64,000 nucleotides of DNA, from contig OY821641.1 in the NCBI GenBank assembly GCA_963555995.3, positions 2,432,001 through 2,496,000 of the forward strand. Reading direction: 5' to 3'. The translations under genes and the position numbers were made by a program. Of the stretch, positions 1 to 64,000 are shown in pieces. The DNA is from Vicinamibacteria bacterium. GTDB taxonomy: Bacteria > Acidobacteriota > Vicinamibacteria > Marinacidobacterales > Marinacidobacteraceae. The notes under the pieces were generated by a model. It saw only the letters and a program-made list of their open reading frames with translations, was not told the origin of the DNA and searched no databases. The stretch's first letter is position 1. Every line of letters starts with the position of its first letter.

Positions 1-1
1 C

Positions 2-730
2 CAGTTGCACAAGGAGTGCAAGGCCCGGGTCCGGCTGCAGCGGCGCTGCACGGCGTGTGAAGCGGATCTCGAACGCGACGAGATCGTCCGCGGTTACGAA
101 TTCGCGAAGGAGCAGTACGTCCTGATTCAGGAAGAGGACCTCGCCACCCTCCAACTCCCTTCGCTCCGGACGCTGGACATCGTCCAGTTCGTGGAGGAAT
201 CCGAGATCAACCCCCTCTACTACCACGGCTCCTACTACCTGGCCCCGGCCGGCGAGGTCGCCGCCGGGCCGTTCCACACCATCCTCCAGGCGATGCACGC
301 GTCGAAACGGGTGGCCATCGCCCAGGTCGTTCTCGCGGGCAAGGAAAAGGTGGTGGCGATCCGCCCCTCCGACGATGTCTTCCTGATGTCGTTTCTCCAC
401 TATCCGGACGAGGTCCGGAAGGTGTCGGACATTGACGACCTGCCGGCCGCACGCGAACCGAACGCCGCCGAGACCGCGATGGCCCGGCAACTGCTCGACT
501 CCTATGCCCGTCCGTTCGACCTGAGCGACTTCGAAGACAGCTATCGGAAACGCTTCCTGGAGATCGTGGAGGCCAAGTGCCGCGGCGAGGAGTTGGTCAC
601 CGCTCCCAGCGTCGAGCCGCGCCGCGTCATCAACCTCATGGATGCCCTGAAATCGAGCCTCGCCCGGATCGAGGCCGAGGAACTCGGCGACCCGGATCCG
701 GCGTCCGGTGAGGAGCGGCGGGCAAGCTGA
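2..730 (+). CDS. ku: Ku protein (non-homologous end joining), 5'-truncated at the window edge
   Basis: Ku-like motifs IVRGYE, LDIVQFV, INPLYY..SYYLAP, L.YPDEVR, F.DSYR and VINLMDALKSSL; lies directly upstream of a DNA ligase; the N-terminus is missing. Confidence 0.93.
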   Translation, partial: QLHKECKARVRLQRRCTACEADLERDEIVRGYEFAKEQYVLIQEEDLATLQLPSLRTLDIVQFVEESEINPLYYHGSYYLAPAGEVAAGPFHTILQAMHASKRVAIAQVVLAGKEKVVAIRPSDDVFLMSFLHYPDEVRKVSDIDDLPAAREPNAAETAMARQLLDSYARPFDLSDFEDSYRKRFLEIVEAKCRGEELVTAPSVEPRRVINLMDALKSSLARIEAEELGDPDPASGEERRAS

Positions 731-816
731 CCGACGCGCCCCCCCGGTCCCCCGATCGGGACTCGGCGGTCCCCGGAGGAGGACCGGTTCTTCCTCCGGA
801 CTGGCTGGCGCGCGGG

Positions 817-1764
817 GTGAAGCCCATGCTCGCCGGCGAGGGACGCCCGTTCGACTCGGCGGACCATCTCTTCGACGCCAAGTGGGACGGCCTTCGCTCC
901 ATCGCCTTCTTCGGGCCGACGGTCCGGCTCCAGGCGCGCAGCCTCCGCGACCAGACCCGGCGCTTCCCCGAACTCGCCGCGGCGCTGGCCGCACTCCCCG
1001 GGGCCGGCGTCCTCGACGGAGAGATCGTCGTCATGGACGGCGACCGCTCGAGCTTTCCGCTGGTCATGGAGCGCAACCGGATGCGCTCGGAGAGCGCAAT
1101 CCGGCGCGGCGCCGCGGAGACCCCCGCGTGGTTCGTCGCTTTTGATCTCCTCCATCGCGACGGCGCCCGGTTGACCGCGGCGCCGCTAGCCGAACGGCGG
1201 CGCGCGCTGAGCGCCCTGCTTCCCGACGCGGGGGGACGGATCTTCGCCAATCCCCTGGTCGTCGGCGAGGGCCGGCGCTTCTTCGCCGCGATGCGCGAGC
1301 GAAACATGGAAGGGATGGTCGCGAAGCGGCTCCAGAGCCCCTATCGGATCGGCGAGCGCAGCGACGACTGGCGGAAGATCAAGGTGCGCCCCCGGCGGAG
1401 TTGCGTGGTGTTCGGGACCCTGCACCGGAACCCGGACGGGCCGGTGCGTTCCCTGGTGGTGGGAGCCTACGGCCCGGGCGGACCGGTCTGGCTCGGAAAC
1501 GTGGGGAGCGGGCTCGACACCGAGACCCGGAGCCAACTGACCGAGCAGCTCCGGAGCCTCGAGTGCCCCGCTCCGCCCGGCTTCGGGGCGACCGGGGACG
1601 GGCATATCCGCTACGTGAGGCCGCTGCTGGTGGTTACCGTCGAGTACCTGGAACTGACCCCCGCCGGGCGCCTGCGCCATCCGGCGTTCGTGGGGTTCGA
1701 AGACCGGGACCCACGCTCGTGCGAGGTTCCAGCGGTCAGAGAACGTCCAGCAGATCCCGGATGA
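817..1764 (+). CDS. ATP-dependent DNA ligase (stand-alone LigD/LigC-type ligase domain)
   Basis: Motifs KWDGLR, LDGEIV, AFDLL, EGMVAKR, W.KIK, G.VGSG and LRHP.F. Confidence 0.9.
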   Translation: MKPMLAGEGRPFDSADHLFDAKWDGLRSIAFFGPTVRLQARSLRDQTRRFPELAAALAALPGAGVLDGEIVVMDGDRSSFPLVMERNRMRSESAIRRGAAETPAWFVAFDLLHRDGARLTAAPLAERRRALSALLPDAGGRIFANPLVVGEGRRFFAAMRERNMEGMVAKRLQSPYRIGERSDDWRKIKVRPRRSCVVFGTLHRNPDGPVRSLVVGAYGPGGPVWLGNVGSGLDTETRSQLTEQLRSLECPAPPGFGATGDGHIRYVRPLLVVTVEYLELTPAGRLRHPAFVGFEDRDPRSCEVPAVRERPADPG

Positions 1765-2326
1765 TGCGGGCCGTCAGGCCCCAGATGTCGTAGTCCCGGT
1801 ACCGGTACCGGAAGACGACCCGGGAGATGGCGGCGGAACCGTCCCCGAGCCTCCGGCCCCGCTGAACCTCGGCGGTCTCGCAGTCCGGGAGCAACAGCGT
1901 CCCGAGCGGCACTCCGAAGATCTCGTCCACCTCGGGCCCGGCTCGCAGGACCGCCGACGCCGGGATGAGCCCCACGAAGGGGACGAGCCGGAACCCCTGC
2001 ACCGTGAGGCGGTCGTCGAGCCGGCCGAGGACCCGCACCGCGGCCGGGTCGAGCCCGATCTCCTCGCGTCCCTCCCGCAGGGCGGCGGCCAGTTCGGATG
2101 GATCTTCGGGATCGATCATGCCGCCGGGAAACGCGATGTCTCCCGGTTGGCGGCGGAGATCCGCGGCGCGGCGCGTCAGGACAATCTCGTAGCCGCCGTC
2201 CCGCTGGACCAGCGGGACGATGACCGCGGCCCCGCGAAGCGTCGCGTCGAGGCGTCGCGGAGCGCGCTGCGCGAGCCGGGAAGCGATCCGACCGGGGAGG
2301 GTCTCGACTTCGGGTTGGGGGGACAA
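1736..2326 (-). CDS. Nudix CoA pyrophosphatase (NudL/PCD1-like)
   Basis: AAV..PL, LTRRA..LR.QPG.IAFPGG, AALRE..EEIGL and IWGLTA motifs. Confidence 0.88.
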   Translation of the reverse strand: MSPQPEVETLPGRIASRLAQRAPRRLDATLRGAAVIVPLVQRDGGYEIVLTRRAADLRRQPGDIAFPGGMIDPEDPSELAAALREGREEIGLDPAAVRVLGRLDDRLTVQGFRLVPFVGLIPASAVLRAGPEVDEIFGVPLGTLLLPDCETAEVQRGRRLGDGSAAISRVVFRYRYRDYDIWGLTARIIRDLLDVL

Positions 2327-2369
2327 GCTTCGGTGTATCGGTGCGGAACGAGGTCAATATACTCGCGGC

Positions 2370-2852
2370 GTGTCCGGGCGAATTCTCCTCAGAACGGCGG
2401 TTATCGCCGGGGTCCTGTTCGCGGGAAGGGACGCGCTCGCCCAGCCCGTCATCCAGATCGGATCGGGCGGCGAATCGGGGGGCGCGAGAGAAGGATGGGT
2501 TCTCGGCGCCGGTTACAACTTCGACTTCCCGGTACTTCCCTTCGACATCGGCGGCCTGGTCCAGGGCGGCACCGGCATCGAGACCGAGGGCGGGGATACG
2601 CAGTACCCCCTGCGGGCGTTCCTCACCGGCAGAGTGGGGATGCTTCCGCTGCCCGGTTTCAGCGTGTACCTGGGCGGAGGGGCGGGAGTGGCGACCCGGC
2701 TGGGCGGTGAGGCCGAGTCGGCAACCGTGCCGGCGGGGATGGCGTTCGGGGGCTTCGAGGTCGGCAGGCTCCATCTGGAAGTCCAGTGGCAGCGGGAGTT
2801 CCACGAAGAACCCGTGAACCGGTGGGTGACGGCCATCGGGGTTACGTTCTGA
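2370..2852 (+). CDS. Small exported protein, probable outer-membrane beta-barrel
   Basis: GTG at 2370 lies 6 nt after a TATACT box; signal peptide ending ALA-Q; Gly/aromatic alternating strands; C-terminal IGVTF with terminal Phe. Confidence 0.55.
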   Translation: MSGRILLRTAVIAGVLFAGRDALAQPVIQIGSGGESGGAREGWVLGAGYNFDFPVLPFDIGGLVQGGTGIETEGGDTQYPLRAFLTGRVGMLPLPGFSVYLGGGAGVATRLGGEAESATVPAGMAFGGFEVGRLHLEVQWQREFHEEPVNRWVTAIGVTF

Positions 2853-3856
2853 ACGAATCCGTCACGTTCTCCGCACCGACGCGGATTGATCTGGCGGGCG
2901 GCACCCTCGACATCTGGCCGGTCGGCCTGCTCGTTCCCCGCGCCGCGACGGTGAACGCCGCCATCAGCCTCCGGGCGCGGGCAACCGTCTCCACCGGACC
3001 TCGGTTCCGGGTGGTGAATCACCAGCGCGGCCTCGACCTCTCCTCCACCTCTCCCGAAGCGTTCTTCCGCCATCCTTTCGCGGCGCTCGCCGGCCGACTC
3101 CTCGAGTTCTTCAAGCCGCGGGATCCGGTGGAAGTCCATTTCCAGACCACCGCCCCGCCGGGCTCGGGCCTCGGGGGATCGTCCTCGCTCGCGATGGCGA
3201 TCGCCGGAGCGCTGAACGAGGTGACGGGCGCCGGCTGGACGGTCCGGCAACTCGTCCGCATCGTGATGGACACCGAGGTACGGATCCTGAGAACCGCCAC
3301 GGGATCCCAGGACCAGCTCGCGGCGGGCCTCGGCGGCACGCGCGCGCATCACTGGGTGAGCCCGGAACCCCGGTCGGAACCCCTGCCCTGGCTGGACGAC
3401 GGCGCCGATCCCCTCGAGGAGCGCCTCGTCCTCGTGTACACGGGGGAGGCGCATTCGTCCGCGGACCCGAACGGCAGCGTGCTCGAGCGCATCTTCGCCG
3501 GGGAGCCGGCGGCCGTCCGGGGCATCGAGGTGATCGCGGAAGCGGCCTACGGGATGCGGGGCGCGCTGCTCGAGCGGGACTGGGACGGGGTGTCGGAAAT
3601 GCTCGGCGTCGAGTGGGGGGCCCGGCGGGCGCTCTCGGAAAGGGTCACCACGGCGACCATCGAGCGTCTGGGCGACGCGATGCAGCAGGCCGGCGCCCGC
3701 GCGGTCAAGGCGTGCGGCGCCGGAGGCGGCGGCACCCTGATGGCCATCGCCCGTCCCGAAGCACGGCGGGCGGTGGCGGCCGCCGCGCGCGCCGCCGGCG
3801 GTCAGGTCCTGGAAGCGGCCAGCGATGCAGCGGGACTGCGTCGCGAGCCATCGTGA
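2849..3856 (+). CDS. GHMP-family sugar kinase (heptose-7-phosphate kinase-like); start uncertain
   Basis: APTRIDLAGGTLD, PPGSGLGGSSS, TGSQDQ and KACGAGGGG motifs. Confidence 0.85.
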   Translation: MNESVTFSAPTRIDLAGGTLDIWPVGLLVPRAATVNAAISLRARATVSTGPRFRVVNHQRGLDLSSTSPEAFFRHPFAALAGRLLEFFKPRDPVEVHFQTTAPPGSGLGGSSSLAMAIAGALNEVTGAGWTVRQLVRIVMDTEVRILRTATGSQDQLAAGLGGTRAHHWVSPEPRSEPLPWLDDGADPLEERLVLVYTGEAHSSADPNGSVLERIFAGEPAAVRGIEVIAEAAYGMRGALLERDWDGVSEMLGVEWGARRALSERVTTATIERLGDAMQQAGARAVKACGAGGGGTLMAIARPEARRAVAAAARAAGGQVLEAASDAAGLRREPS

Positions 3857-4197
3857 CCGAGGCGACGGAACACGCCGTCTGCAGCGTGGCCAAGCTGAAG
3901 GCGGAATCCGCCATCGCCGTGGACGTCGGCGACCAGCGGATCGCCGTCTTCTGGTACGGGAACCGGGTCTACGCCCTGAACGAGACCTGCCCCCACCGGG
4001 GCGGCCCGCTGCACCAGGGCCGCCTCCGGCACGGCATCGTGATCTGCCCGTGGCACCTCTGGCAGTTCGATCTTGTCACCGGCTGCTCGCCGGTGAACCC
4101 GAACTCGCGGGTCCCCGTCTATCCGGCGCGGGTCGAGAACGGCATGGTGCTGGTCAGCGTGCCCTACCGACCGGCCGCGAACCGTAGTTCTTCGTAG
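3853..4197 (+). CDS. Rieske [2Fe-2S] ferredoxin
   Basis: CPHRGGPL and CPWH..QFD motifs; GTGA overlap with the kinase stop codon. Confidence 0.88.
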   Translation: MTEATEHAVCSVAKLKAESAIAVDVGDQRIAVFWYGNRVYALNETCPHRGGPLHQGRLRHGIVICPWHLWQFDLVTGCSPVNPNSRVPVYPARVENGMVLVSVPYRPAANRSSS

Positions 4198-5003
4198 CGC
4201 TCCGGCGGCAGGTCCGAACCGAAGCGTCTTCCGTGTTTCGGCTCGTGGAAGTCCGATCCGCCGCTGACCATGAGACCCAGCGAGTCCGCGACACTCAGGT
4301 AGTGCTCGCGCTCGTCTTCGTCCTGCTCGACGTGGTACGCCTCGAGCGCCCGGACGCCGGCCTCCCGGAGCATGGAAGGCAGCACGGATTGGTCCTTCAG
4401 ATACTTGGGATGGGCGACGGAGCTGATTCCTCCCGCAGCGTGCACCATCCTCGCGGCTTCGTCCACGCCGATCTTCAATCCATACCGGACATGTCCGGCT
4501 TTCCCGTCGCCGAGATACCTGTCGAAGGCCTCCTTGCGGTCACGCACAGCGCCTTTCCGCACCAACGCGTCCGCCACGTGGGGACGACCGAGCGAGCGCC
4601 CGCTGGACATCGCGGCCACCTCCTCGAACCGTAGGGATACGCCCGCGGCGGTGAGCCGATTGCAAGTCTCCGCGATTCGCGCCCTGCGGCTCTTCGAAAC
4701 CTCATCGAAGAGCGCGGTGAGCGCCCGATCCTCGGGGTCCAGGAACAGGCCCAGCAGGTGGACGGACTCGCGTCCCCACTGGCAACTCACTTCGACGCCG
4801 GCCACCAGTTCGATCCCGCATTCGGCGGCGGCCCGGCGGGCCTCCGGGATTCCGGTCAGGGTGTCGTGGTCCGTCAGCGCCAGCACCGTCACTCCGTCGC
4901 GCGCCGCGGCCTCGACGGCCCCCCGCGGGGAGAGCACTCCATCCGATTCGGTGGAGTGGGAGTGAAGATCAATGTTCGGAGTACGGCCGGCAGCGGATGT
5001 CAT
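4164..5003 (-). CDS. PHP-domain phosphoesterase (TrpH/YciV-like)
   Basis: DLHSHSTESDG, ALTDHD, GRPH, AHP and GGSDFH motifs. Confidence 0.9.
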   Translation of the reverse strand: MTSAAGRTPNIDLHSHSTESDGVLSPRGAVEAAARDGVTVLALTDHDTLTGIPEARRAAAECGIELVAGVEVSCQWGRESVHLLGLFLDPEDRALTALFDEVSKSRRARIAETCNRLTAAGVSLRFEEVAAMSSGRSLGRPHVADALVRKGAVRDRKEAFDRYLGDGKAGHVRYGLKIGVDEAARMVHAAGGISSVAHPKYLKDQSVLPSMLREAGVRALEAYHVEQDEDEREHYLSVADSLGLMVSGGSDFHEPKHGRRFGSDLPPERYEELRFAAGR

Positions 5004-5105
5004 GGAAGGGCCGGAAGTCTAATCGGCGGGTCGAGCTCGAGGGCCGCTAGAATCATGCGTTGTCCGCCCCGGTCCGGGGCGCGAATCAGCCAAGGAGCGA
5101 ACCCC

Positions 5106-5429
5106 ATGCTCAGCCTGACCGATGTCGCCGCCACCAAGGTCGCGGAGTTCCTCGTAAAGCACGAACGCCCGAACGCCCTGCTCCGGGTCCGCGTGGTGGG
5201 CGGCGGATGCTCCGGCTTTCAGTATCAACTGGCGCTTGACGACGAGTCCCGCACCGGAGACCAGGTGATCGAGAAGAACGGCGTCAAGATGCTCATTGAC
5301 GAGCGCAGCCTGCCCTACCTCGAGGGGACCGAGATTGACTACGTCGAGGACATCATGGGAGCGGGATTCCGCTTCAACAACCCGAACGCCGTCTCGAGTT
5401 GCGGCTGCGGGGAGTCCTTCCAGGTCTGA
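5106..5429 (+). CDS. A-type Fe-S cluster carrier (HesB/IscA/ErpA family)
   Basis: GGGCSGFQY and NPNA.SSCGCGESF motifs; GGAG upstream of ATG 5106. Confidence 0.93.
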   Translation: MLSLTDVAATKVAEFLVKHERPNALLRVRVVGGGCSGFQYQLALDDESRTGDQVIEKNGVKMLIDERSLPYLEGTEIDYVEDIMGAGFRFNNPNAVSSCGCGESFQV

Positions 5430-5543
5430 CGGGGAGAGACTGACGAGGGCGCTCAGCCAGGGTTCCGGCGAACGGCCTGATCGCCGGCAACAGGACTGGC
5501 CCGGGCGCCACACCCTGCCCCTCGTCTTCCTGAGCGCCCGGTC

Positions 5544-6308
5544 GTGATCGGCGCCACCGTCGCGGTCCTGACCGTCCGGCTGGCGGCGGGGAGCCTCCTC
5601 GCCGCCGGAATCATCCACGGCGTCCACCGGGTTCCGGACGGTTATCTCCGCCTCGTGGCGCGGGGCGCGGCGGCGGCGATGGCGCTCGGGCTCCTCGCGG
5701 GACGGAGCCGTCCGGAAGCCCCCTTCTGGGCGCTGCTGCTGGCCGGCGCCATCGTGCTCGCCTTCGCCGTTCCCCGCCTGGGCGGCCGCCCACGGGCGCT
5801 CGCCGCCGGCATGGCCGGGACCGGCCTGCTCGGCGCCGTGCTGCCGTCCCTCGCGGCCCCCGAGCTGCCGGGGTTGGCCCTCGCCTCCAACCTCTCGGGC
5901 GCCGCCCTCCTCGGAGGGGTCGCCGCCACGATGCTGCTGGGCCACTGGTACCTGGTGGACACCGCGCTCTCGATCCGGCCGCTCTCCGTCGGCTCCCGCC
6001 TGTGCACCGGCGCCACCGCGCTCCGCATCGGGGTCGCCGCGTTCGCGCTGCTCTACGGGGGAATCGCCGAGCTTCGCCTCGGGAGCGCCTCCGACCTCAT
6101 CTACTCGACCCCCGCCCTCTTCTTCGGGTTCCGGGTCCTGACCGGTCTGCTCTTCCCGGCGTTCCTGGCTCTCATGATCCGGAATACCGTGCGCATCCGA
6201 TCGACGCAGTCGGCAACGGGACTACTCTACGTAGCGCTCATCCTGGTCCTGTTCGGCGAACTCACCGCGGCCTTCCTCGAGGTGGTGACCGCCGGGCGAT
6301 TGGTCTGA
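5544..6308 (+). CDS. Polytopic membrane protein of unknown function
   Basis: About 7-8 hydrophobic segments with conserved-looking MLLGHWYL and TQSATGLLY motifs. Confidence 0.65.
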   Translation: MIGATVAVLTVRLAAGSLLAAGIIHGVHRVPDGYLRLVARGAAAAMALGLLAGRSRPEAPFWALLLAGAIVLAFAVPRLGGRPRALAAGMAGTGLLGAVLPSLAAPELPGLALASNLSGAALLGGVAATMLLGHWYLVDTALSIRPLSVGSRLCTGATALRIGVAAFALLYGGIAELRLGSASDLIYSTPALFFGFRVLTGLLFPAFLALMIRNTVRIRSTQSATGLLYVALILVLFGELTAAFLEVVTAGRLV

Positions 6309-6318
6309 CGCGGAGAAG

Positions 6319-7644
6319 ATGATGAAACCCACGAACGCTCCTCCGGCGGCCGTCCGCGCTCGCGGCCTTGGCCGCCGGCAACTCCTGGCCGGTGTTCCCG
6401 GTCTGGCCCTCCTGCCCCTCGTGCCCGTGGGCCGTCTCGCCGCGGGCGAGCCCCGGCTCGCCACGCCCGCCCCGAACCTCCCCGACTGGGTCCGGACGGC
6501 CCGCGAAGCGGTGCCGGCGGCCACCGCGAGCCCCTACTTCCAGACCGGCGGCATCGGCCCCTCGCCCACGCCGGTAATCGAGCAGTTGGCAGACCGGTTG
6601 GCTTTCCAGAACCGCAGCCCGGCCGCCACCGACGTTGCCGCGGTGATGAGCCGGATCGAGCCGGACCTCCGCGCCCAACTCGCCCGGGTGTTCGGCGCCG
6701 GGGAGGACGAGGTGGCGCTCACCCATTCCACCTCGGAGGGGATCTCCATCGTCGCCTGGAGCCTCGACTGGCGGCCCGGCGACGAGGTCATCATCTCGAA
6801 CACCGAACATCCGGCTAACGTCATCCCCTGGTACGTGCTGCGGGACCGGTTCGGGATCGCGATCCGGGAGATTGACCTGAGCCCCGGCACCGACCTCGTC
6901 GCGGAAGTGCGGCGCCAACTCTCGGAGAGGACGCGGCTGGTCAGCCTGAGCCACGTTTCCCGGAACAACGGCCGGACGCTCCGCACCGAAGACTCCGCGC
7001 GGCTCGCCGAACTTCTCCGCGCCCGCGGCGTCCGCTATCACCTCGACGGCGCCCAGGGTCCCGGCTGCGTGGCGACCGACTTCGCCGCGCTGGGATGCGA
7101 CTGCTACTCGACCTGCGGGCACAAGTGGCTGCTCGGGCCCAAGGGCACCGGGGCGCTGTTCGTGCGGCGCGCGCTGCTCGACGAGGTGCGGTTGAGCTGG
7201 GCGGGCGCGCACAGCCACGAGACCATGGACTACGAGGGCAACTACACGCTCCTCCCGAGCGCGGCGCGCTACGAGTTCGGGACCCGGGCCCTGGCGGACT
7301 TCCACGGCTTCGGGCAAGCCGTGCAGTGGATGGAAGACATCGGGCTCGAACGCATCCTCGACCGGATCGCCGGGCTCGTGGACCATGGGATCGAGGCGGT
7401 CCGGCAGACCCCGGGGCTCGCGGTGGCTTCGCCGGAGGAACCGGCGGACCGCTCAGGGATCCTGGTGGTCCGGCTACCGGAGGGTTGCGACCCGATGACG
7501 CTCTATCGCGACCTCGGCCGGGAGGATGGCATCCTCGCGTCACCGGTTCGCGGCGAGCGCGACTTCCGCCTCTCCATCCACTTCTTCAACACCCGCGAAG
7601 AAATCTCCGCCGCGCTCGAGACCATCGTCTCCCGGTGCGCCTGA
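6319..7644 (+). CDS. Class V PLP aminotransferase (cysteine desulfurase/epimerase-like) with a probable Tat signal
   Basis: STSEG, EHPAN, DGAQ, GHKWLLGP.GTG and RYEFGT motifs; N-terminal GRRQLL followed by a hydrophobic stretch. Confidence 0.88.
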   Translation: MMKPTNAPPAAVRARGLGRRQLLAGVPGLALLPLVPVGRLAAGEPRLATPAPNLPDWVRTAREAVPAATASPYFQTGGIGPSPTPVIEQLADRLAFQNRSPAATDVAAVMSRIEPDLRAQLARVFGAGEDEVALTHSTSEGISIVAWSLDWRPGDEVIISNTEHPANVIPWYVLRDRFGIAIREIDLSPGTDLVAEVRRQLSERTRLVSLSHVSRNNGRTLRTEDSARLAELLRARGVRYHLDGAQGPGCVATDFAALGCDCYSTCGHKWLLGPKGTGALFVRRALLDEVRLSWAGAHSHETMDYEGNYTLLPSAARYEFGTRALADFHGFGQAVQWMEDIGLERILDRIAGLVDHGIEAVRQTPGLAVASPEEPADRSGILVVRLPEGCDPMTLYRDLGREDGILASPVRGERDFRLSIHFFNTREEISAALETIVSRCA

Positions 7645-7676
7645 GCCCACTGCGGCGCTGAACCGAGGCGACGCTC

Positions 7677-8135
7677 TTGGCCAAGCGTGCGCCCGAGGTG
7701 GGGTTCTACTGCGACGCCTGCGACCGGTATTCGACCTGGAACCCTCCCTTCCAGACCGATGATGACAAATGCCGGCACTGCGGCCACCGGAATCCGCCCG
7801 CCGCCGCCCAGGGTCTCTCGGGCAGTGCCGCCTTCGGCGCCTGCCCGCAGTGCGGAAACCCCGAGCTCTACCGGAAGAAGGACGTTCCGCAGCAGATCGG
7901 TTGCGCGGTAGTGCTGAGCGCGATCGCGCTCTCCACCATCGCCTACGCGCTCTGGGACTTCCCGGGAGCGTTTGCCGTCTTCGCCTCCGTCGCGCTCCTC
8001 GATTTCCTGATCTACCGCCGCCTCGGGACCGTCACGGTCTGCTACCGCTGCCATGCCGAGTTCCGCCGGTTTCCGGGAAATCCCGACCACGGCGACTTCG
8101 ACATGCACCGCGCCGAAGAGTACGAAGCGGAGTAG
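7677..8135 (+). CDS. Small membrane protein with four CxxC motifs (zinc-ribbon-like)
   Basis: CDAC, CRHC, CPQC and CYRC motifs around two hydrophobic helices. Confidence 0.7.
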   Translation: MAKRAPEVGFYCDACDRYSTWNPPFQTDDDKCRHCGHRNPPAAAQGLSGSAAFGACPQCGNPELYRKKDVPQQIGCAVVLSAIALSTIAYALWDFPGAFAVFASVALLDFLIYRRLGTVTVCYRCHAEFRRFPGNPDHGDFDMHRAEEYEAE

Positions 8136-8147
8136 CGCCAGGCACCG

Positions 8148-9311
8148 ATGCCGGGTCCCGGGATCCCCGATACGAGCGAGGGCCTGACGGCCGGGTGGCT
8201 GCACCGGGCCCTGGTGGCCGGGGGCCGGGCCGACTGTCCACCGGTGCGTGCCCTGAAGTGCGAGGCCATCGGGGAGGGCGTCGGGTTGATGGCGGAGATC
8301 CTCCGCTGCGAGCTGACCTTCGCCGAGGACGACGGCCCCTCCGAGAGCGTGATCGTGAAGCTCCCGAGCGACAAACCGCGGAATCGCAGACTCGGCCGGC
8401 GGTGGCGTCTCTACCACCGCGAATTCACGTTCTATCGTCACCTGGCGCCCGCATCGCCGCTCCGCGCTCCCGCGCTCCTCTACGGCGACTTCGACCCCCG
8501 CACCCACCGTTTCGTGCTCGTTCTCGAGGATCTCCGCAACCTGACGGCCGCGGACCAGGTACGGGGCGCCACCGCCGAGCAGGCCCGGCGGGCGGTGCGG
8601 GAGGTGGCCGGGCTCCACGGGAAACACTGGGACCGCGTCGCCGCGCTGCCGGCCGGTTTCCGTGAGATGCTGGCGCCCTGGGTCTGGTCGGCTCTGCAGG
8701 TCTCCTACCTGATGGGCCTGCCGCGCAGCCTGTCCCTCCTTTCCGCCTCGTGGCCCGAGGAGGTCCGGGACCTGGCGGAGGAGTACGGCCTCCGGCTGGT
8801 GGACCATCTCGGCCAACTCGTGGAGGAACCGCTGACCTTCGTGCACGGCGACTACCGTCTCGACAACATGTTCTTCGACGGGGACGGCCTCACGGTGGTG
8901 GACTGGCAGAACAGTGCGGTCGCGAACGGCCTCTACGACGTGGCCTACTTCCTCGCGGGAAGCGTCGCGCCGGAAGTCCGCCGCGCCGTCGAGAGAGACG
9001 CGCTGCTCGAGTACCACGACATCGTCTGTGGCCTCGGCGCCCGGGAGTTCCCGTTCGAGCGCTGCTGGCGGCTCTACCGGGAAACCCTCCTCGGTTGCCT
9101 GGTGCTGCCCGTCGTGGTCGCCGGTTGGCTGGGAGAGAACCGGGGACGGCAGTTGGAACTGCGGAACGTCATCGCAACCCGGACGGCGGCGGCGCTCCGG
9201 GACCTGGATGCCGGCGCCGTTTTGCCGGAGATCCCGCCGTTCGCGAGCCGGGCCGGCCTCCGGCACGCCCTCTGCCGGGCCGGGTACCGCGCCTACCGCG
9301 CCTTCGCCTGA
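8148..9311 (+). CDS. APH/ecdysteroid-kinase-like phosphotransferase
   Basis: IGEGVG, VIVK, RE..FY, LEDL, HGDYRLDNMFF and VVDWQ motifs. Confidence 0.85.
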   Translation: MPGPGIPDTSEGLTAGWLHRALVAGGRADCPPVRALKCEAIGEGVGLMAEILRCELTFAEDDGPSESVIVKLPSDKPRNRRLGRRWRLYHREFTFYRHLAPASPLRAPALLYGDFDPRTHRFVLVLEDLRNLTAADQVRGATAEQARRAVREVAGLHGKHWDRVAALPAGFREMLAPWVWSALQVSYLMGLPRSLSLLSASWPEEVRDLAEEYGLRLVDHLGQLVEEPLTFVHGDYRLDNMFFDGDGLTVVDWQNSAVANGLYDVAYFLAGSVAPEVRRAVERDALLEYHDIVCGLGAREFPFERCWRLYRETLLGCLVLPVVVAGWLGENRGRQLELRNVIATRTAAALRDLDAGAVLPEIPPFASRAGLRHALCRAGYRAYRAFA

Positions 9312-9320
9312 GCGAACCCG

Positions 9321-10700
9321 ATGCCACCAGACAGGGAGGGCCGGTTCACTACCGGCTCGACCATGCGGCACGTGGTCGTCATGACCACCACGGCTTCGCT
9401 CGGGTTCCTGTTCCTCTTCCTGGTGGACTTCCTCGCCCTGTTCTATATCTCGGTGCTCCGCGACGTGCGTCTCGTGGCCGGGGTCGGACTCGCCTCCTTC
9501 GTCCAGCAGGTGGTGAGCGCGGTGGCCATCGGCCTCGCGGTCGCCGCCACCGCACTGGTGAGCCAGGCCCTCGGCGGCCGTGACCGGGCGCTCGCCCGCA
9601 GCCGGGCCACCTCCTGCCTGGCGGCTTCGTTCCTGACGCTGACCGTCGTCGCCGCCGGTGTCTTCGCCTTCCGGCACGAGGCGGTCGCCCTGCTGATGGA
9701 GCCGGGACCGGCCACCGAGGTCGCCAGCCGCTATCTGGCGTGGGTCCTCCCCTCCCTCCCGCTCCTCGGCCTGGGAATCAGCACCGCCGCGATCCTCCGC
9801 GCCGAGGGCGACGCCCGGCGGGCGCTGATCGTGACGATGGTGGCCGGCGGGGTCGCCTTCGTCCTCGACCCGCTCGTCATCCTCGGGCTCGGACTCGGAG
9901 TGGACGGCGCGGCGTGGGTGTTGATCTTCTCGAGGATCGTGACCGCGTTCGTGGGACTTCACTTCGTCGTGCGGGTCCACGAGTTGGCCGCCCCGCTCCG
10001 GCCGGCCGGGGTGTTTCGGGACCTCCGGGCGATCTTCGCGGTGGGCGGGCCGGCGGTGCTGGCCCAACTCTCCACGCCTTCCGGCTTGCTGCTCCTGACC
10101 GCCTGGGTCGGGCGCTTCGGCGACAGCGCCGTCGCGGGTTGGTCGGTGGTGACCCGCCTGGTCGTGCTCGGCTTCTCCGGCATCATCGCGCTGGCGGTCG
10201 CGGTGGGGGGCATCTTCGGCCAGAACTACGGCGCCCGGAAACTGGACCGGCTGCGGGCGACCTACCGGGACAGCATCGCCTTCGGCGTCCTTTACGCGCT
10301 CGCGGCCTGGACCGTCCTCTGGCTCGCGACCGACCTGGTGGTCTGGGCGTTCGGGATGTCCGGCGACGGCGCGCAGATCGTCCGCGCCTTCTGCCGGCTC
10401 GGAGCCGGCGGGTTCGTCCTCGCGGGGGCGGCCTACGTGGCGACCGCGGCGTTCAACAACCTGGGCCGTCCCCTCTCGGCCACCATCCTCAACTGGTCGC
10501 GAGCCGGGCTGGCCGTACCGGCGGTCCTGCTCCTGATGGTGGGCACGCTGGGCGGCCGAACGATCCTGTTCTCGCTGGAGGGACCGGGCGTGGTCTATGC
10601 CTACGCCGCCGGGAGCAGTCTCGCCGGAGTGGTCGGCGGGATCATCGGCTGGCGCTTCGTCAAGGAATTGACGCGGACTCCGGCGGCGCCGGATTCCTGA
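9321..10700 (+). CDS. MATE-family efflux transporter
   Basis: About 12 transmembrane segments with LRAEGD, LDPL.I, GVDGAA and GQNYGA motifs. Confidence 0.9.
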   Translation: MPPDREGRFTTGSTMRHVVVMTTTASLGFLFLFLVDFLALFYISVLRDVRLVAGVGLASFVQQVVSAVAIGLAVAATALVSQALGGRDRALARSRATSCLAASFLTLTVVAAGVFAFRHEAVALLMEPGPATEVASRYLAWVLPSLPLLGLGISTAAILRAEGDARRALIVTMVAGGVAFVLDPLVILGLGLGVDGAAWVLIFSRIVTAFVGLHFVVRVHELAAPLRPAGVFRDLRAIFAVGGPAVLAQLSTPSGLLLLTAWVGRFGDSAVAGWSVVTRLVVLGFSGIIALAVAVGGIFGQNYGARKLDRLRATYRDSIAFGVLYALAAWTVLWLATDLVVWAFGMSGDGAQIVRAFCRLGAGGFVLAGAAYVATAAFNNLGRPLSATILNWSRAGLAVPAVLLLMVGTLGGRTILFSLEGPGVVYAYAAGSSLAGVVGGIIGWRFVKELTRTPAAPDS

Positions 10701-10702
10701 TT

Positions 10703-13318
10703 TCAGGCCGGAACCGGTTCCCCGAACTCCGCCCCTTCTCCCACGGCCACCCCGATGATCCCGCCGGGTTCCGCCTCCACCTTGACCGAGGCTCCGGAAG
10801 GAAGCGCGCCGCCCACGATCAGCCGCGCCACCGGCGTCTCGACCCGGTGCTGGAGCACCCGGCGGACCGGACGGGCGCCGTAGAGCGGGTCGTAGCCCTC
10901 GGTGGCCAGTACCCGAAGCGCCTCGTCCGTCACGTCGAGCGACAGGTCCCGGTCGCGAAGGCGCTCGCGCAACCGGCCGAGTTGCAGGTTCACGATCTCC
11001 GCCACCTGGTCGCGCGTCAGGCTCCGGAACACCACGGTCTCGTCCACCCGGTTCAGGAATTCGGGCGGGAACTCGCGGCGGAGTTCCGAAACCACCTCCC
11101 GCTGCATCGCGTCGTAGCCGCGACCCGCCTCGGCCAGCGCGAGGACGCGGTCGCTGCCGACGTTCGAGGTCATGATCAGCACCGTGTTGCGGAAGTTCAC
11201 CAGCCGGCCGTGGGCGTCCGTGAGCCGGCCGTCGTCCAACACCTGGAGCAGCACGGTACGCACCTCGGGGTGCGCCTTCTCGATCTCGTCCAGCAGGACG
11301 ACCGCGAACGGGCGGCGGCGGACCGCCTCCGTCAACTGCCCCCCGTCCTCGAAGCCGACATAGCCGGGAGGAGCGCCCGTCAGCCGGGACACCGCGTGCT
11401 TCTCGGTGTACTCCGTCATGTCGAGACGCACCATGGCGTGCTCGTCGTCGAAGAGCTCGGCGGCGAGCGCCCGCGCGAGTTCGGTCTTGCCGACGCCGGT
11501 GGGACCGGCAAAGAGGAAGGCGCCGAGCGGACGGTCCGGATCCTGGACGCCGGCGCGGGCGCAGACCACCGCGTCGGCGACCGCCCGCACGCCTTCCTCC
11601 TGGCCGACGACCCGGCGATGGAGCAGGTCGCCGAGCCGCAGCAGCTTCTCGCGCTCGCCCTCGAGGAGCCGGTCCACCGGAATCCCGGTCCAGCGGGAGA
11701 CCACCGACGCCACGTCCGAGGCGTCCACTTCCTCCCGCAGCAGGCGCCCTTCCCGTCCTCCGAGCCGCGCCTCGGCGGCGGCGAGCTCGCGCTTCAGTTC
11801 GAGGGTGGTGCCGAAGCGAAGCTCGGCGGCCCTGCCGAGGTCCTGCTCGCGCTCGGCGCGTTCCATCGCCAGGTTCGCTTCCTCGAGGCGTTCGCGAAGG
11901 TTCCGCACCTTGAGGAGCCGCGTCTTCTCGCCCTGCCACTGGGTGCGGAGCGCCCGCGCCTCCTCCTCGAGGTCAGCGATCCGCCGTTCGAGGTCCGCGA
12001 GCCGCTTCGAGGAGGCGTCGTCCTTTTCCTTCCGGAGCGCCTCCCGCTCGATCTGGAGCGACAGGAGCTTGCGCTCCACCTCGTCGAGGCCGGTGGGCAC
12101 GCTGTCCATTTCGGTGCGCAGGCGGGCGGCCGATTCGTCCACCAGATCAATGGCCTTGTCGGGCAGGAAGCGTCCGGAGATGTAGCGGCTGGACATCGAA
12201 GCCGCCGCCAGCAGCGCACCGTCCTGAATCCTCACTCCGTGGTGGACCTCGTAGCGCTCCTTGAGGCCGCGGAGGATGGTCACGGTGTCCGGGACCGAGG
12301 GTTCGGCGACGACCACCGTCTGGAACCGGCGCTCGAGTGCCGCGTCCTTCTCGATGTGCTGCCGGTACTCGTCTAGGGTGGTCGCCCCGATGCAGTGCAA
12401 GTCGCCCCGGGCGAGCGCGGGCTTCAGCAGGTTGGAAGCGTCCATCGCCCCGTCCGTCCTGCCGGCCCCGACCACGGTGTGCAGCTCGTCAAGGAACAGG
12501 ATGACCCGGCCAGCCGCCTCCTGCACCGCGCCGAGCACCGCCTTGAGCCGCTCCTCGAATTCGCCCCGGAACTTCGCGCCGGCGACCAGGGCTCCCATGT
12601 CGAGCGCCACCACCTGCCGTTCGCGGAGCCCCTCGGGCACGTCGCCCTTGACGATGCGGAGCGCCAACCCCTCGGCGATGGCGGTCTTGCCGACTCCGGG
12701 TTCCCCGAGCAGCACCGGGTTGTTCTTGGTGCGGCGGGACAGGATCTGCATCACCCGCCGGATTTCGTCGTCCCGGCCGATCACCGGGTCGAGCCGGTCG
12801 GCGCGGGCGAGCGCGGTGAGGTCCCGCCCGTACTTCCGGAGCGGCTCGTAGGCGCTCTCCGGGTTGGGGCCCGTGGCGCGCGCGGGTCCGCGCACTGACC
12901 GGACCGCCGCTTCGAGCGCCTTCCGCTCCACTCCGGCGGCGCCGGCGGCCGACTTCTGCGAAGCGAGAGCCAGAAGCAGATGTTCGACGCTCAGGAACTC
13001 GTCACCGAGCTGCTTCGCTTCGCCCGCGGCGGCGTGGATCACCTTGGCGAGATCCCTGGACGCGGGAGGCGCGTCCGCTCCCGCATACCGCTGGACCGGC
13101 AAGGCGCCGAGGGACGCATCGAGTTTGTGGCCCAGGACCGGGGGCTCGACGTCGAGGCGGCGCAGCAGCCGGAGCGCGAGCCCGTCGGGGGCGTCGTCGA
13201 GCAGCGCGGCGAGCAGGTGTTCGGGGGTGGTTTCGGGGTTCTTGCGTTGCTCCGCAAGGCTTGCAGCCCGCGAGAGGGCAGCGCCCGCGCGTTCGGTAAG
13301 AGCAGCGACATGATCTAT
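10703..13318 (-). CDS. clpB: ATP-dependent disaggregase ClpB; start codon uncertain (possibly ATA at 13318)
   Basis: Two AAA+ modules ([17 protein letters not shown]), middle coiled coil and Clp-N repeats; the frame stays open 72 codons upstream of the listed ORF (LTERA..AL..PEHLL) up to a TAG at 13319-13321. Confidence 0.93.
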
Positions 13319-13365
13319 CTAATCCATACTCAGTAAGTATGATATGAAGTATAGCAGATATGAAA
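13310..13365 (-). promoter_or_regulatory. AT-rich clpB promoter/operator region
   Basis: TATACT -10-like box on the minus strand (13348-13353); inverted repeat CATACT-N5-AGTATG (13325-13341); direct repeat GATATGAA at 13341 and 13357. Confidence 0.45.
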
Positions 13366-13376
13366 ACGACAGAACG

Positions 13377-13535
13377 GCTGGGAGCGCCGCTCTTCCGAAG
13401 CGGTATCGCTCCCCAACGGGGAGCGAAACTCCCATCGCTGATTCGCCGCATGGCGGAACGACACGTCGTTTGGCGCAATGCCACCCGGATTGGCGCAGCG
13501 TCATGCGGCAACGCAACACCGGGAGTTTCGCGGCG
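13377..13535. repeat. REP-like palindromic intergenic element (variant)
   Basis: GGAGCGCCGCT-hairpin followed by a TCGCTCCCC/GGGGAGCGA hairpin; GCGAAACTCCC (13423) is complementary to GGGAGTTTCGC (13521). Confidence 0.45.
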
Positions 13536-13580
13536 CTCCCGGCGGCGCGGCCATCCGCGCGGCTCGGCGATGCGCCGCCT

Positions 13581-14183
13581 TCAGTTACGGATGGTCGAGG
13601 GCTGCCAGCTCGGAATCAGCGCCCGGTCCCGGAGGGCCACCGGGCTGAACAGCAGCGGCAGGAACACCGCCATGCTGACGAGGCTGTTGCGGAAGAAGGG
13701 GATGGCCTGCACGTAGCAATCAACCAGCCCGGCAAGGTTCATCGGATAGCGGAGGCCGCCGCCGGACGCCCAGACCGCAAAGTTGGTGACGATGAAAAAG
13801 CCCACCGCCGCGAGCAGGCCGGAGCCCGCGAGCCTTCCCCAGGACCGCTTCCCGCGCATCAGGAAACCGCAGGTGGCGACCAGCGCCACCGCCAGATACA
13901 CCACCGGCTGGCCCGCGTAGAGGGCCCAATCGGCGCGGCCGGTCACGATCCAGATGCCGACGTCTCCCAGCAGGTAGGTGGCCAGCGGGACGAGGTACAC
14001 GAGCCGGCGCGAGGCGTAGAGCGCCCCGCCGAAGAGCGAGAGCGCCAGGATCGGCGAGAAATTCCACGGATAGGCCATGGATGCGGGATCGCCGTGGTGG
14101 GCGCCGAACACGTACGGCGCGAGCCGGACGCCGACGCTGAGAGCGACGATCACGAGCAGGACGGGGAGGCGGATGGACGTCAT
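13581..14183 (-). CDS. Membrane protein, DUF6580 / ECF S-component-like putative transporter
   Basis: PWNFSPI.ALSLFGGA, FFIVTNFAVW and CY.QAIPFFRN motifs; about 6 transmembrane helices. Confidence 0.75.
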   Translation of the reverse strand: MTSIRLPVLLVIVALSVGVRLAPYVFGAHHGDPASMAYPWNFSPILALSLFGGALYASRRLVYLVPLATYLLGDVGIWIVTGRADWALYAGQPVVYLAVALVATCGFLMRGKRSWGRLAGSGLLAAVGFFIVTNFAVWASGGGLRYPMNLAGLVDCYVQAIPFFRNSLVSMAVFLPLLFSPVALRDRALIPSWQPSTIRN

Positions 14184-14228
14184 GGGTCTCCTTGCGGAAT
14201 CACTCTCCCGAGAGATTACCAGCGGCGG

Positions 14229-15413
14229 TCAGATGACGCCGCGGGTCCGGCCGCACTCGATGAACGCGGCCACCGCGCGGTCCACCTGGTCGTCGTCGTG
14301 GGCCGCCGAAAGCTGCACCCGGATGCGGGCCAGGCCCCGCGGGACGACCGGAAAGCTGAAGCCGATCACGTAGATGCCCCGTTCGAGGAGGTCGTCGGCC
14401 ATCCCGGAGGCGAGACGGGCGTCGCCGAGCATCACGGGAACGATGGGGTGCTCCCCTTCCGGGACCTCGAATCCCGCCGCGGTCATGGCCTCGCGGAACC
14501 GCCGGGTGTTCCGCCGCAGCCGCTCGCGCGGTTCCTCGGTCGCCCTAAGCAGCGACACGACCTCGAGAGCCGCCGAGACGATGGCCGGCGCCAGGGTGTT
14601 CGAGAACAGATAGGGACGGCTGCGCTGGCGCAGCAGCGCCACGATCTCGCCGCGCCCCGACGTGAACCCGCCAGCGGCGCCGCCGAGCGCCTTGCCGAGG
14701 GTCGAGGTGATGATGTCCACCCTCTCCGAGACCCCGAAGCGCTCGGGAGTTCCGCGGCCGGTGTCGCCGATGAAGCCGGTGGCGTGCGAGTCGTCCACCA
14801 TGACCAGCGCCTGGTGCCGGTCGGCCAGTTCGCAGATGTCATCGAGCGGGGCCAGCGTCCCGTCCATGCTGAAGACGCCGTCGGTCGCGATCAGCTTGCG
14901 GCGCGCCCCGGCGCATTCCTCGAGTTTGGCCGCCAGGTCGTCCAGGTCCCGGTTCCGGTAGCGGAACCGCTGGGCGCGGCAGAGGCGGACGCCGTCAATG
15001 ATGCTGGCGTGGTTCAGTTCGTCGCTGACAATGGCGTCCTCGGCCCCGAGGATGGTCTCGAAGAGGCCGCCGTTGGCGTCGAAACACGAGCTGTAGAGGA
15101 TGGTGTCCTCGGTGCCCAGGAACTCGGCGATCCGCCGCTCCAACTCGCGGTGAATGTCCTGGGTGCCGCAGATGAAGCGGACCGAACTGAGCCCGAAACC
15201 GCGCTGTTCCAGACCCCGCGCGGCAGCGGCGCGCACCCGGGGATCGTTCCCGAGACCGAGGTAGTTGTTGGCGCAGAAGTTCAGGACTTCCTCTCCCCCC
15301 ACCCGGATCAGGGCGCCCTGCGGCGAGAGGATCAGCCGCTCCCGCTTCTCGAGCCCAGCCTCCTGGATGGCAGCCAGTTCACCGCGGATGGATGAAAGCG
15401 TCTCGGCGTTCAT
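14229..15413 (-). CDS. kbl: Glycine C-acetyltransferase (2-amino-3-ketobutyrate CoA ligase)
   Basis: [36 protein letters not shown] and [11 protein letters not shown] motifs; true ATG at 15413. Confidence 0.95.
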
Positions 15414-15446
15414 TCGGGGTTCTCCTGGGGAGCGAGACTGTATCGG

Positions 15447-17960
15447 TTGACGAAGCTCCCGTTCGGGATGGGAAGCGGCGGGCGATTCAGGTATCTTCCG
15501 TCGGTTAGGGCAATGGGCGCGGTTCTTCTCTTCTGGTTCGCTCTGCTGGGGCAGCCCCCGGAGGACGGTGCGTCCCGCGCGGCGCCCTCCCCCGAGCCCG
15601 CGGCCGCCGTCCCCGCCAACACGGCGGAACTCACCGGCGTGGTGCAGCGCTACTGCGTCGTCTGCCACAACGAGCGCCTCCGGACCGGGAACCTCACGCT
15701 GCGGGAGTTCGCCGTGGACACGGCGCACGAACAGGCGGAGACCGCCGAGAAGATGATCCGGAAGCTGCGGGCCGGGATGATGCCGCCGCCGGGCCAGCGC
15801 CGCCCGCCGCCCGAAACGCTGCTCGCCCTGGCCGAGACGCTCGAGACCGTGGTGGACGGCGAGGCCGCCCGCTCGCGGAACCCCGGCTCGCGGCGCTTCC
15901 AGCGGCTGAACCGCGCCGAGTACGAACGCGTGATCCGCGATCTCCTCGATCTCGACATCGAGGCCGGCCGCTGGCTGCCGGCGGACACCTACCTCGGCGC
16001 CTTCGACAACATGTCGGACGCGCAGGGACTCTCGACGACCCTCCTCGAGGCCTATCTGAGGGCCGCCACCGAGGTCAGCCGGATCGCCGTCGGCAACCCG
16101 GACGCGCTCTCGAAGACGGCCAAGTACACGAATCCGATTGATGTCTCGCAGCACGCCTGGGATCACCTCGAGGGCGCGCCGTACGGGACGCGCGGCGGGA
16201 TGGTGGTCACCCACGATTTCCCGGTGGACGGCGAGTACGTGATCTCGATCGAGACGCTCTTCGGCCGGGGGACCGGCTTCCAGGACGTGGACATTTCCAT
16301 TGACGGGGAGGGCGTCGCTCTCCTCGGACTCGAGCACGGCGGCCGCGCGACGGTGCCGATCCGCACCGAACCGATCTTCGTGCGGGCGGGCCAGCGCCAG
16401 GTCGCGGCGGCCTTCGTGCGCACCATCGAGGGGCCGTACGAGGACCCCCTGAAGACGCCGGGCTGGTCCTTCGTCGGCGGCGAGGACTCCCAGGCGTGGG
16501 CGAACTACGGGATCACCGCGCTGCCCCACCTGAGCGAACTGATGATCACCGGCCCGCACCGCAGTCAGGGGCTCTCGGAGACGGCGAGCCGCCGCAGGAT
16601 CTTCCACTGCTATCCGGAGGATGGGGCGGCGGTGGCGGACGTTTCCGAGGAGTCTCGGGCGTGTGCGAAGTCGATCGTGACCCGGCTCGCCCGCGAGGCG
16701 TACCGGCGTCCGGTCACGGACGAGGATCTCGCCGGGCCGATGGCCTTCTACGACCGCGCCGCCGCGGAGGACGGGTTCGAGATCGGCGTCCGGACCGCGC
16801 TCCAGGCGATCCTCGCCAGCCCGTCCTTCATCTTCCGTCTCGAGCAGGCGCCGCCGGAGGTCGTGCCCGGCGAGAGCTACCGGATCGCGGACCTGGACCT
16901 CGCGTCGCGGCTCTCGTTCTTCCTCTGGGCGGGGGGCCCGGACGACGAACTGGTGACGCTCGCCGCGGAGGGACGGCTCTCGGACCCGGCGGTTCTCGAG
17001 TCGCAGGTGCGGCGGATGCTGGCGGACCCGCGGGCCGTAGCGCTTTCGACGCGCTTCGCCTCGCAGTGGCTGCGGCTTCAGGACGCGGAGGACAACCAGC
17101 CCGAGCCCTATCTCTATCCGGACTTCACCGGCCAGCTCCGCGAGGACCTGGTCCGTGAAACGCAGCTCTTCTTCGACCACCTCGTGCGCGAGGACGGAAG
17201 TCTGCTCGAACTCTTCACGGCGGACTACACCTTCCTGAACGAACGCCTCGCGGCGCACTACGGCATTCCCGGGGTCTCGGGGCCCGAGTTCCGGCGGGTG
17301 CGCTACCCGGACGACACCCGGCGCGGCGTGCTGGGGCACGGCAGCGTGCTGCTGCTCACTTCCATGTCCGCGCGCACGTCGCCGGTCCTGCGCGGGAAGT
17401 GGGTGATGGAGGTGCTGATGGGTACGCCGCCTCCGCCGCCGCCGCCCGACATCCCCGCCTTCGAGGACACCGCGGCGGCCCGCCGCGGGCGGCGGCTCAC
17501 CACGCGCGAGCGGCTCGAGATGCACGTCGCGAATCCGACCTGCCGCGCCTGCCACCGGTTCATGGATCCCATCGGGCTCGCGCTCGACAACTACGACGTG
17601 ACCGGGCGGGTCCGGGTTCGTGAGAACGGCGTCGCGCTCGACACGCGGGGGACCTTCTACGACGGGACCGAGGTGAGCACGCCCGCCGAGCTCGTCGCCG
17701 TCCTCATGAAAAGGCCGATCCCCCTGGTCCGGAACTTCACGGAACACCTGCTCGCCTACGCGACCGGACGCCGCGCGGAGTACTTCGACGGGCCCGGGAT
17801 CCGGGCCATCGCCCGCGAGGCGGAGGCGGGCGGGTACCGCATGTCCTCGTTCATCCTCGGCGTCGTCAACAGCGACCCGTTCCGCATGGCGCGTCCCGCG
17901 CCGGCGGCGGACAATCTGGCAGAATCAGCAGCTCCAAAGGGAAGCGGAGAGGGCTCATGA
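15447..17960 (+). CDS. DUF1592/1587/1588/1595/1585 multidomain protein with haem-c-type motifs (start may be 15513)
   Basis: [40 protein letters not shown] and CRACH..MDPIG.ALDN motifs. Confidence 0.88.
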
Positions 17961-19381
17961 ACTTCATCACCCGGAAACACCTCCCGCGCCGCACCTTCCT
18001 GCGGGGGGCGGGCGCCAGCGTGGCGCTACCGCTGCTCGACGCGATGACTCCCGCCGGGCTGTGGGCCGCCCCGAAGAAGGCGGCGGGGTTCACGCGGCTC
18101 GTCGCCATCGAGGAATCCATGGGCGTGGCCGGCTCGAGCGACTGGGGCGACGACCGCCACCTCTTCGCGCCGGCGAAGACCGGACGCGGCTTCGAACTGG
18201 TCGCGGACAGCCAGCTCAAACCGCTGGAAGCGTTCCGCGAGTACATGACCATCGTGAGTAACACCGACTGCCGCTCGGCGGAAGCGTTCCGGGCGGAGGA
18301 GATTGGTGGCGACCACGACCGCACGACGGCGGTGTTCCTGACCCAGGCCCATCCGAAGCAGACCCAGGGGTCCGACATCTTCATCGGCACCTCGCTCGAC
18401 CAGTTGCACGCGCAGCGCTTCGGGCGCGAGACGGTGCTCCCCTCGCTCGAGCTCTGTATCGAGGGCATAGACCGCGGCGGCGGCTGCGCCTACAACTACC
18501 ACTGCGCGTACACCACCTCGCTCGCGTGGGCCACGCCCAGCCTGCCGCTCCCCGCGATCCGCGAGCCGCGCGTCGTGTTCGAGCGGCTCTTCGGTGCCGG
18601 GGACACGGCGGCGGACCGGGCGGCGCGGCGCCGCACCGACCGCAGCATGATTGACTGGATCACGACCGAGGTCGCCCGGCTCAAGGGGACCCTGGGCGCC
18701 GCGGACCGGGTCGCCCTCGACGAGTACGTCGAGCACATCCGCGAGATCGAACGGAGGATCCAACTCGTCGAGGCGCGCAACACAAGCGGAGAGGAACGGG
18801 AGATGCCGGAGGCGCCCTCCGGGGTCCCGGATTCCTTCGTGGAGCACATGCAGTTGATGTTCGACCTGCAAGTGCTCGCGCTGCAGACCGACCTCACGCG
18901 CGTCATCACCTTCAAGACGGGCTTCGACCAGTCGAACCGGACGTTCCCCGAGAGCGGGACGACGAAGTCCGTCCACGGGGCCTCGCACCACGGCAACGTC
19001 CCCGAGGACATCATGGACTTCAACCGGATCAACGCCTACCGGCTGGGCCAACTCGCCTACTTCCTCGAGAAGATGCGCAACACGATGGAAGGCGACGGCT
19101 CGCTGCTCGACAAGACGGCGATCCTCTGGGGCTCGGCGATGGCGGACGGGAACCTCCACAACCACCGGCGGGCGCCGCTGCTGCTGCTGGGCCGGGCGAA
19201 CGGGGCGCTCGAGGGCGGCCTCCACCTGCGGGCCCCGAAGGGGACGCCGATGGCGAACGCCTTCGTGAGCCTGATGCGGAGGATCGGACACCCGGAGATG
19301 GACACCTTCGGCGACAGCGACGGCGTGTTCCCGCTCGACCTTCCGGACGAGGCGGCCACCGCCGCGAGCGTCTCCGCATGA
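17957..19381 (+). CDS. DUF1552 (HXXSHH) family protein with Tat signal
   Basis: PRRTFLRG.G...ALPLLDAM, PR.VFERLFG, DLTRV.TF and HGASHH motifs; ATGA overlap with the upstream gene. Confidence 0.88.
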   Translation: MNFITRKHLPRRTFLRGAGASVALPLLDAMTPAGLWAAPKKAAGFTRLVAIEESMGVAGSSDWGDDRHLFAPAKTGRGFELVADSQLKPLEAFREYMTIVSNTDCRSAEAFRAEEIGGDHDRTTAVFLTQAHPKQTQGSDIFIGTSLDQLHAQRFGRETVLPSLELCIEGIDRGGGCAYNYHCAYTTSLAWATPSLPLPAIREPRVVFERLFGAGDTAADRAARRRTDRSMIDWITTEVARLKGTLGAADRVALDEYVEHIREIERRIQLVEARNTSGEEREMPEAPSGVPDSFVEHMQLMFDLQVLALQTDLTRVITFKTGFDQSNRTFPESGTTKSVHGASHHGNVPEDIMDFNRINAYRLGQLAYFLEKMRNTMEGDGSLLDKTAILWGSAMADGNLHNHRRAPLLLLGRANGALEGGLHLRAPKGTPMANAFVSLMRRIGHPEMDTFGDSDGVFPLDLPDEAATAASVSA

Positions 19382-21321
19382 AAGTCGCCGTTTCGCTGCT
19401 GGTAGCGGCAACCCTCCCGCTGGTTGCCGGCGCGGACGAGCGGCTGCTTGCCGCCGCCCGCGACGGGCAGACCGCCGTCGTCCGGTCCCTCCTCGAAAAG
19501 GGGGCGGACGTGAACGCGGCGCGCGGCGACGGACTGAGCGCGCTGCACTTCGCCGCCGAGGGCGGTCACCTCGCCGTGACCGAGGCGCTGGTGGCGGCCG
19601 GCGCCGCGGTGGACACCGGAACCCGGATCGGTGGCTACACCCCGCTCCAGATGGCGGCGCGGGGCGGGCATGGCGCCGTCGTCGCCCGCCTCCTCGAAGC
19701 CGGGGCGGACCCGAACGCCCGGACCACGAACAGCGGCGTGACCGCACTGCACCTCGCGGCCGCCGCCATCGGGGGCGAGTCGGCCGTGGCCGCGCTGCTC
19801 GACCACGGCGCGGAGCCGAACGCCCGCGAGGAGTCGGCGGGACAGACCCCCCTGTTCTTCGCGGCGGCCGCGAACCGGGCCGTCGCGACGGCCGCGTTGC
19901 TCGCCGCCGGCGCCGACCCCGGGATCACGACCGCGGTGGTGGATGTCCTGCCCACGCTGGCGCTGGACCGGGAAGCCAACCGCCGCTTCCGCGAAATGAT
20001 CGGCGCGCCGCCGCAGCGGATGGGAATGTACGGGCCCCGGGTGGACCCGGACGCCGAACCGCTGGGCGAGCCCAGCCCGGCCCAGGTCCAGGCGGCCATC
20101 CGCGCGCAGCGCGAGTTCCTCCGTTCCGGCCACGACGTCGGTGAGGTGAACCCGCACTCGCTCGGCCGCGTCGGGCCCGACTACCCGGGCGGTCCCGACC
20201 TCGTGCGCCCGCCCTACCGCGAGGTCCTCGTCGGCCGGACCGGCGGACTGACCGCGCTGCTGCACGCCGCCCGCGAGGGCCATGTGGAAGCCGCGACGGC
20301 CCTCCTCGACGGCGGCGCGGACCTCGACCAGGTGAGCGCGGACGGCACCAGCCCCCTCCTGATGGCGGCGCTCAACGGCCAGTTCGACCTGGCCCTCGCC
20401 CTCATCGAGCGCGGGGCGGATCCCGATCTCGGCACCTCGACGGACGGGGTCACGCCGCTCTTCGCCGTCCTCCAGACCCAGTGGGCGCCCAAGTCCAACT
20501 ATCCGCAACCGCGCGCGCAGGACCTGCAGGAGGCCGAACACCTCGACGTGCTCCGCGCGCTGCTCGACGCCGGGGCCGATCCCAACCCCCGCCTCAACAC
20601 CCACCTCTGGTACTGGGAATACGGTCTCACCAAGATGGGGATTGACCTCACCGGAGCGACGCCCTTCTGGCGGGCCGCCTTCGCCCAGGATCTCGAGGCG
20701 ATGCGGCTGCTCGTCGCGCACGGAGCCGATCCTCACACTCCTACCCGCTGGCCCGAGGTCGGGATGCGGGAGCGCCGGCAGCAGGACGGCCGCCAGCAGG
20801 AGGACTCCGCGCTGCCGTGGATCCCCAAGGGGGCGCCGAACGCCTGGCCGATCCACGCCGCGGCGGGGGGCGGATACCTGGGACTGGGCGCGTTCAGCGT
20901 TCGGAACGAGCCCGACCAGTTCCTTCCCGCCGTGAAGTACCTGATCGAGGAACTCGGCGCGGACGTGAACCAGCGCGACTCCTGGCTCTACACCCCGATG
21001 CACTACGCGGCATCACGGGGCGACAACGAGCTCATCGAGTACCTCGTGTCGCTGGGCGGGGACGTCACCGCGATCACCCGCCTCGGGCAGTCCACCGCCG
21101 ACATGGCGCGCGGAGGCCGGGCCGGGTTCTTCACCCGCGTCCCGTACCCAGAGACCGTCGAGCTGCTCCAGAGTCTCGGCTCGACGCTCGAGTGCCTCCA
21201 CACCCACTTCCTCGACACCGGAGACTTCTGCTCCGGCGCGGGCATGGACGACCCGTGGGCGCCCACCGCGACCGACGCGGAGGAAAAGCCCTCCGATTCC
21301 GGAAAGTCCGGACCCCGCTGA
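19378..21321 (+). CDS. Exported ankyrin-repeat protein
   Basis: Signal peptide plus many G.TPL/TALH..AA..G repeats; ATGA overlap with the upstream gene. Confidence 0.9.
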   Translation: MKVAVSLLVAATLPLVAGADERLLAAARDGQTAVVRSLLEKGADVNAARGDGLSALHFAAEGGHLAVTEALVAAGAAVDTGTRIGGYTPLQMAARGGHGAVVARLLEAGADPNARTTNSGVTALHLAAAAIGGESAVAALLDHGAEPNAREESAGQTPLFFAAAANRAVATAALLAAGADPGITTAVVDVLPTLALDREANRRFREMIGAPPQRMGMYGPRVDPDAEPLGEPSPAQVQAAIRAQREFLRSGHDVGEVNPHSLGRVGPDYPGGPDLVRPPYREVLVGRTGGLTALLHAAREGHVEAATALLDGGADLDQVSADGTSPLLMAALNGQFDLALALIERGADPDLGTSTDGVTPLFAVLQTQWAPKSNYPQPRAQDLQEAEHLDVLRALLDAGADPNPRLNTHLWYWEYGLTKMGIDLTGATPFWRAAFAQDLEAMRLLVAHGADPHTPTRWPEVGMRERRQQDGRQQEDSALPWIPKGAPNAWPIHAAAGGGYLGLGAFSVRNEPDQFLPAVKYLIEELGADVNQRDSWLYTPMHYAASRGDNELIEYLVSLGGDVTAITRLGQSTADMARGGRAGFFTRVPYPETVELLQSLGSTLECLHTHFLDTGDFCSGAGMDDPWAPTATDAEEKPSDSGKSGPR

Positions 21322-21346
21322 CCGGGCCGCTCTAGCCGGCTAGGCA

Positions 21347-21503
21347 GCGCGCCGACCGGGACTGGTCTTCAGACCGGCACGCGGGCCGGAGGCCCGCCAA
21401 ATGCGTCGGGCCGCACATCCTGACGGCGCGCCGGCTTGGAACGCCGGTCTCCGACCGGCACGCGCGGCGCTCCGCGCCGCGCACGTCGTAACTCCATTCA
21501 CGC
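21347..21503 (+). repeat. Two REP-like elements (family A: GGCTTGGAACGCCGG-loop-CCGGCAC plus a second GC hairpin)
   Basis: 21433-21485 is near-identical to 39847-39899 and to the reverse complement of 40820-40873. Confidence 0.75.
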
Positions 21504-21525
21504 CCGAGGCTTCTGCCGGACGGAA

Positions 21526-21668
21526 ACATGTCGCACTAGCCCGTCCTCTGGAAGGAATGTGTCGCTGTACCCGAATCTGCGGGAGAAACATGCAGCAGTA
21601 GCGGAGCTGGCTGGTCGGGTACATGTCGCAGTAGCGGGGTCAGCCGTAGAGCGACATGTAGCAGTACG
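21526..21668. repeat. Interspaced mini-array: 5 x 15-bp repeat (consensus ACATGTCGCAGTAGC) with 16-18-nt unique spacers
   Basis: Repeats start at 21526, 21557, 21588, 21621 and 21654 (periods 31, 31, 33, 33). Confidence 0.7.
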
Positions 21669-21676
21669 CTGTCGCC

Positions 21677-22879
21677 ATGGCCGAAACCGGAAGCCGGCGG
21701 ACGGACCTCCGGAACGCGATCCGGGAAGAGGGTTTCCGCCTCGGCTTCTCCGCGGTCGGCTTCGCCCCGCCCCGGCTCCCGGACGCGGGCGAGCGGTTCG
21801 AGGAATGGCTCGCCGGCGGCAACCACGGGACGATGCATTGGATGGCCCGCGACCCCGCCCGGCGGAGCGACGCGGCCAGCATCCGCGACGGCAACGGAGA
21901 CTCGGCCCGAAGCACCGAGAGGACCGTCATCGCGTGCGGCCTCAACTACTACGCGGGCAGTCCGGCTGCCGCGCCACCGGGCGGCGGAGTGATCTCGCAG
22001 TACGCGCGGGGCGAGGACTACCACCGGGTGCTGGATGCGAAGCTCCGCGCCCTCGCGGCATTCGCCGAGTCCGCCGCCGTCGAAGCCGGACTGCTTCCCG
22101 AACGCCCGCCCGGCGCCCGCCGACGCATCCCGACCCTGGTGGATCACGGACCCCTGCTCGAAAAGGCGTTCGCCCAACGGGCCGGCCTCGGCTGGGTCGG
22201 CAAGCACTCGAACGTGATTGCGACCCGCGGCAGTTCCTGGTTCTTCCTCGGCGAGATCCTGTTCCCCGTGGACCTGCCGTCCGACGACCCGCATCCGAAC
22301 CGTTGCGGCACCTGCTCCCGCTGCATGGCCGCCTGCCCCACCGGCGCCATCGTCGAGCCCTACGTGGTGGACAGCCGGCGGTGCATCTCCTACCTCACCG
22401 TCGAACTCCGGGGACCCATCCCGGTCGAGTTCCGGAGGGCCATCGGCAACCGCATCTTCGGCTGCGACGACTGCCAGGACGTCTGCCCGTGGAACCGCTT
22501 CGCCGGGAAGGCGGAAGAACCCCGGCTCGCTCCGACGCCGGACGGGCTCCACACGGAGACGCTCATCGCTCTGCTTCAACTCACTCCCGAGGAGTTCCGC
22601 GTTCGCACCCGACGGAGCGCCGTCCGCCGCGCGGGCTACGCCGGCTTCCTTCGGAACGTCGCCGTCGCACTCGGCAACGTGGGCGGTCCCGGGGCGTTCG
22701 AGGCCCTCACCGAAGCGCTGGACCATCCCGAGCCCCTCGTCCGCGGCCACGCGGCGTGGGCGCTCGCCCAAAGGGATCCGCAGCGGGCGGAACCGCTCCT
22801 GGCGGCGCGGCTCTCCCGCGAACGCGATTCCGCCGTGCGGTCCCAACTGAGCGCTCTCACCGGTCTCTACACCGCCTGA
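21677..22879 (+). CDS. queG: tRNA epoxyqueuosine reductase
   Basis: HGTM.WM, ISQYARGEDYH, VD.GP.LEK, CGTCSRC..ACPT, CISYLT.E, FGCDDCQDVCPWN motifs and a HEAT-like tail. Confidence 0.95.
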   Translation: MAETGSRRTDLRNAIREEGFRLGFSAVGFAPPRLPDAGERFEEWLAGGNHGTMHWMARDPARRSDAASIRDGNGDSARSTERTVIACGLNYYAGSPAAAPPGGGVISQYARGEDYHRVLDAKLRALAAFAESAAVEAGLLPERPPGARRRIPTLVDHGPLLEKAFAQRAGLGWVGKHSNVIATRGSSWFFLGEILFPVDLPSDDPHPNRCGTCSRCMAACPTGAIVEPYVVDSRRCISYLTVELRGPIPVEFRRAIGNRIFGCDDCQDVCPWNRFAGKAEEPRLAPTPDGLHTETLIALLQLTPEEFRVRTRRSAVRRAGYAGFLRNVAVALGNVGGPGAFEALTEALDHPEPLVRGHAAWALAQRDPQRAEPLLAARLSRERDSAVRSQLSALTGLYTA

Positions 22880-22932
22880 GCCCCGACGAGCACCCCGGCG
22901 CTCCGCAGTTCGGCCAAGGCTTTCGCCGCGTA

Positions 22933-23028
22933 GCCCGCCTGCCGGCCCGAACTTATGTGATTCAGCCCGTCTCCCGGCCCGAACTTATGTGATTCGGCCC
23001 GCCTGCCGGCCCCAGCTTGTGTGATTCG
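22933..23028. repeat. Tandem repeat, 3 x 32 bp (GCCCGCCTGCCGGCCCGAACTTATGTGATTCR)
   Basis: Units start at 22933, 22965 and 22997; the array overlaps the 3' end of the methyltransferase gene. Confidence 0.85.
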
Positions 23029-24536
23029 CCCACCGCGAAGAGTGCTCTCGATAGCGGGACGCCGGCCTCGTTTGCGATGCTCAAGGCCAGATGATCGGGA
23101 ACGGGCAGTCGCTCGAGGTTGCGAGGCTCTACCTTGATGGCTCCGCCGCCGTAGGACTTGCCGACGAGTCGAAGGTTCTGGATTGTTTCGGGCGCGTTCA
23201 GGACACGCCACAGGTTGTCCACGGAGTCTGCGAAGCGGGGGTGCGGATACACGCAGAGGAAACAGGTCAACGGCACGACTCCGGCCCGGTTGCGCACGAA
23301 GCGGGAGTTACGGCGACCCAGATAGGCGAAGAGCAGCGGGGGCGGGGTACGCCTCTCCATGCGGTACCAGGGGCGCCGCGTTCGAAGCAGCGCCCGGCGG
23401 TTGAGTCCGTCCTGCTCGCCGCGCCGAATGTACTCCCTGAGTCGTGGTGGCAGGTCATCCGGCGCCTGTCCGTCCAGGCAGAGGAGGTACGTGGGGCGTC
23501 CCGCCCCCTCCAGGCGTTCCAAATCCTCCACTTCCAGAACGTCACCGGGGACGTCCCGGGTCCTGCCAACCACCAGGCGCAGCATCTCCTCGGGAATCCC
23601 TTCCGCCTCGGCCTGCTGCCGGGTAAGCCAGAAGAACGCATTCGCGCCCGTCGCGATCCCACGGCGAACAGTGGCGAAGTCACCGAGCTTGAATCGCGTC
23701 TGGACCGTCGCTGGCGGGCGCGAGAGACCGGTCGTCACGCCCTCGTCCACATCACGATCCGTCCGGTCGAGTGACAGAGGCAGGGAAGAGCGCAGGCCGC
23801 GCTGCATGAGGAGCGTGAGATCCGGTGTCTCGGCTTCGCGGCACCTGATCCAGGCAAACCGCCTCCGCGGCGGTGCGTTCCGGATCATCAGGATCACCGC
23901 GTTCGTATCGACCCCCGGAAACGGCGTCGCATCGGGGTCGAACGCCACCACCGCGTCGAGCCGGAATCGGGACGCGATCCAGGTCCAGAGATGGCGCGCG
24001 AAGACTCCCTCGCAGGTGTCTGCCGGAACGATGAACGCCAGCCGGCCACCCTCCTCCAGCATCGAGAGCGCGCGGATCAGGAAATACACATGGAGTCCGG
24101 CCCGTCCGTCCAGCGGCCGGCCGATTTCGCGGAGACAGAGCTCCCGCAAGGCATTCTTGATGTGGGCGGGGAGGCGGTGGTGGCGGATGTACGGCGGATT
24201 CGCCACGATTGCGCCATAGCGGCCGGGCGGCGGATCCAGGGCGAAATCGCGTTGCTCCACGCGGCAGAAGGGCTTTCCGAAGATCTCGCCTCGCAGCAGT
24301 GATTCGTCAATGTCGGTGCCGAAAAACGTTCGCTCGTCGGACTCCTGCCTGAGCGCCAGGAAAGCCTCGAAGAAGGCCCCGCCGCCGACGGCCGGGTCGT
24401 AGAGGACCGACGAATCGCCCCGCATCGCGTAGGCGACCATCGCCCGCGCGACCCACGGCGGGGTCCAGAACTGGCCCTTTTCCCGGAGCTTCTCGCGGCT
24501 TTCCCAGTCGGTGGGAAGGGAGCTAGAGCTACTCAC
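22962..24536 (-). CDS. N6-adenine DNA methyltransferase (gamma class, type II RM, AccI/Eco57I-like)
   Basis: GQFWTP, DPAVGGGAF, NPPY, GGRLAFIVP, RGIATGAN.FF and YGGG..K.EP motifs; GTG at 24536 is the probable start. Confidence 0.88.
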   Translation of the reverse strand: MSSSSSLPTDWESREKLREKGQFWTPPWVARAMVAYAMRGDSSVLYDPAVGGGAFFEAFLALRQESDERTFFGTDIDESLLRGEIFGKPFCRVEQRDFALDPPPGRYGAIVANPPYIRHHRLPAHIKNALRELCLREIGRPLDGRAGLHVYFLIRALSMLEEGGRLAFIVPADTCEGVFARHLWTWIASRFRLDAVVAFDPDATPFPGVDTNAVILMIRNAPPRRRFAWIRCREAETPDLTLLMQRGLRSSLPLSLDRTDRDVDEGVTTGLSRPPATVQTRFKLGDFATVRRGIATGANAFFWLTRQQAEAEGIPEEMLRLVVGRTRDVPGDVLEVEDLERLEGAGRPTYLLCLDGQAPDDLPPRLREYIRRGEQDGLNRRALLRTRRPWYRMERRTPPPLLFAYLGRRNSRFVRNRAGVVPLTCFLCVYPHPRFADSVDNLWRVLNAPETIQNLRLVGKSYGGGAIKVEPRNLERLPVPDHLALSIANEAGVPLSRALFAVGESHKLGPAGGPNHISSGRETG

Positions 24537-24539
24537 CAA

Positions 24540-24662
24540 AATCACGTCGTCGAGTCGCTGCAACGCCTCGTCGGGGAAAGAGATCACACCGCCCCGGAAG
24601 CGCACATAGGGGAGGATCTGTCCGTTCTTGTCCTTGATGAATTCCGCTACAAGCTCGGGTTC
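24540..24662 (-). pseudogene. Probable C-terminal remnant of an AccI-family restriction endonuclease
   Basis: EPELVAEFIKDKNGQILPYVRFRGG resembles, from memory, AccI-family C-termini; directly precedes the methyltransferase; no N-terminal part is visible. Confidence 0.45.
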
Positions 24663-24724
24663 GGATGTCGAGGTCGCCAGATCGGATTCTGACTCTGAAC
24701 CCCGACACAAGTTGACACGACGAG

Positions 24725-25096
24725 CTATCGGTTGGTCCGTTGCGCCGGCGAATCCGGAGTCCAGAACAGGTTGGCGCCCGCACCGGCTGAGTCGGGCTGG
24801 CGGACGTAACGCTCGGGGATGCCGTACTCGTCGCCGTAGGCCTTGACCGTCTCCCGGATTGCCACCGCAAGCCGTGGCTCTACGCCCTCGAACGCGCCAC
24901 TGCAGTTCATCGCTTCCGCGAGCCACTCCCCCAGTTCGCTTTGCCCCCGCTCATCCATGATGTCCCGGACCTCCATCAGGGCGGCGCCAACGGCGTATTC
25001 CACGAAGAGTTCCGCGAGCACGGCGTCATCGAGGGTCACGGCTCCGTCGCGCATCGGGTGTCCGTAGCTCAGACAGTCTGGGGGTGGCTTGGCCAT
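24725..25096 (-). CDS. Hypothetical acidic protein (123 aa)
   Basis: GGAGGG ribosome-binding site before ATG 25096; protein-like composition; no recognised motif. Confidence 0.5.
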   Translation of the reverse strand: MAKPPPDCLSYGHPMRDGAVTLDDAVLAELFVEYAVGAALMEVRDIMDERGQSELGEWLAEAMNCSGAFEGVEPRLAVAIRETVKAYGDEYGIPERYVRQPDSAGAGANLFWTPDSPAQRTNR

Positions 25097-25244
25097 GGCG
25101 GTCCCTCCGGTGATCGGGCTTCGATCGTAGCAGCCGGACGCGCATCGAATTCGGTGGCGGCGCTGGCAGGTCGAAGGCTCCATCGGCGGCGGTTTGTTGT
25201 GTTACTGCGGCTCCGCGTGTCGGCCAAGCGCCGTAATGGCGCCG

Positions 25245-25567
25245 CCGGCTTGGAACGCCGGCTTCAGCCGGCACCTGCTGCACGAAGCGCAGCGGACTGC
25301 ACGACACTGCCCCGTGCGATGGCGTTCGGTTCCATCACTGCGAACAGCGACTTGACATTCGCGGCCCTGCGGGCCGCGGTGCCGGCTGAAGCCGGCGCTC
25401 CAAGCCGTTCCGCCATTGGGACAGACGGCCCGACGCGCTCTGCGGCCCTGCGGGCCGCGGTGCCGGCTGAAGCCGGCGTTCCAGGCCGTCCCGCCATCGG
25501 GACAGACGGCTCGACGCGCTTCGCGGCCCTACGGGCCGCGGTGCCGGCTGAAGCCGGGGCTCCAGGC
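25245..25567. repeat. REP cluster: one forward copy plus three inverted copies in 81-bp tandem units
   Basis: GCGGCCCTGCGGGCCGCGGTGCCGGCTGAAGCCGGCG.TCCA at 25361, 25442 and 25523; opposite-orientation copy at 25247. Confidence 0.85.
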
Positions 25568-25568
25568 C

Positions 25569-26966
<1,398 letters not shown>

Positions 26967-27042
26967 TTGGGCGCGAAGTATAGGGGCCGGCAGCCCGCCG
27001 GCCGGACGGCCCGCCAGTCCTCCGCCGCGACCATTTCGCGCG

Positions 27043-27843
27043 TCAGGCGGGCAGCAGCAGCGTGAGCAGTTCCTCGCGGGTGAGGAGCGTCTGGGGACCC
27101 TCCAGAAAGGGCGCCACGTCGGCGCGGACGGACTCCCAGGACATGGTCTCCACCCGCCGCGCCACCGCGGGGCGCCAGGTTTCTCCGGTCAGCGGGGCCG
27201 CCGCCGGCTTCGCCTGCCGGAGCGCGGAGTTCAGCAGGCGGAGGTTCGGCGGCGGCCAGCGCCGGTCGGCGAGATACCACCCGAGGTCGTACACGTCGCG
27301 CCCCTTGGCGTACGGACGGCAAAGGACCGCCGCCAGCTTGCCGGCGAGGAGCGAGGCGCGGTCGTGATGGCGGAGGCGGACGGTGACGTGCCGCTGGACC
27401 GTCCGCGTCTCGACCACCGCTCCCGCCGGCGGATTCGCATCCACCTCGATCTTGATGGCCAGCTTCTCCGTGGGATGCGGGGAGAGGCGCGCTTGGTAGA
27501 GGAGACCCGGAAAGCGCAGCCACCCCGCGTGTACCACGCCCTGATCGCGGAGCACGGATTCGATCTCGTAGCCCTCGCCGAGGAACTGGCGCGCCACCCC
27601 GAGCAGCCAGCCCTCAAGGTCATAGGCATTCCGGTCCGTTTCGAGCGCGAAGTCGAGATCCTCGGAGTAACGCGGCATCAGGAAGAGGAACCGGAGCGCC
27701 GTTCCGCCGCAAAAAGCCAGCGGACGGGTTGCGCCCCGGCGCTGGAGTGACTCGAGGATGCGGGCCTGCAGGTATTCGCGCAACACGTTGCGCCCCTGCC
27801 CCGGCGGCGCCTCGCGCGCCAGTTGCAGCGCCAGATCCCTCAC
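27043..27843 (-). CDS. AbiEii/AbiGii nucleotidyltransferase toxin (type IV toxin-antitoxin)
   Basis: FCGGTALR, RYSEDLDF, IKIEVD, K..A...R and KGRDVYDL motifs. Confidence 0.92.
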   Translation of the reverse strand: MRDLALQLAREAPPGQGRNVLREYLQARILESLQRRGATRPLAFCGGTALRFLFLMPRYSEDLDFALETDRNAYDLEGWLLGVARQFLGEGYEIESVLRDQGVVHAGWLRFPGLLYQARLSPHPTEKLAIKIEVDANPPAGAVVETRTVQRHVTVRLRHHDRASLLAGKLAAVLCRPYAKGRDVYDLGWYLADRRWPPPNLRLLNSALRQAKPAAAPLTGETWRPAVARRVETMSWESVRADVAPFLEGPQTLLTREELLTLLLPA

Positions 27844-28484
27844 GGCGTCAGTTTCCGGAACTTCAGCGCCGGGTCGTCCACGCGCGAGCCGAGCACGCCG
27901 GCCGCCCGCCGCAGTTTCGGGCTCCCGGCAGCCGTCGCGAGCCGCATCAGCTCCGCAGAGGAGAACGCCTCCAGATCCAGCCGCAGTTCGTCAATCCAGG
28001 CCGGGTTGTCACCGTCGGGATGGAACCAGGCGAGATCCAGGAACGCCTTCTCGGGGGTGGCGACGAAGGCGTGCCGGCCACGCAGGACTTCCACCCGCCG
28101 GTAGCCGGTCCGCAGGGCGGGCTTCAGGTAGCGGCAGGAGAAGCGTCCCATCGGGGTCTCCCGGCGGAACGGGCGCCCGGGGCCGCAGCTCGTGGTCTCG
28201 AAGACGGCCTCGGGGATCGCGCCGTAGTGGGCGAGCGCGGCCACCCCGCTGACGTAGCTCCCGGGCGACAGGCGGTTGGCGACGATGAAGGGATGCGGGA
28301 ACGTCTTCCGGTAGGGGGGCGCGAGCGCGTAGAGCCCGCGGCGGAGCTGGACGACCTTCCCCGCCCGCCGCCAGCGGTCGAGCTGGCCCGGAAGGGCGGC
28401 CGGGCGCGACTCGTCGGCGGCGAGGAAGCCCGTGTCGAACAGGGGTTCGTCGCCGACGATCTGGAGGAGGGTCTCGAAAAACAT
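27840..28484 (-). CDS. AbiEi-family antitoxin / transcriptional regulator
   Basis: LRRGLY, SYVS..AAL.HYG.IPE and ATPEKAFLD motifs; GTGA overlap with the toxin gene. Confidence 0.88.
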   Translation of the reverse strand: MFFETLLQIVGDEPLFDTGFLAADESRPAALPGQLDRWRRAGKVVQLRRGLYALAPPYRKTFPHPFIVANRLSPGSYVSGVAALAHYGAIPEAVFETTSCGPGRPFRRETPMGRFSCRYLKPALRTGYRRVEVLRGRHAFVATPEKAFLDLAWFHPDGDNPAWIDELRLDLEAFSSAELMRLATAAGSPKLRRAAGVLGSRVDDPALKFRKLTP

Positions 28485-28520
28485 TGCGGTAACTATACAA
28501 ATACGCATAGATCACGCAAT
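28483..28520 (-). promoter_or_regulatory. Promoter and inverted-repeat operator of the abiE operon
   Basis: ATTGCGGTAACTAT-N10-ATAGATCACGCAAT (11/14 inverted match); minus strand reads TTGCGT-N16-TATAGT-N7-ATG. Confidence 0.6.
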
Positions 28521-28579
28521 ATTTTCACGACCAAGCGCGATGCGGCGGTGGTCGCAGCGCCGTCAGGGCGAGTTCAACG

Positions 28580-28636
28580 GTGCGCGGTTTCGCTGCGCTT
28601 TGCGCAGCGGTGCCGGTGTGAACACCGGCGCTCCCC
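28580..28636 (-). repeat. REP-like element (family A variant)
   Basis: CGCTGCGC..TGCGCAGCG hairpin followed by GTGCCGGTG-TGAA-CACCGGCGCTCC. Confidence 0.55.
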
Positions 28637-31600
28637 CTACCGTCCGATGACGCGATAGACGGCGGGGATGATGAGGAGGGTGAGGGCGGTGGAGAGGATC
28701 AGGCCGCCGATGACCGCGATCGCCATGGGGGTGCGCAGCTCGCTGCCCTCCCCGAGACCGATGGCCATGGGGAACAGGCCCAGGACGGTGGTCGAGGTGG
28801 TCATCAGGATCGGGCGGAGACGGACCTTGCCGGCCTGCCGCAGCGCGTCCAGCTTCGCCATGCCGCTCCGGCGGAGGCGGTTCGTGGTGTCGAGCAGCAG
28901 GATGGCGTTGTTCACCACGATGCCCGCCAGCATGATCACCCCGATCAGCACCACCACGCTCACCGTCACCGAGAAGAGCTTGAGCGCGAAGATGACCCCG
29001 ACCAGGGAGAACGGGACGGAGAAGAGGATCACGAAGGGATGGAGCAGCGACTCGAACTGCGAGGCCATCACCAGGTAAACCATGAACACCGCGAGGAGGA
29101 TCGCGAACTGCATGCTCGCGAAGGAGGTCTCCATCTCCTCCTGCTGGCCGCCGAGCCGCCAACTGAAACTGGCGGGCATCGAGATGCCGGCCATCAGCGC
29201 CTCGATGTCGGTGGCCACGCTCCCGAGGTCGCGGCCGACGATGTTCGCGGTGATGGTGGCGACCCGCTCGCCGTCGGCGCGGCGGATCTCCGCCGGGCCG
29301 GTCACCTCTTCAACGTCGGCGACGCTGGAGAGCGGGATGGTGGCGGCGCCGCCGTCGGAGATGTTCAGGTTGCGGAGGTCCTCGACGCTGTCCCGGAACG
29401 ATTCGTCGGCGCGGAGGCGGATATCAATGGACCGGTCCTCGCGCTGGATGTCGGTCGCCACGTCGCCGAGCACCTTGGAGCGGATGAGGGTCCCGAGCTG
29501 GTTCACGTTGTAGCCGAGCGCCGCGACCCGGTCGCGGTGGAACCGCACCTGGAGTTCCGGATTGCCGCCCTCGGTGGACGACTTCACGTCCACGAGCCCG
29601 GGAATCTCCCTCAGACCGGCCACCGCCTCGTCGGCGGTCCGTTCGAGCATGGTCAGGTTGAAGCCCCGGATCTCCAGTTCCACCGGGGTCCGGAAGCTGA
29701 AGTAGGACGGGCGCCCGAAGATGTAGAGGAGATCCTCGTCGCCTTCGAGGTGCGGGCGCAGCTCCGCCATCGCCGCGTCTTCGCGGGCGCGGTCCACCGG
29801 CGGGTCCAGCACCACCGTGAGCTGGCCGATGTTCTCCCGCAGCTCGCCGGCCGCCCCGCCCTGCTGGCTGCTGGTCCCCACCGTCGCGTACACGGTGCGC
29901 ACTCCGGGGATCCCGGCGGCCGCTTCCTCGAGGCGCCCGATGCGCCGGGAGTTGAGATCGAGGTGCGTGCCGGCCGGCAGCTCGGTGTCCACGTAGAACT
30001 CGCCCTGGATGAGTTCGGGGACGAGTTCCGTGCCGAGCGAGGGGAGCGTGTAGAGCGCGCCGGCGAAGAGCGCGACGGCCAGGGCGCCGACCCGGAACGG
30101 ATGGTTCAGGGCCCCGTTCAGGACCGGCGGATACCCGCGGACGATGCCGTCATAGACGAGGCGGAAGAGCCGGCTCGGCAGCCAGAGGATCCCCTTGATG
30201 ACGAGATCCACGCCCCGGAGGACCCCGAACGCGAGGAAGAGCGCGCCCCGGCTCACCGCGGACACGGCCTTGCCGAAGAGACGGCCCGCCCGGGTCCGGA
30301 ACGACGCCCGCTCGGAAGCCGCCACCGGACGGAACTCGCGCGAAGCCAGCATCGGGATCAGGGTGAGCGCGACCAGCAGCGAGACGGCGAGCGAGAACGT
30401 GACCGTGAGCGCCTGATCTCCGAAGAGCTGCCCGGCGATGCCCTCGACGAACACGATGGGAACGAACACGCACACCGTCGTCATGGTGCTCGCGACCACC
30501 GCCTGGCCGACCTCGCCGGTGCCGGCCTGGGAGGCCTCCACGAGGCCCATCCCCTCCTGCCGTTTTCGCTTGATCGCCTCCAGCACCACGATGGAGTTGT
30601 CCACGAGGAGCCCGATCCCGAGGGTGATGCCGCCGAGCGACATGATGTTGAGCGAGACGCCCGACACGTACATCAGGAAGAAGGTCCCGATGACCGAAAT
30701 GGGGATGGAGACCCCGATGATCAGGGTGGAACGGAGTTCTCCGAGGAAGAGGATCAGGACGAAGATCGCGAGGATGCCCCCCATCACCGCCGTCTGCAGC
30801 ACCTCCGAGACCGACTGGCGGATGTAGCGCGCCTGGTCGGTCACCAGGGTGAGCGCGAGGTCCTCCCCCACCTGGTCGAGCCGCTCCTCGAGTTCCCCGA
30901 CCCGCGCGAGAACGTCGTCCGCGACGGTCACCGTGTTCGTGCCGCCCTCCTTGTAGACGGCGACTTCGATGGACTCCCGGCCGTCAATGCGGGTGATGAC
31001 CTCGCGCTCCCTGGCGCCGCGCCGGATGGTGGCCACGTCGTCCAGCCGGATCACCGTGCGTTCCGCGTCCACCACGATGTTGCGCATGTCCTCGGGACGT
31101 TCGAACTCGTTGATGGTGCGCACCAAGTACTCAGTGCCGCCGTCGAGCAGGCGCCCGGCGGTGAGGTTCACGTTCTCCTGGCCGAGCCGGTTCACCACGG
31201 CAGGGACCGAGAGCCCCAGGTTGGCCACCTTCCGCTCGTCAATCTCGACGTGGATCTCCTCCTCGAGCCCGCCGCTCACCAGCACCGCGGCGACGCCCTC
31301 GACGCGCTCGAGGTTGCGCTGGATCTCCTGCTCCGCGATCAGCCGCAGCCGGACGAGGTCCTCCTCTCCGGTCAGCCCGAAACGCAGGATCGGGTCCAGC
31401 GAGGGGTCGAAGCGGAGCAGCGTCGGCCGCGGCGCGTCGAGCGGCAGCCGCACCACGTCGAGGCGTTCGCGCACGTCGAGCGCCGCCATGTCCATGTCGG
31501 TGCCCCACCCGAACTCGAGCGTGACCTCGCTGAGGTCGGGCCGGGAGGAGGAGACGACCCGGACCACGTTGTTGACCACGCCGACCGCGTTCTCGATGGG

Positions 31601-31795
31601 CCGGGTGATCAGGTTCTCGATCTCGCTCGGGGCGGCGCCCTCGTACTCGGTGCGGACGTTCAGCGACGGATAGGTGATGTCCGGGAGGAGGTCCACGGAC
31701 AGGCGGTCGAAGCCGACCACCCCGAACACGACGATCGCGATGAACAGCACCACGACGGTGACCGGGCGCCGGATGGAGAAGTCAACGATGCGCAT
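28637..31795 (-). CDS. RND efflux permease (AcrB/MdtB-like)
   Basis: RRPVT, DLLPDI.YP, G.LVDNSIVV.E, GIVVNNAI and RLRPILMT motifs. Confidence 0.95.
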   Translation of the reverse strand: MRIVDFSIRRPVTVVVLFIAIVVFGVVGFDRLSVDLLPDITYPSLNVRTEYEGAAPSEIENLITRPIENAVGVVNNVVRVVSSSRPDLSEVTLEFGWGTDMDMAALDVRERLDVVRLPLDAPRPTLLRFDPSLDPILRFGLTGEEDLVRLRLIAEQEIQRNLERVEGVAAVLVSGGLEEEIHVEIDERKVANLGLSVPAVVNRLGQENVNLTAGRLLDGGTEYLVRTINEFERPEDMRNIVVDAERTVIRLDDVATIRRGAREREVITRIDGRESIEVAVYKEGGTNTVTVADDVLARVGELEERLDQVGEDLALTLVTDQARYIRQSVSEVLQTAVMGGILAIFVLILFLGELRSTLIIGVSIPISVIGTFFLMYVSGVSLNIMSLGGITLGIGLLVDNSIVVLEAIKRKRQEGMGLVEASQAGTGEVGQAVVASTMTTVCVFVPIVFVEGIAGQLFGDQALTVTFSLAVSLLVALTLIPMLASREFRPVAASERASFRTRAGRLFGKAVSAVSRGALFLAFGVLRGVDLVIKGILWLPSRLFRLVYDGIVRGYPPVLNGALNHPFRVGALAVALFAGALYTLPSLGTELVPELIQGEFYVDTELPAGTHLDLNSRRIGRLEEAAAGIPGVRTVYATVGTSSQQGGAAGELRENIGQLTVVLDPPVDRAREDAAMAELRPHLEGDEDLLYIFGRPSYFSFRTPVELEIRGFNLTMLERTADEAVAGLREIPGLVDVKSSTEGGNPELQVRFHRDRVAALGYNVNQLGTLIRSKVLGDVATDIQREDRSIDIRLRADESFRDSVEDLRNLNISDGGAATIPLSSVADVEEVTGPAEIRRADGERVATITANIVGRDLGSVATDIEALMAGISMPASFSWRLGGQQEEMETSFASMQFAILLAVFMVYLVMASQFESLLHPFVILFSVPFSLVGVIFALKLFSVTVSVVVLIGVIMLAGIVVNNAILLLDTTNRLRRSGMAKLDALRQAGKVRLRPILMTTSTTVLGLFPMAIGLGEGSELRTPMAIAVIGGLILSTALTLLIIPAVYRVIGR

Positions 31796-31825
31796 CGGTC
31801 GGGGTTGTCGTTGCTGGGACTCCGC

Positions 31826-33676
31826 CTAGCTTTGCGGCCGGCGGCGGCGGGCGATGATCTCCTCGATCTGCGCTTCCGTCATTCCCCGCTCGCGGAGGCG
31901 CTCACGGAGCGCTTCGAGCTGTTCGGGCGTCGGCGCCTGGGTGCGGGACGCGTCGCCCTCCGGGGACGGCCCCCAGCCGCGCTGCACCCGCTCCTCGATC
32001 TGCTCTTCGGTCAGGCCCATGGAGCGGAGCCGGCCCTTGATGGCTTCCCGGGTCTCGGCGGGGAGGCTCTCGAAGGAACCGGGGCTCCCGCCGTCCGGCC
32101 GGGCGGCGCCAGCCGTGGCGGCGGGCCTCGCCCGGGAACCGGGTTCCCCGGTTCGGGGAGTCCGGGAGGCCGCGCCCGGAGCGGGCGTTGCCGAGGTCGC
32201 CGGTTCGGCGGCGGCGGGAGTGGCAGCGACCGGCGCTTCGCGCGCCGGCGGAGCGGGAGCTGCCGAGTCCGCGGCGGGAGCCGTCGCGCGCCCCGCCGTT
32301 CCCGGAGGTCGCCCGGCTGCCGGACGGCCGCCCGGCGGGCCTCCTCCCGCGCCCGGCCGGCCCCGTCCTCCCGGCGGACCGCCGCCCGCGGCCATCGCCG
32401 CGAGTCGTTCGTCAATCGCCTCGTCGGTCATGCCGCGCGCCCGCATCCGCTCGCGCATCGCGGCGCGGCGTTCGTCGGTCATTTCGAACCCGCCGCCGGG
32501 CGCGGCGCCCGCGGTGCGGACCGGAACCTCTTCGGCGCCCGGACCCACCAGGATCTGGACCGGGGTGGCGTCGGTGAGACCGTCCTGGCCCACCACGATG
32601 ACCCGGTCGCTGGCGCTGAGACCGCTCGTGACTTCCACCCGGTCGTCCTCCTCATAGCCTAGGGTGATGTTCCGCCGGTAGGCGACCCCGTCCTCGACCA
32701 CGAAGACCGAATCGGCGAGGCTCTCCAGCGAGAGAGCGCGCTTGGGCATGATCAGCGCGTCCTCCCGCACGTCGGTCACGAGGCGCACGCCGGCGAACAT
32801 TCCGGGGCTGAGCCGCCCCTGCCGGTTCACCTCGAGCGTGACCCGGATCGTTCCGGTGGCGGCGTCCACCACCGGGCTGATCCGCAGCACGCGGCCCCGG
32901 AACTGCTCGCCGGGAAACGCTTCCACCTGCAGGATCGCCGGCTGGCCGACGGAGAGGCGGGCCAGATCCCTCTCCGGCACCCCGATCACGCAGAGCAGCG
33001 GATCGAAGTCGGAGATCCGGAAGAGCTGCTGTCCCGCGGTCACCGTTTCCCCGAACTTCACGGCGCGCTGGACGATCAGGCCGTCGAAGGGAGCGGTGAT
33101 GCGGGTATAGCCGAGCTGGATCTCGTTCCCGGAGAGCTGCGCCCTCGCCGACTCCAGCGCCGAGAGGGCCGTGTCGTACACCTCCTGGCTCACCACGGCG
33201 TTCTCGAACGAGGCCTTGGCCCGGTTGTAGACGGTTTCGGCGTCCTGAAGCGCGACCCGGGCGATCTCCACCTGCGCGCGCGCCTCCAGCTCGTCAATCT
33301 GCGCGAGCACTTCGCCGGCCCTCACCTGGACTCCCTCCTCGGTGTTGAGGGCCACCAGCGGCCCGCCGGTGCGCGCCACGATGTCCACCTCGCGCTCGGC
33401 TTCGAGCGTGCCGTTGGTCTCGATGAACGCCGAGATCGGACCCGGGAGGATCTCCACGACCTCGACGGGGACCGCGGTCACCGGAGCGCTTCCGCCGCCG
33501 AATCCACCGGGAGGGCCGCCGCCCGGCCGGCCGCCCGGCCCGGCCGCCTCTTCCCCGGAACCGCACGCCACGGTGGCGGCGAGCCCGGCCAACAGGAGCA
33601 TTTGGAGAAGCGGTCGCCCGGGGACCTTCCGGCCCCCGAAAGAGATCGTCTTGGTGTAAGGCACGGATTCCCTCAC
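31826..33676 (-). CDS. RND periplasmic adaptor (MFP) lipoprotein with a long C-terminal extension
   Basis: Lipobox TVAC, I.APFDG, ISPVVD.ATGT and L.PGMF motifs; GTG at 33676 overlaps the upstream stop. Confidence 0.88.
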   Translation of the reverse strand: MRESVPYTKTISFGGRKVPGRPLLQMLLLAGLAATVACGSGEEAAGPGGRPGGGPPGGFGGGSAPVTAVPVEVVEILPGPISAFIETNGTLEAEREVDIVARTGGPLVALNTEEGVQVRAGEVLAQIDELEARAQVEIARVALQDAETVYNRAKASFENAVVSQEVYDTALSALESARAQLSGNEIQLGYTRITAPFDGLIVQRAVKFGETVTAGQQLFRISDFDPLLCVIGVPERDLARLSVGQPAILQVEAFPGEQFRGRVLRISPVVDAATGTIRVTLEVNRQGRLSPGMFAGVRLVTDVREDALIMPKRALSLESLADSVFVVEDGVAYRRNITLGYEEDDRVEVTSGLSASDRVIVVGQDGLTDATPVQILVGPGAEEVPVRTAGAAPGGGFEMTDERRAAMRERMRARGMTDEAIDERLAAMAAGGGPPGGRGRPGAGGGPPGGRPAAGRPPGTAGRATAPAADSAAPAPPAREAPVAATPAAAEPATSATPAPGAASRTPRTGEPGSRARPAATAGAARPDGGSPGSFESLPAETREAIKGRLRSMGLTEEQIEERVQRGWGPSPEGDASRTQAPTPEQLEALRERLRERGMTEAQIEEIIARRRRPQS

Positions 33677-36600
33677 TGCGTTACTGGATTCAGCGCCGGC
33701 GCACCGGCGGCGGCGGGCTCGGTGACCGCGGGTGTTTCCGGGGCCGTGGTGTACGGCCAGAGCAGGCGCTTCAGATCGTCGGTCACCGCGTAGATCGTCG
33801 GCACGAGGAGCAGCGTCAGCAGCGTGGAGGTCGGCAGACCCCCCGCCAGCACCAGGCCGATCGGAGCCCACTGTCCGGCGCGGCCGTCCACCGATCCGAA
33901 GAGACCGGGCAGGAAGTAGGGCGCGGCGAGCGGCAACAGCCCACAGAAGGTCGTCAGGGCGGTCATCATGACCGGCCGCAGCCGGTGTTCGCTGCCGAGA
34001 ATGAGCGCCTCGTCCCGCGACATCCCCTGTTTGCGCAGTGAGTTGACATGCGCGATCAGGACGATGGCGTTGTTCACCACGATGCCCGCCAGCAGCACCA
34101 GGCCGAGCATCGCGGTGTTGCCGAGGGTCTGGCCGGTGAGCTTCAGGGTGATGGCCACCCCGATGAAGGAGAACGGGATCGAGAACATGATCACCGCCGG
34201 GTGGATGAAGCTCTCGAAGAGCGCCACCATGATCAGGTAGATCAGCAGCAACGCGAACGCGAAGGCGAACCCGGCGGCGGCGAAGTCCGTCTGTCCCATC
34301 CGGGACCAGCGGTCGAAGCTCCACTCGTAGCCGGGGGGCAGGGCGATGTCGCTGAGCTGTTCCTGGACCTGGCCCATGAGCCGGAACGAGGCGCCGGGCA
34401 CGGTGGTGTTCGCGCTGATGGTGAGCTTGGGACGCCGGTCCTCCCGCTCGATGCTCCGGGGGCCGCTCACCATCTGGAAGTCGGCCATGGCGCCCACCGG
34501 CACCCGCGCTTCCCCGACGAAGACCGGCATCCGCCGCAGGTGATCGAGCTGCTCGCGCTGTTCCTCGGGGTACTGGACCACGATGTCCACTTCCCGCTGG
34601 TCGCTCTCGATGGTGCCCACCGGCCGGCTGGTCAGCGCGCTGCGGACGGTCTGGGCCACGGCGAAGGTCCCGGCGCCGGAGGTAAGCGCCCGCTCGGCGT
34701 TCGGGCTGACGTGCAGCTCCTCGGTTCCGCTCTCGAGCGAGGTGTCCACGTCCCGGATCCAGGGAAGCGCGGCGAGGCGCTCCACCACCCGGCCGGAGAC
34801 CAGTTCGAGGACGTCCATGTCGTCGCCCTTGAGATCCAGCCGGATCCCGCCGCCGCGCCCGGGACCCCGTCCCCGGCTCTCGGCGATCCGGAAGTTCACT
34901 CCGGCGATCGTCGGGAGCATCCCCCGGATCTCATCGGTGATCTCCTGGACGCTCCGCTCGGACTCGGACTCGTCCACCAGATAGAGCTCGAAGCGCCGGC
35001 CGCCCCCGCCGAAACCGCCTCGCCGGGACCGGCCGCCACCCCGCCGGAACTCATAGACCACGTCGGCGATCTCGAGTTCCTCCCGCCGCTCCTCGATGAG
35101 CGCCGCCACCGACTCCATCACCTCCCGGGTCTCGTCGAGCGAATAGGCCCGCGGCACGTCCACGTTGATGGTCACCTCGCGTTCCACCGTGTTGTCGAAG
35201 CTGGAGCGTTCGATGTTCTGGTAGAGGAACCAGGCCACCCCCAACAGGCCGATGGCCACCGTCAGCGAGACGAACCGGTGGTGGAGGGTGCGCCGGATGA
35301 CCTTCCCGTGGAGACGGCCGAGGAGCCGCATGGTCCGGGAATAGACCCGCCGTTCGTTCCGGAGCACGACGCCGGCCATCATCGGCACCACGGTGAGCGC
35401 GACCAGCAGCGAGGCCACGATCACGACGCTGAGCGTGAAGCCGAAGTCGGTGAAGATCCGGAAGAAGCCGCCCATCGTCGCGCCGAGGAAGACGAGCGGG
35501 ACGAACACGCACATGGTGGTCGCCGCGCCGGCGATGATCGGCATGGTCACCGCCGACGCGCCGTGGATGGCGGCGGTCCGCGAGTCCTCCTTGTACTCGG
35601 TGAAGTGGCGCGAGATGGAGTCAATGACCACGATCGCCGGGTCGGCGAGCATGCCGACGGCGACCATCAGTCCGAAGAGGCTGATCACGTTCAGCGTGGT
35701 GTCCACCGCCCCCGCCTGCCGGCCGAGATACATGATGACGAAGGTGGTGATGATCGAGAGCGGAATGGCCACCGCCACCAGCAGGGTGGTGCGCACCTTC
35801 TGCAGGAAGAGCAGCAGGATGATCATGGCCAGGCCGCCGCCGAAGAGGCCGGCGACGGTCAACTGGGAAAGTCCGCCCCGGACGTCGAGCGAGGAGTCCT
35901 GGATGTACCGCATCGCGATGTCTTCGTAGCGGGGGATGGCGGCGATCTCCTCCATCTCCGCCTTGACTCCGTCAGCGACCTCCAGCACGTTCGCGTTGGA
36001 CGCCTTGTAGATGCGGAAGGTGACCGCTTCCTCGCCGTTCAGGTAGTCGAACGAGGTCTGGGTGGGGAACTCGTAGGTGACGTCGGCGACGTCGCTCAGC
36101 CGCAACCCGGCGTCGCCGACCGGTGTTTCCCGGATCTCCTCCGGCCGCTGGAACTCCCCGACGGTGCGGACGATCAGCTTGCGCGAGCCGTCGGTGATGG
36201 TGCCGCCCGAGACGTTGACGTTGTTCTGGGTGAGCACCGTCGAAATGTCGCGCACGTCCACGTTCAGCGCCGCCATCCGCGCCTGGTCCATGCTGACCCG
36301 CAGTTCGCGGCGGCGGACGCCGCGCACGTCCACGCTCGCCACCCCCTCGAGGCGTTCGAGCCGCGGCTGCACGATGTCCTCGGCGAAGTTGAAGAGCCGC
36401 TCCCGTTCCCAGGGCGCTCCCAGGTGGAACTGGAGGATGGGGATGTCGGTGCTCTGGAAGCGCCGGATGTTGATCCGCTCGATGTCGTCCGGGAGGAGGT
36501 GGCGCACCCGGTCCACCCGGTCGCGGGCCTCCACCACCATCAGGTCCATGTCCACCCCCTCGTCGAACTCGAGGCTCACATTGCCGCTGTCGGCGTTCGC

Positions 36601-36909
36601 GGTGGCGGTGAGGACCGTGATCCCGGGGATGGTCCCCAGGCTGTCTTCCAGGGGGCGGACGATGAGGCGTTCGGTTTCCTCGGGCGAGGAGGACTCGTAG
36701 GTCACGCTGACCCAGAGGCTGTTCGCGCCGAACGAGGGCAGGAATTCGAGGGGGAGCCGGGTGAGCGAGACGTAGCCGAGCACGACCAGCCCGATCGCGA
36801 TCATGCTGATCGTCACGCGCCGGTCCACCGCGAAGCGGGCCAGGAAGCTGCCGCGCTCCGGGACCTGCTCGTGGCTGTGCGAGTGGCGGTGGCCTTCCAG
36901 TCCGCTCAT
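33673..36909 (-). CDS. Second RND efflux permease
   Basis: Same RND architecture (LPLEFLP, GIVVNNAIV, RLRPVMMT); His-rich N-terminus. Confidence 0.93.
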   Translation of the reverse strand: MSGLEGHRHSHSHEQVPERGSFLARFAVDRRVTISMIAIGLVVLGYVSLTRLPLEFLPSFGANSLWVSVTYESSSPEETERLIVRPLEDSLGTIPGITVLTATANADSGNVSLEFDEGVDMDLMVVEARDRVDRVRHLLPDDIERINIRRFQSTDIPILQFHLGAPWERERLFNFAEDIVQPRLERLEGVASVDVRGVRRRELRVSMDQARMAALNVDVRDISTVLTQNNVNVSGGTITDGSRKLIVRTVGEFQRPEEIRETPVGDAGLRLSDVADVTYEFPTQTSFDYLNGEEAVTFRIYKASNANVLEVADGVKAEMEEIAAIPRYEDIAMRYIQDSSLDVRGGLSQLTVAGLFGGGLAMIILLLFLQKVRTTLLVAVAIPLSIITTFVIMYLGRQAGAVDTTLNVISLFGLMVAVGMLADPAIVVIDSISRHFTEYKEDSRTAAIHGASAVTMPIIAGAATTMCVFVPLVFLGATMGGFFRIFTDFGFTLSVVIVASLLVALTVVPMMAGVVLRNERRVYSRTMRLLGRLHGKVIRRTLHHRFVSLTVAIGLLGVAWFLYQNIERSSFDNTVEREVTINVDVPRAYSLDETREVMESVAALIEERREELEIADVVYEFRRGGGRSRRGGFGGGGRRFELYLVDESESERSVQEITDEIRGMLPTIAGVNFRIAESRGRGPGRGGGIRLDLKGDDMDVLELVSGRVVERLAALPWIRDVDTSLESGTEELHVSPNAERALTSGAGTFAVAQTVRSALTSRPVGTIESDQREVDIVVQYPEEQREQLDHLRRMPVFVGEARVPVGAMADFQMVSGPRSIEREDRRPKLTISANTTVPGASFRLMGQVQEQLSDIALPPGYEWSFDRWSRMGQTDFAAAGFAFAFALLLIYLIMVALFESFIHPAVIMFSIPFSFIGVAITLKLTGQTLGNTAMLGLVLLAGIVVNNAIVLIAHVNSLRKQGMSRDEALILGSEHRLRPVMMTALTTFCGLLPLAAPYFLPGLFGSVDGRAGQWAPIGLVLAGGLPTSTLLTLLLVPTIYAVTDDLKRLLWPYTTAPETPAVTEPAAAGAPALNPVTQ

Positions 36910-37475
36910 CGGCCCGTTCCTCCCCGGCGCGCTCCTTCGGGGGAACCTTCCCCGGACTCACTCTCTACGGAATCGCGGTCCCGATCGTTCCGTCCCCGCT
37001 CGCGCATGAGGGCGTCGAAGGTCGCACGCTGGGACTCGTTGAGGATCTCGCTGAGCTGCTCGCGGAACCTCAGCCGCAGTTCGCGGTAGCGCGCGTAGGT
37101 GTCGTCCCAGAAGGCGCTCGCCTCGGCGCGGTTGGCCTCGATGAAGGCATCCATCTGCGCCTGCTGCGCCTCGTCGAGTCCGAGCCGGTCCACGAGCTGC
37201 TCGCGGAACCTCCGGGCCCGGTCTTCGCCGTCCCGCGCGTCGCGGGCGCGGGCGCGGCTCCGATCAGCGCGCTCGCCACCGCGCCGCATCGAACGGCGGC
37301 CGTCGTCGCCACCACGGCTCACGCGGTGCTCCCCGCCCCGGTGCAGGAGGCGCGGCACGACGAGGTGGCTCGCCAGCACCCCCGCGCCGAATCCGGCGAG
37401 GAGCAGCAGGAGCGGCATCAGCCGCTTCCAGCGGCGGTTGGCCGCGTCCGGCGCTACCACGTTCTTCTCGGGCAT
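36906..37475 (-). CDS. Membrane-anchored periplasmic helical protein (Spy/CpxP/ZraP-like)
   Basis: One transmembrane helix followed by RLGLDEAQQAQ and ILNESQRATF (LTxxQ-like motifs); overlaps both neighbours. Confidence 0.6.
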   Translation of the reverse strand: MPEKNVVAPDAANRRWKRLMPLLLLLAGFGAGVLASHLVVPRLLHRGGEHRVSRGGDDGRRSMRRGGERADRSRARARDARDGEDRARRFREQLVDRLGLDEAQQAQMDAFIEANRAEASAFWDDTYARYRELRLRFREQLSEILNESQRATFDALMRERGRNDRDRDSVESESGEGSPEGARRGGTGR

Positions 37476-37987
37476 CAGCGTTCCCCCGCGGGCAGGAATC
37501 CCCCGCCCAGCGCAATCACCAGCACCGGCTCGGTCGCCGAATCGCTTGCCGCCAGGGTCTGGAACTCGGCCCCGAAGCCGGTCTCCGGGTCCGGGGCGGA
37601 CAGGATCTCGCCCTCGAAGGCGAGCAGATCCAGCTCCTCCGCCTCGGGAACGGCGCCCGCCAGCGGTTCCGCCTCCGGCTGTTCGGCCTGCCAGACGCTG
37701 AGACCGGCGGCCACCAGCAGGGCGGCAGCCGCCGCGGACAACCGGGTTCCCAGTTGGCGCCAGGTCCAGAGCCGGACGGGCGACAGGCCTTCGCGGCGTT
37801 CCCGGTGGCGGACCAGGAACCCCGGATCGGGCTCGCACTCGACCCCGAGGATCGCCGCCACCTGTTGCAGGCGCAGGTGTTCCGCGCGGAACCGCGGATC
37901 GGCCGCAAGACGTTCCTCGACCTCGCGCACCCGCTCCGGCGGAAGTTCGCCATCCAGGTACGCGGAAAGAAGTTCCTTGTCCGTCAT
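37475..37987 (-). CDS. Anti-sigma factor (RseA/zf-HC2-like N-terminus, single transmembrane helix)
   Basis: LLSAYLDGEL...VEE.L motif and one hydrophobic helix; follows the ECF sigma gene. Confidence 0.8.
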   Translation of the reverse strand: MTDKELLSAYLDGELPPERVREVEERLAADPRFRAEHLRLQQVAAILGVECEPDPGFLVRHRERREGLSPVRLWTWRQLGTRLSAAAAALLVAAGLSVWQAEQPEAEPLAGAVPEAEELDLLAFEGEILSAPDPETGFGAEFQTLAASDSATEPVLVIALGGGFLPAGER

Positions 37988-37994
37988 GCCTTCC

Positions 37995-38630
37995 TCAACG
38001 CAGCGCCTCGGCCAGCCGCTGCCGCGCCCGATGGATCCGGGACTGCACCGTCCCGAGCGGAACCCCGCACGACTCGGAGATCTCCCGGTAGGTCATGCCC
38101 GCCACCTCCTTCAGCACCAGCGCTTCCCGCTCGTCGCCGGGCAGCCTCCGGAGCGCCGATTCCACTTCCGTGCGGCGGTGGAGATCCTCCTCGGGGTCGG
38201 CGCTTCCGGCCTCCTCGCCCGGGTCTTCGGACGGCCGCGCCACTTCGAGGAGCCGCCGCTGCCTGCCCGCCCGGCGGAGCGCGTCGTGGGCGGCGCGGAC
38301 CGCGATCCGGCAGAGCCACGCCCCCACGGGTCCCTCGCCGCGGTAGCCGGACGCCCGGCGGAAGGCGCGCAGGTAGGTCTCCTGGGCGGCGTCTTCGGCG
38401 TCGGAGTGGTCCCGGAGAATGGCGAGGGCGACGGAACGGACCCGGACCTCGGTCCGACGGACGAGTTCATCGAAGGCGCGGAGGTCTCCTTGATCCCGGA
38501 ACCTGCGCAGCAACCCGCGCTCTTCCGCGTCCTCCCGGGCCCTCTCGTCTCGGACTGGGGGAACCGGCGCATGGTCTTGCTCTTCGGAAGCAAGACGCGC
38601 CGGACCTGCCGGTTTGTTCGCGTCGGGCAC
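37995..38630 (-). CDS. ECF RNA polymerase sigma-70 factor
   Basis: DAEDAAQE.YLRA, WL.RIA and Y.EI....GVPLGTV.SRIHRAR motifs. Confidence 0.92.
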   Translation of the reverse strand: MPDANKPAGPARLASEEQDHAPVPPVRDERAREDAEERGLLRRFRDQGDLRAFDELVRRTEVRVRSVALAILRDHSDAEDAAQETYLRAFRRASGYRGEGPVGAWLCRIAVRAAHDALRRAGRQRRLLEVARPSEDPGEEAGSADPEEDLHRRTEVESALRRLPGDEREALVLKEVAGMTYREISESCGVPLGTVQSRIHRARQRLAEALR

Positions 38631-38695
38631 GAGTGGCCGGCAGTGTAGTGCGGCGGTTGGGAGCGCCGGTTCCGCGCGCGCCCATAATCCGCCGC

Positions 38696-39829
38696 ATGGA
38701 CCGACCAGACAACTATCGGATCGATACCCGCAGCGTGCGCGCCGGCATCCCGGACAATCCCGTGGGGGCGGTGGCGCCGCCGATCCACCTTTCGACCACG
38801 TTCGAGCGGGACGCCGAAGGCGAACTCGCCGCGGATTTCATCTACAGCCGCAGCGGGAATCCGGACCGGACGGCGCTCGAGGCGGCGGTCGCCGACCTCG
38901 AGAGCGGCGCGGAGAGCGTCGCTTTCGCCTCGGGGCTCGCCGCCATCCACTCGCTTCTCCTCACCCTCTCCCCCGGAGACCTCGTCCTCGCTCCGAAAGA
39001 CGCCTATCACGGCACCGTGAAGCTCGCGAAGGAGTCGCTCGCGCGCTGGGGACTCCGGACCCGTTTCACGGACTTCCTGGACGCGGCGGATGTCGAGGCC
39101 GGGCTGGCCGAAGGTCCCGCGCTCGCCATCCTGGAGACCCCGTCCAACCCGACGCTGCGGGTCACCGACATCGCGGCGGTGGCCGAACGGTGCCACGCCG
39201 CGGGGGCGCTCGTGGCGGTGGACAACACCTGGATGACCCCGGTCCTCCAGCGCCCGCTGGAGCTCGGCGCGGACATCGCGATCCACGCCACCACCAAGTA
39301 CTTCGGCGGGCACAGCGACGTGACCGGGGGGGCCGTCGTCGTGCGGGACGGCCTGGAGCTGACCCCGCGCCTGCGGTTCGTGCAGACCGAGACCGGGCCG
39401 GTCCCGTCGCCGTTCGACGCTTGGCTGCTACGCCGGGGACTGAAGACCCTGCCCCTCCGGATCCGGGCCCAGTCGCAAACCGCGGGAAGGCTCGCGGAGT
39501 TCCTGAACGGTCATCCCCGGGTCGCCGAGACCTTCTATCCGGGACTCGCCGGCGATCCCGGACACGAGGTCCAGACGCGCCAGGCCGACGGCTACGGCGC
39601 CATGCTCTCGTTCCGGGTGGACGGGGGCGAGGACCAGGCCCGGAGCGTGCTGTCGCGCGTCGAGCTCTTCGTCCGCGCCACCAGCCTCGGCGGCGTGGAG
39701 AGCCTGGTCGAGCACCGCGCGCTCGTCGAGGGACCGGACTCCGAGACCCCCCGCGACCTCATCCGCGTCTCCGCCGGCCTCGAGCACCCCGACGACCTGA
39801 TCGCCGACCTCGACCAGGCGCTGGGATAG
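38696..39829 (+). CDS. Cystathionine gamma-synthase/lyase (Cys/Met metabolism PLP enzyme)
   Basis: YSR.GNP, FASGLAA, ETPSNP, VDNT, TKYFGGHSD and ATSLGGVESL motifs; CATAAT lies 7 nt before the ATG. Confidence 0.92.
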   Translation: MDRPDNYRIDTRSVRAGIPDNPVGAVAPPIHLSTTFERDAEGELAADFIYSRSGNPDRTALEAAVADLESGAESVAFASGLAAIHSLLLTLSPGDLVLAPKDAYHGTVKLAKESLARWGLRTRFTDFLDAADVEAGLAEGPALAILETPSNPTLRVTDIAAVAERCHAAGALVAVDNTWMTPVLQRPLELGADIAIHATTKYFGGHSDVTGGAVVVRDGLELTPRLRFVQTETGPVPSPFDAWLLRRGLKTLPLRIRAQSQTAGRLAEFLNGHPRVAETFYPGLAGDPGHEVQTRQADGYGAMLSFRVDGGEDQARSVLSRVELFVRATSLGGVESLVEHRALVEGPDSETPRDLIRVSAGLEHPDDLIADLDQALG

Positions 39830-39844
39830 CTACCGGCGACGCAG

Positions 39845-39980
39845 ACGGCTTGGACCGCCGGTCTCCGACCGGCACGCGCGGCGCTCCGCGCCGCGCACGG
39901 CGCAACTCCATCAACCCTCAAGCCGACGCACCAGCCTGGAACGCCGACCCCTGTTCGGCACAGCGGCCCGCAGGGCCGCA
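39845..39980 (+). repeat. Two REP-like elements (family A)
   Basis: Near-identical copy of the 21433 element, then CTGGAACGCCGA..TTCGGCAC-AGCGGCCCGCAGGGCCGC. Confidence 0.75.
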
Positions 39981-40264
39981 GACGGCTCATCGCCGCCCTG
40001 CCTCACGGGACGCAAACCCTGGAACGCTACCCGCACGGTACACAGGTGAACCCGGCGGTCCTCCGGTTCCGTCCTACGAGGGCGTAGGTGGGCGTCGCGT
40101 GCCGGGCTCGGGCTTCCCGCCCGGCGCCGATTGGCGCCGCATGGCGGGAGGCGCGTCCCACCCGGCAGTGGTGACTCCCGTTTCGGTTCCATAGCCGGAA
40201 GCGTGGACCGCTCGGGTTCGATTCGCATTGTAAACGCGGCAGGGGCTGAGGCGGCGGATGTTTT

Positions 40265-40313
40265 CGCGGGTCTCCCGCCCGCGGCGCCGACCGGACGTCG
40301 GCGTTCCAAGCCG
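40265..40313 (-). repeat. REP-like element (family A variant)
   Basis: CGCGGG..CCCGCG hairpin followed by GCCGAC..GTCGGCGTTCCAAGCC. Confidence 0.6.
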
Positions 40314-40324
40314 TCGTGCCTCCG

Positions 40325-40410
40325 TGCCGGGAGCGGGGCTCGAACCCGCACGTCCCGTGGGGGACAGAAGATTTTAAGTCTCCCGCGTCTACCGATTTCG
40401 CCATCCCGGC
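40325..40410 (-). tRNA. tRNA-Leu (anticodon TAA)
   Basis: GCCGGGA acceptor stem, GGTAGAC D-loop, CT-TAA-AA anticodon loop, long variable arm, GGTTCGAG T-loop. Confidence 0.93.
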
Positions 40411-40504
40411 AAGCTGGTCCCGCGGCGAATTCCAACCGCCGCAAGACCCGAAAATACACACCGAACGCGCCGCCCGCGGCGCCTTCGGTCAGGCTAAGTG
40501 GCGG

Positions 40505-40577
40505 AGGCGGCGGGCGGATTCGAACCGCCGAATAGAGGTTTTGCAGACCTCCGCCTTGGCCACTTGGCTACGCCGCC
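40505..40577 (-). tRNA. tRNA-Cys (anticodon GCA)
   Basis: GGCGGCG acceptor stem, GAGGT-CT-GCA-AA-ACCTC anticodon arm, GGTTCGAATCC T-arm. Confidence 0.94.
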
Positions 40578-40593
40578 TTGACCCACGCACAAC

Positions 40594-40668
<75 letters not shown>

Positions 40669-40756
40669 TCGCCGGGCGGCGAGTATAGCCGTGCGCGGCG
40701 GGGGACTCTTGGCTGAATCGGCTGATGGACTTGGGGTTTCGCCTCCCTGCCGTCGG

Positions 40757-40873
40757 CGATGCCGGCCGGAGACCGGCGCTCCGGGCCGCTTCTGCCGTGA
40801 CGATGGGTGGGGTTGCGACATGCGCGGCGCGGAGCGCCGCGCGTGCCGGTCTGGAGACCGGCGTTCCAAGCCG
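40757..40873 (-). repeat. Two REP-like elements (family A)
   Basis: Reverse complement of the 21433/39847 element at 40806-40873 and a shorter copy at about 40760-40788. Confidence 0.75.
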
Positions 40874-40897
40874 GTGGTGCCTCCGGTGGTCTCTGGC

Positions 40898-41356
40898 TCA
40901 AAAGGCGTCGCGGCGGATTCGGACGACCGGTGGGCGCAGCGCGGCCCGCAGGCGGGCCAGGACACGACGCGAGCGGACCGCCGGGAACCAGACCTCCACC
41001 ACGTCCATGCGGAGCCGGGACCCCGGGGGGATCCGCTTCCGGGAGGACTCCCGCCGCCACATCCGGGCGGCGGAGCGGCGGATCCGGCGGCGCTTCTCGC
41101 GGTCCACCCGCTCCGCCGGGTCGCCGAAGCCGCCGCGCCGGGTCTTCACCTCGACGACGGCGAGCGTCTGGCCCTCCCACGCCACGATGTCGAGTTCCGC
41201 ATCGCTCCGGCGCCGCCCCGGACGGTAGTTCCGGGCCACCACCCGGTAGCCCGAGCGGCGGAGCGCCCGGGCGGCGATCCGTTCGCCGCGCGCGCCGAGC
41301 CTCAGGTGGGCGGCGCGTCTCCGGAGTGGCCAGCGGACCCTTCGCCGCCAGGCCAT
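40898..41356 (-). CDS. yraN: YraN family (UPF0102) protein
   Basis: LG..GE..A...L...GY.VVARNYR, ELDIVA, VEVKTR and R.DVV motifs. Confidence 0.88.
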   Translation of the reverse strand: MAWRRRVRWPLRRRAAHLRLGARGERIAARALRRSGYRVVARNYRPGRRRSDAELDIVAWEGQTLAVVEVKTRRGGFGDPAERVDREKRRRIRRSAARMWRRESSRKRIPPGSRLRMDVVEVWFPAVRSRRVLARLRAALRPPVVRIRRDAF

Positions 41357-41366
41357 GACCTCCGGA

Positions 41367-42794
41367 TCAGTCCCCGCGCCGCCGCCAGATGGTGCCGGAA
41401 GGCGAGTCCTCGAGGAGGATTCCGCGCGCCGCCAACCCGTCGCGGATCTCGTCGGCGCGGGCGAAGTCCCGGCGTTCGCGGGCTTCCTGACGCTCCCGGA
41501 TCAGCGCCACCAGGTCGGGCGGCTCCTCCGCATCCCCGGCGGCCTCCCGCCCGGAACTCATCTCGAAGCTGCCGAAGACCGAGTTCATCCGGCGGATCGC
41601 CGCCGCCCACCCGGCCGCCTCGGCGGCGCCTCCGGGCGAACGGAGCGCCCGGTTGCCCTCCTTGAGGGCGATGAACACTTCGGCGAGCGCCTTCGAGGTG
41701 TTCAGGTCGTCGTCGAGCGCTTCCTCGAAGCGGATGAGCGCCTGGGCGGCCTCCGCCGGGAGCGCGGCGTCGTTCCCATCGGCAGCCTCGTCCGAGCGCC
41801 GTAGGAAGTCGTCCACCCGGCCGATGGCCGCCGCGGCCTGCCGCAGGCCTTCCTTCGTGAAGTTGAGTTGCTGCCGGTAGTGGACTCCCGCCAGCAGGTG
41901 CCGGATCGCGGCGGGCGCGTAGCCCTCGTCCAGCAGTTCCCGAACGGTGAACTGGTTGCCGAGCGACTTCGCCATCTTGCGGCCGTCCACCAGCAGGTGC
42001 TCGCAGTGGAACCAGTGGCGCACGAAACGCTGCCCGGTCGCCCCCTCACTCTGGGCGATCTCGTTCTCGTGGTGCGGGAACACGAGGTCCACGCCGCCGC
42101 AGTGCAGATCGAAGCCCGAACCCAGCAACTCCAGCCCCATCGCCGAACACTCCAGGTGCCAGCCCGGTCGGCCGTTTCCGAAGGGCGCCTTCCAGACGGG
42201 ATCGCCGGGCTTCGCCGCCTTCCAGAGCACGAAGTCCTGGGCGTCCTCCTTGTCGTACTCGTCGGAATCCACCCGGGCGCCGGCCAGCCGGTCGGACGCC
42301 GCCGCCCCCGAAAGCTGTCCGTAGCCGGGAAAACCCCCGACCCGGAAGTAGATCGAACCGCCGGCTTCGTAAGCGATTTCGTTCTCGAGCAGGCGTTCCA
42401 CCAGCCGGATCATCGCCTCGACGTACCGGGGATCGGTGGCTCTCGGGTAGTGCTCCACGCGTTCGATCCCGAGTGCGTCGGCGTCCTCGAAGAACTGCTC
42501 GATGTAGCGCGTCGTGTAGTCGCGCAGCGGCTCCCCCGCCTCGGCGGCCCCCCGGATGGTCTTGTCGTCCACATCGGTGAAGTTCATCGCCTGGACGACC
42601 CGGTACCCCTTGAAGCGCAGGAAGCGGCGAAGAATGTCCTGGGCCACGAAGAACCGGAAGTTCCCGATGTGGCCCCGGGCATACACCGTGAGTCCGCAGG
42701 TGTACATCCGCACCTCGTCGGCGCTCTTCGGCTCGAACGGCTCGACCCGGCCCCCGAGCGTGTTGCGGAGCCGGAAAGTGCTCTTGTCGGGCAT
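41367..42794 (-). CDS. cysS: Cysteine--tRNA ligase
   Basis: MYTCG.TVY, HIGN, GRPGWHLECSAM, DL.FPHHENE and KMAKSLGN motifs. Confidence 0.96.
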   Translation of the reverse strand: MPDKSTFRLRNTLGGRVEPFEPKSADEVRMYTCGLTVYARGHIGNFRFFVAQDILRRFLRFKGYRVVQAMNFTDVDDKTIRGAAEAGEPLRDYTTRYIEQFFEDADALGIERVEHYPRATDPRYVEAMIRLVERLLENEIAYEAGGSIYFRVGGFPGYGQLSGAAASDRLAGARVDSDEYDKEDAQDFVLWKAAKPGDPVWKAPFGNGRPGWHLECSAMGLELLGSGFDLHCGGVDLVFPHHENEIAQSEGATGQRFVRHWFHCEHLLVDGRKMAKSLGNQFTVRELLDEGYAPAAIRHLLAGVHYRQQLNFTKEGLRQAAAAIGRVDDFLRRSDEAADGNDAALPAEAAQALIRFEEALDDDLNTSKALAEVFIALKEGNRALRSPGGAAEAAGWAAAIRRMNSVFGSFEMSSGREAAGDAEEPPDLVALIRERQEARERRDFARADEIRDGLAARGILLEDSPSGTIWRRRGD

Positions 42795-42804
42795 GGGGAT
42801 CCGC

Positions 42805-44625
42805 TCAGACGGCGACCTGCCGGTCGCGGCGTTTGAGGACGACCAGGGTGAGGTCGTCACGTAGCGGACTGGGTCCGGAGAAGGCCCGGGCCCGCGAAAG
42901 CAGGTCACCGCAGATGTCGCGGGCGCTCATCGAGCGGGCGGCGATCAGCGCGTCCACGATGCGGGCGTCATCGAAAAGGCTGCCCGCCGGGTCCTCCGCC
43001 TCGCTCAGGCCGTCGGTATAGAGCGCCACCAGATCGCCGGGACCGAGCTCGCAGGCGCCCACCTCGGTGGCGATCTCCGGGAAGAGGCCGAGCACCGTGG
43101 AGCCCCGGTCCAGACGCTCGACCGAGCCGTCGCCGCGGACCAGTACCGGGTGCACGTGCCCCGCGTTCAGGTAATCGAGCCGGCCGGTCGCGGGTTCGAG
43201 CCGGGCGAGGACGGCGGTCATGTAGCGGCTGTCTTCGGTGTTCTGGTGGAGGTGGTGATTCAGGTCCTTCATGGCGCTGGCGATCCCGGAATGCCCGTGC
43301 CGGAAGAAAGCGCGGAGCGACGCCTGGACCGAGGCCATGATGAGCGCCGGCCCGGCGCCCTTCCCGGATACGTCGGCGATCGTGATGAAGACGGCCTCGT
43401 CGAGGGTAAGGTAATCGTAGTAGTCGCCCCCGACGGAGAGACAGGGAATGTTGATCCCCCAGAGGTCCCACCCGGGATACTCGGGCGCCTCCGCCGGCAG
43501 GAAGCGGGCCTGGATCCGGCGGGCCACCTCGAGTTCCTTCTCCTTCTGAATCGAGGCGCGGGTGAGACGCAGGCTCTCGACCGCGGCCGAGGCCTGTCCG
43601 GTCAGCGAGTTCAGGAAGGCCCGGTCCGCCGACGAAAGCTCCCGGCCGAATCCGGCGGCGCCGAGGAAGAGCGTTCCCTGGACCGCGCCGGAGGCGAAGG
43701 GCACGACCCAGCCGATTTCCATCCGCGCGAGGTCGCAGGCGGTGGCCCGGTGCGCGAGATCGGCCGCCGGACGGATGTCGTGCTCGCCCGCCAGGACCTC
43801 GGCGGCGCGCACGAAGACGGCTCCGTCTTCGTCCGGGCGTTTCGGTCCCTTTGCGGCGACGACCCTTCCCCCGGCCACCACGGCGGCCCGGCTGGCCAGG
43901 ACGTGTCCCATGGCGCCGTGAAGCAGCAGATCCCAGACGGCCGCTTCGTCGCGGGCCCGGTGCAGGCCGGCCGTGAGGTCCATGAGCGAACGGAGCTGAT
44001 AGACGTGGAGCGACAGCCGCCGGTTGGCCACCCGCAACTCCTCGTCGCGCCGGCATTTCTCGAGGGCCGCCGACGCGGAGACCGAGAGCGCCTCGAGGAA
44101 GTCGGTCCGCGACCCGGCCAGGTCCGGATGCGGCTCGCCCAGCAGCAACACGCCGCAGAGTCCGTCGCGGGTGCGCAGCAGAGTCGCCGATGACGCTCCG
44201 GCATCGCGCATGAGCCCGCGAAAGGGCGCTGCCGCCGCGTCTTCTTCCGGATGTGCGCCCCCGGACCGCAGGACGAGCGCATCCGGCAGGAGATCCGGTA
44301 CTTCCCGTTGCAGTTCCTCCCAGCCGGGACTGCCGGCCCCCCGCCGGCTGGCCGGGCGCAGGACCCCCTCCCCGTCGGGCAGCAGCAGCCCCGCCCAGCG
44401 GGCGCCGGACTCGCCGAGCGCCACCAGCACGATGAGGGAGGCCACCTCGGAAGCGTTCAGCCGCTCGAACGCCGCCGCCCCGAAGTCGGTCAGGGCCAGG
44501 AGTTCGGACACCCGCCGTTCCAGACCGGGGTTCATGCCTCCGATGTGCTCCGCGACGAGCCGCTGGTAGCGCGTACCCGGCGAAGCCGACCCCGGCGCGG
44601 CGGTGAGGAGGGTGCGCGTGGTCAC
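42805..44625 (-). CDS. SpoIIE/RsbU-type PP2C phosphatase with GAF-like domains
   Basis: VGGDYYD, IADVSGKG, NAGH, LYTDG..EA and DDLT motifs. Confidence 0.9.
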   Translation of the reverse strand: MTTRTLLTAAPGSASPGTRYQRLVAEHIGGMNPGLERRVSELLALTDFGAAAFERLNASEVASLIVLVALGESGARWAGLLLPDGEGVLRPASRRGAGSPGWEELQREVPDLLPDALVLRSGGAHPEEDAAAAPFRGLMRDAGASSATLLRTRDGLCGVLLLGEPHPDLAGSRTDFLEALSVSASAALEKCRRDEELRVANRRLSLHVYQLRSLMDLTAGLHRARDEAAVWDLLLHGAMGHVLASRAAVVAGGRVVAAKGPKRPDEDGAVFVRAAEVLAGEHDIRPAADLAHRATACDLARMEIGWVVPFASGAVQGTLFLGAAGFGRELSSADRAFLNSLTGQASAAVESLRLTRASIQKEKELEVARRIQARFLPAEAPEYPGWDLWGINIPCLSVGGDYYDYLTLDEAVFITIADVSGKGAGPALIMASVQASLRAFFRHGHSGIASAMKDLNHHLHQNTEDSRYMTAVLARLEPATGRLDYLNAGHVHPVLVRGDGSVERLDRGSTVLGLFPEIATEVGACELGPGDLVALYTDGLSEAEDPAGSLFDDARIVDALIAARSMSARDICGDLLSRARAFSGPSPLRDDLTLVVLKRRDRQVAV

Positions 44626-44658
44626 GGCGGGGCCGGCGCTCTGATCGTGCGCACGGGG

Positions 44659-45135
44659 TCAGGATTCCGACCCGGGCGACGGCGGACGGGAACGCGGGCG
44701 GTTCCGCTCGAGAACCCAGCAGCAGACGCCCGCCGCCAGTTCCTCGTGGACGACGTGATCCATGAGCCGGCGCATCAGATGCACCCCCAGGCCGCCCCGC
44801 CGCCGCTCGCGCGCCAGGCGTCCGAGGTCCACTCCGGCCGGCAGGCTCTTGGGCGCGGCACCGCGGTGTTCCAGCTCGATCCGCAGCGCCTCGGGCCCGG
44901 GCCGGAAACGGAGCCGCACCGCGTGACCCGGCTCGCCCCGGTAGGCGTGTTCGACCACGTTCGTCATCGCTTCGCTCACCGCCACCGCAATCTCATCCGC
45001 AACGGCAGGGTCGAAGTCCTCGGCGAGCGCTGCCCTCCGGGTCGCCTCGTGGACGAGGCTCAGGCACTCGCAGGTCGCCGGCACGTCCATCTCGAGCGGC
45101 GCCCGATCCGTCCCCAATGCCTCACGAACCTCCAA
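44659..45135 (-). CDS. RsbW-like anti-sigma Ser/Thr kinase (start may be 45117)
   Basis: AVSEA.TN.VEHAY and GGLG..LM..LMD motifs. Confidence 0.88.
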   Translation of the reverse strand: MEVREALGTDRAPLEMDVPATCECLSLVHEATRRAALAEDFDPAVADEIAVAVSEAMTNVVEHAYRGEPGHAVRLRFRPGPEALRIELEHRGAAPKSLPAGVDLGRLARERRRGGLGVHLMRRLMDHVVHEELAAGVCCWVLERNRPRSRPPSPGSES

Positions 45136-45472
45136 AACTGAGAACCGCTTCCTCCTCGGTCTCGAAGGTGCGGCACAGCCGGTCGAAACCCAGGACCCGG
45201 AAAATGTGGGCCACGGTCCCCGTGAGCGCCGCCACCCGGATGTCCCCGCCCCCCGCGCGGGCCTCTTCGATGAGTCCCATGATCGCGCCGAAGCCGGCGC
45301 TCGCGACGTAGGACAGGTGGGCGCCGCTGATCACGATCCGCACGTCACCGGCCTCGACGAGTTCGTTGAGCACTCCCTCGAACTCGGCCACCGTGTGCGC
45401 GTTGATGAAACCCTTCGGTTCCACGACGGCCACGTCGGCGGCGCGGCGGGTGGCGACTTGAAGATCAGGCAT
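45122..45472 (-). CDS. STAS anti-sigma antagonist (RsbV-like)
   Basis: G.I.AH..., L.YVASAG.G and GGD....L...V..IF..LGF motifs. Confidence 0.88.
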   Translation of the reverse strand: MPDLQVATRRAADVAVVEPKGFINAHTVAEFEGVLNELVEAGDVRIVISGAHLSYVASAGFGAIMGLIEEARAGGGDIRVAALTGTVAHIFRVLGFDRLCRTFETEEEAVLSFGGS

Positions 45473-46475
45473 GGGTGAGCGTCTCCGGTTCGGCGGTCCC
45501 CGCGGTTCGGGACCACGCCTCGGACGCGGGGAACGCAGCCAGGTCGCGGGCCTGCGCCACGTCGCGTTCCAGTTGCTGCCTGAGGGACTGCGGGCCGGGG
45601 AAGGCCCGCACCTCGCGCAGGCGGGAGAGGAAGCGCACCCGGAGGCGCAGCGCCTCGCCCGAGAATCCCAGCAGGTGCACCTCCAGCGAAGGCGAGTCGC
45701 CGAAGGTGGGCCGGGGTCCGTAGTGCAGCACGGCCCGGAAGAGCCCGTCTTCCGGGGAGGTCAGGACCGCATCCACCGCATAGACCCCGTGCGGAACCAG
45801 CACGTCCCCCTCGGGCGCCAGGTTCGCGGTGGGGAACCCGAGCCCCCGGCCCCGACCGCGGCCCGCGACCACCGGGCCGGCGATCTCGTAGAAGGCGCCG
45901 AGGAGGGCGGCCCCCGCTTCGACGTCCCCCTCGGCCAGCGTACGCCGGATCCTGGTGGAAGAAACAATCGCCCCGTCCCACGAGACGGACGGCGCCTCGA
46001 TCACCCGGAACCCGTGGCGGTCGCCGAGGGCGCGGAGGGTCTCCAGATCGCCCGCGCGGCCACGGCCGAACCGGAAATTCGCGCCCTGCACGACGGTGAC
46101 GGCCCCGAGCCGCTCCACGAGCAGCCGGGACACGAAATCGGCGGGGGAGGTCCGGGCCATCGCTTCGCCGAACCCGAGTACGACGAGGCGCTCCACCCCG
46201 GCGGCCGCGAGCCGCTCCGCCTTGAGCGCGAGACTGGTGATGGTCCGGGGAGCCCGGTCGGGACGGAGCAGGCGGGCGGGATGGGGATCGAAGGTCACCG
46301 CGACGCATTCGGCGCCGCGTCGCCGCGCCTCCTCCCGGGCGAGTTGCAACCCCGTCCGGTGGCCCCGATGGACTCCGTCGAAGTTGCCGACCGCGACGAC
46401 GGCCGGTCCCACCGGCCTGCCGGGGTCCGCCCCGTCCGGCGCGGGGGGCAGCTCGCGGAGACGCTCGATCTTCAT
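45465..46475 (-). CDS. ribF: Riboflavin kinase / FAD synthetase
   Basis: GNFDGVHRGH, TFDPHP, FRFG, SSTRIR, G.PTAN and G.RPTF motifs. Confidence 0.95.
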   Translation of the reverse strand: MKIERLRELPPAPDGADPGRPVGPAVVAVGNFDGVHRGHRTGLQLAREEARRRGAECVAVTFDPHPARLLRPDRAPRTITSLALKAERLAAAGVERLVVLGFGEAMARTSPADFVSRLLVERLGAVTVVQGANFRFGRGRAGDLETLRALGDRHGFRVIEAPSVSWDGAIVSSTRIRRTLAEGDVEAGAALLGAFYEIAGPVVAGRGRGRGLGFPTANLAPEGDVLVPHGVYAVDAVLTSPEDGLFRAVLHYGPRPTFGDSPSLEVHLLGFSGEALRLRVRFLSRLREVRAFPGPQSLRQQLERDVAQARDLAAFPASEAWSRTAGTAEPETLTHA

Positions 46476-46939
46476 GCGTCGGGAGCCTTCGAGCGTTCCA
46501 TGTACGCCATCCGCAGTTGGTAGAGCGCCTGGGAGACGAGGCGGGCGTCGCCGGGAGCGAGGCGGCCCCGGGTCTTCTCCTCGACGACCTCCAGCAGGCC
46601 GATCACCGCCTGGAGTCCCTGGAGCGCTTCCGCCCGCTGTGGACCGGAGGCCGATCCGGGCTTGTCCGCACCTTCGGCGGTCTGCTCGAGCAGCATCGCC
46701 GCCTGCGAAAAGAGCAGGGAAACGAGCTGTTTGAAGCGGGGGTCCTCTTCGGGCCCCGGTCCCGGGGCCGGAGCGGATTCGGCGGGGGCCTCGGCCGCGG
46801 GCTTCGGTTCCGGCCCGAGCGAGGGAGCGTCGGCGGAGGGCTCGCTCCGGGGCTCAACGTCCGGACGGCGGGAACCGTCGGGCGCGAAGGCGCGCCGGTC
46901 CCTGACGACGATGCGCGGGGCTTGCTCCTCTTCACTCAT
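46472..46939 (-). CDS. DUF1844-like protein
   Basis: V.DRR.F N-terminus; F..LV..L, I.LL....EKT.G.L and L..LRMAY motifs; lies upstream of ribF. Confidence 0.75.
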   Translation of the reverse strand: MSEEEQAPRIVVRDRRAFAPDGSRRPDVEPRSEPSADAPSLGPEPKPAAEAPAESAPAPGPGPEEDPRFKQLVSLLFSQAAMLLEQTAEGADKPGSASGPQRAEALQGLQAVIGLLEVVEEKTRGRLAPGDARLVSQALYQLRMAYMERSKAPDA

Positions 46940-47076
46940 CCGGGGTCCGGGCCGCGTCGGGTGGCGGCTCGCGTCCCGGAATCCTATTGTCCCGCCACCC
47001 GCTCCGCGAGCCGCCGGTGTCTTGAAACGGCGCGTGGACGCGGGGACAATGCCGGCGCGAACGTTCCGGCTCGCCC

Positions 47077-47784
47077 ATGAAGAACCCCGAAGAACCCTCC
47101 GCCGGCCCCGAGCCCGCGGCGGCCGGCGCCGCCGAGGTCGCCGCCCTGGTGGAGGTCATGGCGAAGCTCCGCTCGGAGGAGGGGTGTCCCTGGGATCGGG
47201 AGCAGACGTGGAACTCGCTCCGCCGCTACGTGCTCGAGGAGGCGTACGAGCTGGTGGACGCGGTGGACCGGGAGGATCCGGCGGCCGTCCTCGAGGAATG
47301 CGGGGACCTGCTGCTGGAGGTGGTCTTCATGGCCCAGATCGCCCACGAGGAGGGCCGGTTCGGGATGGCGGAGGTCGCCCGCGGCATCACCCGGAAGCTG
47401 ATCCGCCGGCATCCGCATGTCTTCGGAGGCCGGGACCGGGCCGCGGACGCCGGCGAAGCGTTCGCCCGTTGGGAGGCGATCAAGGCCGCGGAGAAGTCGG
47501 GACGCGAGGGCTCCGGGGACCGCCTGCCGCCGGGCCTCCCGGCGCTGCTGCTCGCGGTGAAGGCCGTCGAGCGGGCGGATGGGGCCGCGGACGGGAAGGA
47601 GGCGGACCGGGACGGCGTCCTTCCCGCCCTCGACCGGATGCAGGCCGCGCGCCGGGCGGGAGACCCGGACGCGCTCGAGACGGCGCTCGGCGACCTGCTG
47701 CTGGCGGTCGCGCGCGCGGCGCTGCGGGACGGACTGGACCCGGAGTCGGCGCTCCGCAACGCGGTCCGGCGGATCAACGGGTAA
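47077..47784 (+). CDS. mazG: Nucleoside triphosphate pyrophosphohydrolase MazG
   Basis: GCPWDREQT, EEAYE, EE.GDLL and KLIRRHPHVF motifs; the second domain is degenerate. Confidence 0.9.
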   Translation: MKNPEEPSAGPEPAAAGAAEVAALVEVMAKLRSEEGCPWDREQTWNSLRRYVLEEAYELVDAVDREDPAAVLEECGDLLLEVVFMAQIAHEEGRFGMAEVARGITRKLIRRHPHVFGGRDRAADAGEAFARWEAIKAAEKSGREGSGDRLPPGLPALLLAVKAVERADGAADGKEADRDGVLPALDRMQAARRAGDPDALETALGDLLLAVARAALRDGLDPESALRNAVRRING

Positions 47785-47790
47785 CGCCAC

Positions 47791-50286
47791 TCAGGGCGGC
47801 ACGTCCCGGAACGCACTGATGGACATGCGGCCGTCCGGGGCGACGGTGACGGTCAACGCGCCGTAGCGATCGGTCCGATAGACCCGGGCGCCGCTCCGCC
47901 GGAGCCGCTCCAGGACCCCGGCGTCGGGAAGGCGCCGTCGGGGGTCGGCGCGGACCGAGACCAGCGCCACCTCGGGCGCCACCGCGGCGAGGAACTCCGG
48001 GGTGGTCGAGAACCGGCTGCCGTGGTGGCCGACCTTGAGCACGTCGGCCCCGAGCGCGGCGCCGTAGCGACCGAGCAGCACCCGCTCGGTCGCCTCCCCC
48101 GCGTCGCCGGTGAGCAGCAGCCGCCTCCCGGCGTAGTCCACCGCCAGCACCAGGGAACGCTCGTTGGGGTGTGCTTCCCGCTCGGCGCCGTGGTCGCCGG
48201 CGAGCAGCACCGAGAAGCGGGCGCCTCCCAGCTCGAACCGCTCGCCGACCCGGAGACGGCGCAGCGGGACCCGCCGCCGGGCGCGCTCCCCGTGCATCTC
48301 CCGGACGGCGGGCCGTGCGTCCTCCGCGGTTCCGCTTCCCTCCCAGACCTCGTCCACGCCGAAATTTCGGAAGACCGCCGGGAACCCCCCGACGTGATCC
48401 AGATCGCCGTGCGTGGGAACGGCGGCGCGGAGCCGCCGGTAGCCGGCGTCCGCCAGGAAGGGAGTGACGACGGCCTCTCCGGCGCTCCAGCCGCCGAAGG
48501 CGGTACCCGCGTCAAGCAGCACCACCCCGCCAGCCGGAAGCCCGAGGACCAGGGCGTCCCCCATCCCCACGTCGAGGGCCGTGAACCGGAGCGTCCCGTC
48601 GGCCGGCGCCCTGAGGGGCAGCGTGGAGACGGCCAGCAGCACCAGGGGGATGGCCGGGAGGACCCTCCGTCTGCTGCGGCGCTCCAGGAGGATGATCGCC
48701 GGCGCCAGCCAGGCCAGGAGCCACCAGAGCCCCGGCCGGGCCACGGGAAAGGCGCCGAACGGGAGCCCGGCGCCCCATTCGCTGAGCCGGATCAGGGTCT
48801 CGGCAGCGACCGTCAGCAACCAGCCCACCGCCTCCCCGGGGAGACCGGTCCCGGCAAGCGCCAGCCAGGCGAACCCGAGGCCGAGCACCGGCCCCGCCAG
48901 GAGGCCTGCGGGAACCGCCACCAGCAAGCCCCCGAAGACCACGCGGCCGAAGTGCCAGGCGACGATGGGGAAGGTGGCGAGCTGCGCCGCCAGCGTCACC
49001 CCGAGCGGAGCGAGGATCCAGGCCCGCCAGCGCGGCGCGGGGTCCCAGGAGCCGGCGGCCGGGTCCTCCGGGCGGAAGGCGGCGATGATCGCGAGGGTGG
49101 CGGCGAAGCTGAGCTGGAACCCCACGTCGAGCGCGTTCCACGGGGAATGGGCGAGCAGCGCCAGCGCCGCGAGTCCCAGCCCGTTCAGGGCGTGGCCGGT
49201 GAGACCCCGGCGCAGGCCGAGGATCACCACGGCCGCCATCAGCACCGCCCGGACCACGGAGGGACGCCCCCCGCAGAGCGCGGCGTAGAGCGGGAGCAGG
49301 AGGAGCAGCACGGTGAGCGCGGTCCGCCGCGGCACGCCGGCCAGCGCGAGCGTCCCGTAGACCAGCAGGCTCAACAGTCCGACGTGGAGTCCGCTCACCG
49401 CCATCAGGTGGAGCGTGCCCGCGTCGCGGAACGCCCGCTCCGTCTCCGGGAGCGCCCGCGCGCGGTCGCCGATGAGCATCGCGGTAACGACCCCCAGTAC
49501 GTCGTCCGGGAAGCCGCCACCCGAGAGGCGGTCCCGGATCCGGGACCGGACCCGCTGAAGGACCCGCCAGGGCGCGGGACCCGGCGCGATCTCGCGCACC
49601 AGCAGGCCGCTCTTGGTCGAACCGAAGAGGGCGACCGGACCCCGAATCTCCCGGCCGCCCGGATTCGCCGGCGGGCGCGGTTCGGAAACCCGGGACCAGA
49701 CCGCGATCCGCGCCCCCCGGGCGAGGCGCCGGAGGCGGCCCCGGTGCCCGCCCCCCACGCCGACCGAGACCTCGCCCTCGACCTCCCACGCCCCTCGGCC
49801 CGCGCCCAGCCGGTCCACCCGCAGCGCCAGCGAGGTGCGCCAGCCGGAGTCTTCCGGCTCCGCCCGGAGCACACCCTCGAGGCGGACGGGGCGGCTCAGG
49901 CGCTCGGTTCCCAGGCCGCGGACGGCCCGCGCCAGCGAGGACTCCGAACCGGGAACGGGGCGGGAAAGGACACCCGCGAGGAAGGCGGCGAGCAGGAGCA
50001 GGCCGGTCCTCGCGCCGGGACCGAGGCCGGACGGGCCGCGCACCCGGCGCTCGGCCAGGAGACCCGGGAGGAGCCCCCCGACCCCGACGAGCAGCAGCAC
50101 GGCCGGCAGGGGGCCGGATTCCGGCCCCGGATCGGGCATTGAGGCCGACGCGGCAATGCCTACCCAGAAGGCGGCGGCCAGCAGGAGGAGGGGCGCGGGC
50201 GCGGTTCCGCCGGGGGAAGGCGCCGGGGAGGAGCGGTCCCGCGGCTCGCTCCGGGCGCCGGGAGGGCGGGTACCGGTGCTCGCCAC
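47791..50286 (-). CDS. comEC: Competence protein ComEC/Rec2 (start approximate)
   Basis: H..AVSGLH, S..RA, GFQLSF, DVG.GD, THGDLDH, LLTGD and KVGHHGS motifs. Confidence 0.92.
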   Translation of the reverse strand: MASTGTRPPGARSEPRDRSSPAPSPGGTAPAPLLLLAAAFWVGIAASASMPDPGPESGPLPAVLLLVGVGGLLPGLLAERRVRGPSGLGPGARTGLLLLAAFLAGVLSRPVPGSESSLARAVRGLGTERLSRPVRLEGVLRAEPEDSGWRTSLALRVDRLGAGRGAWEVEGEVSVGVGGGHRGRLRRLARGARIAVWSRVSEPRPPANPGGREIRGPVALFGSTKSGLLVREIAPGPAPWRVLQRVRSRIRDRLSGGGFPDDVLGVVTAMLIGDRARALPETERAFRDAGTLHLMAVSGLHVGLLSLLVYGTLALAGVPRRTALTVLLLLLPLYAALCGGRPSVVRAVLMAAVVILGLRRGLTGHALNGLGLAALALLAHSPWNALDVGFQLSFAATLAIIAAFRPEDPAAGSWDPAPRWRAWILAPLGVTLAAQLATFPIVAWHFGRVVFGGLLVAVPAGLLAGPVLGLGFAWLALAGTGLPGEAVGWLLTVAAETLIRLSEWGAGLPFGAFPVARPGLWWLLAWLAPAIILLERRSRRRVLPAIPLVLLAVSTLPLRAPADGTLRFTALDVGMGDALVLGLPAGGVVLLDAGTAFGGWSAGEAVVTPFLADAGYRRLRAAVPTHGDLDHVGGFPAVFRNFGVDEVWEGSGTAEDARPAVREMHGERARRRVPLRRLRVGERFELGGARFSVLLAGDHGAEREAHPNERSLVLAVDYAGRRLLLTGDAGEATERVLLGRYGAALGADVLKVGHHGSRFSTTPEFLAAVAPEVALVSVRADPRRRLPDAGVLERLRRSGARVYRTDRYGALTVTVAPDGRMSISAFRDVPP

Positions 50287-50297
50287 CGGCGGCAGGT

Positions 50298-50972
50298 CTA
50301 TTCGGTGAGTGGCCCCAGCCCGAAGAACTCGCCCACCCGCCGCCGGACCGCGCGATCGAACGTCGTCCGCCAGGTGGATTCCGGCATGCGCGTCCGAAAC
50401 GGTGCGAGTCTGTTGCGCACCTCGGTCTCGATCTCCTCGCGGGCGGCGTCGGGGAGGGCCGCCTGAAGACGAATCACAAGTTCGTTTTCGATCCTCCGGA
50501 CCGTTTCCCCGGCGCTCGCCGAGGCAGGGTTGGACTTGCCGAGCCGCTCGATCCGCGCGGCCGCGTCGCGGGCCGCGGCAACGAGATCGCCCGCCGCGTC
50601 CGGGTTCCTGAGGCGCCCGCCGCCGGGCGACCAACGCCGCAGCCGATCCACGAGCCGCTCGTGGCCGGCCTCGGCCTCCGGCGCCGTCTCGCCGGGGGTG
50701 GCGGCGCCGGCCCGCCGGACCCGCCGCGCGTCGAACGCGGCCTCGACCGCCCGGGCGCACTCGGCGAGCGGCATTCGGGAAGACACGCGGACCTTTCCCG
50801 AGAAGGTCGCCCGGATCCCGGAAAGGACCGCTTCCAGCGGAATCCGGCGCTCCTCCCAGCGGCGGACCACGTCCCAGTCGGCCGGACTCAGCACCAGACC
50901 GCCCCCGCGGAGATCGAGGAAGGCGCGTTCCACCGCCCGGAAGTAGTCGTCGGGGGCCGGCGGGGAGTTCAT
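50298..50972 (-). CDS. Conserved hypothetical protein
   Basis: YF..VE..F...RG...LSP.DW....W....IPLE.V..GI motif; ATGA-coupled to birA. Confidence 0.7.
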   Translation of the reverse strand: MNSPPAPDDYFRAVERAFLDLRGGGLVLSPADWDVVRRWEERRIPLEAVLSGIRATFSGKVRVSSRMPLAECARAVEAAFDARRVRRAGAATPGETAPEAEAGHERLVDRLRRWSPGGGRLRNPDAAGDLVAAARDAAARIERLGKSNPASASAGETVRRIENELVIRLQAALPDAAREEIETEVRNRLAPFRTRMPESTWRTTFDRAVRRRVGEFFGLGPLTE

Positions 50973-51919
50973 CCGGACGCCGTCGCCGGCCGGCGCCCCG
51001 CACGCGGGGAGGCATGGAGGATGCGGACGGCGTCACCCTCGGTCACCACCCGAACCGCGCCACCGGCGACCCGGACCCGCAGGCCGCCCCCGGTGTCGAG
51101 GCCGTCGGTCGTCCCGAGTACCGGCGCGGCGGCGCGCAATCGCACGTCGCAGCGGCAGCCGCGCGCGGTGGGGCTGAGCGATTCCCAGGCGGCACGGAGC
51201 GACGCCGGGTCCTTCCGGAGCAGATCGAGGGCGCCGCGCAGGGACATGACCAGGGCGCCGGCAAGTCCGGCCCGGTCCACCCCTGCCGGGAGCCAGCCCG
51301 GCGGCCGGGCGCCGCGCGGGGCCGGGGAACCCGAGGCATCCGTCGTCACGACCTCCGGGAGCGCAACCGGCGTCAGGTTGACCCCGAACCCCACCACCGC
51401 CAGCCGGGGAGCGTCCCTCCGGAACCCGACCTCGGCCAGCACGCCGGCGACCTTCCTGCCCTCCCGGTCAAGGTCGTTCGGCCATCGGAGTTCCGCCGGC
51501 GCCCCGGCGACCCGCCGCACCGCCCGCGCCACGGCGACTCCGGCCGCGAGCGGCAGCAGGGTCAGCGGATCCGCCGGCGGCTCGCCGGTTCCCGCCGGAG
51601 GTTCGACGAGGACGCTCAGGTAGAGCCCGCCCGGCGGCGAGACCCAGGTCCGGCCGAAGCGCCCCTTTCCCCGCGTCTGGGTTTCGGCGATCACCACGCT
51701 TCCCGCCACGCGCGCCGCTGCCCCGGCGTCGAGCGCGATCGCCTTGGCGACTTCGTTCGTGGACGGGACGCGCTCCCAGACGCCGACGAACGGCGACGGC
51801 CGAGCGGGGATGGCGTCGCGGACGGCGGTCCGCAATGACCGCGCGGTCCTTACCGAACGGGCGGGCGCAGCGGCGGCCGGCTTCACGGCGGCTGCCGGCT
51901 CGATGCCTCCGTTCGGCAA
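50969..51919 (-). CDS. birA: Biotin--[acetyl-CoA-carboxylase] ligase (start uncertain)
   Basis: STN, AE.QT.GKGR.GR.W.SP, WPND, KVAGVL.E and G.G.NL motifs. Confidence 0.9.
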   Translation of the reverse strand: MPNGGIEPAAAVKPAAAAPARSVRTARSLRTAVRDAIPARPSPFVGVWERVPSTNEVAKAIALDAGAAARVAGSVVIAETQTRGKGRFGRTWVSPPGGLYLSVLVEPPAGTGEPPADPLTLLPLAAGVAVARAVRRVAGAPAELRWPNDLDREGRKVAGVLAEVGFRRDAPRLAVVGFGVNLTPVALPEVVTTDASGSPAPRGARPPGWLPAGVDRAGLAGALVMSLRGALDLLRKDPASLRAAWESLSPTARGCRCDVRLRAAAPVLGTTDGLDTGGGLRVRVAGGAVRVVTEGDAVRILHASPRAGRRPATASG

Positions 51920-51924
51920 GGCGT

Positions 51925-52383
51925 CTACCGGACGGCGCGCCGGCGGCGGAGCTCGGCGAGCCGCGACCCGAGAACCCGGGCGGCCTCCGAGGTCGGGGTG
52001 TCCGGCCCGAACACCTCGGCGACGCCCAGCTCGCGGAGATGGCCGACGTCCCGGTCGGGGATCACCCCGCCGACGAAGACGGGGACCTCCGCGAGCCCCC
52101 GCTCGGAGAGCCCTTCGAGGATCCGGCGGACCAGCGGACGGTGGGCGCCCGAAAGGATGGAGATGCCGACCGCCTCCACGTCTTCCTGCAGCGCCGCCTC
52201 GACAATTTCTTCCGGAGTTCTCCTGAGCCCCGTATAGATCACCTCGAATCCCGCGTCGCGGAGCGCCTTCGCCACCACCAGCGCCCCGCGGTCGTGTCCG
52301 TCGAGCCCCGGTTTCGCGACCAGGATGCGGTACGGCGGACTCGCCGCCCCACCGCTCACGGCGCCGCCGGCGGTCCCGCTCAC
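51925..52383 (-). CDS. Stand-alone cobalamin-binding subunit of an acyl-CoA mutase
   Basis: KPGLDGHDRGA, RDAGFEVIY.G, S.LSGAH and GG.IP motifs. Confidence 0.92.
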   Translation of the reverse strand: MSGTAGGAVSGGAASPPYRILVAKPGLDGHDRGALVVAKALRDAGFEVIYTGLRRTPEEIVEAALQEDVEAVGISILSGAHRPLVRRILEGLSERGLAEVPVFVGGVIPDRDVGHLRELGVAEVFGPDTPTSEAARVLGSRLAELRRRRAVR

Positions 52384-55300
52384 ATCGCGCGGCGGTAACG
52401 GCCGCCGACCTCGTAGAGCGCCCCGGTGATCTGACCGAGGCTCGCCACCGTGACCGTCTCCATCAGCTCGGCGAAGACGTTGCCGCCCGACCGGGCCACC
52501 TCCTGCAGCCTCGAGAGCGCCTCCGGGGCGTCCTTCGCGTGACGCCGGCGGAACGCCTCCACGCGCAGCACCTGCGCTTCCTTCTCGTCGTCGGTGGCGC
52601 GCGCCAGCGGGACCGCTTCCGGAGACTCGTCTTCGGGATCCCCCAGGAAGGTGTTCACGCCGATGATGGGGATTTCGCCGGAGTCCTTCCGGGTCTCGTA
52701 GAGGAGCGACTCTTCCTGGATCCGGTTGCGCTGGTACTGGCGTTCCATGGCGGCCAGCACGCCGCCGCGGGCGCTCAGGCGGTCGAACTCGGCGAGCACC
52801 GCCTCCTCGACGAGATCGGTGAGCTGGGAAACGATGAACGAACCCGAGAGCGGGTTCTCGTTCCAGGCCATGCCGAACTCGGCGCGGATGATCTTCTGGA
52901 TGGCCACCGCGCGCCGCACCGATTCCGGCGTGGGGGTGGTGATGGCTTCGTCGTAGGCGTTGGTGTGGAGCGAGTTGCAGTTGTCGTTCGTCGCGATGAG
53001 CGCCTGGAGCGTGGTCCGGATGTCGTTGAACTGCACCTCCTGGGCGTGGAGCGAACGGCCGGAGGTTTGGATGTGGACCTTGAACTTCTGGCTCCGCTCC
53101 CCGGCGCCGTAGCGGAGCTTCATGGCGCGCGCCCAGATGCGCCGGGCCACCCGCGCCATGACCGCGTACTCGGGATCGAGGCCGTTGCTGAAGAAGAAGG
53201 AGAGATTCGGCGCGAAGGCGTCCACCGGGAGGCCGCGGGCCAGGTAGTACTCGACGTAGGTGAAGCCGTTCGCCAGGGTGAAGGCGAGCTGGGTGATGGG
53301 GTTCGCTCCGGCTTCGGCGATGTGGTAGCCGGAAATCGAGACCGAATAGAAGTTCCGGACCCCGCGCTCGATGAAGTGCTCCTGGACGTCCCCCATCAGC
53401 CGGAGCGCGAAACCGGTGGAGAAGATGCAGGTGTTCTGGGCCTGGTCCTCCTTGAGGATGTCCGCCTGCACCGTGCCGCGCACCGCCGAGAGCGTCCGGG
53501 CCTTCAGCTCGCCGTGCTCGCCGGCCGAGGGCGGACGCCCGTGCTCGTCCTCGAAGATCTTCTCTTCCTGCCGCACTGCGGCGTTCAGGAACATCGCGAG
53601 GATCACCGGCGCGGGGCCGTTGATCGTCATCGAGACGCTGGTCGCCGGGTCGGTGAGCCGGAACCCCTCGAACATCTCGCACATGTCGTCGAGCGTGGCG
53701 ATGGACACCCCGCCCTCCCCGATCTTGCCGAAGATGTCCGGCCGGCGGGCCGGGTCGTCGCCGTAGAGCGTCACGCTGTCGAAGGCCACCGAGAGCCGCG
53801 TGGCCTCCTCGGACTCCGCGAGCAGGTGGAACCTCCGGTTGGTGCGGGCCGGGCCGCCCTCTCCCGCGAACTGCCGCCGCGGGCTCTCTTCCTCCCGCCG
53901 GAACGGGAAGACCCCCGCGGTGAACGGATAGTGCCCAGGCAGGTTCTCGTCGAGCAGGAAGCGCAGCGTGTCCCGCCCGCTTCCGAAACGCGGCAGCGCG
54001 ACCCGCGGCAGCCGGGTGCCGGAAAGCGTTTCCCGATGGGTCCCGTACTCGCGCACCCGGTCCCGGACCCGCGCCTGGTATCGGGGAGCCTGATAGCGGG
54101 CCGCCAACTCCGGCCAGCCCGCGAGCAGTTCCCGGCTCTCGGGTTCGAGTTCACCCCTGGCCTCGGCGAGGCGCGCCTCGACGGCCTCGGCGGCCGCATC
54201 GGCGCCTCCGGCGGCCCGCAGGTCGGCGGCGGCCGCCTCGAGGTGCTCGACCCGTCCGGCCCGCTCGGCCTCGGCGGCAACCCGCTCCCGCTCGCCGCGG
54301 AGGGTGTCGGCGATCTCGGCCAGATAGCCGGCGCGCGCCGGGGGAAGGAGGCGCACCCCGGCGAACAGGTCGTCGGGACGCCCGCTGAGCGGCGGCGGGA
54401 GCTCCGTCTCCGTCCCGGCCAGACCGTCCCGGACGACCTCGTAGAGCCGGTCGAGCCCGGGGTCCGCGAACCGGCTCGCCACCGTCGGCAGCACCGGCGC
54501 CGGGGCGTGGCGCGGCAGCGAGCGCGCCCGCTGGAAGGCCCGGCGCACCGCGAAGAGCGCGTCCTCGGCGCCCGGATGGTCGGCCTTGTTGAGCGCCACC
54601 GCGTCCGCCAGGTCCAGCATGTCGATCTTTTCGAGCTGGCTCTCGGCGCCGTAGTCGGACGTCATCACGTAGAGCGAGAAGTCGCTGATGTCCACGATCC
54701 GCGAGTCACCCTGCCCGATGCCGCCCGTCTCCACCACGAGGAGATCGCAGCCGGCGGCCCGCAGGACGAGGAGCGCGTCGTCCACCACGGTCGCGAGCTC
54801 GGTGCCCGAACGGCGGGTGGCCACGCTGCGGACGAACACGTCCGTATCCGTGATCGCGTTCAGCCGGATGCGGTCGCCGAGGAGCGCGCCCCCGGTGCGC
54901 CGCTTCGAGGGGTCCACCGCGAGGACGCCGATCCGTTGCACCGGCCCGGAACCCCCGGAACCAAGGTCGGGCTGCCCGGCGCGGAACCGGAGCAGCAACT
55001 CGTCGAGGACCGAACTCTTGCCCGCGCCGCCCGTACCCGTGATGCCCAACACCGGGGCGGGCGCCCCCACGAGCTCCGCGAGCGCCGCCCGGTCGGCGGC
55101 CTCCAGCCCTTCGTTCTCGGCGAAGCTGATCAGCCGCGCCGCCGCGCCGGTGCGCCGGTGCGGATCGTCTCCTCCGAGGTCCGCGATCAGCTCTTCGAAA
55201 GGCGTCTCGGCGCGCGCGGCGCGCGCCTCGGCGGCGTCGCGCAGCATGTCGTCCACCACGCCTTCGATGCCGGTGACCCGATCGTCCCCGGGGGAATAGA

Positions 55301-55703
55301 TGCGCGCCACCCCGTACGCCTCGAGACCGGCCGCCTCGTGAGGCCGGATCACGCCCCCGCCGCCTCCGAATACCCGGATCCCGCCTCGCCCGGCCTCGCG
55401 GAGGAGGTCCACCAGGTAGCGGAAGAACTCGTTGTGTCCCCCCTGGTAGGAGGAGACGGCGATGGCGTCCGCGTCCTCTTCGAGGGCGGCGGCGGCGATC
55501 TCGCCGGCGCCCCGGTTGTGACCCAGGTGAATGACCTCGGCGCCGCCCCGCTGCAGGAGGCGGCGGAAGACGTGGATCGAGGCGTCGTGGCCGTCGAACA
55601 GCGCGGTCGCCGTGACGAAGCGGAGCGGAAGCTCCGCCAGCGGATCGAAGGGAACCCGCGAGGGCTCAGGATCGGCCGGGGAAAGACGGACGCGCGTGCT
55701 CAA
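52380..55703 (-). CDS. icmF: Fused isobutyryl-CoA mutase / MeaB-like GTPase (start approximate)
   Basis: N-terminal LFDGHDAS B12 domain; GITGTGGAGKSS and LGDRIR GTPase motifs; mutase domain with FAGEG, DILKEDQAQNT and SLHTNAYDEA. Confidence 0.9.
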   Translation of the reverse strand: MSTRVRLSPADPEPSRVPFDPLAELPLRFVTATALFDGHDASIHVFRRLLQRGGAEVIHLGHNRGAGEIAAAALEEDADAIAVSSYQGGHNEFFRYLVDLLREAGRGGIRVFGGGGGVIRPHEAAGLEAYGVARIYSPGDDRVTGIEGVVDDMLRDAAEARAARAETPFEELIADLGGDDPHRRTGAAARLISFAENEGLEAADRAALAELVGAPAPVLGITGTGGAGKSSVLDELLLRFRAGQPDLGSGGSGPVQRIGVLAVDPSKRRTGGALLGDRIRLNAITDTDVFVRSVATRRSGTELATVVDDALLVLRAAGCDLLVVETGGIGQGDSRIVDISDFSLYVMTSDYGAESQLEKIDMLDLADAVALNKADHPGAEDALFAVRRAFQRARSLPRHAPAPVLPTVASRFADPGLDRLYEVVRDGLAGTETELPPPLSGRPDDLFAGVRLLPPARAGYLAEIADTLRGERERVAAEAERAGRVEHLEAAAADLRAAGGADAAAEAVEARLAEARGELEPESRELLAGWPELAARYQAPRYQARVRDRVREYGTHRETLSGTRLPRVALPRFGSGRDTLRFLLDENLPGHYPFTAGVFPFRREEESPRRQFAGEGGPARTNRRFHLLAESEEATRLSVAFDSVTLYGDDPARRPDIFGKIGEGGVSIATLDDMCEMFEGFRLTDPATSVSMTINGPAPVILAMFLNAAVRQEEKIFEDEHGRPPSAGEHGELKARTLSAVRGTVQADILKEDQAQNTCIFSTGFALRLMGDVQEHFIERGVRNFYSVSISGYHIAEAGANPITQLAFTLANGFTYVEYYLARGLPVDAFAPNLSFFFSNGLDPEYAVMARVARRIWARAMKLRYGAGERSQKFKVHIQTSGRSLHAQEVQFNDIRTTLQALIATNDNCNSLHTNAYDEAITTPTPESVRRAVAIQKIIRAEFGMAWNENPLSGSFIVSQLTDLVEEAVLAEFDRLSARGGVLAAMERQYQRNRIQEESLLYETRKDSGEIPIIGVNTFLGDPEDESPEAVPLARATDDEKEAQVLRVEAFRRRHAKDAPEALSRLQEVARSGGNVFAELMETVTVASLGQITGALYEVGGRYRRAM

Positions 55704-55850
55704 CTTGACTGCCTGTTGACGACTGGGGACACCTCTTCGGAAACCGTAGCACTCCTGCGGCAACGCGGGAGGCGCGGACGGGGACCGTCGGCCGCCGTCC
55801 GTGGGCGCGCCATCCGGCGCCCCCACGGGGAAAGACCCGGAATCCGGCTC

Positions 55851-56171
55851 TCAGGACGCCCCGAGGGACTCTCCGCCGGGCTCCCGATTGAGGCGGTCGC
55901 GCAGCGCTTTCCCCGCCCGGAAGAACGGCACCCGCTTGGGAGGCACCATGATCGGCTCGCCGGTTCTCGGGTTACGCGTGAGGCGCGCCTTCCGGCTGCG
56001 CAGACGGAAACTGCCGAAGCCGCGAATCTCCACCTCGTCTCCGGCGCGGAGCGCTCCGGCGATCGCGTCAAAGACCGTCTCCACGATGAGATCGGCGTCG
56101 CGGCGCGTGATCCCGGTGGCTTCCGATACGTCGGCGGCCAGGCGGGCGCGGGTGATCGCCGTGTCGCTCAC
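55851..56171 (-). CDS. HU / integration host factor subunit
   Basis: VEIRGFGSF, RNPRTGE and P.FRAGK.L motifs; downstream of rpsA as ihfB usually is. Confidence 0.92.
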   Translation of the reverse strand: MSDTAITRARLAADVSEATGITRRDADLIVETVFDAIAGALRAGDEVEIRGFGSFRLRSRKARLTRNPRTGEPIMVPPKRVPFFRAGKALRDRLNREPGGESLGAS

Positions 56172-58021
56172 CGCTTCCAGACGTCTCCGATCTTGACGGA
56201 CACCTCGCCCGATTCGCCGTGCCGGGTATAGCCCTCTTCGGCCGCCTTGAGCGAGAGTCCCACCTTGCGGTCGTCACGGCTGAGCCGGACGATCCGCAGC
56301 TTGAGCGGCTGCCCCAGGTGCAGCCGGTCCTCCGCCTTGGCCGGCGGGGGCTCGTCAATGTCGTTCAGGCGCAACAGGCCCTCGATCCCTTCCTCGATCT
56401 GGACGAACGCGCCGAAGTCCGCGAAACGGATCACCGTGCCGTCCACCAGATCGCCTTCCTGGTGCCGGGTGAAGAAGCCCTCCCACGCGTCGTCCGAAAG
56501 CTGCTTGAGTCCGAGCGAGAGGCGGCGGTTCTCCGGATCGATGCTGAGCACCACGGTCTCCACCGAATCGCCGACCCGCAGGACCTCGGAAGGATGATTG
56601 ATCCGCTTGTTCCAGCTCAGGTCGGAGATGTGGATCAGCCCGTCAATCGAGTTGTCCACCTCGATGAACGCGCCGAAATCGGTGAACTTCCGCACCGTCC
56701 CGGTGAGGCGCGAACCGATCGGGTACTGCTCGGCGAGCCGCGGCCACGGGTTCGGTTCGACCTGCTTCAGGCCGAGACTGATCCGCCGGGCCTTGAAGTC
56801 CACCCGGAGCACCATCGCTTCCACGAAATCGCCCTTGGAGAGCAGCTTCGAGGGGTGCTTGGTGCGGCTGCTCCAGCTCATCTCGCTGACGTGGATGAGC
56901 CCCTCGACGCCGGGCTCCATCTCGATGAAGGCGCCGTAGTCGGTGAGGCTGACCACCTTCCCGCGGACGCGGGTTCCCACCGAGTAACGCTCGTGGGCCG
57001 TGGTCCAGGGGTCCACGTTGAGCTGCTTGTAGCCGAGTGAGACCCGCTCCGCTTCGGCGTCGAAGCGGAGGATGACGACCTCGATCTGGTCGCCGACCTT
57101 CATGAGCTCCGAGGGATGCTCCAGCCGGCGGAAGGACATCTCCCGGATGTGGAGCAGGCCGCAGATTCCGCCGATGTCCACGAAGGCGCCGTACTCGGTG
57201 AGATCGCGGACCTCGCCCCGGAACACGCGCCCCACCTCGAGCGCCGCGAGGGTCTTCGTCTTCTCTTCCTCGAGGACCACCCGGCGCGAGAGCACGATGT
57301 TGCCCCGGCGCTTGTTCAGCTTGATGACCCGCAGCTCGAGTTCGCGGCCCTTGTAGCTGCCGAGGTTCCTCACGGGACGGAGGTCCACCTGGGAGCCGGG
57401 GAGGAAACCCCGCACCCCGATCTCCCCGATGTCCACCTCGAGGCCGCCGCGGATCCGGTCCACGACCCGGCCCCGGACCGGCGTCTGCTTCTCGAACGCG
57501 TCCTCGATCTGGTTCCAGACCTTCATCTTCTCGGCCTTGCGATGCGAAAGCACGAGGTGGCCGCGGCGGTTGTCGGCGCGCTGGACGAGGACATCGATTT
57601 CGTCCCCTTCCCGCACCCGGACGTTCCCGTCCACGTCCCGGAACTCGTCGAGCGGGATGATGCCCTCGGACTTGTAACCGACATCCACGATCACGTCGGA
57701 GTCGGTCATGTGGAGGACCGTCCCGGTGACGATGTCCCCCTCCGCCAGGTGCGTCTCGTACTGCTCGAGGAAGGCCTCGAACTCGGCGGCTTCCTCCGCC
57801 GAAACCTTCGACGGCGCGCCGTCCGGGGGCGCTGCGGCGCCGTTGCCCGCGGAGCCTGCCGCTTCGGGAACTTCGGCAGCGCCGTCTCCCTCGCTGACGG
57901 CCGCTTCGACCGCTTCGGCCGGGGTCTCGGCCGTTTCCCCGGCGATCACCGCGGTCGCTTGCTCCGCGGTTACCTCACTTGCGACCGCCACTGCGGCCGC
58001 TCCCTCGTCCGTTTCGGGCAT
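56168..58021 (-). CDS. rpsA: 30S ribosomal protein S1
   Basis: Six S1 repeats (VDVGYKSEG, FLPGSQVD, YGAFVD, GLIHVSEMSW, GLIHISDLSW); ATG at 58021 follows GAGGG. Confidence 0.96.
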   Translation of the reverse strand: MPETDEGAAAVAVASEVTAEQATAVIAGETAETPAEAVEAAVSEGDGAAEVPEAAGSAGNGAAAPPDGAPSKVSAEEAAEFEAFLEQYETHLAEGDIVTGTVLHMTDSDVIVDVGYKSEGIIPLDEFRDVDGNVRVREGDEIDVLVQRADNRRGHLVLSHRKAEKMKVWNQIEDAFEKQTPVRGRVVDRIRGGLEVDIGEIGVRGFLPGSQVDLRPVRNLGSYKGRELELRVIKLNKRRGNIVLSRRVVLEEEKTKTLAALEVGRVFRGEVRDLTEYGAFVDIGGICGLLHIREMSFRRLEHPSELMKVGDQIEVVILRFDAEAERVSLGYKQLNVDPWTTAHERYSVGTRVRGKVVSLTDYGAFIEMEPGVEGLIHVSEMSWSSRTKHPSKLLSKGDFVEAMVLRVDFKARRISLGLKQVEPNPWPRLAEQYPIGSRLTGTVRKFTDFGAFIEVDNSIDGLIHISDLSWNKRINHPSEVLRVGDSVETVVLSIDPENRRLSLGLKQLSDDAWEGFFTRHQEGDLVDGTVIRFADFGAFVQIEEGIEGLLRLNDIDEPPPAKAEDRLHLGQPLKLRIVRLSRDDRKVGLSLKAAEEGYTRHGESGEVSVKIGDVWKR

Positions 58022-58169
58022 ACCCTCTCTCATTGAGCAGAAAAGACTCCTGGTTGCGCGGGGGAGTTCGGACACACGGGAAACCACCCGCTCCGAAGAC
58101 CCCTCTTGCCCCCGCTCCATGGGCCCTCAGGCCCGGCGGCGAACGCCGTAGTGACGCGGGGAGCCGCCC

Positions 58170-58199
58170 ATACTAGGCGCGCGCGGGACCGGTTGTCAA
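58170..58199 (-). promoter_or_regulatory. Sigma70-type promoter of rpsA
   Basis: TTGACA-N18-TAGTAT on the minus strand. Confidence 0.6.
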
Positions 58200-58256
58200 C
58201 GGAGCCCGCCGGGTTCGCGCCGCCGGTTTTTCGTCTGGAGGCCGATGCCCTCCGGG

Positions 58257-58265
58257 TGATACAAT
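58257..58265 (+). promoter_or_regulatory. Extended -10 promoter of the korAB operon
   Basis: TG-A-TACAAT about 135 nt upstream of ATG 58400. Confidence 0.5.
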
Positions 58266-58399
58266 TTTTCGGCTTGCTTCGCGCCGCCCGCTCGCTTTTG
58301 GGGAAAACCGGACACCGCAGGACCGGGGGCGTCCGGTAAGAAACTCACCCGGAGTTCCACAGCAACAGGCTCAACCGACCAAAGGTCCCGCATTCGCAC

Positions 58400-60187
58400 A
58401 TGTCACAAGGTTTCGACTTCTCCATCGCCATCGGGGGCGCTGCCGGGCAGGGAATTGCCACGCCCGGCAACATCCTCGCCCGGATGTTCGTTCGCCGGGG
58501 ACTCCACCTCAACGCCTACAACGCCTATCAGTCCATCATCCGGGGCGGACACATCCTGCTGACCATGCGGGTCCGCGACCGGGAAGCCCTCTCGCACGGC
58601 GACCACATCCACCTGCTGCTCTGCCTGAACCAGGACACCATGACGCGCCACCTGCGTCATCTGGGCCCCGGCGCCTACGCGGTGTACAACGCCGACAACA
58701 TCACGCCGGGAGAGCACCAGGACGGCGTTCATCTCTGCGGCATGCCGGTGACCGAACTCACCGGGGACGCCAAGAACAAGCTGGCGCAGAACACGGCCGC
58801 GCTGGGGGTCATCGCCCACGTTCTGGGACTCGACTTCGAGGTCCTGGAGTCGGCGCTCACGCTCCAGTTCCAGCGGAAGGGCGAGGCGGTGGTCGCTTCC
58901 AACGTTGCGGTCGCCCGCGCCGGTTACGACTACTCGAGCGCCAACTTCACGGCGCTCGCGAACCCCCTGCCGCAGAACCCCGACCCACTCGCGGTCTGGA
59001 CCGGGAACGACGCCCTGGCGATGGGCGGAGCGGCCGCCGGTGTCAAGTTCTACTGCGCCTATCCCATGAGCCCCTCGACGGGCGTGCTCCACTGGATGGC
59101 CAGGAACGCCCGTGAACTCGGCATCATGGTGCGCCAGGTCGAGGACGAGATCGGCGTGGCCAACATGGCGGTGGGAGCGGCCCACACGGGGGCCCGCACC
59201 ATGTGCGCGACCTCGGGCGGCGGCTTCGCCCTCATGACCGAGGCCATCGGGTCGGCGGCCATGATGGAGATCCCGGTGGTCTTCATCAACGTGATGCGCG
59301 CCGGGCCCTCGACCGGAGTGCCCACCAAGACCGAGCAGGGTGACCTCTGGCAGGCGCTCGGCGCCAGCCAGGGCGATTTCGAACGGATCGTGGTCGCCCC
59401 GCAGGACGCCCACGACGCCTTCGGCACCATCGCCGAGGTGTTCAACCTGGTGGACCGCTACCAGTGCCCGGCCATCGTCCTCTCGGACCTGCTCATCTCC
59501 GAAGGCACCTTCAGCGTGCCGCCCGACGACATCGACATGTTCCCGACCATCGAGCGCGGCAAACTGATCCGCGAAGCGAACGGCGACGCCGGACCCTACA
59601 ACCGGTACCTCGATACCGCCGACGGCATCTCGCCGCGAGCGGTGCCCGGGGTTCCCGGCCATGTCCACGTGGTCGCCACCGACGAGCACGACGAGGAGGG
59701 CATCCTCATCTCGGACGAGTTCACGAACCCGATCAAGCGCCGCCAGATGGTCGAAAAGCGCGCCCGCAAGCTCGACGACTACTTCACCCGCGTCGCCGCT
59801 CCCGAGATCGAAGGGGACGAGGACGCGGAGGTCACGCTGGTGGGCTGGGGTTCCACGGCCGGCGTCATCGCGGAAGCGATGGAACAGCTCCGGGCCGACG
59901 GCGTGAAGGTCAACCGGATCGCGGTGAAGTGGATCCTGCCGTTCCACGCCGAAGCCGTCACCGAGGCGCTTTCCGGGGCGCGGAAGACCCTCATCATCGA
60001 AAACAACCACTCGGGACAGTTCCACCGCTACCTGCGGGGCGAGACCGGCATCACCGCCGACGGCCACATCCGCAAGTACGACGGCGAGCCATTCATGCCG
60101 CACCACATCGCGGACGGCGTCCGGGCCCACCTCGCGGGGGGCGTCGCCGGCGGCGTGTTCGTCCCCGATCAGGAAATCCTCGTTTAG
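58400..60187 (+). CDS. korA: 2-oxoacid:ferredoxin oxidoreductase subunit alpha
   Basis: GGAAGQG, YPMSP, EDEI, TSGGGF and R.GPSTG.PTKTEQGD motifs. Confidence 0.92.
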   Translation: MSQGFDFSIAIGGAAGQGIATPGNILARMFVRRGLHLNAYNAYQSIIRGGHILLTMRVRDREALSHGDHIHLLLCLNQDTMTRHLRHLGPGAYAVYNADNITPGEHQDGVHLCGMPVTELTGDAKNKLAQNTAALGVIAHVLGLDFEVLESALTLQFQRKGEAVVASNVAVARAGYDYSSANFTALANPLPQNPDPLAVWTGNDALAMGGAAAGVKFYCAYPMSPSTGVLHWMARNARELGIMVRQVEDEIGVANMAVGAAHTGARTMCATSGGGFALMTEAIGSAAMMEIPVVFINVMRAGPSTGVPTKTEQGDLWQALGASQGDFERIVVAPQDAHDAFGTIAEVFNLVDRYQCPAIVLSDLLISEGTFSVPPDDIDMFPTIERGKLIREANGDAGPYNRYLDTADGISPRAVPGVPGHVHVVATDEHDEEGILISDEFTNPIKRRQMVEKRARKLDDYFTRVAAPEIEGDEDAEVTLVGWGSTAGVIAEAMEQLRADGVKVNRIAVKWILPFHAEAVTEALSGARKTLIIENNHSGQFHRYLRGETGITADGHIRKYDGEPFMPHHIADGVRAHLAGGVAGGVFVPDQEILV

Positions 60188-60236
60188 GGAAATCCTCGTA
60201 CCAGGCCGCCACCGAGACCAGAACAGGAGAGCAAAC

Positions 60237-61133
60237 GTGACCATCGAGCTCAGGGAAAAGCCGCTGACCGCAAAAGACTTCAAGGGGAAGGTGGATCCCG
60301 ATTGGTGTCCCGGCTGCGGCGACTTCGCCCTGCTGCGGGCCACCCAGATGTCGGTGGCCGAACTGGGGTTGTCTCCGCACCAGATCGTGTGCGTGAGCGG
60401 CATCGGCTGTTCCTCGAACTTCCCCGGATACTTCAACTCCTACGGCATGCACACCCTCCACGGGCGGGCGCTCGCGGTGGCGACCGGCGTGAAGATGGCC
60501 AACCAGACCCTCACCGTGCTGGTCACCGGCGGAGACGGAGACGGTTACGGGATCGGCGGCAACCACTTCACGCACACCGCCCGGAGGAACGTGGACCTCA
60601 CCTACCTGGTGATGAACAACCAGATCTACGGGCTCACCACCGGACAGGTCTCGCCGAGCAGCAGCCTGGGCATGAAGACCAAGAGCACCCCGTTCGGGAA
60701 CATCGAGCGGCCGGTGAACCCGATCACGTCGGCCATCATGAACGGCGCCACCTACGTGGGGCGCGGCTTCTCCGGCAACATCAAGCAGTTGGTCCGGCTC
60801 ATCAAGGGCGCCATCGAGCACCCGGGTTTCGCGGTGATTGATGTCTTCAGTCCGTGCGTCACCTTCAACCGCGACAACACCTACGACTTCTTCCGGCAGC
60901 GGGTCGCCCCGCTGGAGGACGAGGGGCACGACCCCTCGGACTGGAAGTCGGCGTGCGAACGGGCGATGGAGTGGGACGAGCGGATCTACACCGGGCTCTT
61001 CTTCCAGGATCCGGCCGTCCAGTCGCTGCACGCGCGCGAGCCGATCCTCGACGGCGGGGCGCCCCCGGTGTCCCACGTTCCCGAGGCGATCACCCGGGAA
61101 GCGCGTGACCGCATCGTCCAGCGGATGATGTAG
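60237..61133 (+). CDS. korB: 2-oxoacid:ferredoxin oxidoreductase subunit beta
   Basis: WCPGCGD, SGIGCS, GGDGD, NNQIYGLT.GQ and SPCVTFN motifs. Confidence 0.93.
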   Translation: MTIELREKPLTAKDFKGKVDPDWCPGCGDFALLRATQMSVAELGLSPHQIVCVSGIGCSSNFPGYFNSYGMHTLHGRALAVATGVKMANQTLTVLVTGGDGDGYGIGGNHFTHTARRNVDLTYLVMNNQIYGLTTGQVSPSSSLGMKTKSTPFGNIERPVNPITSAIMNGATYVGRGFSGNIKQLVRLIKGAIEHPGFAVIDVFSPCVTFNRDNTYDFFRQRVAPLEDEGHDPSDWKSACERAMEWDERIYTGLFFQDPAVQSLHAREPILDGGAPPVSHVPEAITREARDRIVQRMM

Positions 61134-61137
61134 CGCC

Positions 61138-61320
61138 AGCAGCCTGTGGCCAAACCCACGCGGCGTTCGACGCGCGACGCATCCCGCCTGAACCGCGCCT
61201 CTACGAGGCGCTCTGCGTTGCGTTTCGGTCGGAATACACCCGGTATTCCTCCCTCACGCGCCTTGTCAGCCGGGCGCCTCGCCCGTCTCGGCGCTCACGT
61301 GGGTTTCACCACCGGCTGCT
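61138..61320. mobile_element. ~180-bp MITE-like element, copy 1
   Basis: Imperfect terminal inverted repeats AGCAGCCTGTGG..AAACCCACG / CGTGGGTTT..CCACCGGCTGCT; core hairpin GGAATAC-ACCCG-GTATTCC. Confidence 0.75.
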
Positions 61321-61350
61321 AGCGGTCTCCGGCGAGGGGACCGCAGTCGG

Positions 61351-62313
61351 ATGCGAGCCGTGCGGGCCGCCGGGACGCCTCCCGCGACCGGTCTTGGGCG
61401 CGCCGAGTTGGCGCTCGCGGTCGTCGTCCTCGCGTGGGCGTCCAGCCTCAGCATCGTCAAGTTCGGCGTCGGGCTGGGAGACCCCTACGCGTTCAACCTC
61501 GCGCGCCTTGTCCCGGCCTCCCTCGTCCTGCTCTTCGCGGTGAGCCGGACGCCGGCGCTCCGGAAGTTCGAGTGGCGCGACGCCGGCCGGGTGTTCGTGC
61601 TCGGCGTGGCCGGCCACGTGGTCTTCCAGATCGGGTTCATCCACGGAACGGACGCCTCGTCGGCCACCAGTTCGGCGCTCATCCTCGGCCTCACCCCGGT
61701 CGCCATCGCCGTGCTGGCCTGGGTGACGCGGGTCGAGCCGTTCTGCCAGCACACCGCTCTGGGCCTCGTGCTCACGATGGCGGGGATCGCGTTCGTTTCC
61801 GGGGCGGAGCCGAACCTGGGCGCCCACCTCGGCAACCTCATGCTCTTCGGCGCCATGATCGGCTGGGCCGTCTACACGGTCCGGGGAGCGGCGCTCGTCC
61901 GCAAGTACGGGGCTCTCCGGGTGACCGCCTGGAGTTCGGCGGCCGCCTCGGTCCTGCTGCTCCTTCCGAGTCCCTTCCTGCTGACCCTGGCGGACTTCCG
62001 GCAGGCGCCGGCGGAGTGGTGGTACGCCGCGCTCGTTTCCGGCCTCGCCGCCATCGGCCTCGGGAACCTGCTGTGGGTGTACGCGACCGCCCGGGTGGGT
62101 CCGACCCTCACCGGCATCTATTCGAACGTCCTCCCCATCCCTTCGGTGCTGATCTCCTGGCTGTGGCTCGGAGAGACGCTTCAGGCGGCCAAGATCATCG
62201 GGGCGGTCCTGATCATCGGGGGCATCGCTCTGGCCCGCATCCACCACGCCTGGGGGAGCGACAGCCTGCAAAGGAGGTCACGCGGCATTCGAACGGAGAT
62301 GCATCCCGGCTGA
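61351..62313 (+). CDS. DMT/EamA-family transporter
   Basis: Ten transmembrane helices in two EamA repeats, LGE.L motif; the last ~17 codons come from a MITE copy. Confidence 0.88.
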   Translation: MRAVRAAGTPPATGLGRAELALAVVVLAWASSLSIVKFGVGLGDPYAFNLARLVPASLVLLFAVSRTPALRKFEWRDAGRVFVLGVAGHVVFQIGFIHGTDASSATSSALILGLTPVAIAVLAWVTRVEPFCQHTALGLVLTMAGIAFVSGAEPNLGAHLGNLMLFGAMIGWAVYTVRGAALVRKYGALRVTAWSSAAASVLLLLPSPFLLTLADFRQAPAEWWYAALVSGLAAIGLGNLLWVYATARVGPTLTGIYSNVLPIPSVLISWLWLGETLQAAKIIGAVLIIGGIALARIHHAWGSDSLQRRSRGIRTEMHPG

Positions 62314-62624
62314 ACCACGCCGCTACGCGGCGTTCATCGTTGCGTATCGGTCGGAATACACCCGGTATTCCTCCTTGAACAGCCTGTAGTGAAACTCGCG
62401 CGGCATTCAAACGGCGATGCATCCCGCCTGAACCGCGCCTCTGCGAGGCGCTCTGCGTTGCGTTTCGGTCGGAATACACCCGGTATTCCTCCCTCACGCG
62501 CCTTGTCAGTCGGGCGCCTCGCCGTCCTCGGTGCTCACGCCAGTTCCACCACAGGCCGTTACGCGCCTTGTCAGCCGGGCGCCTCCCCGTTCTCGTTGCT
62601 CGCGTGACCTCCTCCGCAGACTGT
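62261..62624. mobile_element. MITE-like element copy 2 (62261-62377 plus 62561-62624), interrupted by copy 3
   Basis: Terminal inverted repeats ACAGCCTGCAAAGGAGGTCACGCG / CGCGTGACCTCCTCCGCAGACTGT; the core breaks after GTATTCCTCCT and resumes at ACGCGCCTTG. Confidence 0.75.
62378..62560. mobile_element. MITE-like element copy 3 (nested)
   Basis: 183 bp like copy 1 with a near-identical core; ends AACAGCCTGTAGTGAAACT / AGTTCCACCACAGGCCGTT. Confidence 0.75.
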
Positions 62625-62718
62625 AAAATTGCCGACCGGGTAACGGCCTGAGCGGCCGCTGACGAAAAGAACCCGACAACCATTCGCGACGGACGCCAGG
62701 TCCGTTCAGGAGACTGGA

Positions 62719-63597
62719 ATGAGCACGGAATTCCGACTGAAGACGGGTCTCGCCGACATGCTGAAGGGCGGCGCGATCATGGACGTCACCAACGCCGAGC
62801 AGGCGCGGATCGCCGAAGACGCCGGCGCGGTGAGCGTGATGGCCCTGGAGCGGGTGCCGGCCGACATCCGCCGGGACGGCGGCGTGGCCCGGATGTCCTC
62901 CCCGGAGAAGATCCGGGAGATCATCGAGTCGGTGAGCATCCCGGTCATGGCCAAGGTGCGCATCGGCCACTTCGTGGAGGCGCAGATCCTTCAGGAAATG
63001 GGCGTGGACTTCGTGGACGAGAGCGAAGTGCTGACCCCGGCCGACGAGGAGAACCACATTGACAAGCACGCGTTCGAAGTGCCCTTCGTGTGCGGCTGCC
63101 GCAACCTCGGCGAGGCCCTCCGCCGGATCGGCGAGGGGGCGGCGCTCATCCGCACCAAGGGCGAGGCCGGCTCCGGAAACATCGTGGAGGCCGTGCGGCA
63201 CCTGCGCCAGATCGGCAACGAACTCCGCCGGCTCACGATCCTGACCGACGACGAACTCATGTCCGCCGCCAAGGAACTCCGCGCTCCTTACGAGATCGTG
63301 CGGATGGTGGCGCGCGACGGACGGCTCCCGGTCCCGAACTTCGCGGCCGGAGGCGTGGCGACGCCGGCCGACGCCGCGCTCTGCATGCAGCTCGGCGCGG
63401 AGTCCGTCTTCGTGGGGTCCGGGATCTTCAAGTCAACGGATCCCGAACTGCGGGCCAAGGCCATCGTGAAAGCGGTAACCCACTACCGCGACCCGGCCAT
63501 GCTGGTCCAGGTCTCCATGGGCCTCGGCGAGCCGATGCGGGGCCTCGACATCGCTACCATGCCGGAGGAAGAGTTGCTGCAGACCCGCGGCAACTAG
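62719..63597 (+). CDS. pdxS: Pyridoxal 5'-phosphate synthase lyase subunit
   Basis: [35 protein letters not shown] and [13 protein letters not shown] motifs. Confidence 0.97.
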
Positions 63598-63770
63598 TGC
63601 GGTGTCCCACAAATCCTGCGGTATTCGAGCGGCGATGCATCCCGCCTGACCGCTTCGCTCGGCGTTCCGAATCCATCGGAATACACTCGGTATTCCTCTG
63701 GATTCGCGCCTTGTCAGGCAGGCGCCTCGCCGCTCTCGATAACTCACAGGATTTGCGGGACACCACACTA
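63595..63770. mobile_element. MITE-like element copy 4 with different termini
   Basis: Terminal inverted repeats TAGTGCGGTGTCCCACAAATCCTG / CAGGATTTGCGGGACACCACACTA; shared GCATCCCGCCTGA, GGAATAC..GTATTCC and CGCGCCTTGTCAG core. Confidence 0.72.
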
Positions 63771-63870
63771 AATTCTGCAAGATCCCTCCCGGGTTCGGTG
63801 GATCCCGGGGTCGGCGTCGCTGCCCGCCAGCGTGCGTCAGGGTGACCTGTTTTCCGCGTTCGAGGTGACC

Positions 63871-64000
63871 ATGGGAGCGATTCCCGAAGCGACGACCGCC
63901 GGTGCCCGGCCGGGGTCCGCCCCGTCGCCCTCGCCGCCGCGCATCGGCGTGCTGGCGCTCCAGGGGAGCTTTGCGCTCCACGCCGCCGCCCTGTGCCGGC
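63871..64000 (+). CDS. pdxT: PLP synthase glutaminase subunit, 3'-truncated at the window edge
   Basis: RIGVLALQGSF..H motif directly downstream of pdxS. Confidence 0.88.
   Translation, partial: MGAIPEATTAGARPGSAPSPSPPRIGVLALQGSFALHAAALCR

Follow-up and report, generated by a model that had tools for sequence, protein, structure and literature searches.

A short array upstream of queG in a Vicinamibacteria genome is a copy of a genus-wide satellite with a candidate winged-helix protein partner

Directly upstream of queG, in a window of 64,000 nucleotides from a Vicinamibacteria bacterium (contig OY821641.1), five short and similar sequences follow one another at nearly regular intervals. A sequence-only reading of the window had called this array CRISPR-like, and had listed as explanations a phased set of protein-binding sites, a processed small-RNA or guide array, and a tandem repeat that has decayed around a conserved core. 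What kind of element is the array at queG, and does it have a partner elsewhere in the genome? We compared the genome of the window (G000, 93% complete; G-numbers denote genomes and L-numbers loci) with other genomes, which are kin and 66-95% complete, so that the unit counts given below are lower bounds.

The array at queG and its neighbourhood

The cores, their periods and the spacers between them are as the sequence-only reading had given them, as are the REP element adjoining the array on its left and the 8 nt that separate its end from the ATG of queG at position 21677 (Table 1). Linkers of 16 or 18 nt lie between the 15-nt cores, and the GC content is 0.70. Seven matches to the core (≤3 mismatches) were found in the window, compared with a mean of 0.72 in shuffled sequences, and four of the seven are in the array at queG, a clustering in excess of chance. 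Contigs spanning the array came from three runs, representing two samples of one study, with no listed difference.

Table 1. Location of the array upstream of queG and of associated features. Positions are those of the window, except in the last row, which gives contig coordinates.
Feature	Location	Strand	Remarks
Family-A satellite, five 15-bp cores, periods 31, 31, 33 and 33	21526..21668	+	Short, degenerate member of a 31+33-bp tandem-repeat family
Core 1	21526..21540	+	
Core 2	21557..21571	+	Most diverged of the five
Core 3	21588..21602	+	
Core 4	21621..21635	+	Agrees with the genus consensus
Core 5	21654..21668	+	3' end merges into the queG leader; leader conserved in relatives
REP element	21431..21488	+	Member of the genome's ~250-copy family; neighbour, outside the satellite
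queG (epoxyqueuosine reductase)	21677..22879	+	QueG Pfam match; marker of the orthologous locus in relatives
Family-F satellite, three cores, 32-bp period	22950..23026	-	Far side of queG
F-linked winged-helix gene	C1:2589677-2590804		In G000; candidate family-F partner

An ankyrin-repeat gene lies on one side of the array and queG on the other. The former is the last gene of a three-gene operon (window positions 15447-21321) located directly upstream of the REP element and the array. On the far side of queG, the family-F array overlaps the 3' end of a minus-strand ORF (22962-24926) for an Eco57I-like methyltransferase, and queG is bracketed by satellites of two families, A and F. The window also encodes an AbiEi/AbiEii type IV toxin-antitoxin pair (27043-28508, Pfam-confirmed), and no link between the array and this neighbouring pair was found.

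Two other identities of the repeat were considered and rejected. A coding role was discarded, as the long overlapping ORFs resemble artefacts of high GC content and the reading frame is not maintained across periods of 31 and 64 bp, a point on which we agree with the sequence-only reading of the 31-bp periods. The genome contains a single RAYT (Y1_Tnp) gene (C1:750600-752700, L067) with long tandem REP arrays on both sides. Because RAYT is flanked by the REP family instead of the core repeat, a RAYT link was rejected, and with it a REP/REPIN identity; the RNA fold signal of the array is no better than that of shuffled sequences (z -0.16).

A satellite shared across the genus

The array upstream of queG, with its five units, is one copy of a satellite of 31+33 bp that is genus-wide, here named family A. 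A scan of the genome and its relatives for the 15-mer, which the sequence-only reading had proposed, retrieved further arrays in G000 and in the genus; among the kinds of adjacent gene that it had listed for tabulation, no link to AbiEi and no Nop-domain protein were found. A single genomic occurrence, one of the observations that it had named as counting against its reading, does not apply, since two more A arrays, both short, are present in G000 at C1:598599 and C1:3138204. The paired A pattern was detected in 13 out of 15 genomes of the same genus, in one out of nine other genomes of the family (a two-unit match) and in none of 16 genomes of other families. Among species-representative genomes, 36 A loci were retrieved, all in MAGs titled Acidobacteriota and several in Ca. 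Marinacidobacterium, and no A pattern was found in viral contigs.

The array is retained at the queG locus in at least five genomes, with five units in G000, seven in G010, 17-18 in G003, 19 in G013 and 10+5 in G001, where it is split by an IS21 element. A arrays located elsewhere in the relatives reach ~86 units, in which periods of 31 and 33 bp alternate for the most part. The spacers had been described as unrelated and unique. Compared with the relatives, however, each of them matches linkers of its own length class (best matches 14/16, 15/16, 16/18 and 14/18), with a mean identity exceeded by only 0-3 of 200 shuffles. In the relatives, the linkers form two homologous classes, of 16 and 18 nt, which are identical in tandem. 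Within arrays, the core is about half as variable as the linkers (0.05 versus 0.09-0.11), a comparison in which the selection of units mildly favours the core.

In some places, one core family gives way to another. At L044/L076 (G001) and L053/L054 (G013), an A array runs straight into an array of family B with a similar linker. At one orthologous site, family A is found in G014 (L048) and family I in G000 (C1:2908169).

Satellite families of constant length

Tandem-repeat and autocorrelation scans of G000 showed a peak at a period of 32 bp. About 20 further intergenic arrays were identified in this genome, belonging to families E, F, I, H and D (~32 bp) and to families G and J (~21 bp). Families A, D, E, F, H and I share the 32-bp period and differ in sequence, and most families of G000 have a similar frame around a family-specific middle. 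Overall, periods of 31-33 bp were found, as well as 21, 32+21 and 64 bp. Families F, E, G and I, for which there are resident genes, dominate the genome. At least four tandem units, an intergenic location and several families of the same period per genome, the features that define constant-length non-coding satellites, were all found. The arrays are not concentrated near the origin or terminus of G000; they are present on both replichores in mixed orientation.

The sequence-only reading had remarked that the periods correspond to about three helical turns and had proposed a phased protein-binding array. This option gains support by inference from the spacing of the arrays, together with the candidate cognate protein family described below. 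In arrays located beside winged-helix genes, 412 out of 446 core-to-core gaps (the detector admits gaps of 15-70 bp) deviate by no more than 1.6 bp from a multiple of 10.7 bp, compared with an expectation of ~30%.

A winged-helix protein family beside the arrays

Six paralogues of one protein family (~270-380 residues) were found in G000, each of them next to a satellite. Four are preceded by an array with a 32-bp period, and the other two are followed by one with a 21-bp period; no seventh paralogue was found in G000. All 15 genomes of the genus contain the family, as do 20 of the 24 genomes of the taxonomic family, and it was found in none of 16 others. A sample of the phylum gave matches in three genomes out of 300 others, at loci that resemble larger fused genes. 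We retrieved 77 family matches, from which 11 weak or fragmentary ones were dropped, leaving 66 for analysis. Six of these were excluded from the adjacency count because of short flanks (four of the six had an array). A phased non-coding array was detected beside 53 of the remaining 60 family genes and was absent beside seven, compared with 16 of 1,025 other size-matched genes of G000 (22 of 1,031 when the six paralogues are counted in).

The proteins consist of basic amphipathic N-terminal helices, a proline linker and a Fic-like C-terminal winged helix, with no catalytic domain. The C-terminal domain has a sub-threshold Pfam match to PF21247 (Fic-like_C; E 3e-4 to 9e-3). Its model has a pLDDT of 89.6, and the best Foldseek match is 4rgl, a Fic C-terminal domain (E 3.7e-3). 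With VIA-align, the winged helix ties with many DNA-binding winged helices (Z 8-9), and AspA of pNOB8 is among its weak fold matches. The N-terminal ~130 residues are predicted to form long helices (pLDDT ~55-78), followed by the disordered proline linker. The hydrophobic moment of the N-terminus is 0.37-0.46 in 11 out of 12 proteins, the exception being a protein whose start was called too late, and the maximum among 300 background proteins is 0.36. No transmembrane segment was predicted in the N-termini. A DNA-binding fold and an amphipathic helix within one protein, the combination expected of a membrane-DNA anchor, are thus predicted for this family.

A search with the N-terminal region yielded 30 proteins, none of which has a name; where a Pfam label is given, it is PF21247 and no other. 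PADLOC assigned none of 33 proteins to a family, neither query protein was present in the ESM Atlas, and no relative was confirmed in viral contigs.

Pairing of core sequence and protein clade

We placed the 66 proteins in a tree, which is based on 92 columns and has many weak forks. Core families map onto its clades, that is, core sequence tracks protein clade. The same upstream neighbour gene was also found beside genes of different clades carrying different arrays. Given that covariation of gene and array is expected from linkage alone, we sought evidence from unlinked arrays; the cross-genome counts cover families A, E, F and I only. The three-core pattern of family F was present in one out of 25 genomes, G000, which holds the only F-clade gene of the tree, and six F arrays of this genome are located away from that gene. 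The E and I patterns were present in three and four of the 25 genomes, respectively. Neither was found in the near-closed genomes G001, G004, G008, G009 and G013, where E- and I-clade genes were not found either.

The nearest homologues outside the family are Schlafen-type proteins (AlbA_2-HATPase_c_4), which often carry repeats within the gene. Repeats of 7 or 14 residues stand just before the domain in 36 of 124 scoreable domains of distant homologues, and a DNA repeat of 21, 22 or 33 nt precedes the domain at 12 of 25 metagenome loci, versus two of 148 control windows. At L186, the in-gene repeat agrees with the core of family D at 14 of 16 bases, and the recognition helix is nearest to that of the D clade. 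Two comparisons stand against the pairing. When in-gene cases were crossed with stand-alone proteins, the partner with the nearest helix shared the core in only one of six cases (L186), and the correlation across the test was rho 0.34 (permutation p 0.0065, two near-duplicate rows included). For genes that stand alone, core similarity is predicted only slightly better by the recognition helix than by the remainder of the domain (rho 0.25 versus 0.21). On the whole, the linked protein likely recognises the adjacent core family, and the heptad repeats before the Fic-like domain may be DNA sites and not just linkers. Such 7-residue (21-nt) repeats before a Fic-like winged helix in Schlafen/AlbA_2-HATPase_c_4 proteins were seen at L169-L171, L182-L205 and P0001-P0150.

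There are exceptions to the pairing. L169 has an A-like in-gene repeat, yet a dissimilar recognition helix. In G009, 29 near-perfect A units were counted, and no A-clade gene was found, only one of the related M clade; in G014, which has 13 A units, neither an A- nor an M-clade gene was found. In G013, B arrays accompany a gene of the M clade, and no B-clade gene of this genome is in the tree.

The queG copy as a likely orphan

An A array lies upstream of an A-clade gene in five genomes (G001, G004, G008, G011 and G013). These kin genomes contain at least 27-254 A units, with 0.1-0.8 mismatches per unit, compared with about 10-12 units and 1.2 mismatches per unit in G000. The interval of G000 orthologous to the A-gene locus, as mapped from four of these five, contains neither the array nor the gene. 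Given that no A-clade gene was found in G000 and that its A arrays are short and degenerate, the queG copy has likely been orphaned, and it is best described as a likely orphaned, shrinking array of putative binding sites. Taken alone, the five-unit array is probably a decaying, non-functional copy. The decayed-repeat option listed by the sequence-only reading also fits this copy.

Proposed mechanism and its main competitor

On balance, we favour an explanation in which the cores are cognate sites of the winged-helix proteins, phased for binding on the same face of the DNA. The C-terminal winged helix would bind direct-repeat cores two or three turns apart, and the array next to the gene would act as operator and loading site. 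The basic amphipathic N-terminal arm of ~130 residues would bind the inner membrane surface, where occupied arrays would be tethered or compacted. Unlinked arrays would spread and lengthen while the cognate protein is present, and would shrink or switch core after its loss. Attachment of the arrays to the membrane through the winged-helix protein is a prediction from the modelled fold and helices.

The strongest competitor, which we nevertheless regard as unlikely, is a neutral minisatellite of variable copy number that arose from the heptad-coding repeats of ancestral Schlafen/Fic-type genes, accompanies the winged-helix gene by linkage, and grows or shortens through slippage and unequal recombination, with no bound protein. 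The range of 5 to 19 units at the queG locus, the homology of the linkers, a core only about twofold better conserved than they are, and the well-kept A arrays of G009, where no A-clade gene was found, would all be expected from such a process. It fails to explain, however, why periods are multiples of the helical turn across ~20 families, why unlinked F arrays are limited to the genome with the F gene, and why a 21-nt repeat within a gene and a 32-nt array upstream of one have a 14-bp core in common, along with a similar recognition helix.

A broader version of the favoured protein-binding explanation is put forward as a tentative possibility, and we lean against it as a whole. Satellites and membrane-binding winged-helix proteins would form modules of a new class of chromosomal system, with several specificities per genome, which seed unlinked arrays, tether or sequester them at the membrane and draw IS21 insertions; the in-gene heptads of Schlafen/Fic genes would be the same sites and the general origin of the satellites. 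A role in defence or addiction is conceivable in this setting, with DNA restraining a membrane-active protein for as long as the DNA itself is retained.

IS21 insertions in the satellites

Insertion sequences are recurrent in these arrays. IS21 (IstA/IstB) was found at loci L032-L087 and also at L115 and L125, with IstB confirmed. In G001, G008 and G013, 20 out of 24 exact right ends of IS21 lie in phased satellites, one of the 20 being inferred from coordinates. The insertions affect several satellite families and fall at differing points of the repeat unit; wherever both ends could be identified, there is a 5-bp duplication. Bound protein, DNA shape or tolerance of insertion may account for the preference. 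Several long A arrays (L034, L038 and L066) adjoin a second insertion element, which is possibly IS630-like, judging by the target it seems to use. We found no description of IS21 targeting satellites in the literature searched, in which subscription journals are thinly covered.

These insertions could mean that the arrays serve chiefly for the landing or recombination of mobile DNA, through IS21 insertion or cassette exchange, with gene and array forming a selfish module. The concentration of IS21 right ends, the eroded IS ends that abut both other A arrays of G000 and the presence of different modules at the same locus are in line with such a role. Against it, only two of the eight istB copies of G000 lie within 400 bp of an array, foreign genes are not significantly enriched beside the arrays compared with other long intergenic regions (p 0.14), and no relative was confirmed in viral contigs. 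As the main explanation it is decidedly improbable, and it is compatible with protein binding, not exclusive of it.

Relation to known systems

Noc with its NBS sites and RacA with ram are membrane-DNA anchors, and RocS is reportedly another. RicO/ricS of Staphylococcus aureus is a further example (10.64898/2026.03.06.710092). The proteins described here resemble RicO, RocS, Noc and RacA in combining, by prediction, a sequence-specific DNA-binding domain with an amphipathic membrane region, and in having dispersed sites. They differ in that several paralogues per genome are associated with different cores, in tandem phased arrays instead of single sites. Moreover, the gene lies beside its own array, turnover from species to species is rapid, and the amphipathic region is N-terminal and ~130 residues long. 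Unlike RicO sites as described, the arrays show no bias towards the origin or terminus.

Plasmid iterons and centromere-like direct-repeat arrays are bound by winged-helix Rep or centromere-binding proteins. As in those systems, phased direct repeats stand here beside a winged-helix gene, and protein and site diversify together. Unlike iterons, the arrays occur on the chromosome and at many loci; no Rep, ParA or replicon genes were seen next to them, and no plasmid match was found. A plasmid iteron origin of the queG array was rejected: its neighbours, the ankyrin gene and queG, include no Rep gene, and a GC content of 0.70 does not fit an AT-rich unwinding region. In how it works, the array would resemble RicO/ricS or an iteron while being a member of neither class.

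The closest precedent for the arrays themselves is found in Bacillus, where non-coding satellites have constant lengths of 20-21 and 52 nt (Subirana and Messeguer, PMC8161180). Their authors propose a protein that requires a constant repeat size, and name none in the Discussion; satellites of constant length and variable sequence, with a proposed protein dependent on repeat size, are also described in PMC6749651. The arrays reported here are similar to the Bacillus satellites of PMC8161180 in that several families per genome have one length and different sequences, with periods near whole turns and a lineage-restricted distribution. They differ in their periods of 31-33 bp and in the linked candidate protein that covaries with the core. 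The satellite class is already known, and a linked protein partner of multiple specificities was not found in the literature searched. Neither a satellite-protein pairing nor these particular satellites were found there; subscription journals are thinly represented, and the supplementary catalogues of Subirana could list related families.

The protein family, in turn, resembles Fic, Schlafen and AlbA_2-HATPase_c_4 proteins in its weak PF21247 match and its fold match to 4rgl. Unlike in Fic and Schlafen proteins, amphipathic helices and a proline linker take the place of the catalytic domain, and the repeats are outside the ORF. Constant-length bacterial satellites lack a known binding partner in the account of PMC8161180, and the protein family, the ~20 protein-core pairs and the orphan case make the idea testable. 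If binding is true, the pairs would constitute a natural series from which to read the recognition code of a winged helix, the heptad 'linker' repeats of many Schlafen/Fic genes would have to be reread as DNA sites, and a preferred target class of IS21 would have been identified.

Guide-array and operator readings of the queG array

A guide array of the CRISPR or TIGR type, or an array processed into small RNAs, is a very improbable explanation. It is suggested by the repeat-spacer look and the 64-bp dimer period, and G000 does have a separate, conventional CRISPR array with a 61-bp period (C1:1462147-1466141), unrelated to the core repeat. CRISPR repeats are ~25-36 nt long, with spacers of similar size (PMC12045711). 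Cores of 15 nt and linkers of 16-18 nt are too short for such an array, as the sequence-only reading had itself recognised, and in place of unique spacers there are two homologous linker classes. TIGR arrays are built from 36-nt units with two alternating repeats of 8-12 nt and variable 9-nt spacers (PMC12045711), whereas the array at queG has a single core type with periods of 31 and 33 bp. No match to the Nop domain (PF01798) was found in G000 (93% complete), hence no adjacent Tas gene, and no other effector gene was found. The spacers gave no match to phage or plasmid DNA, in a search to which lengths of 16-18 nt lend little sensitivity, and the one Rfam match was at chance level and outside the array. 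Given the homologous linkers, tandem in relatives, these blank searches and the lack of an RNA fold signal, the guide or small-RNA framing of the sequence-only reading is unsupported; likeness to CRISPR and TIGR ends at appearance.

A dedicated cis-regulatory operator of queG, which the end of the array 8 nt before the start codon and its retention at the locus in at least five genomes might suggest, is barely credible, as family A occurs at many unrelated loci in either relation to the neighbouring genes, the array is split by IS21 in G001, and no sigma-70 promoter-like site was found. The queG locus of G013 is represented twice. In the copy on the small contig C1 (L009), queG has an apparent internal deletion compared with the copy on C4, possibly reflecting contamination or a strain variant.
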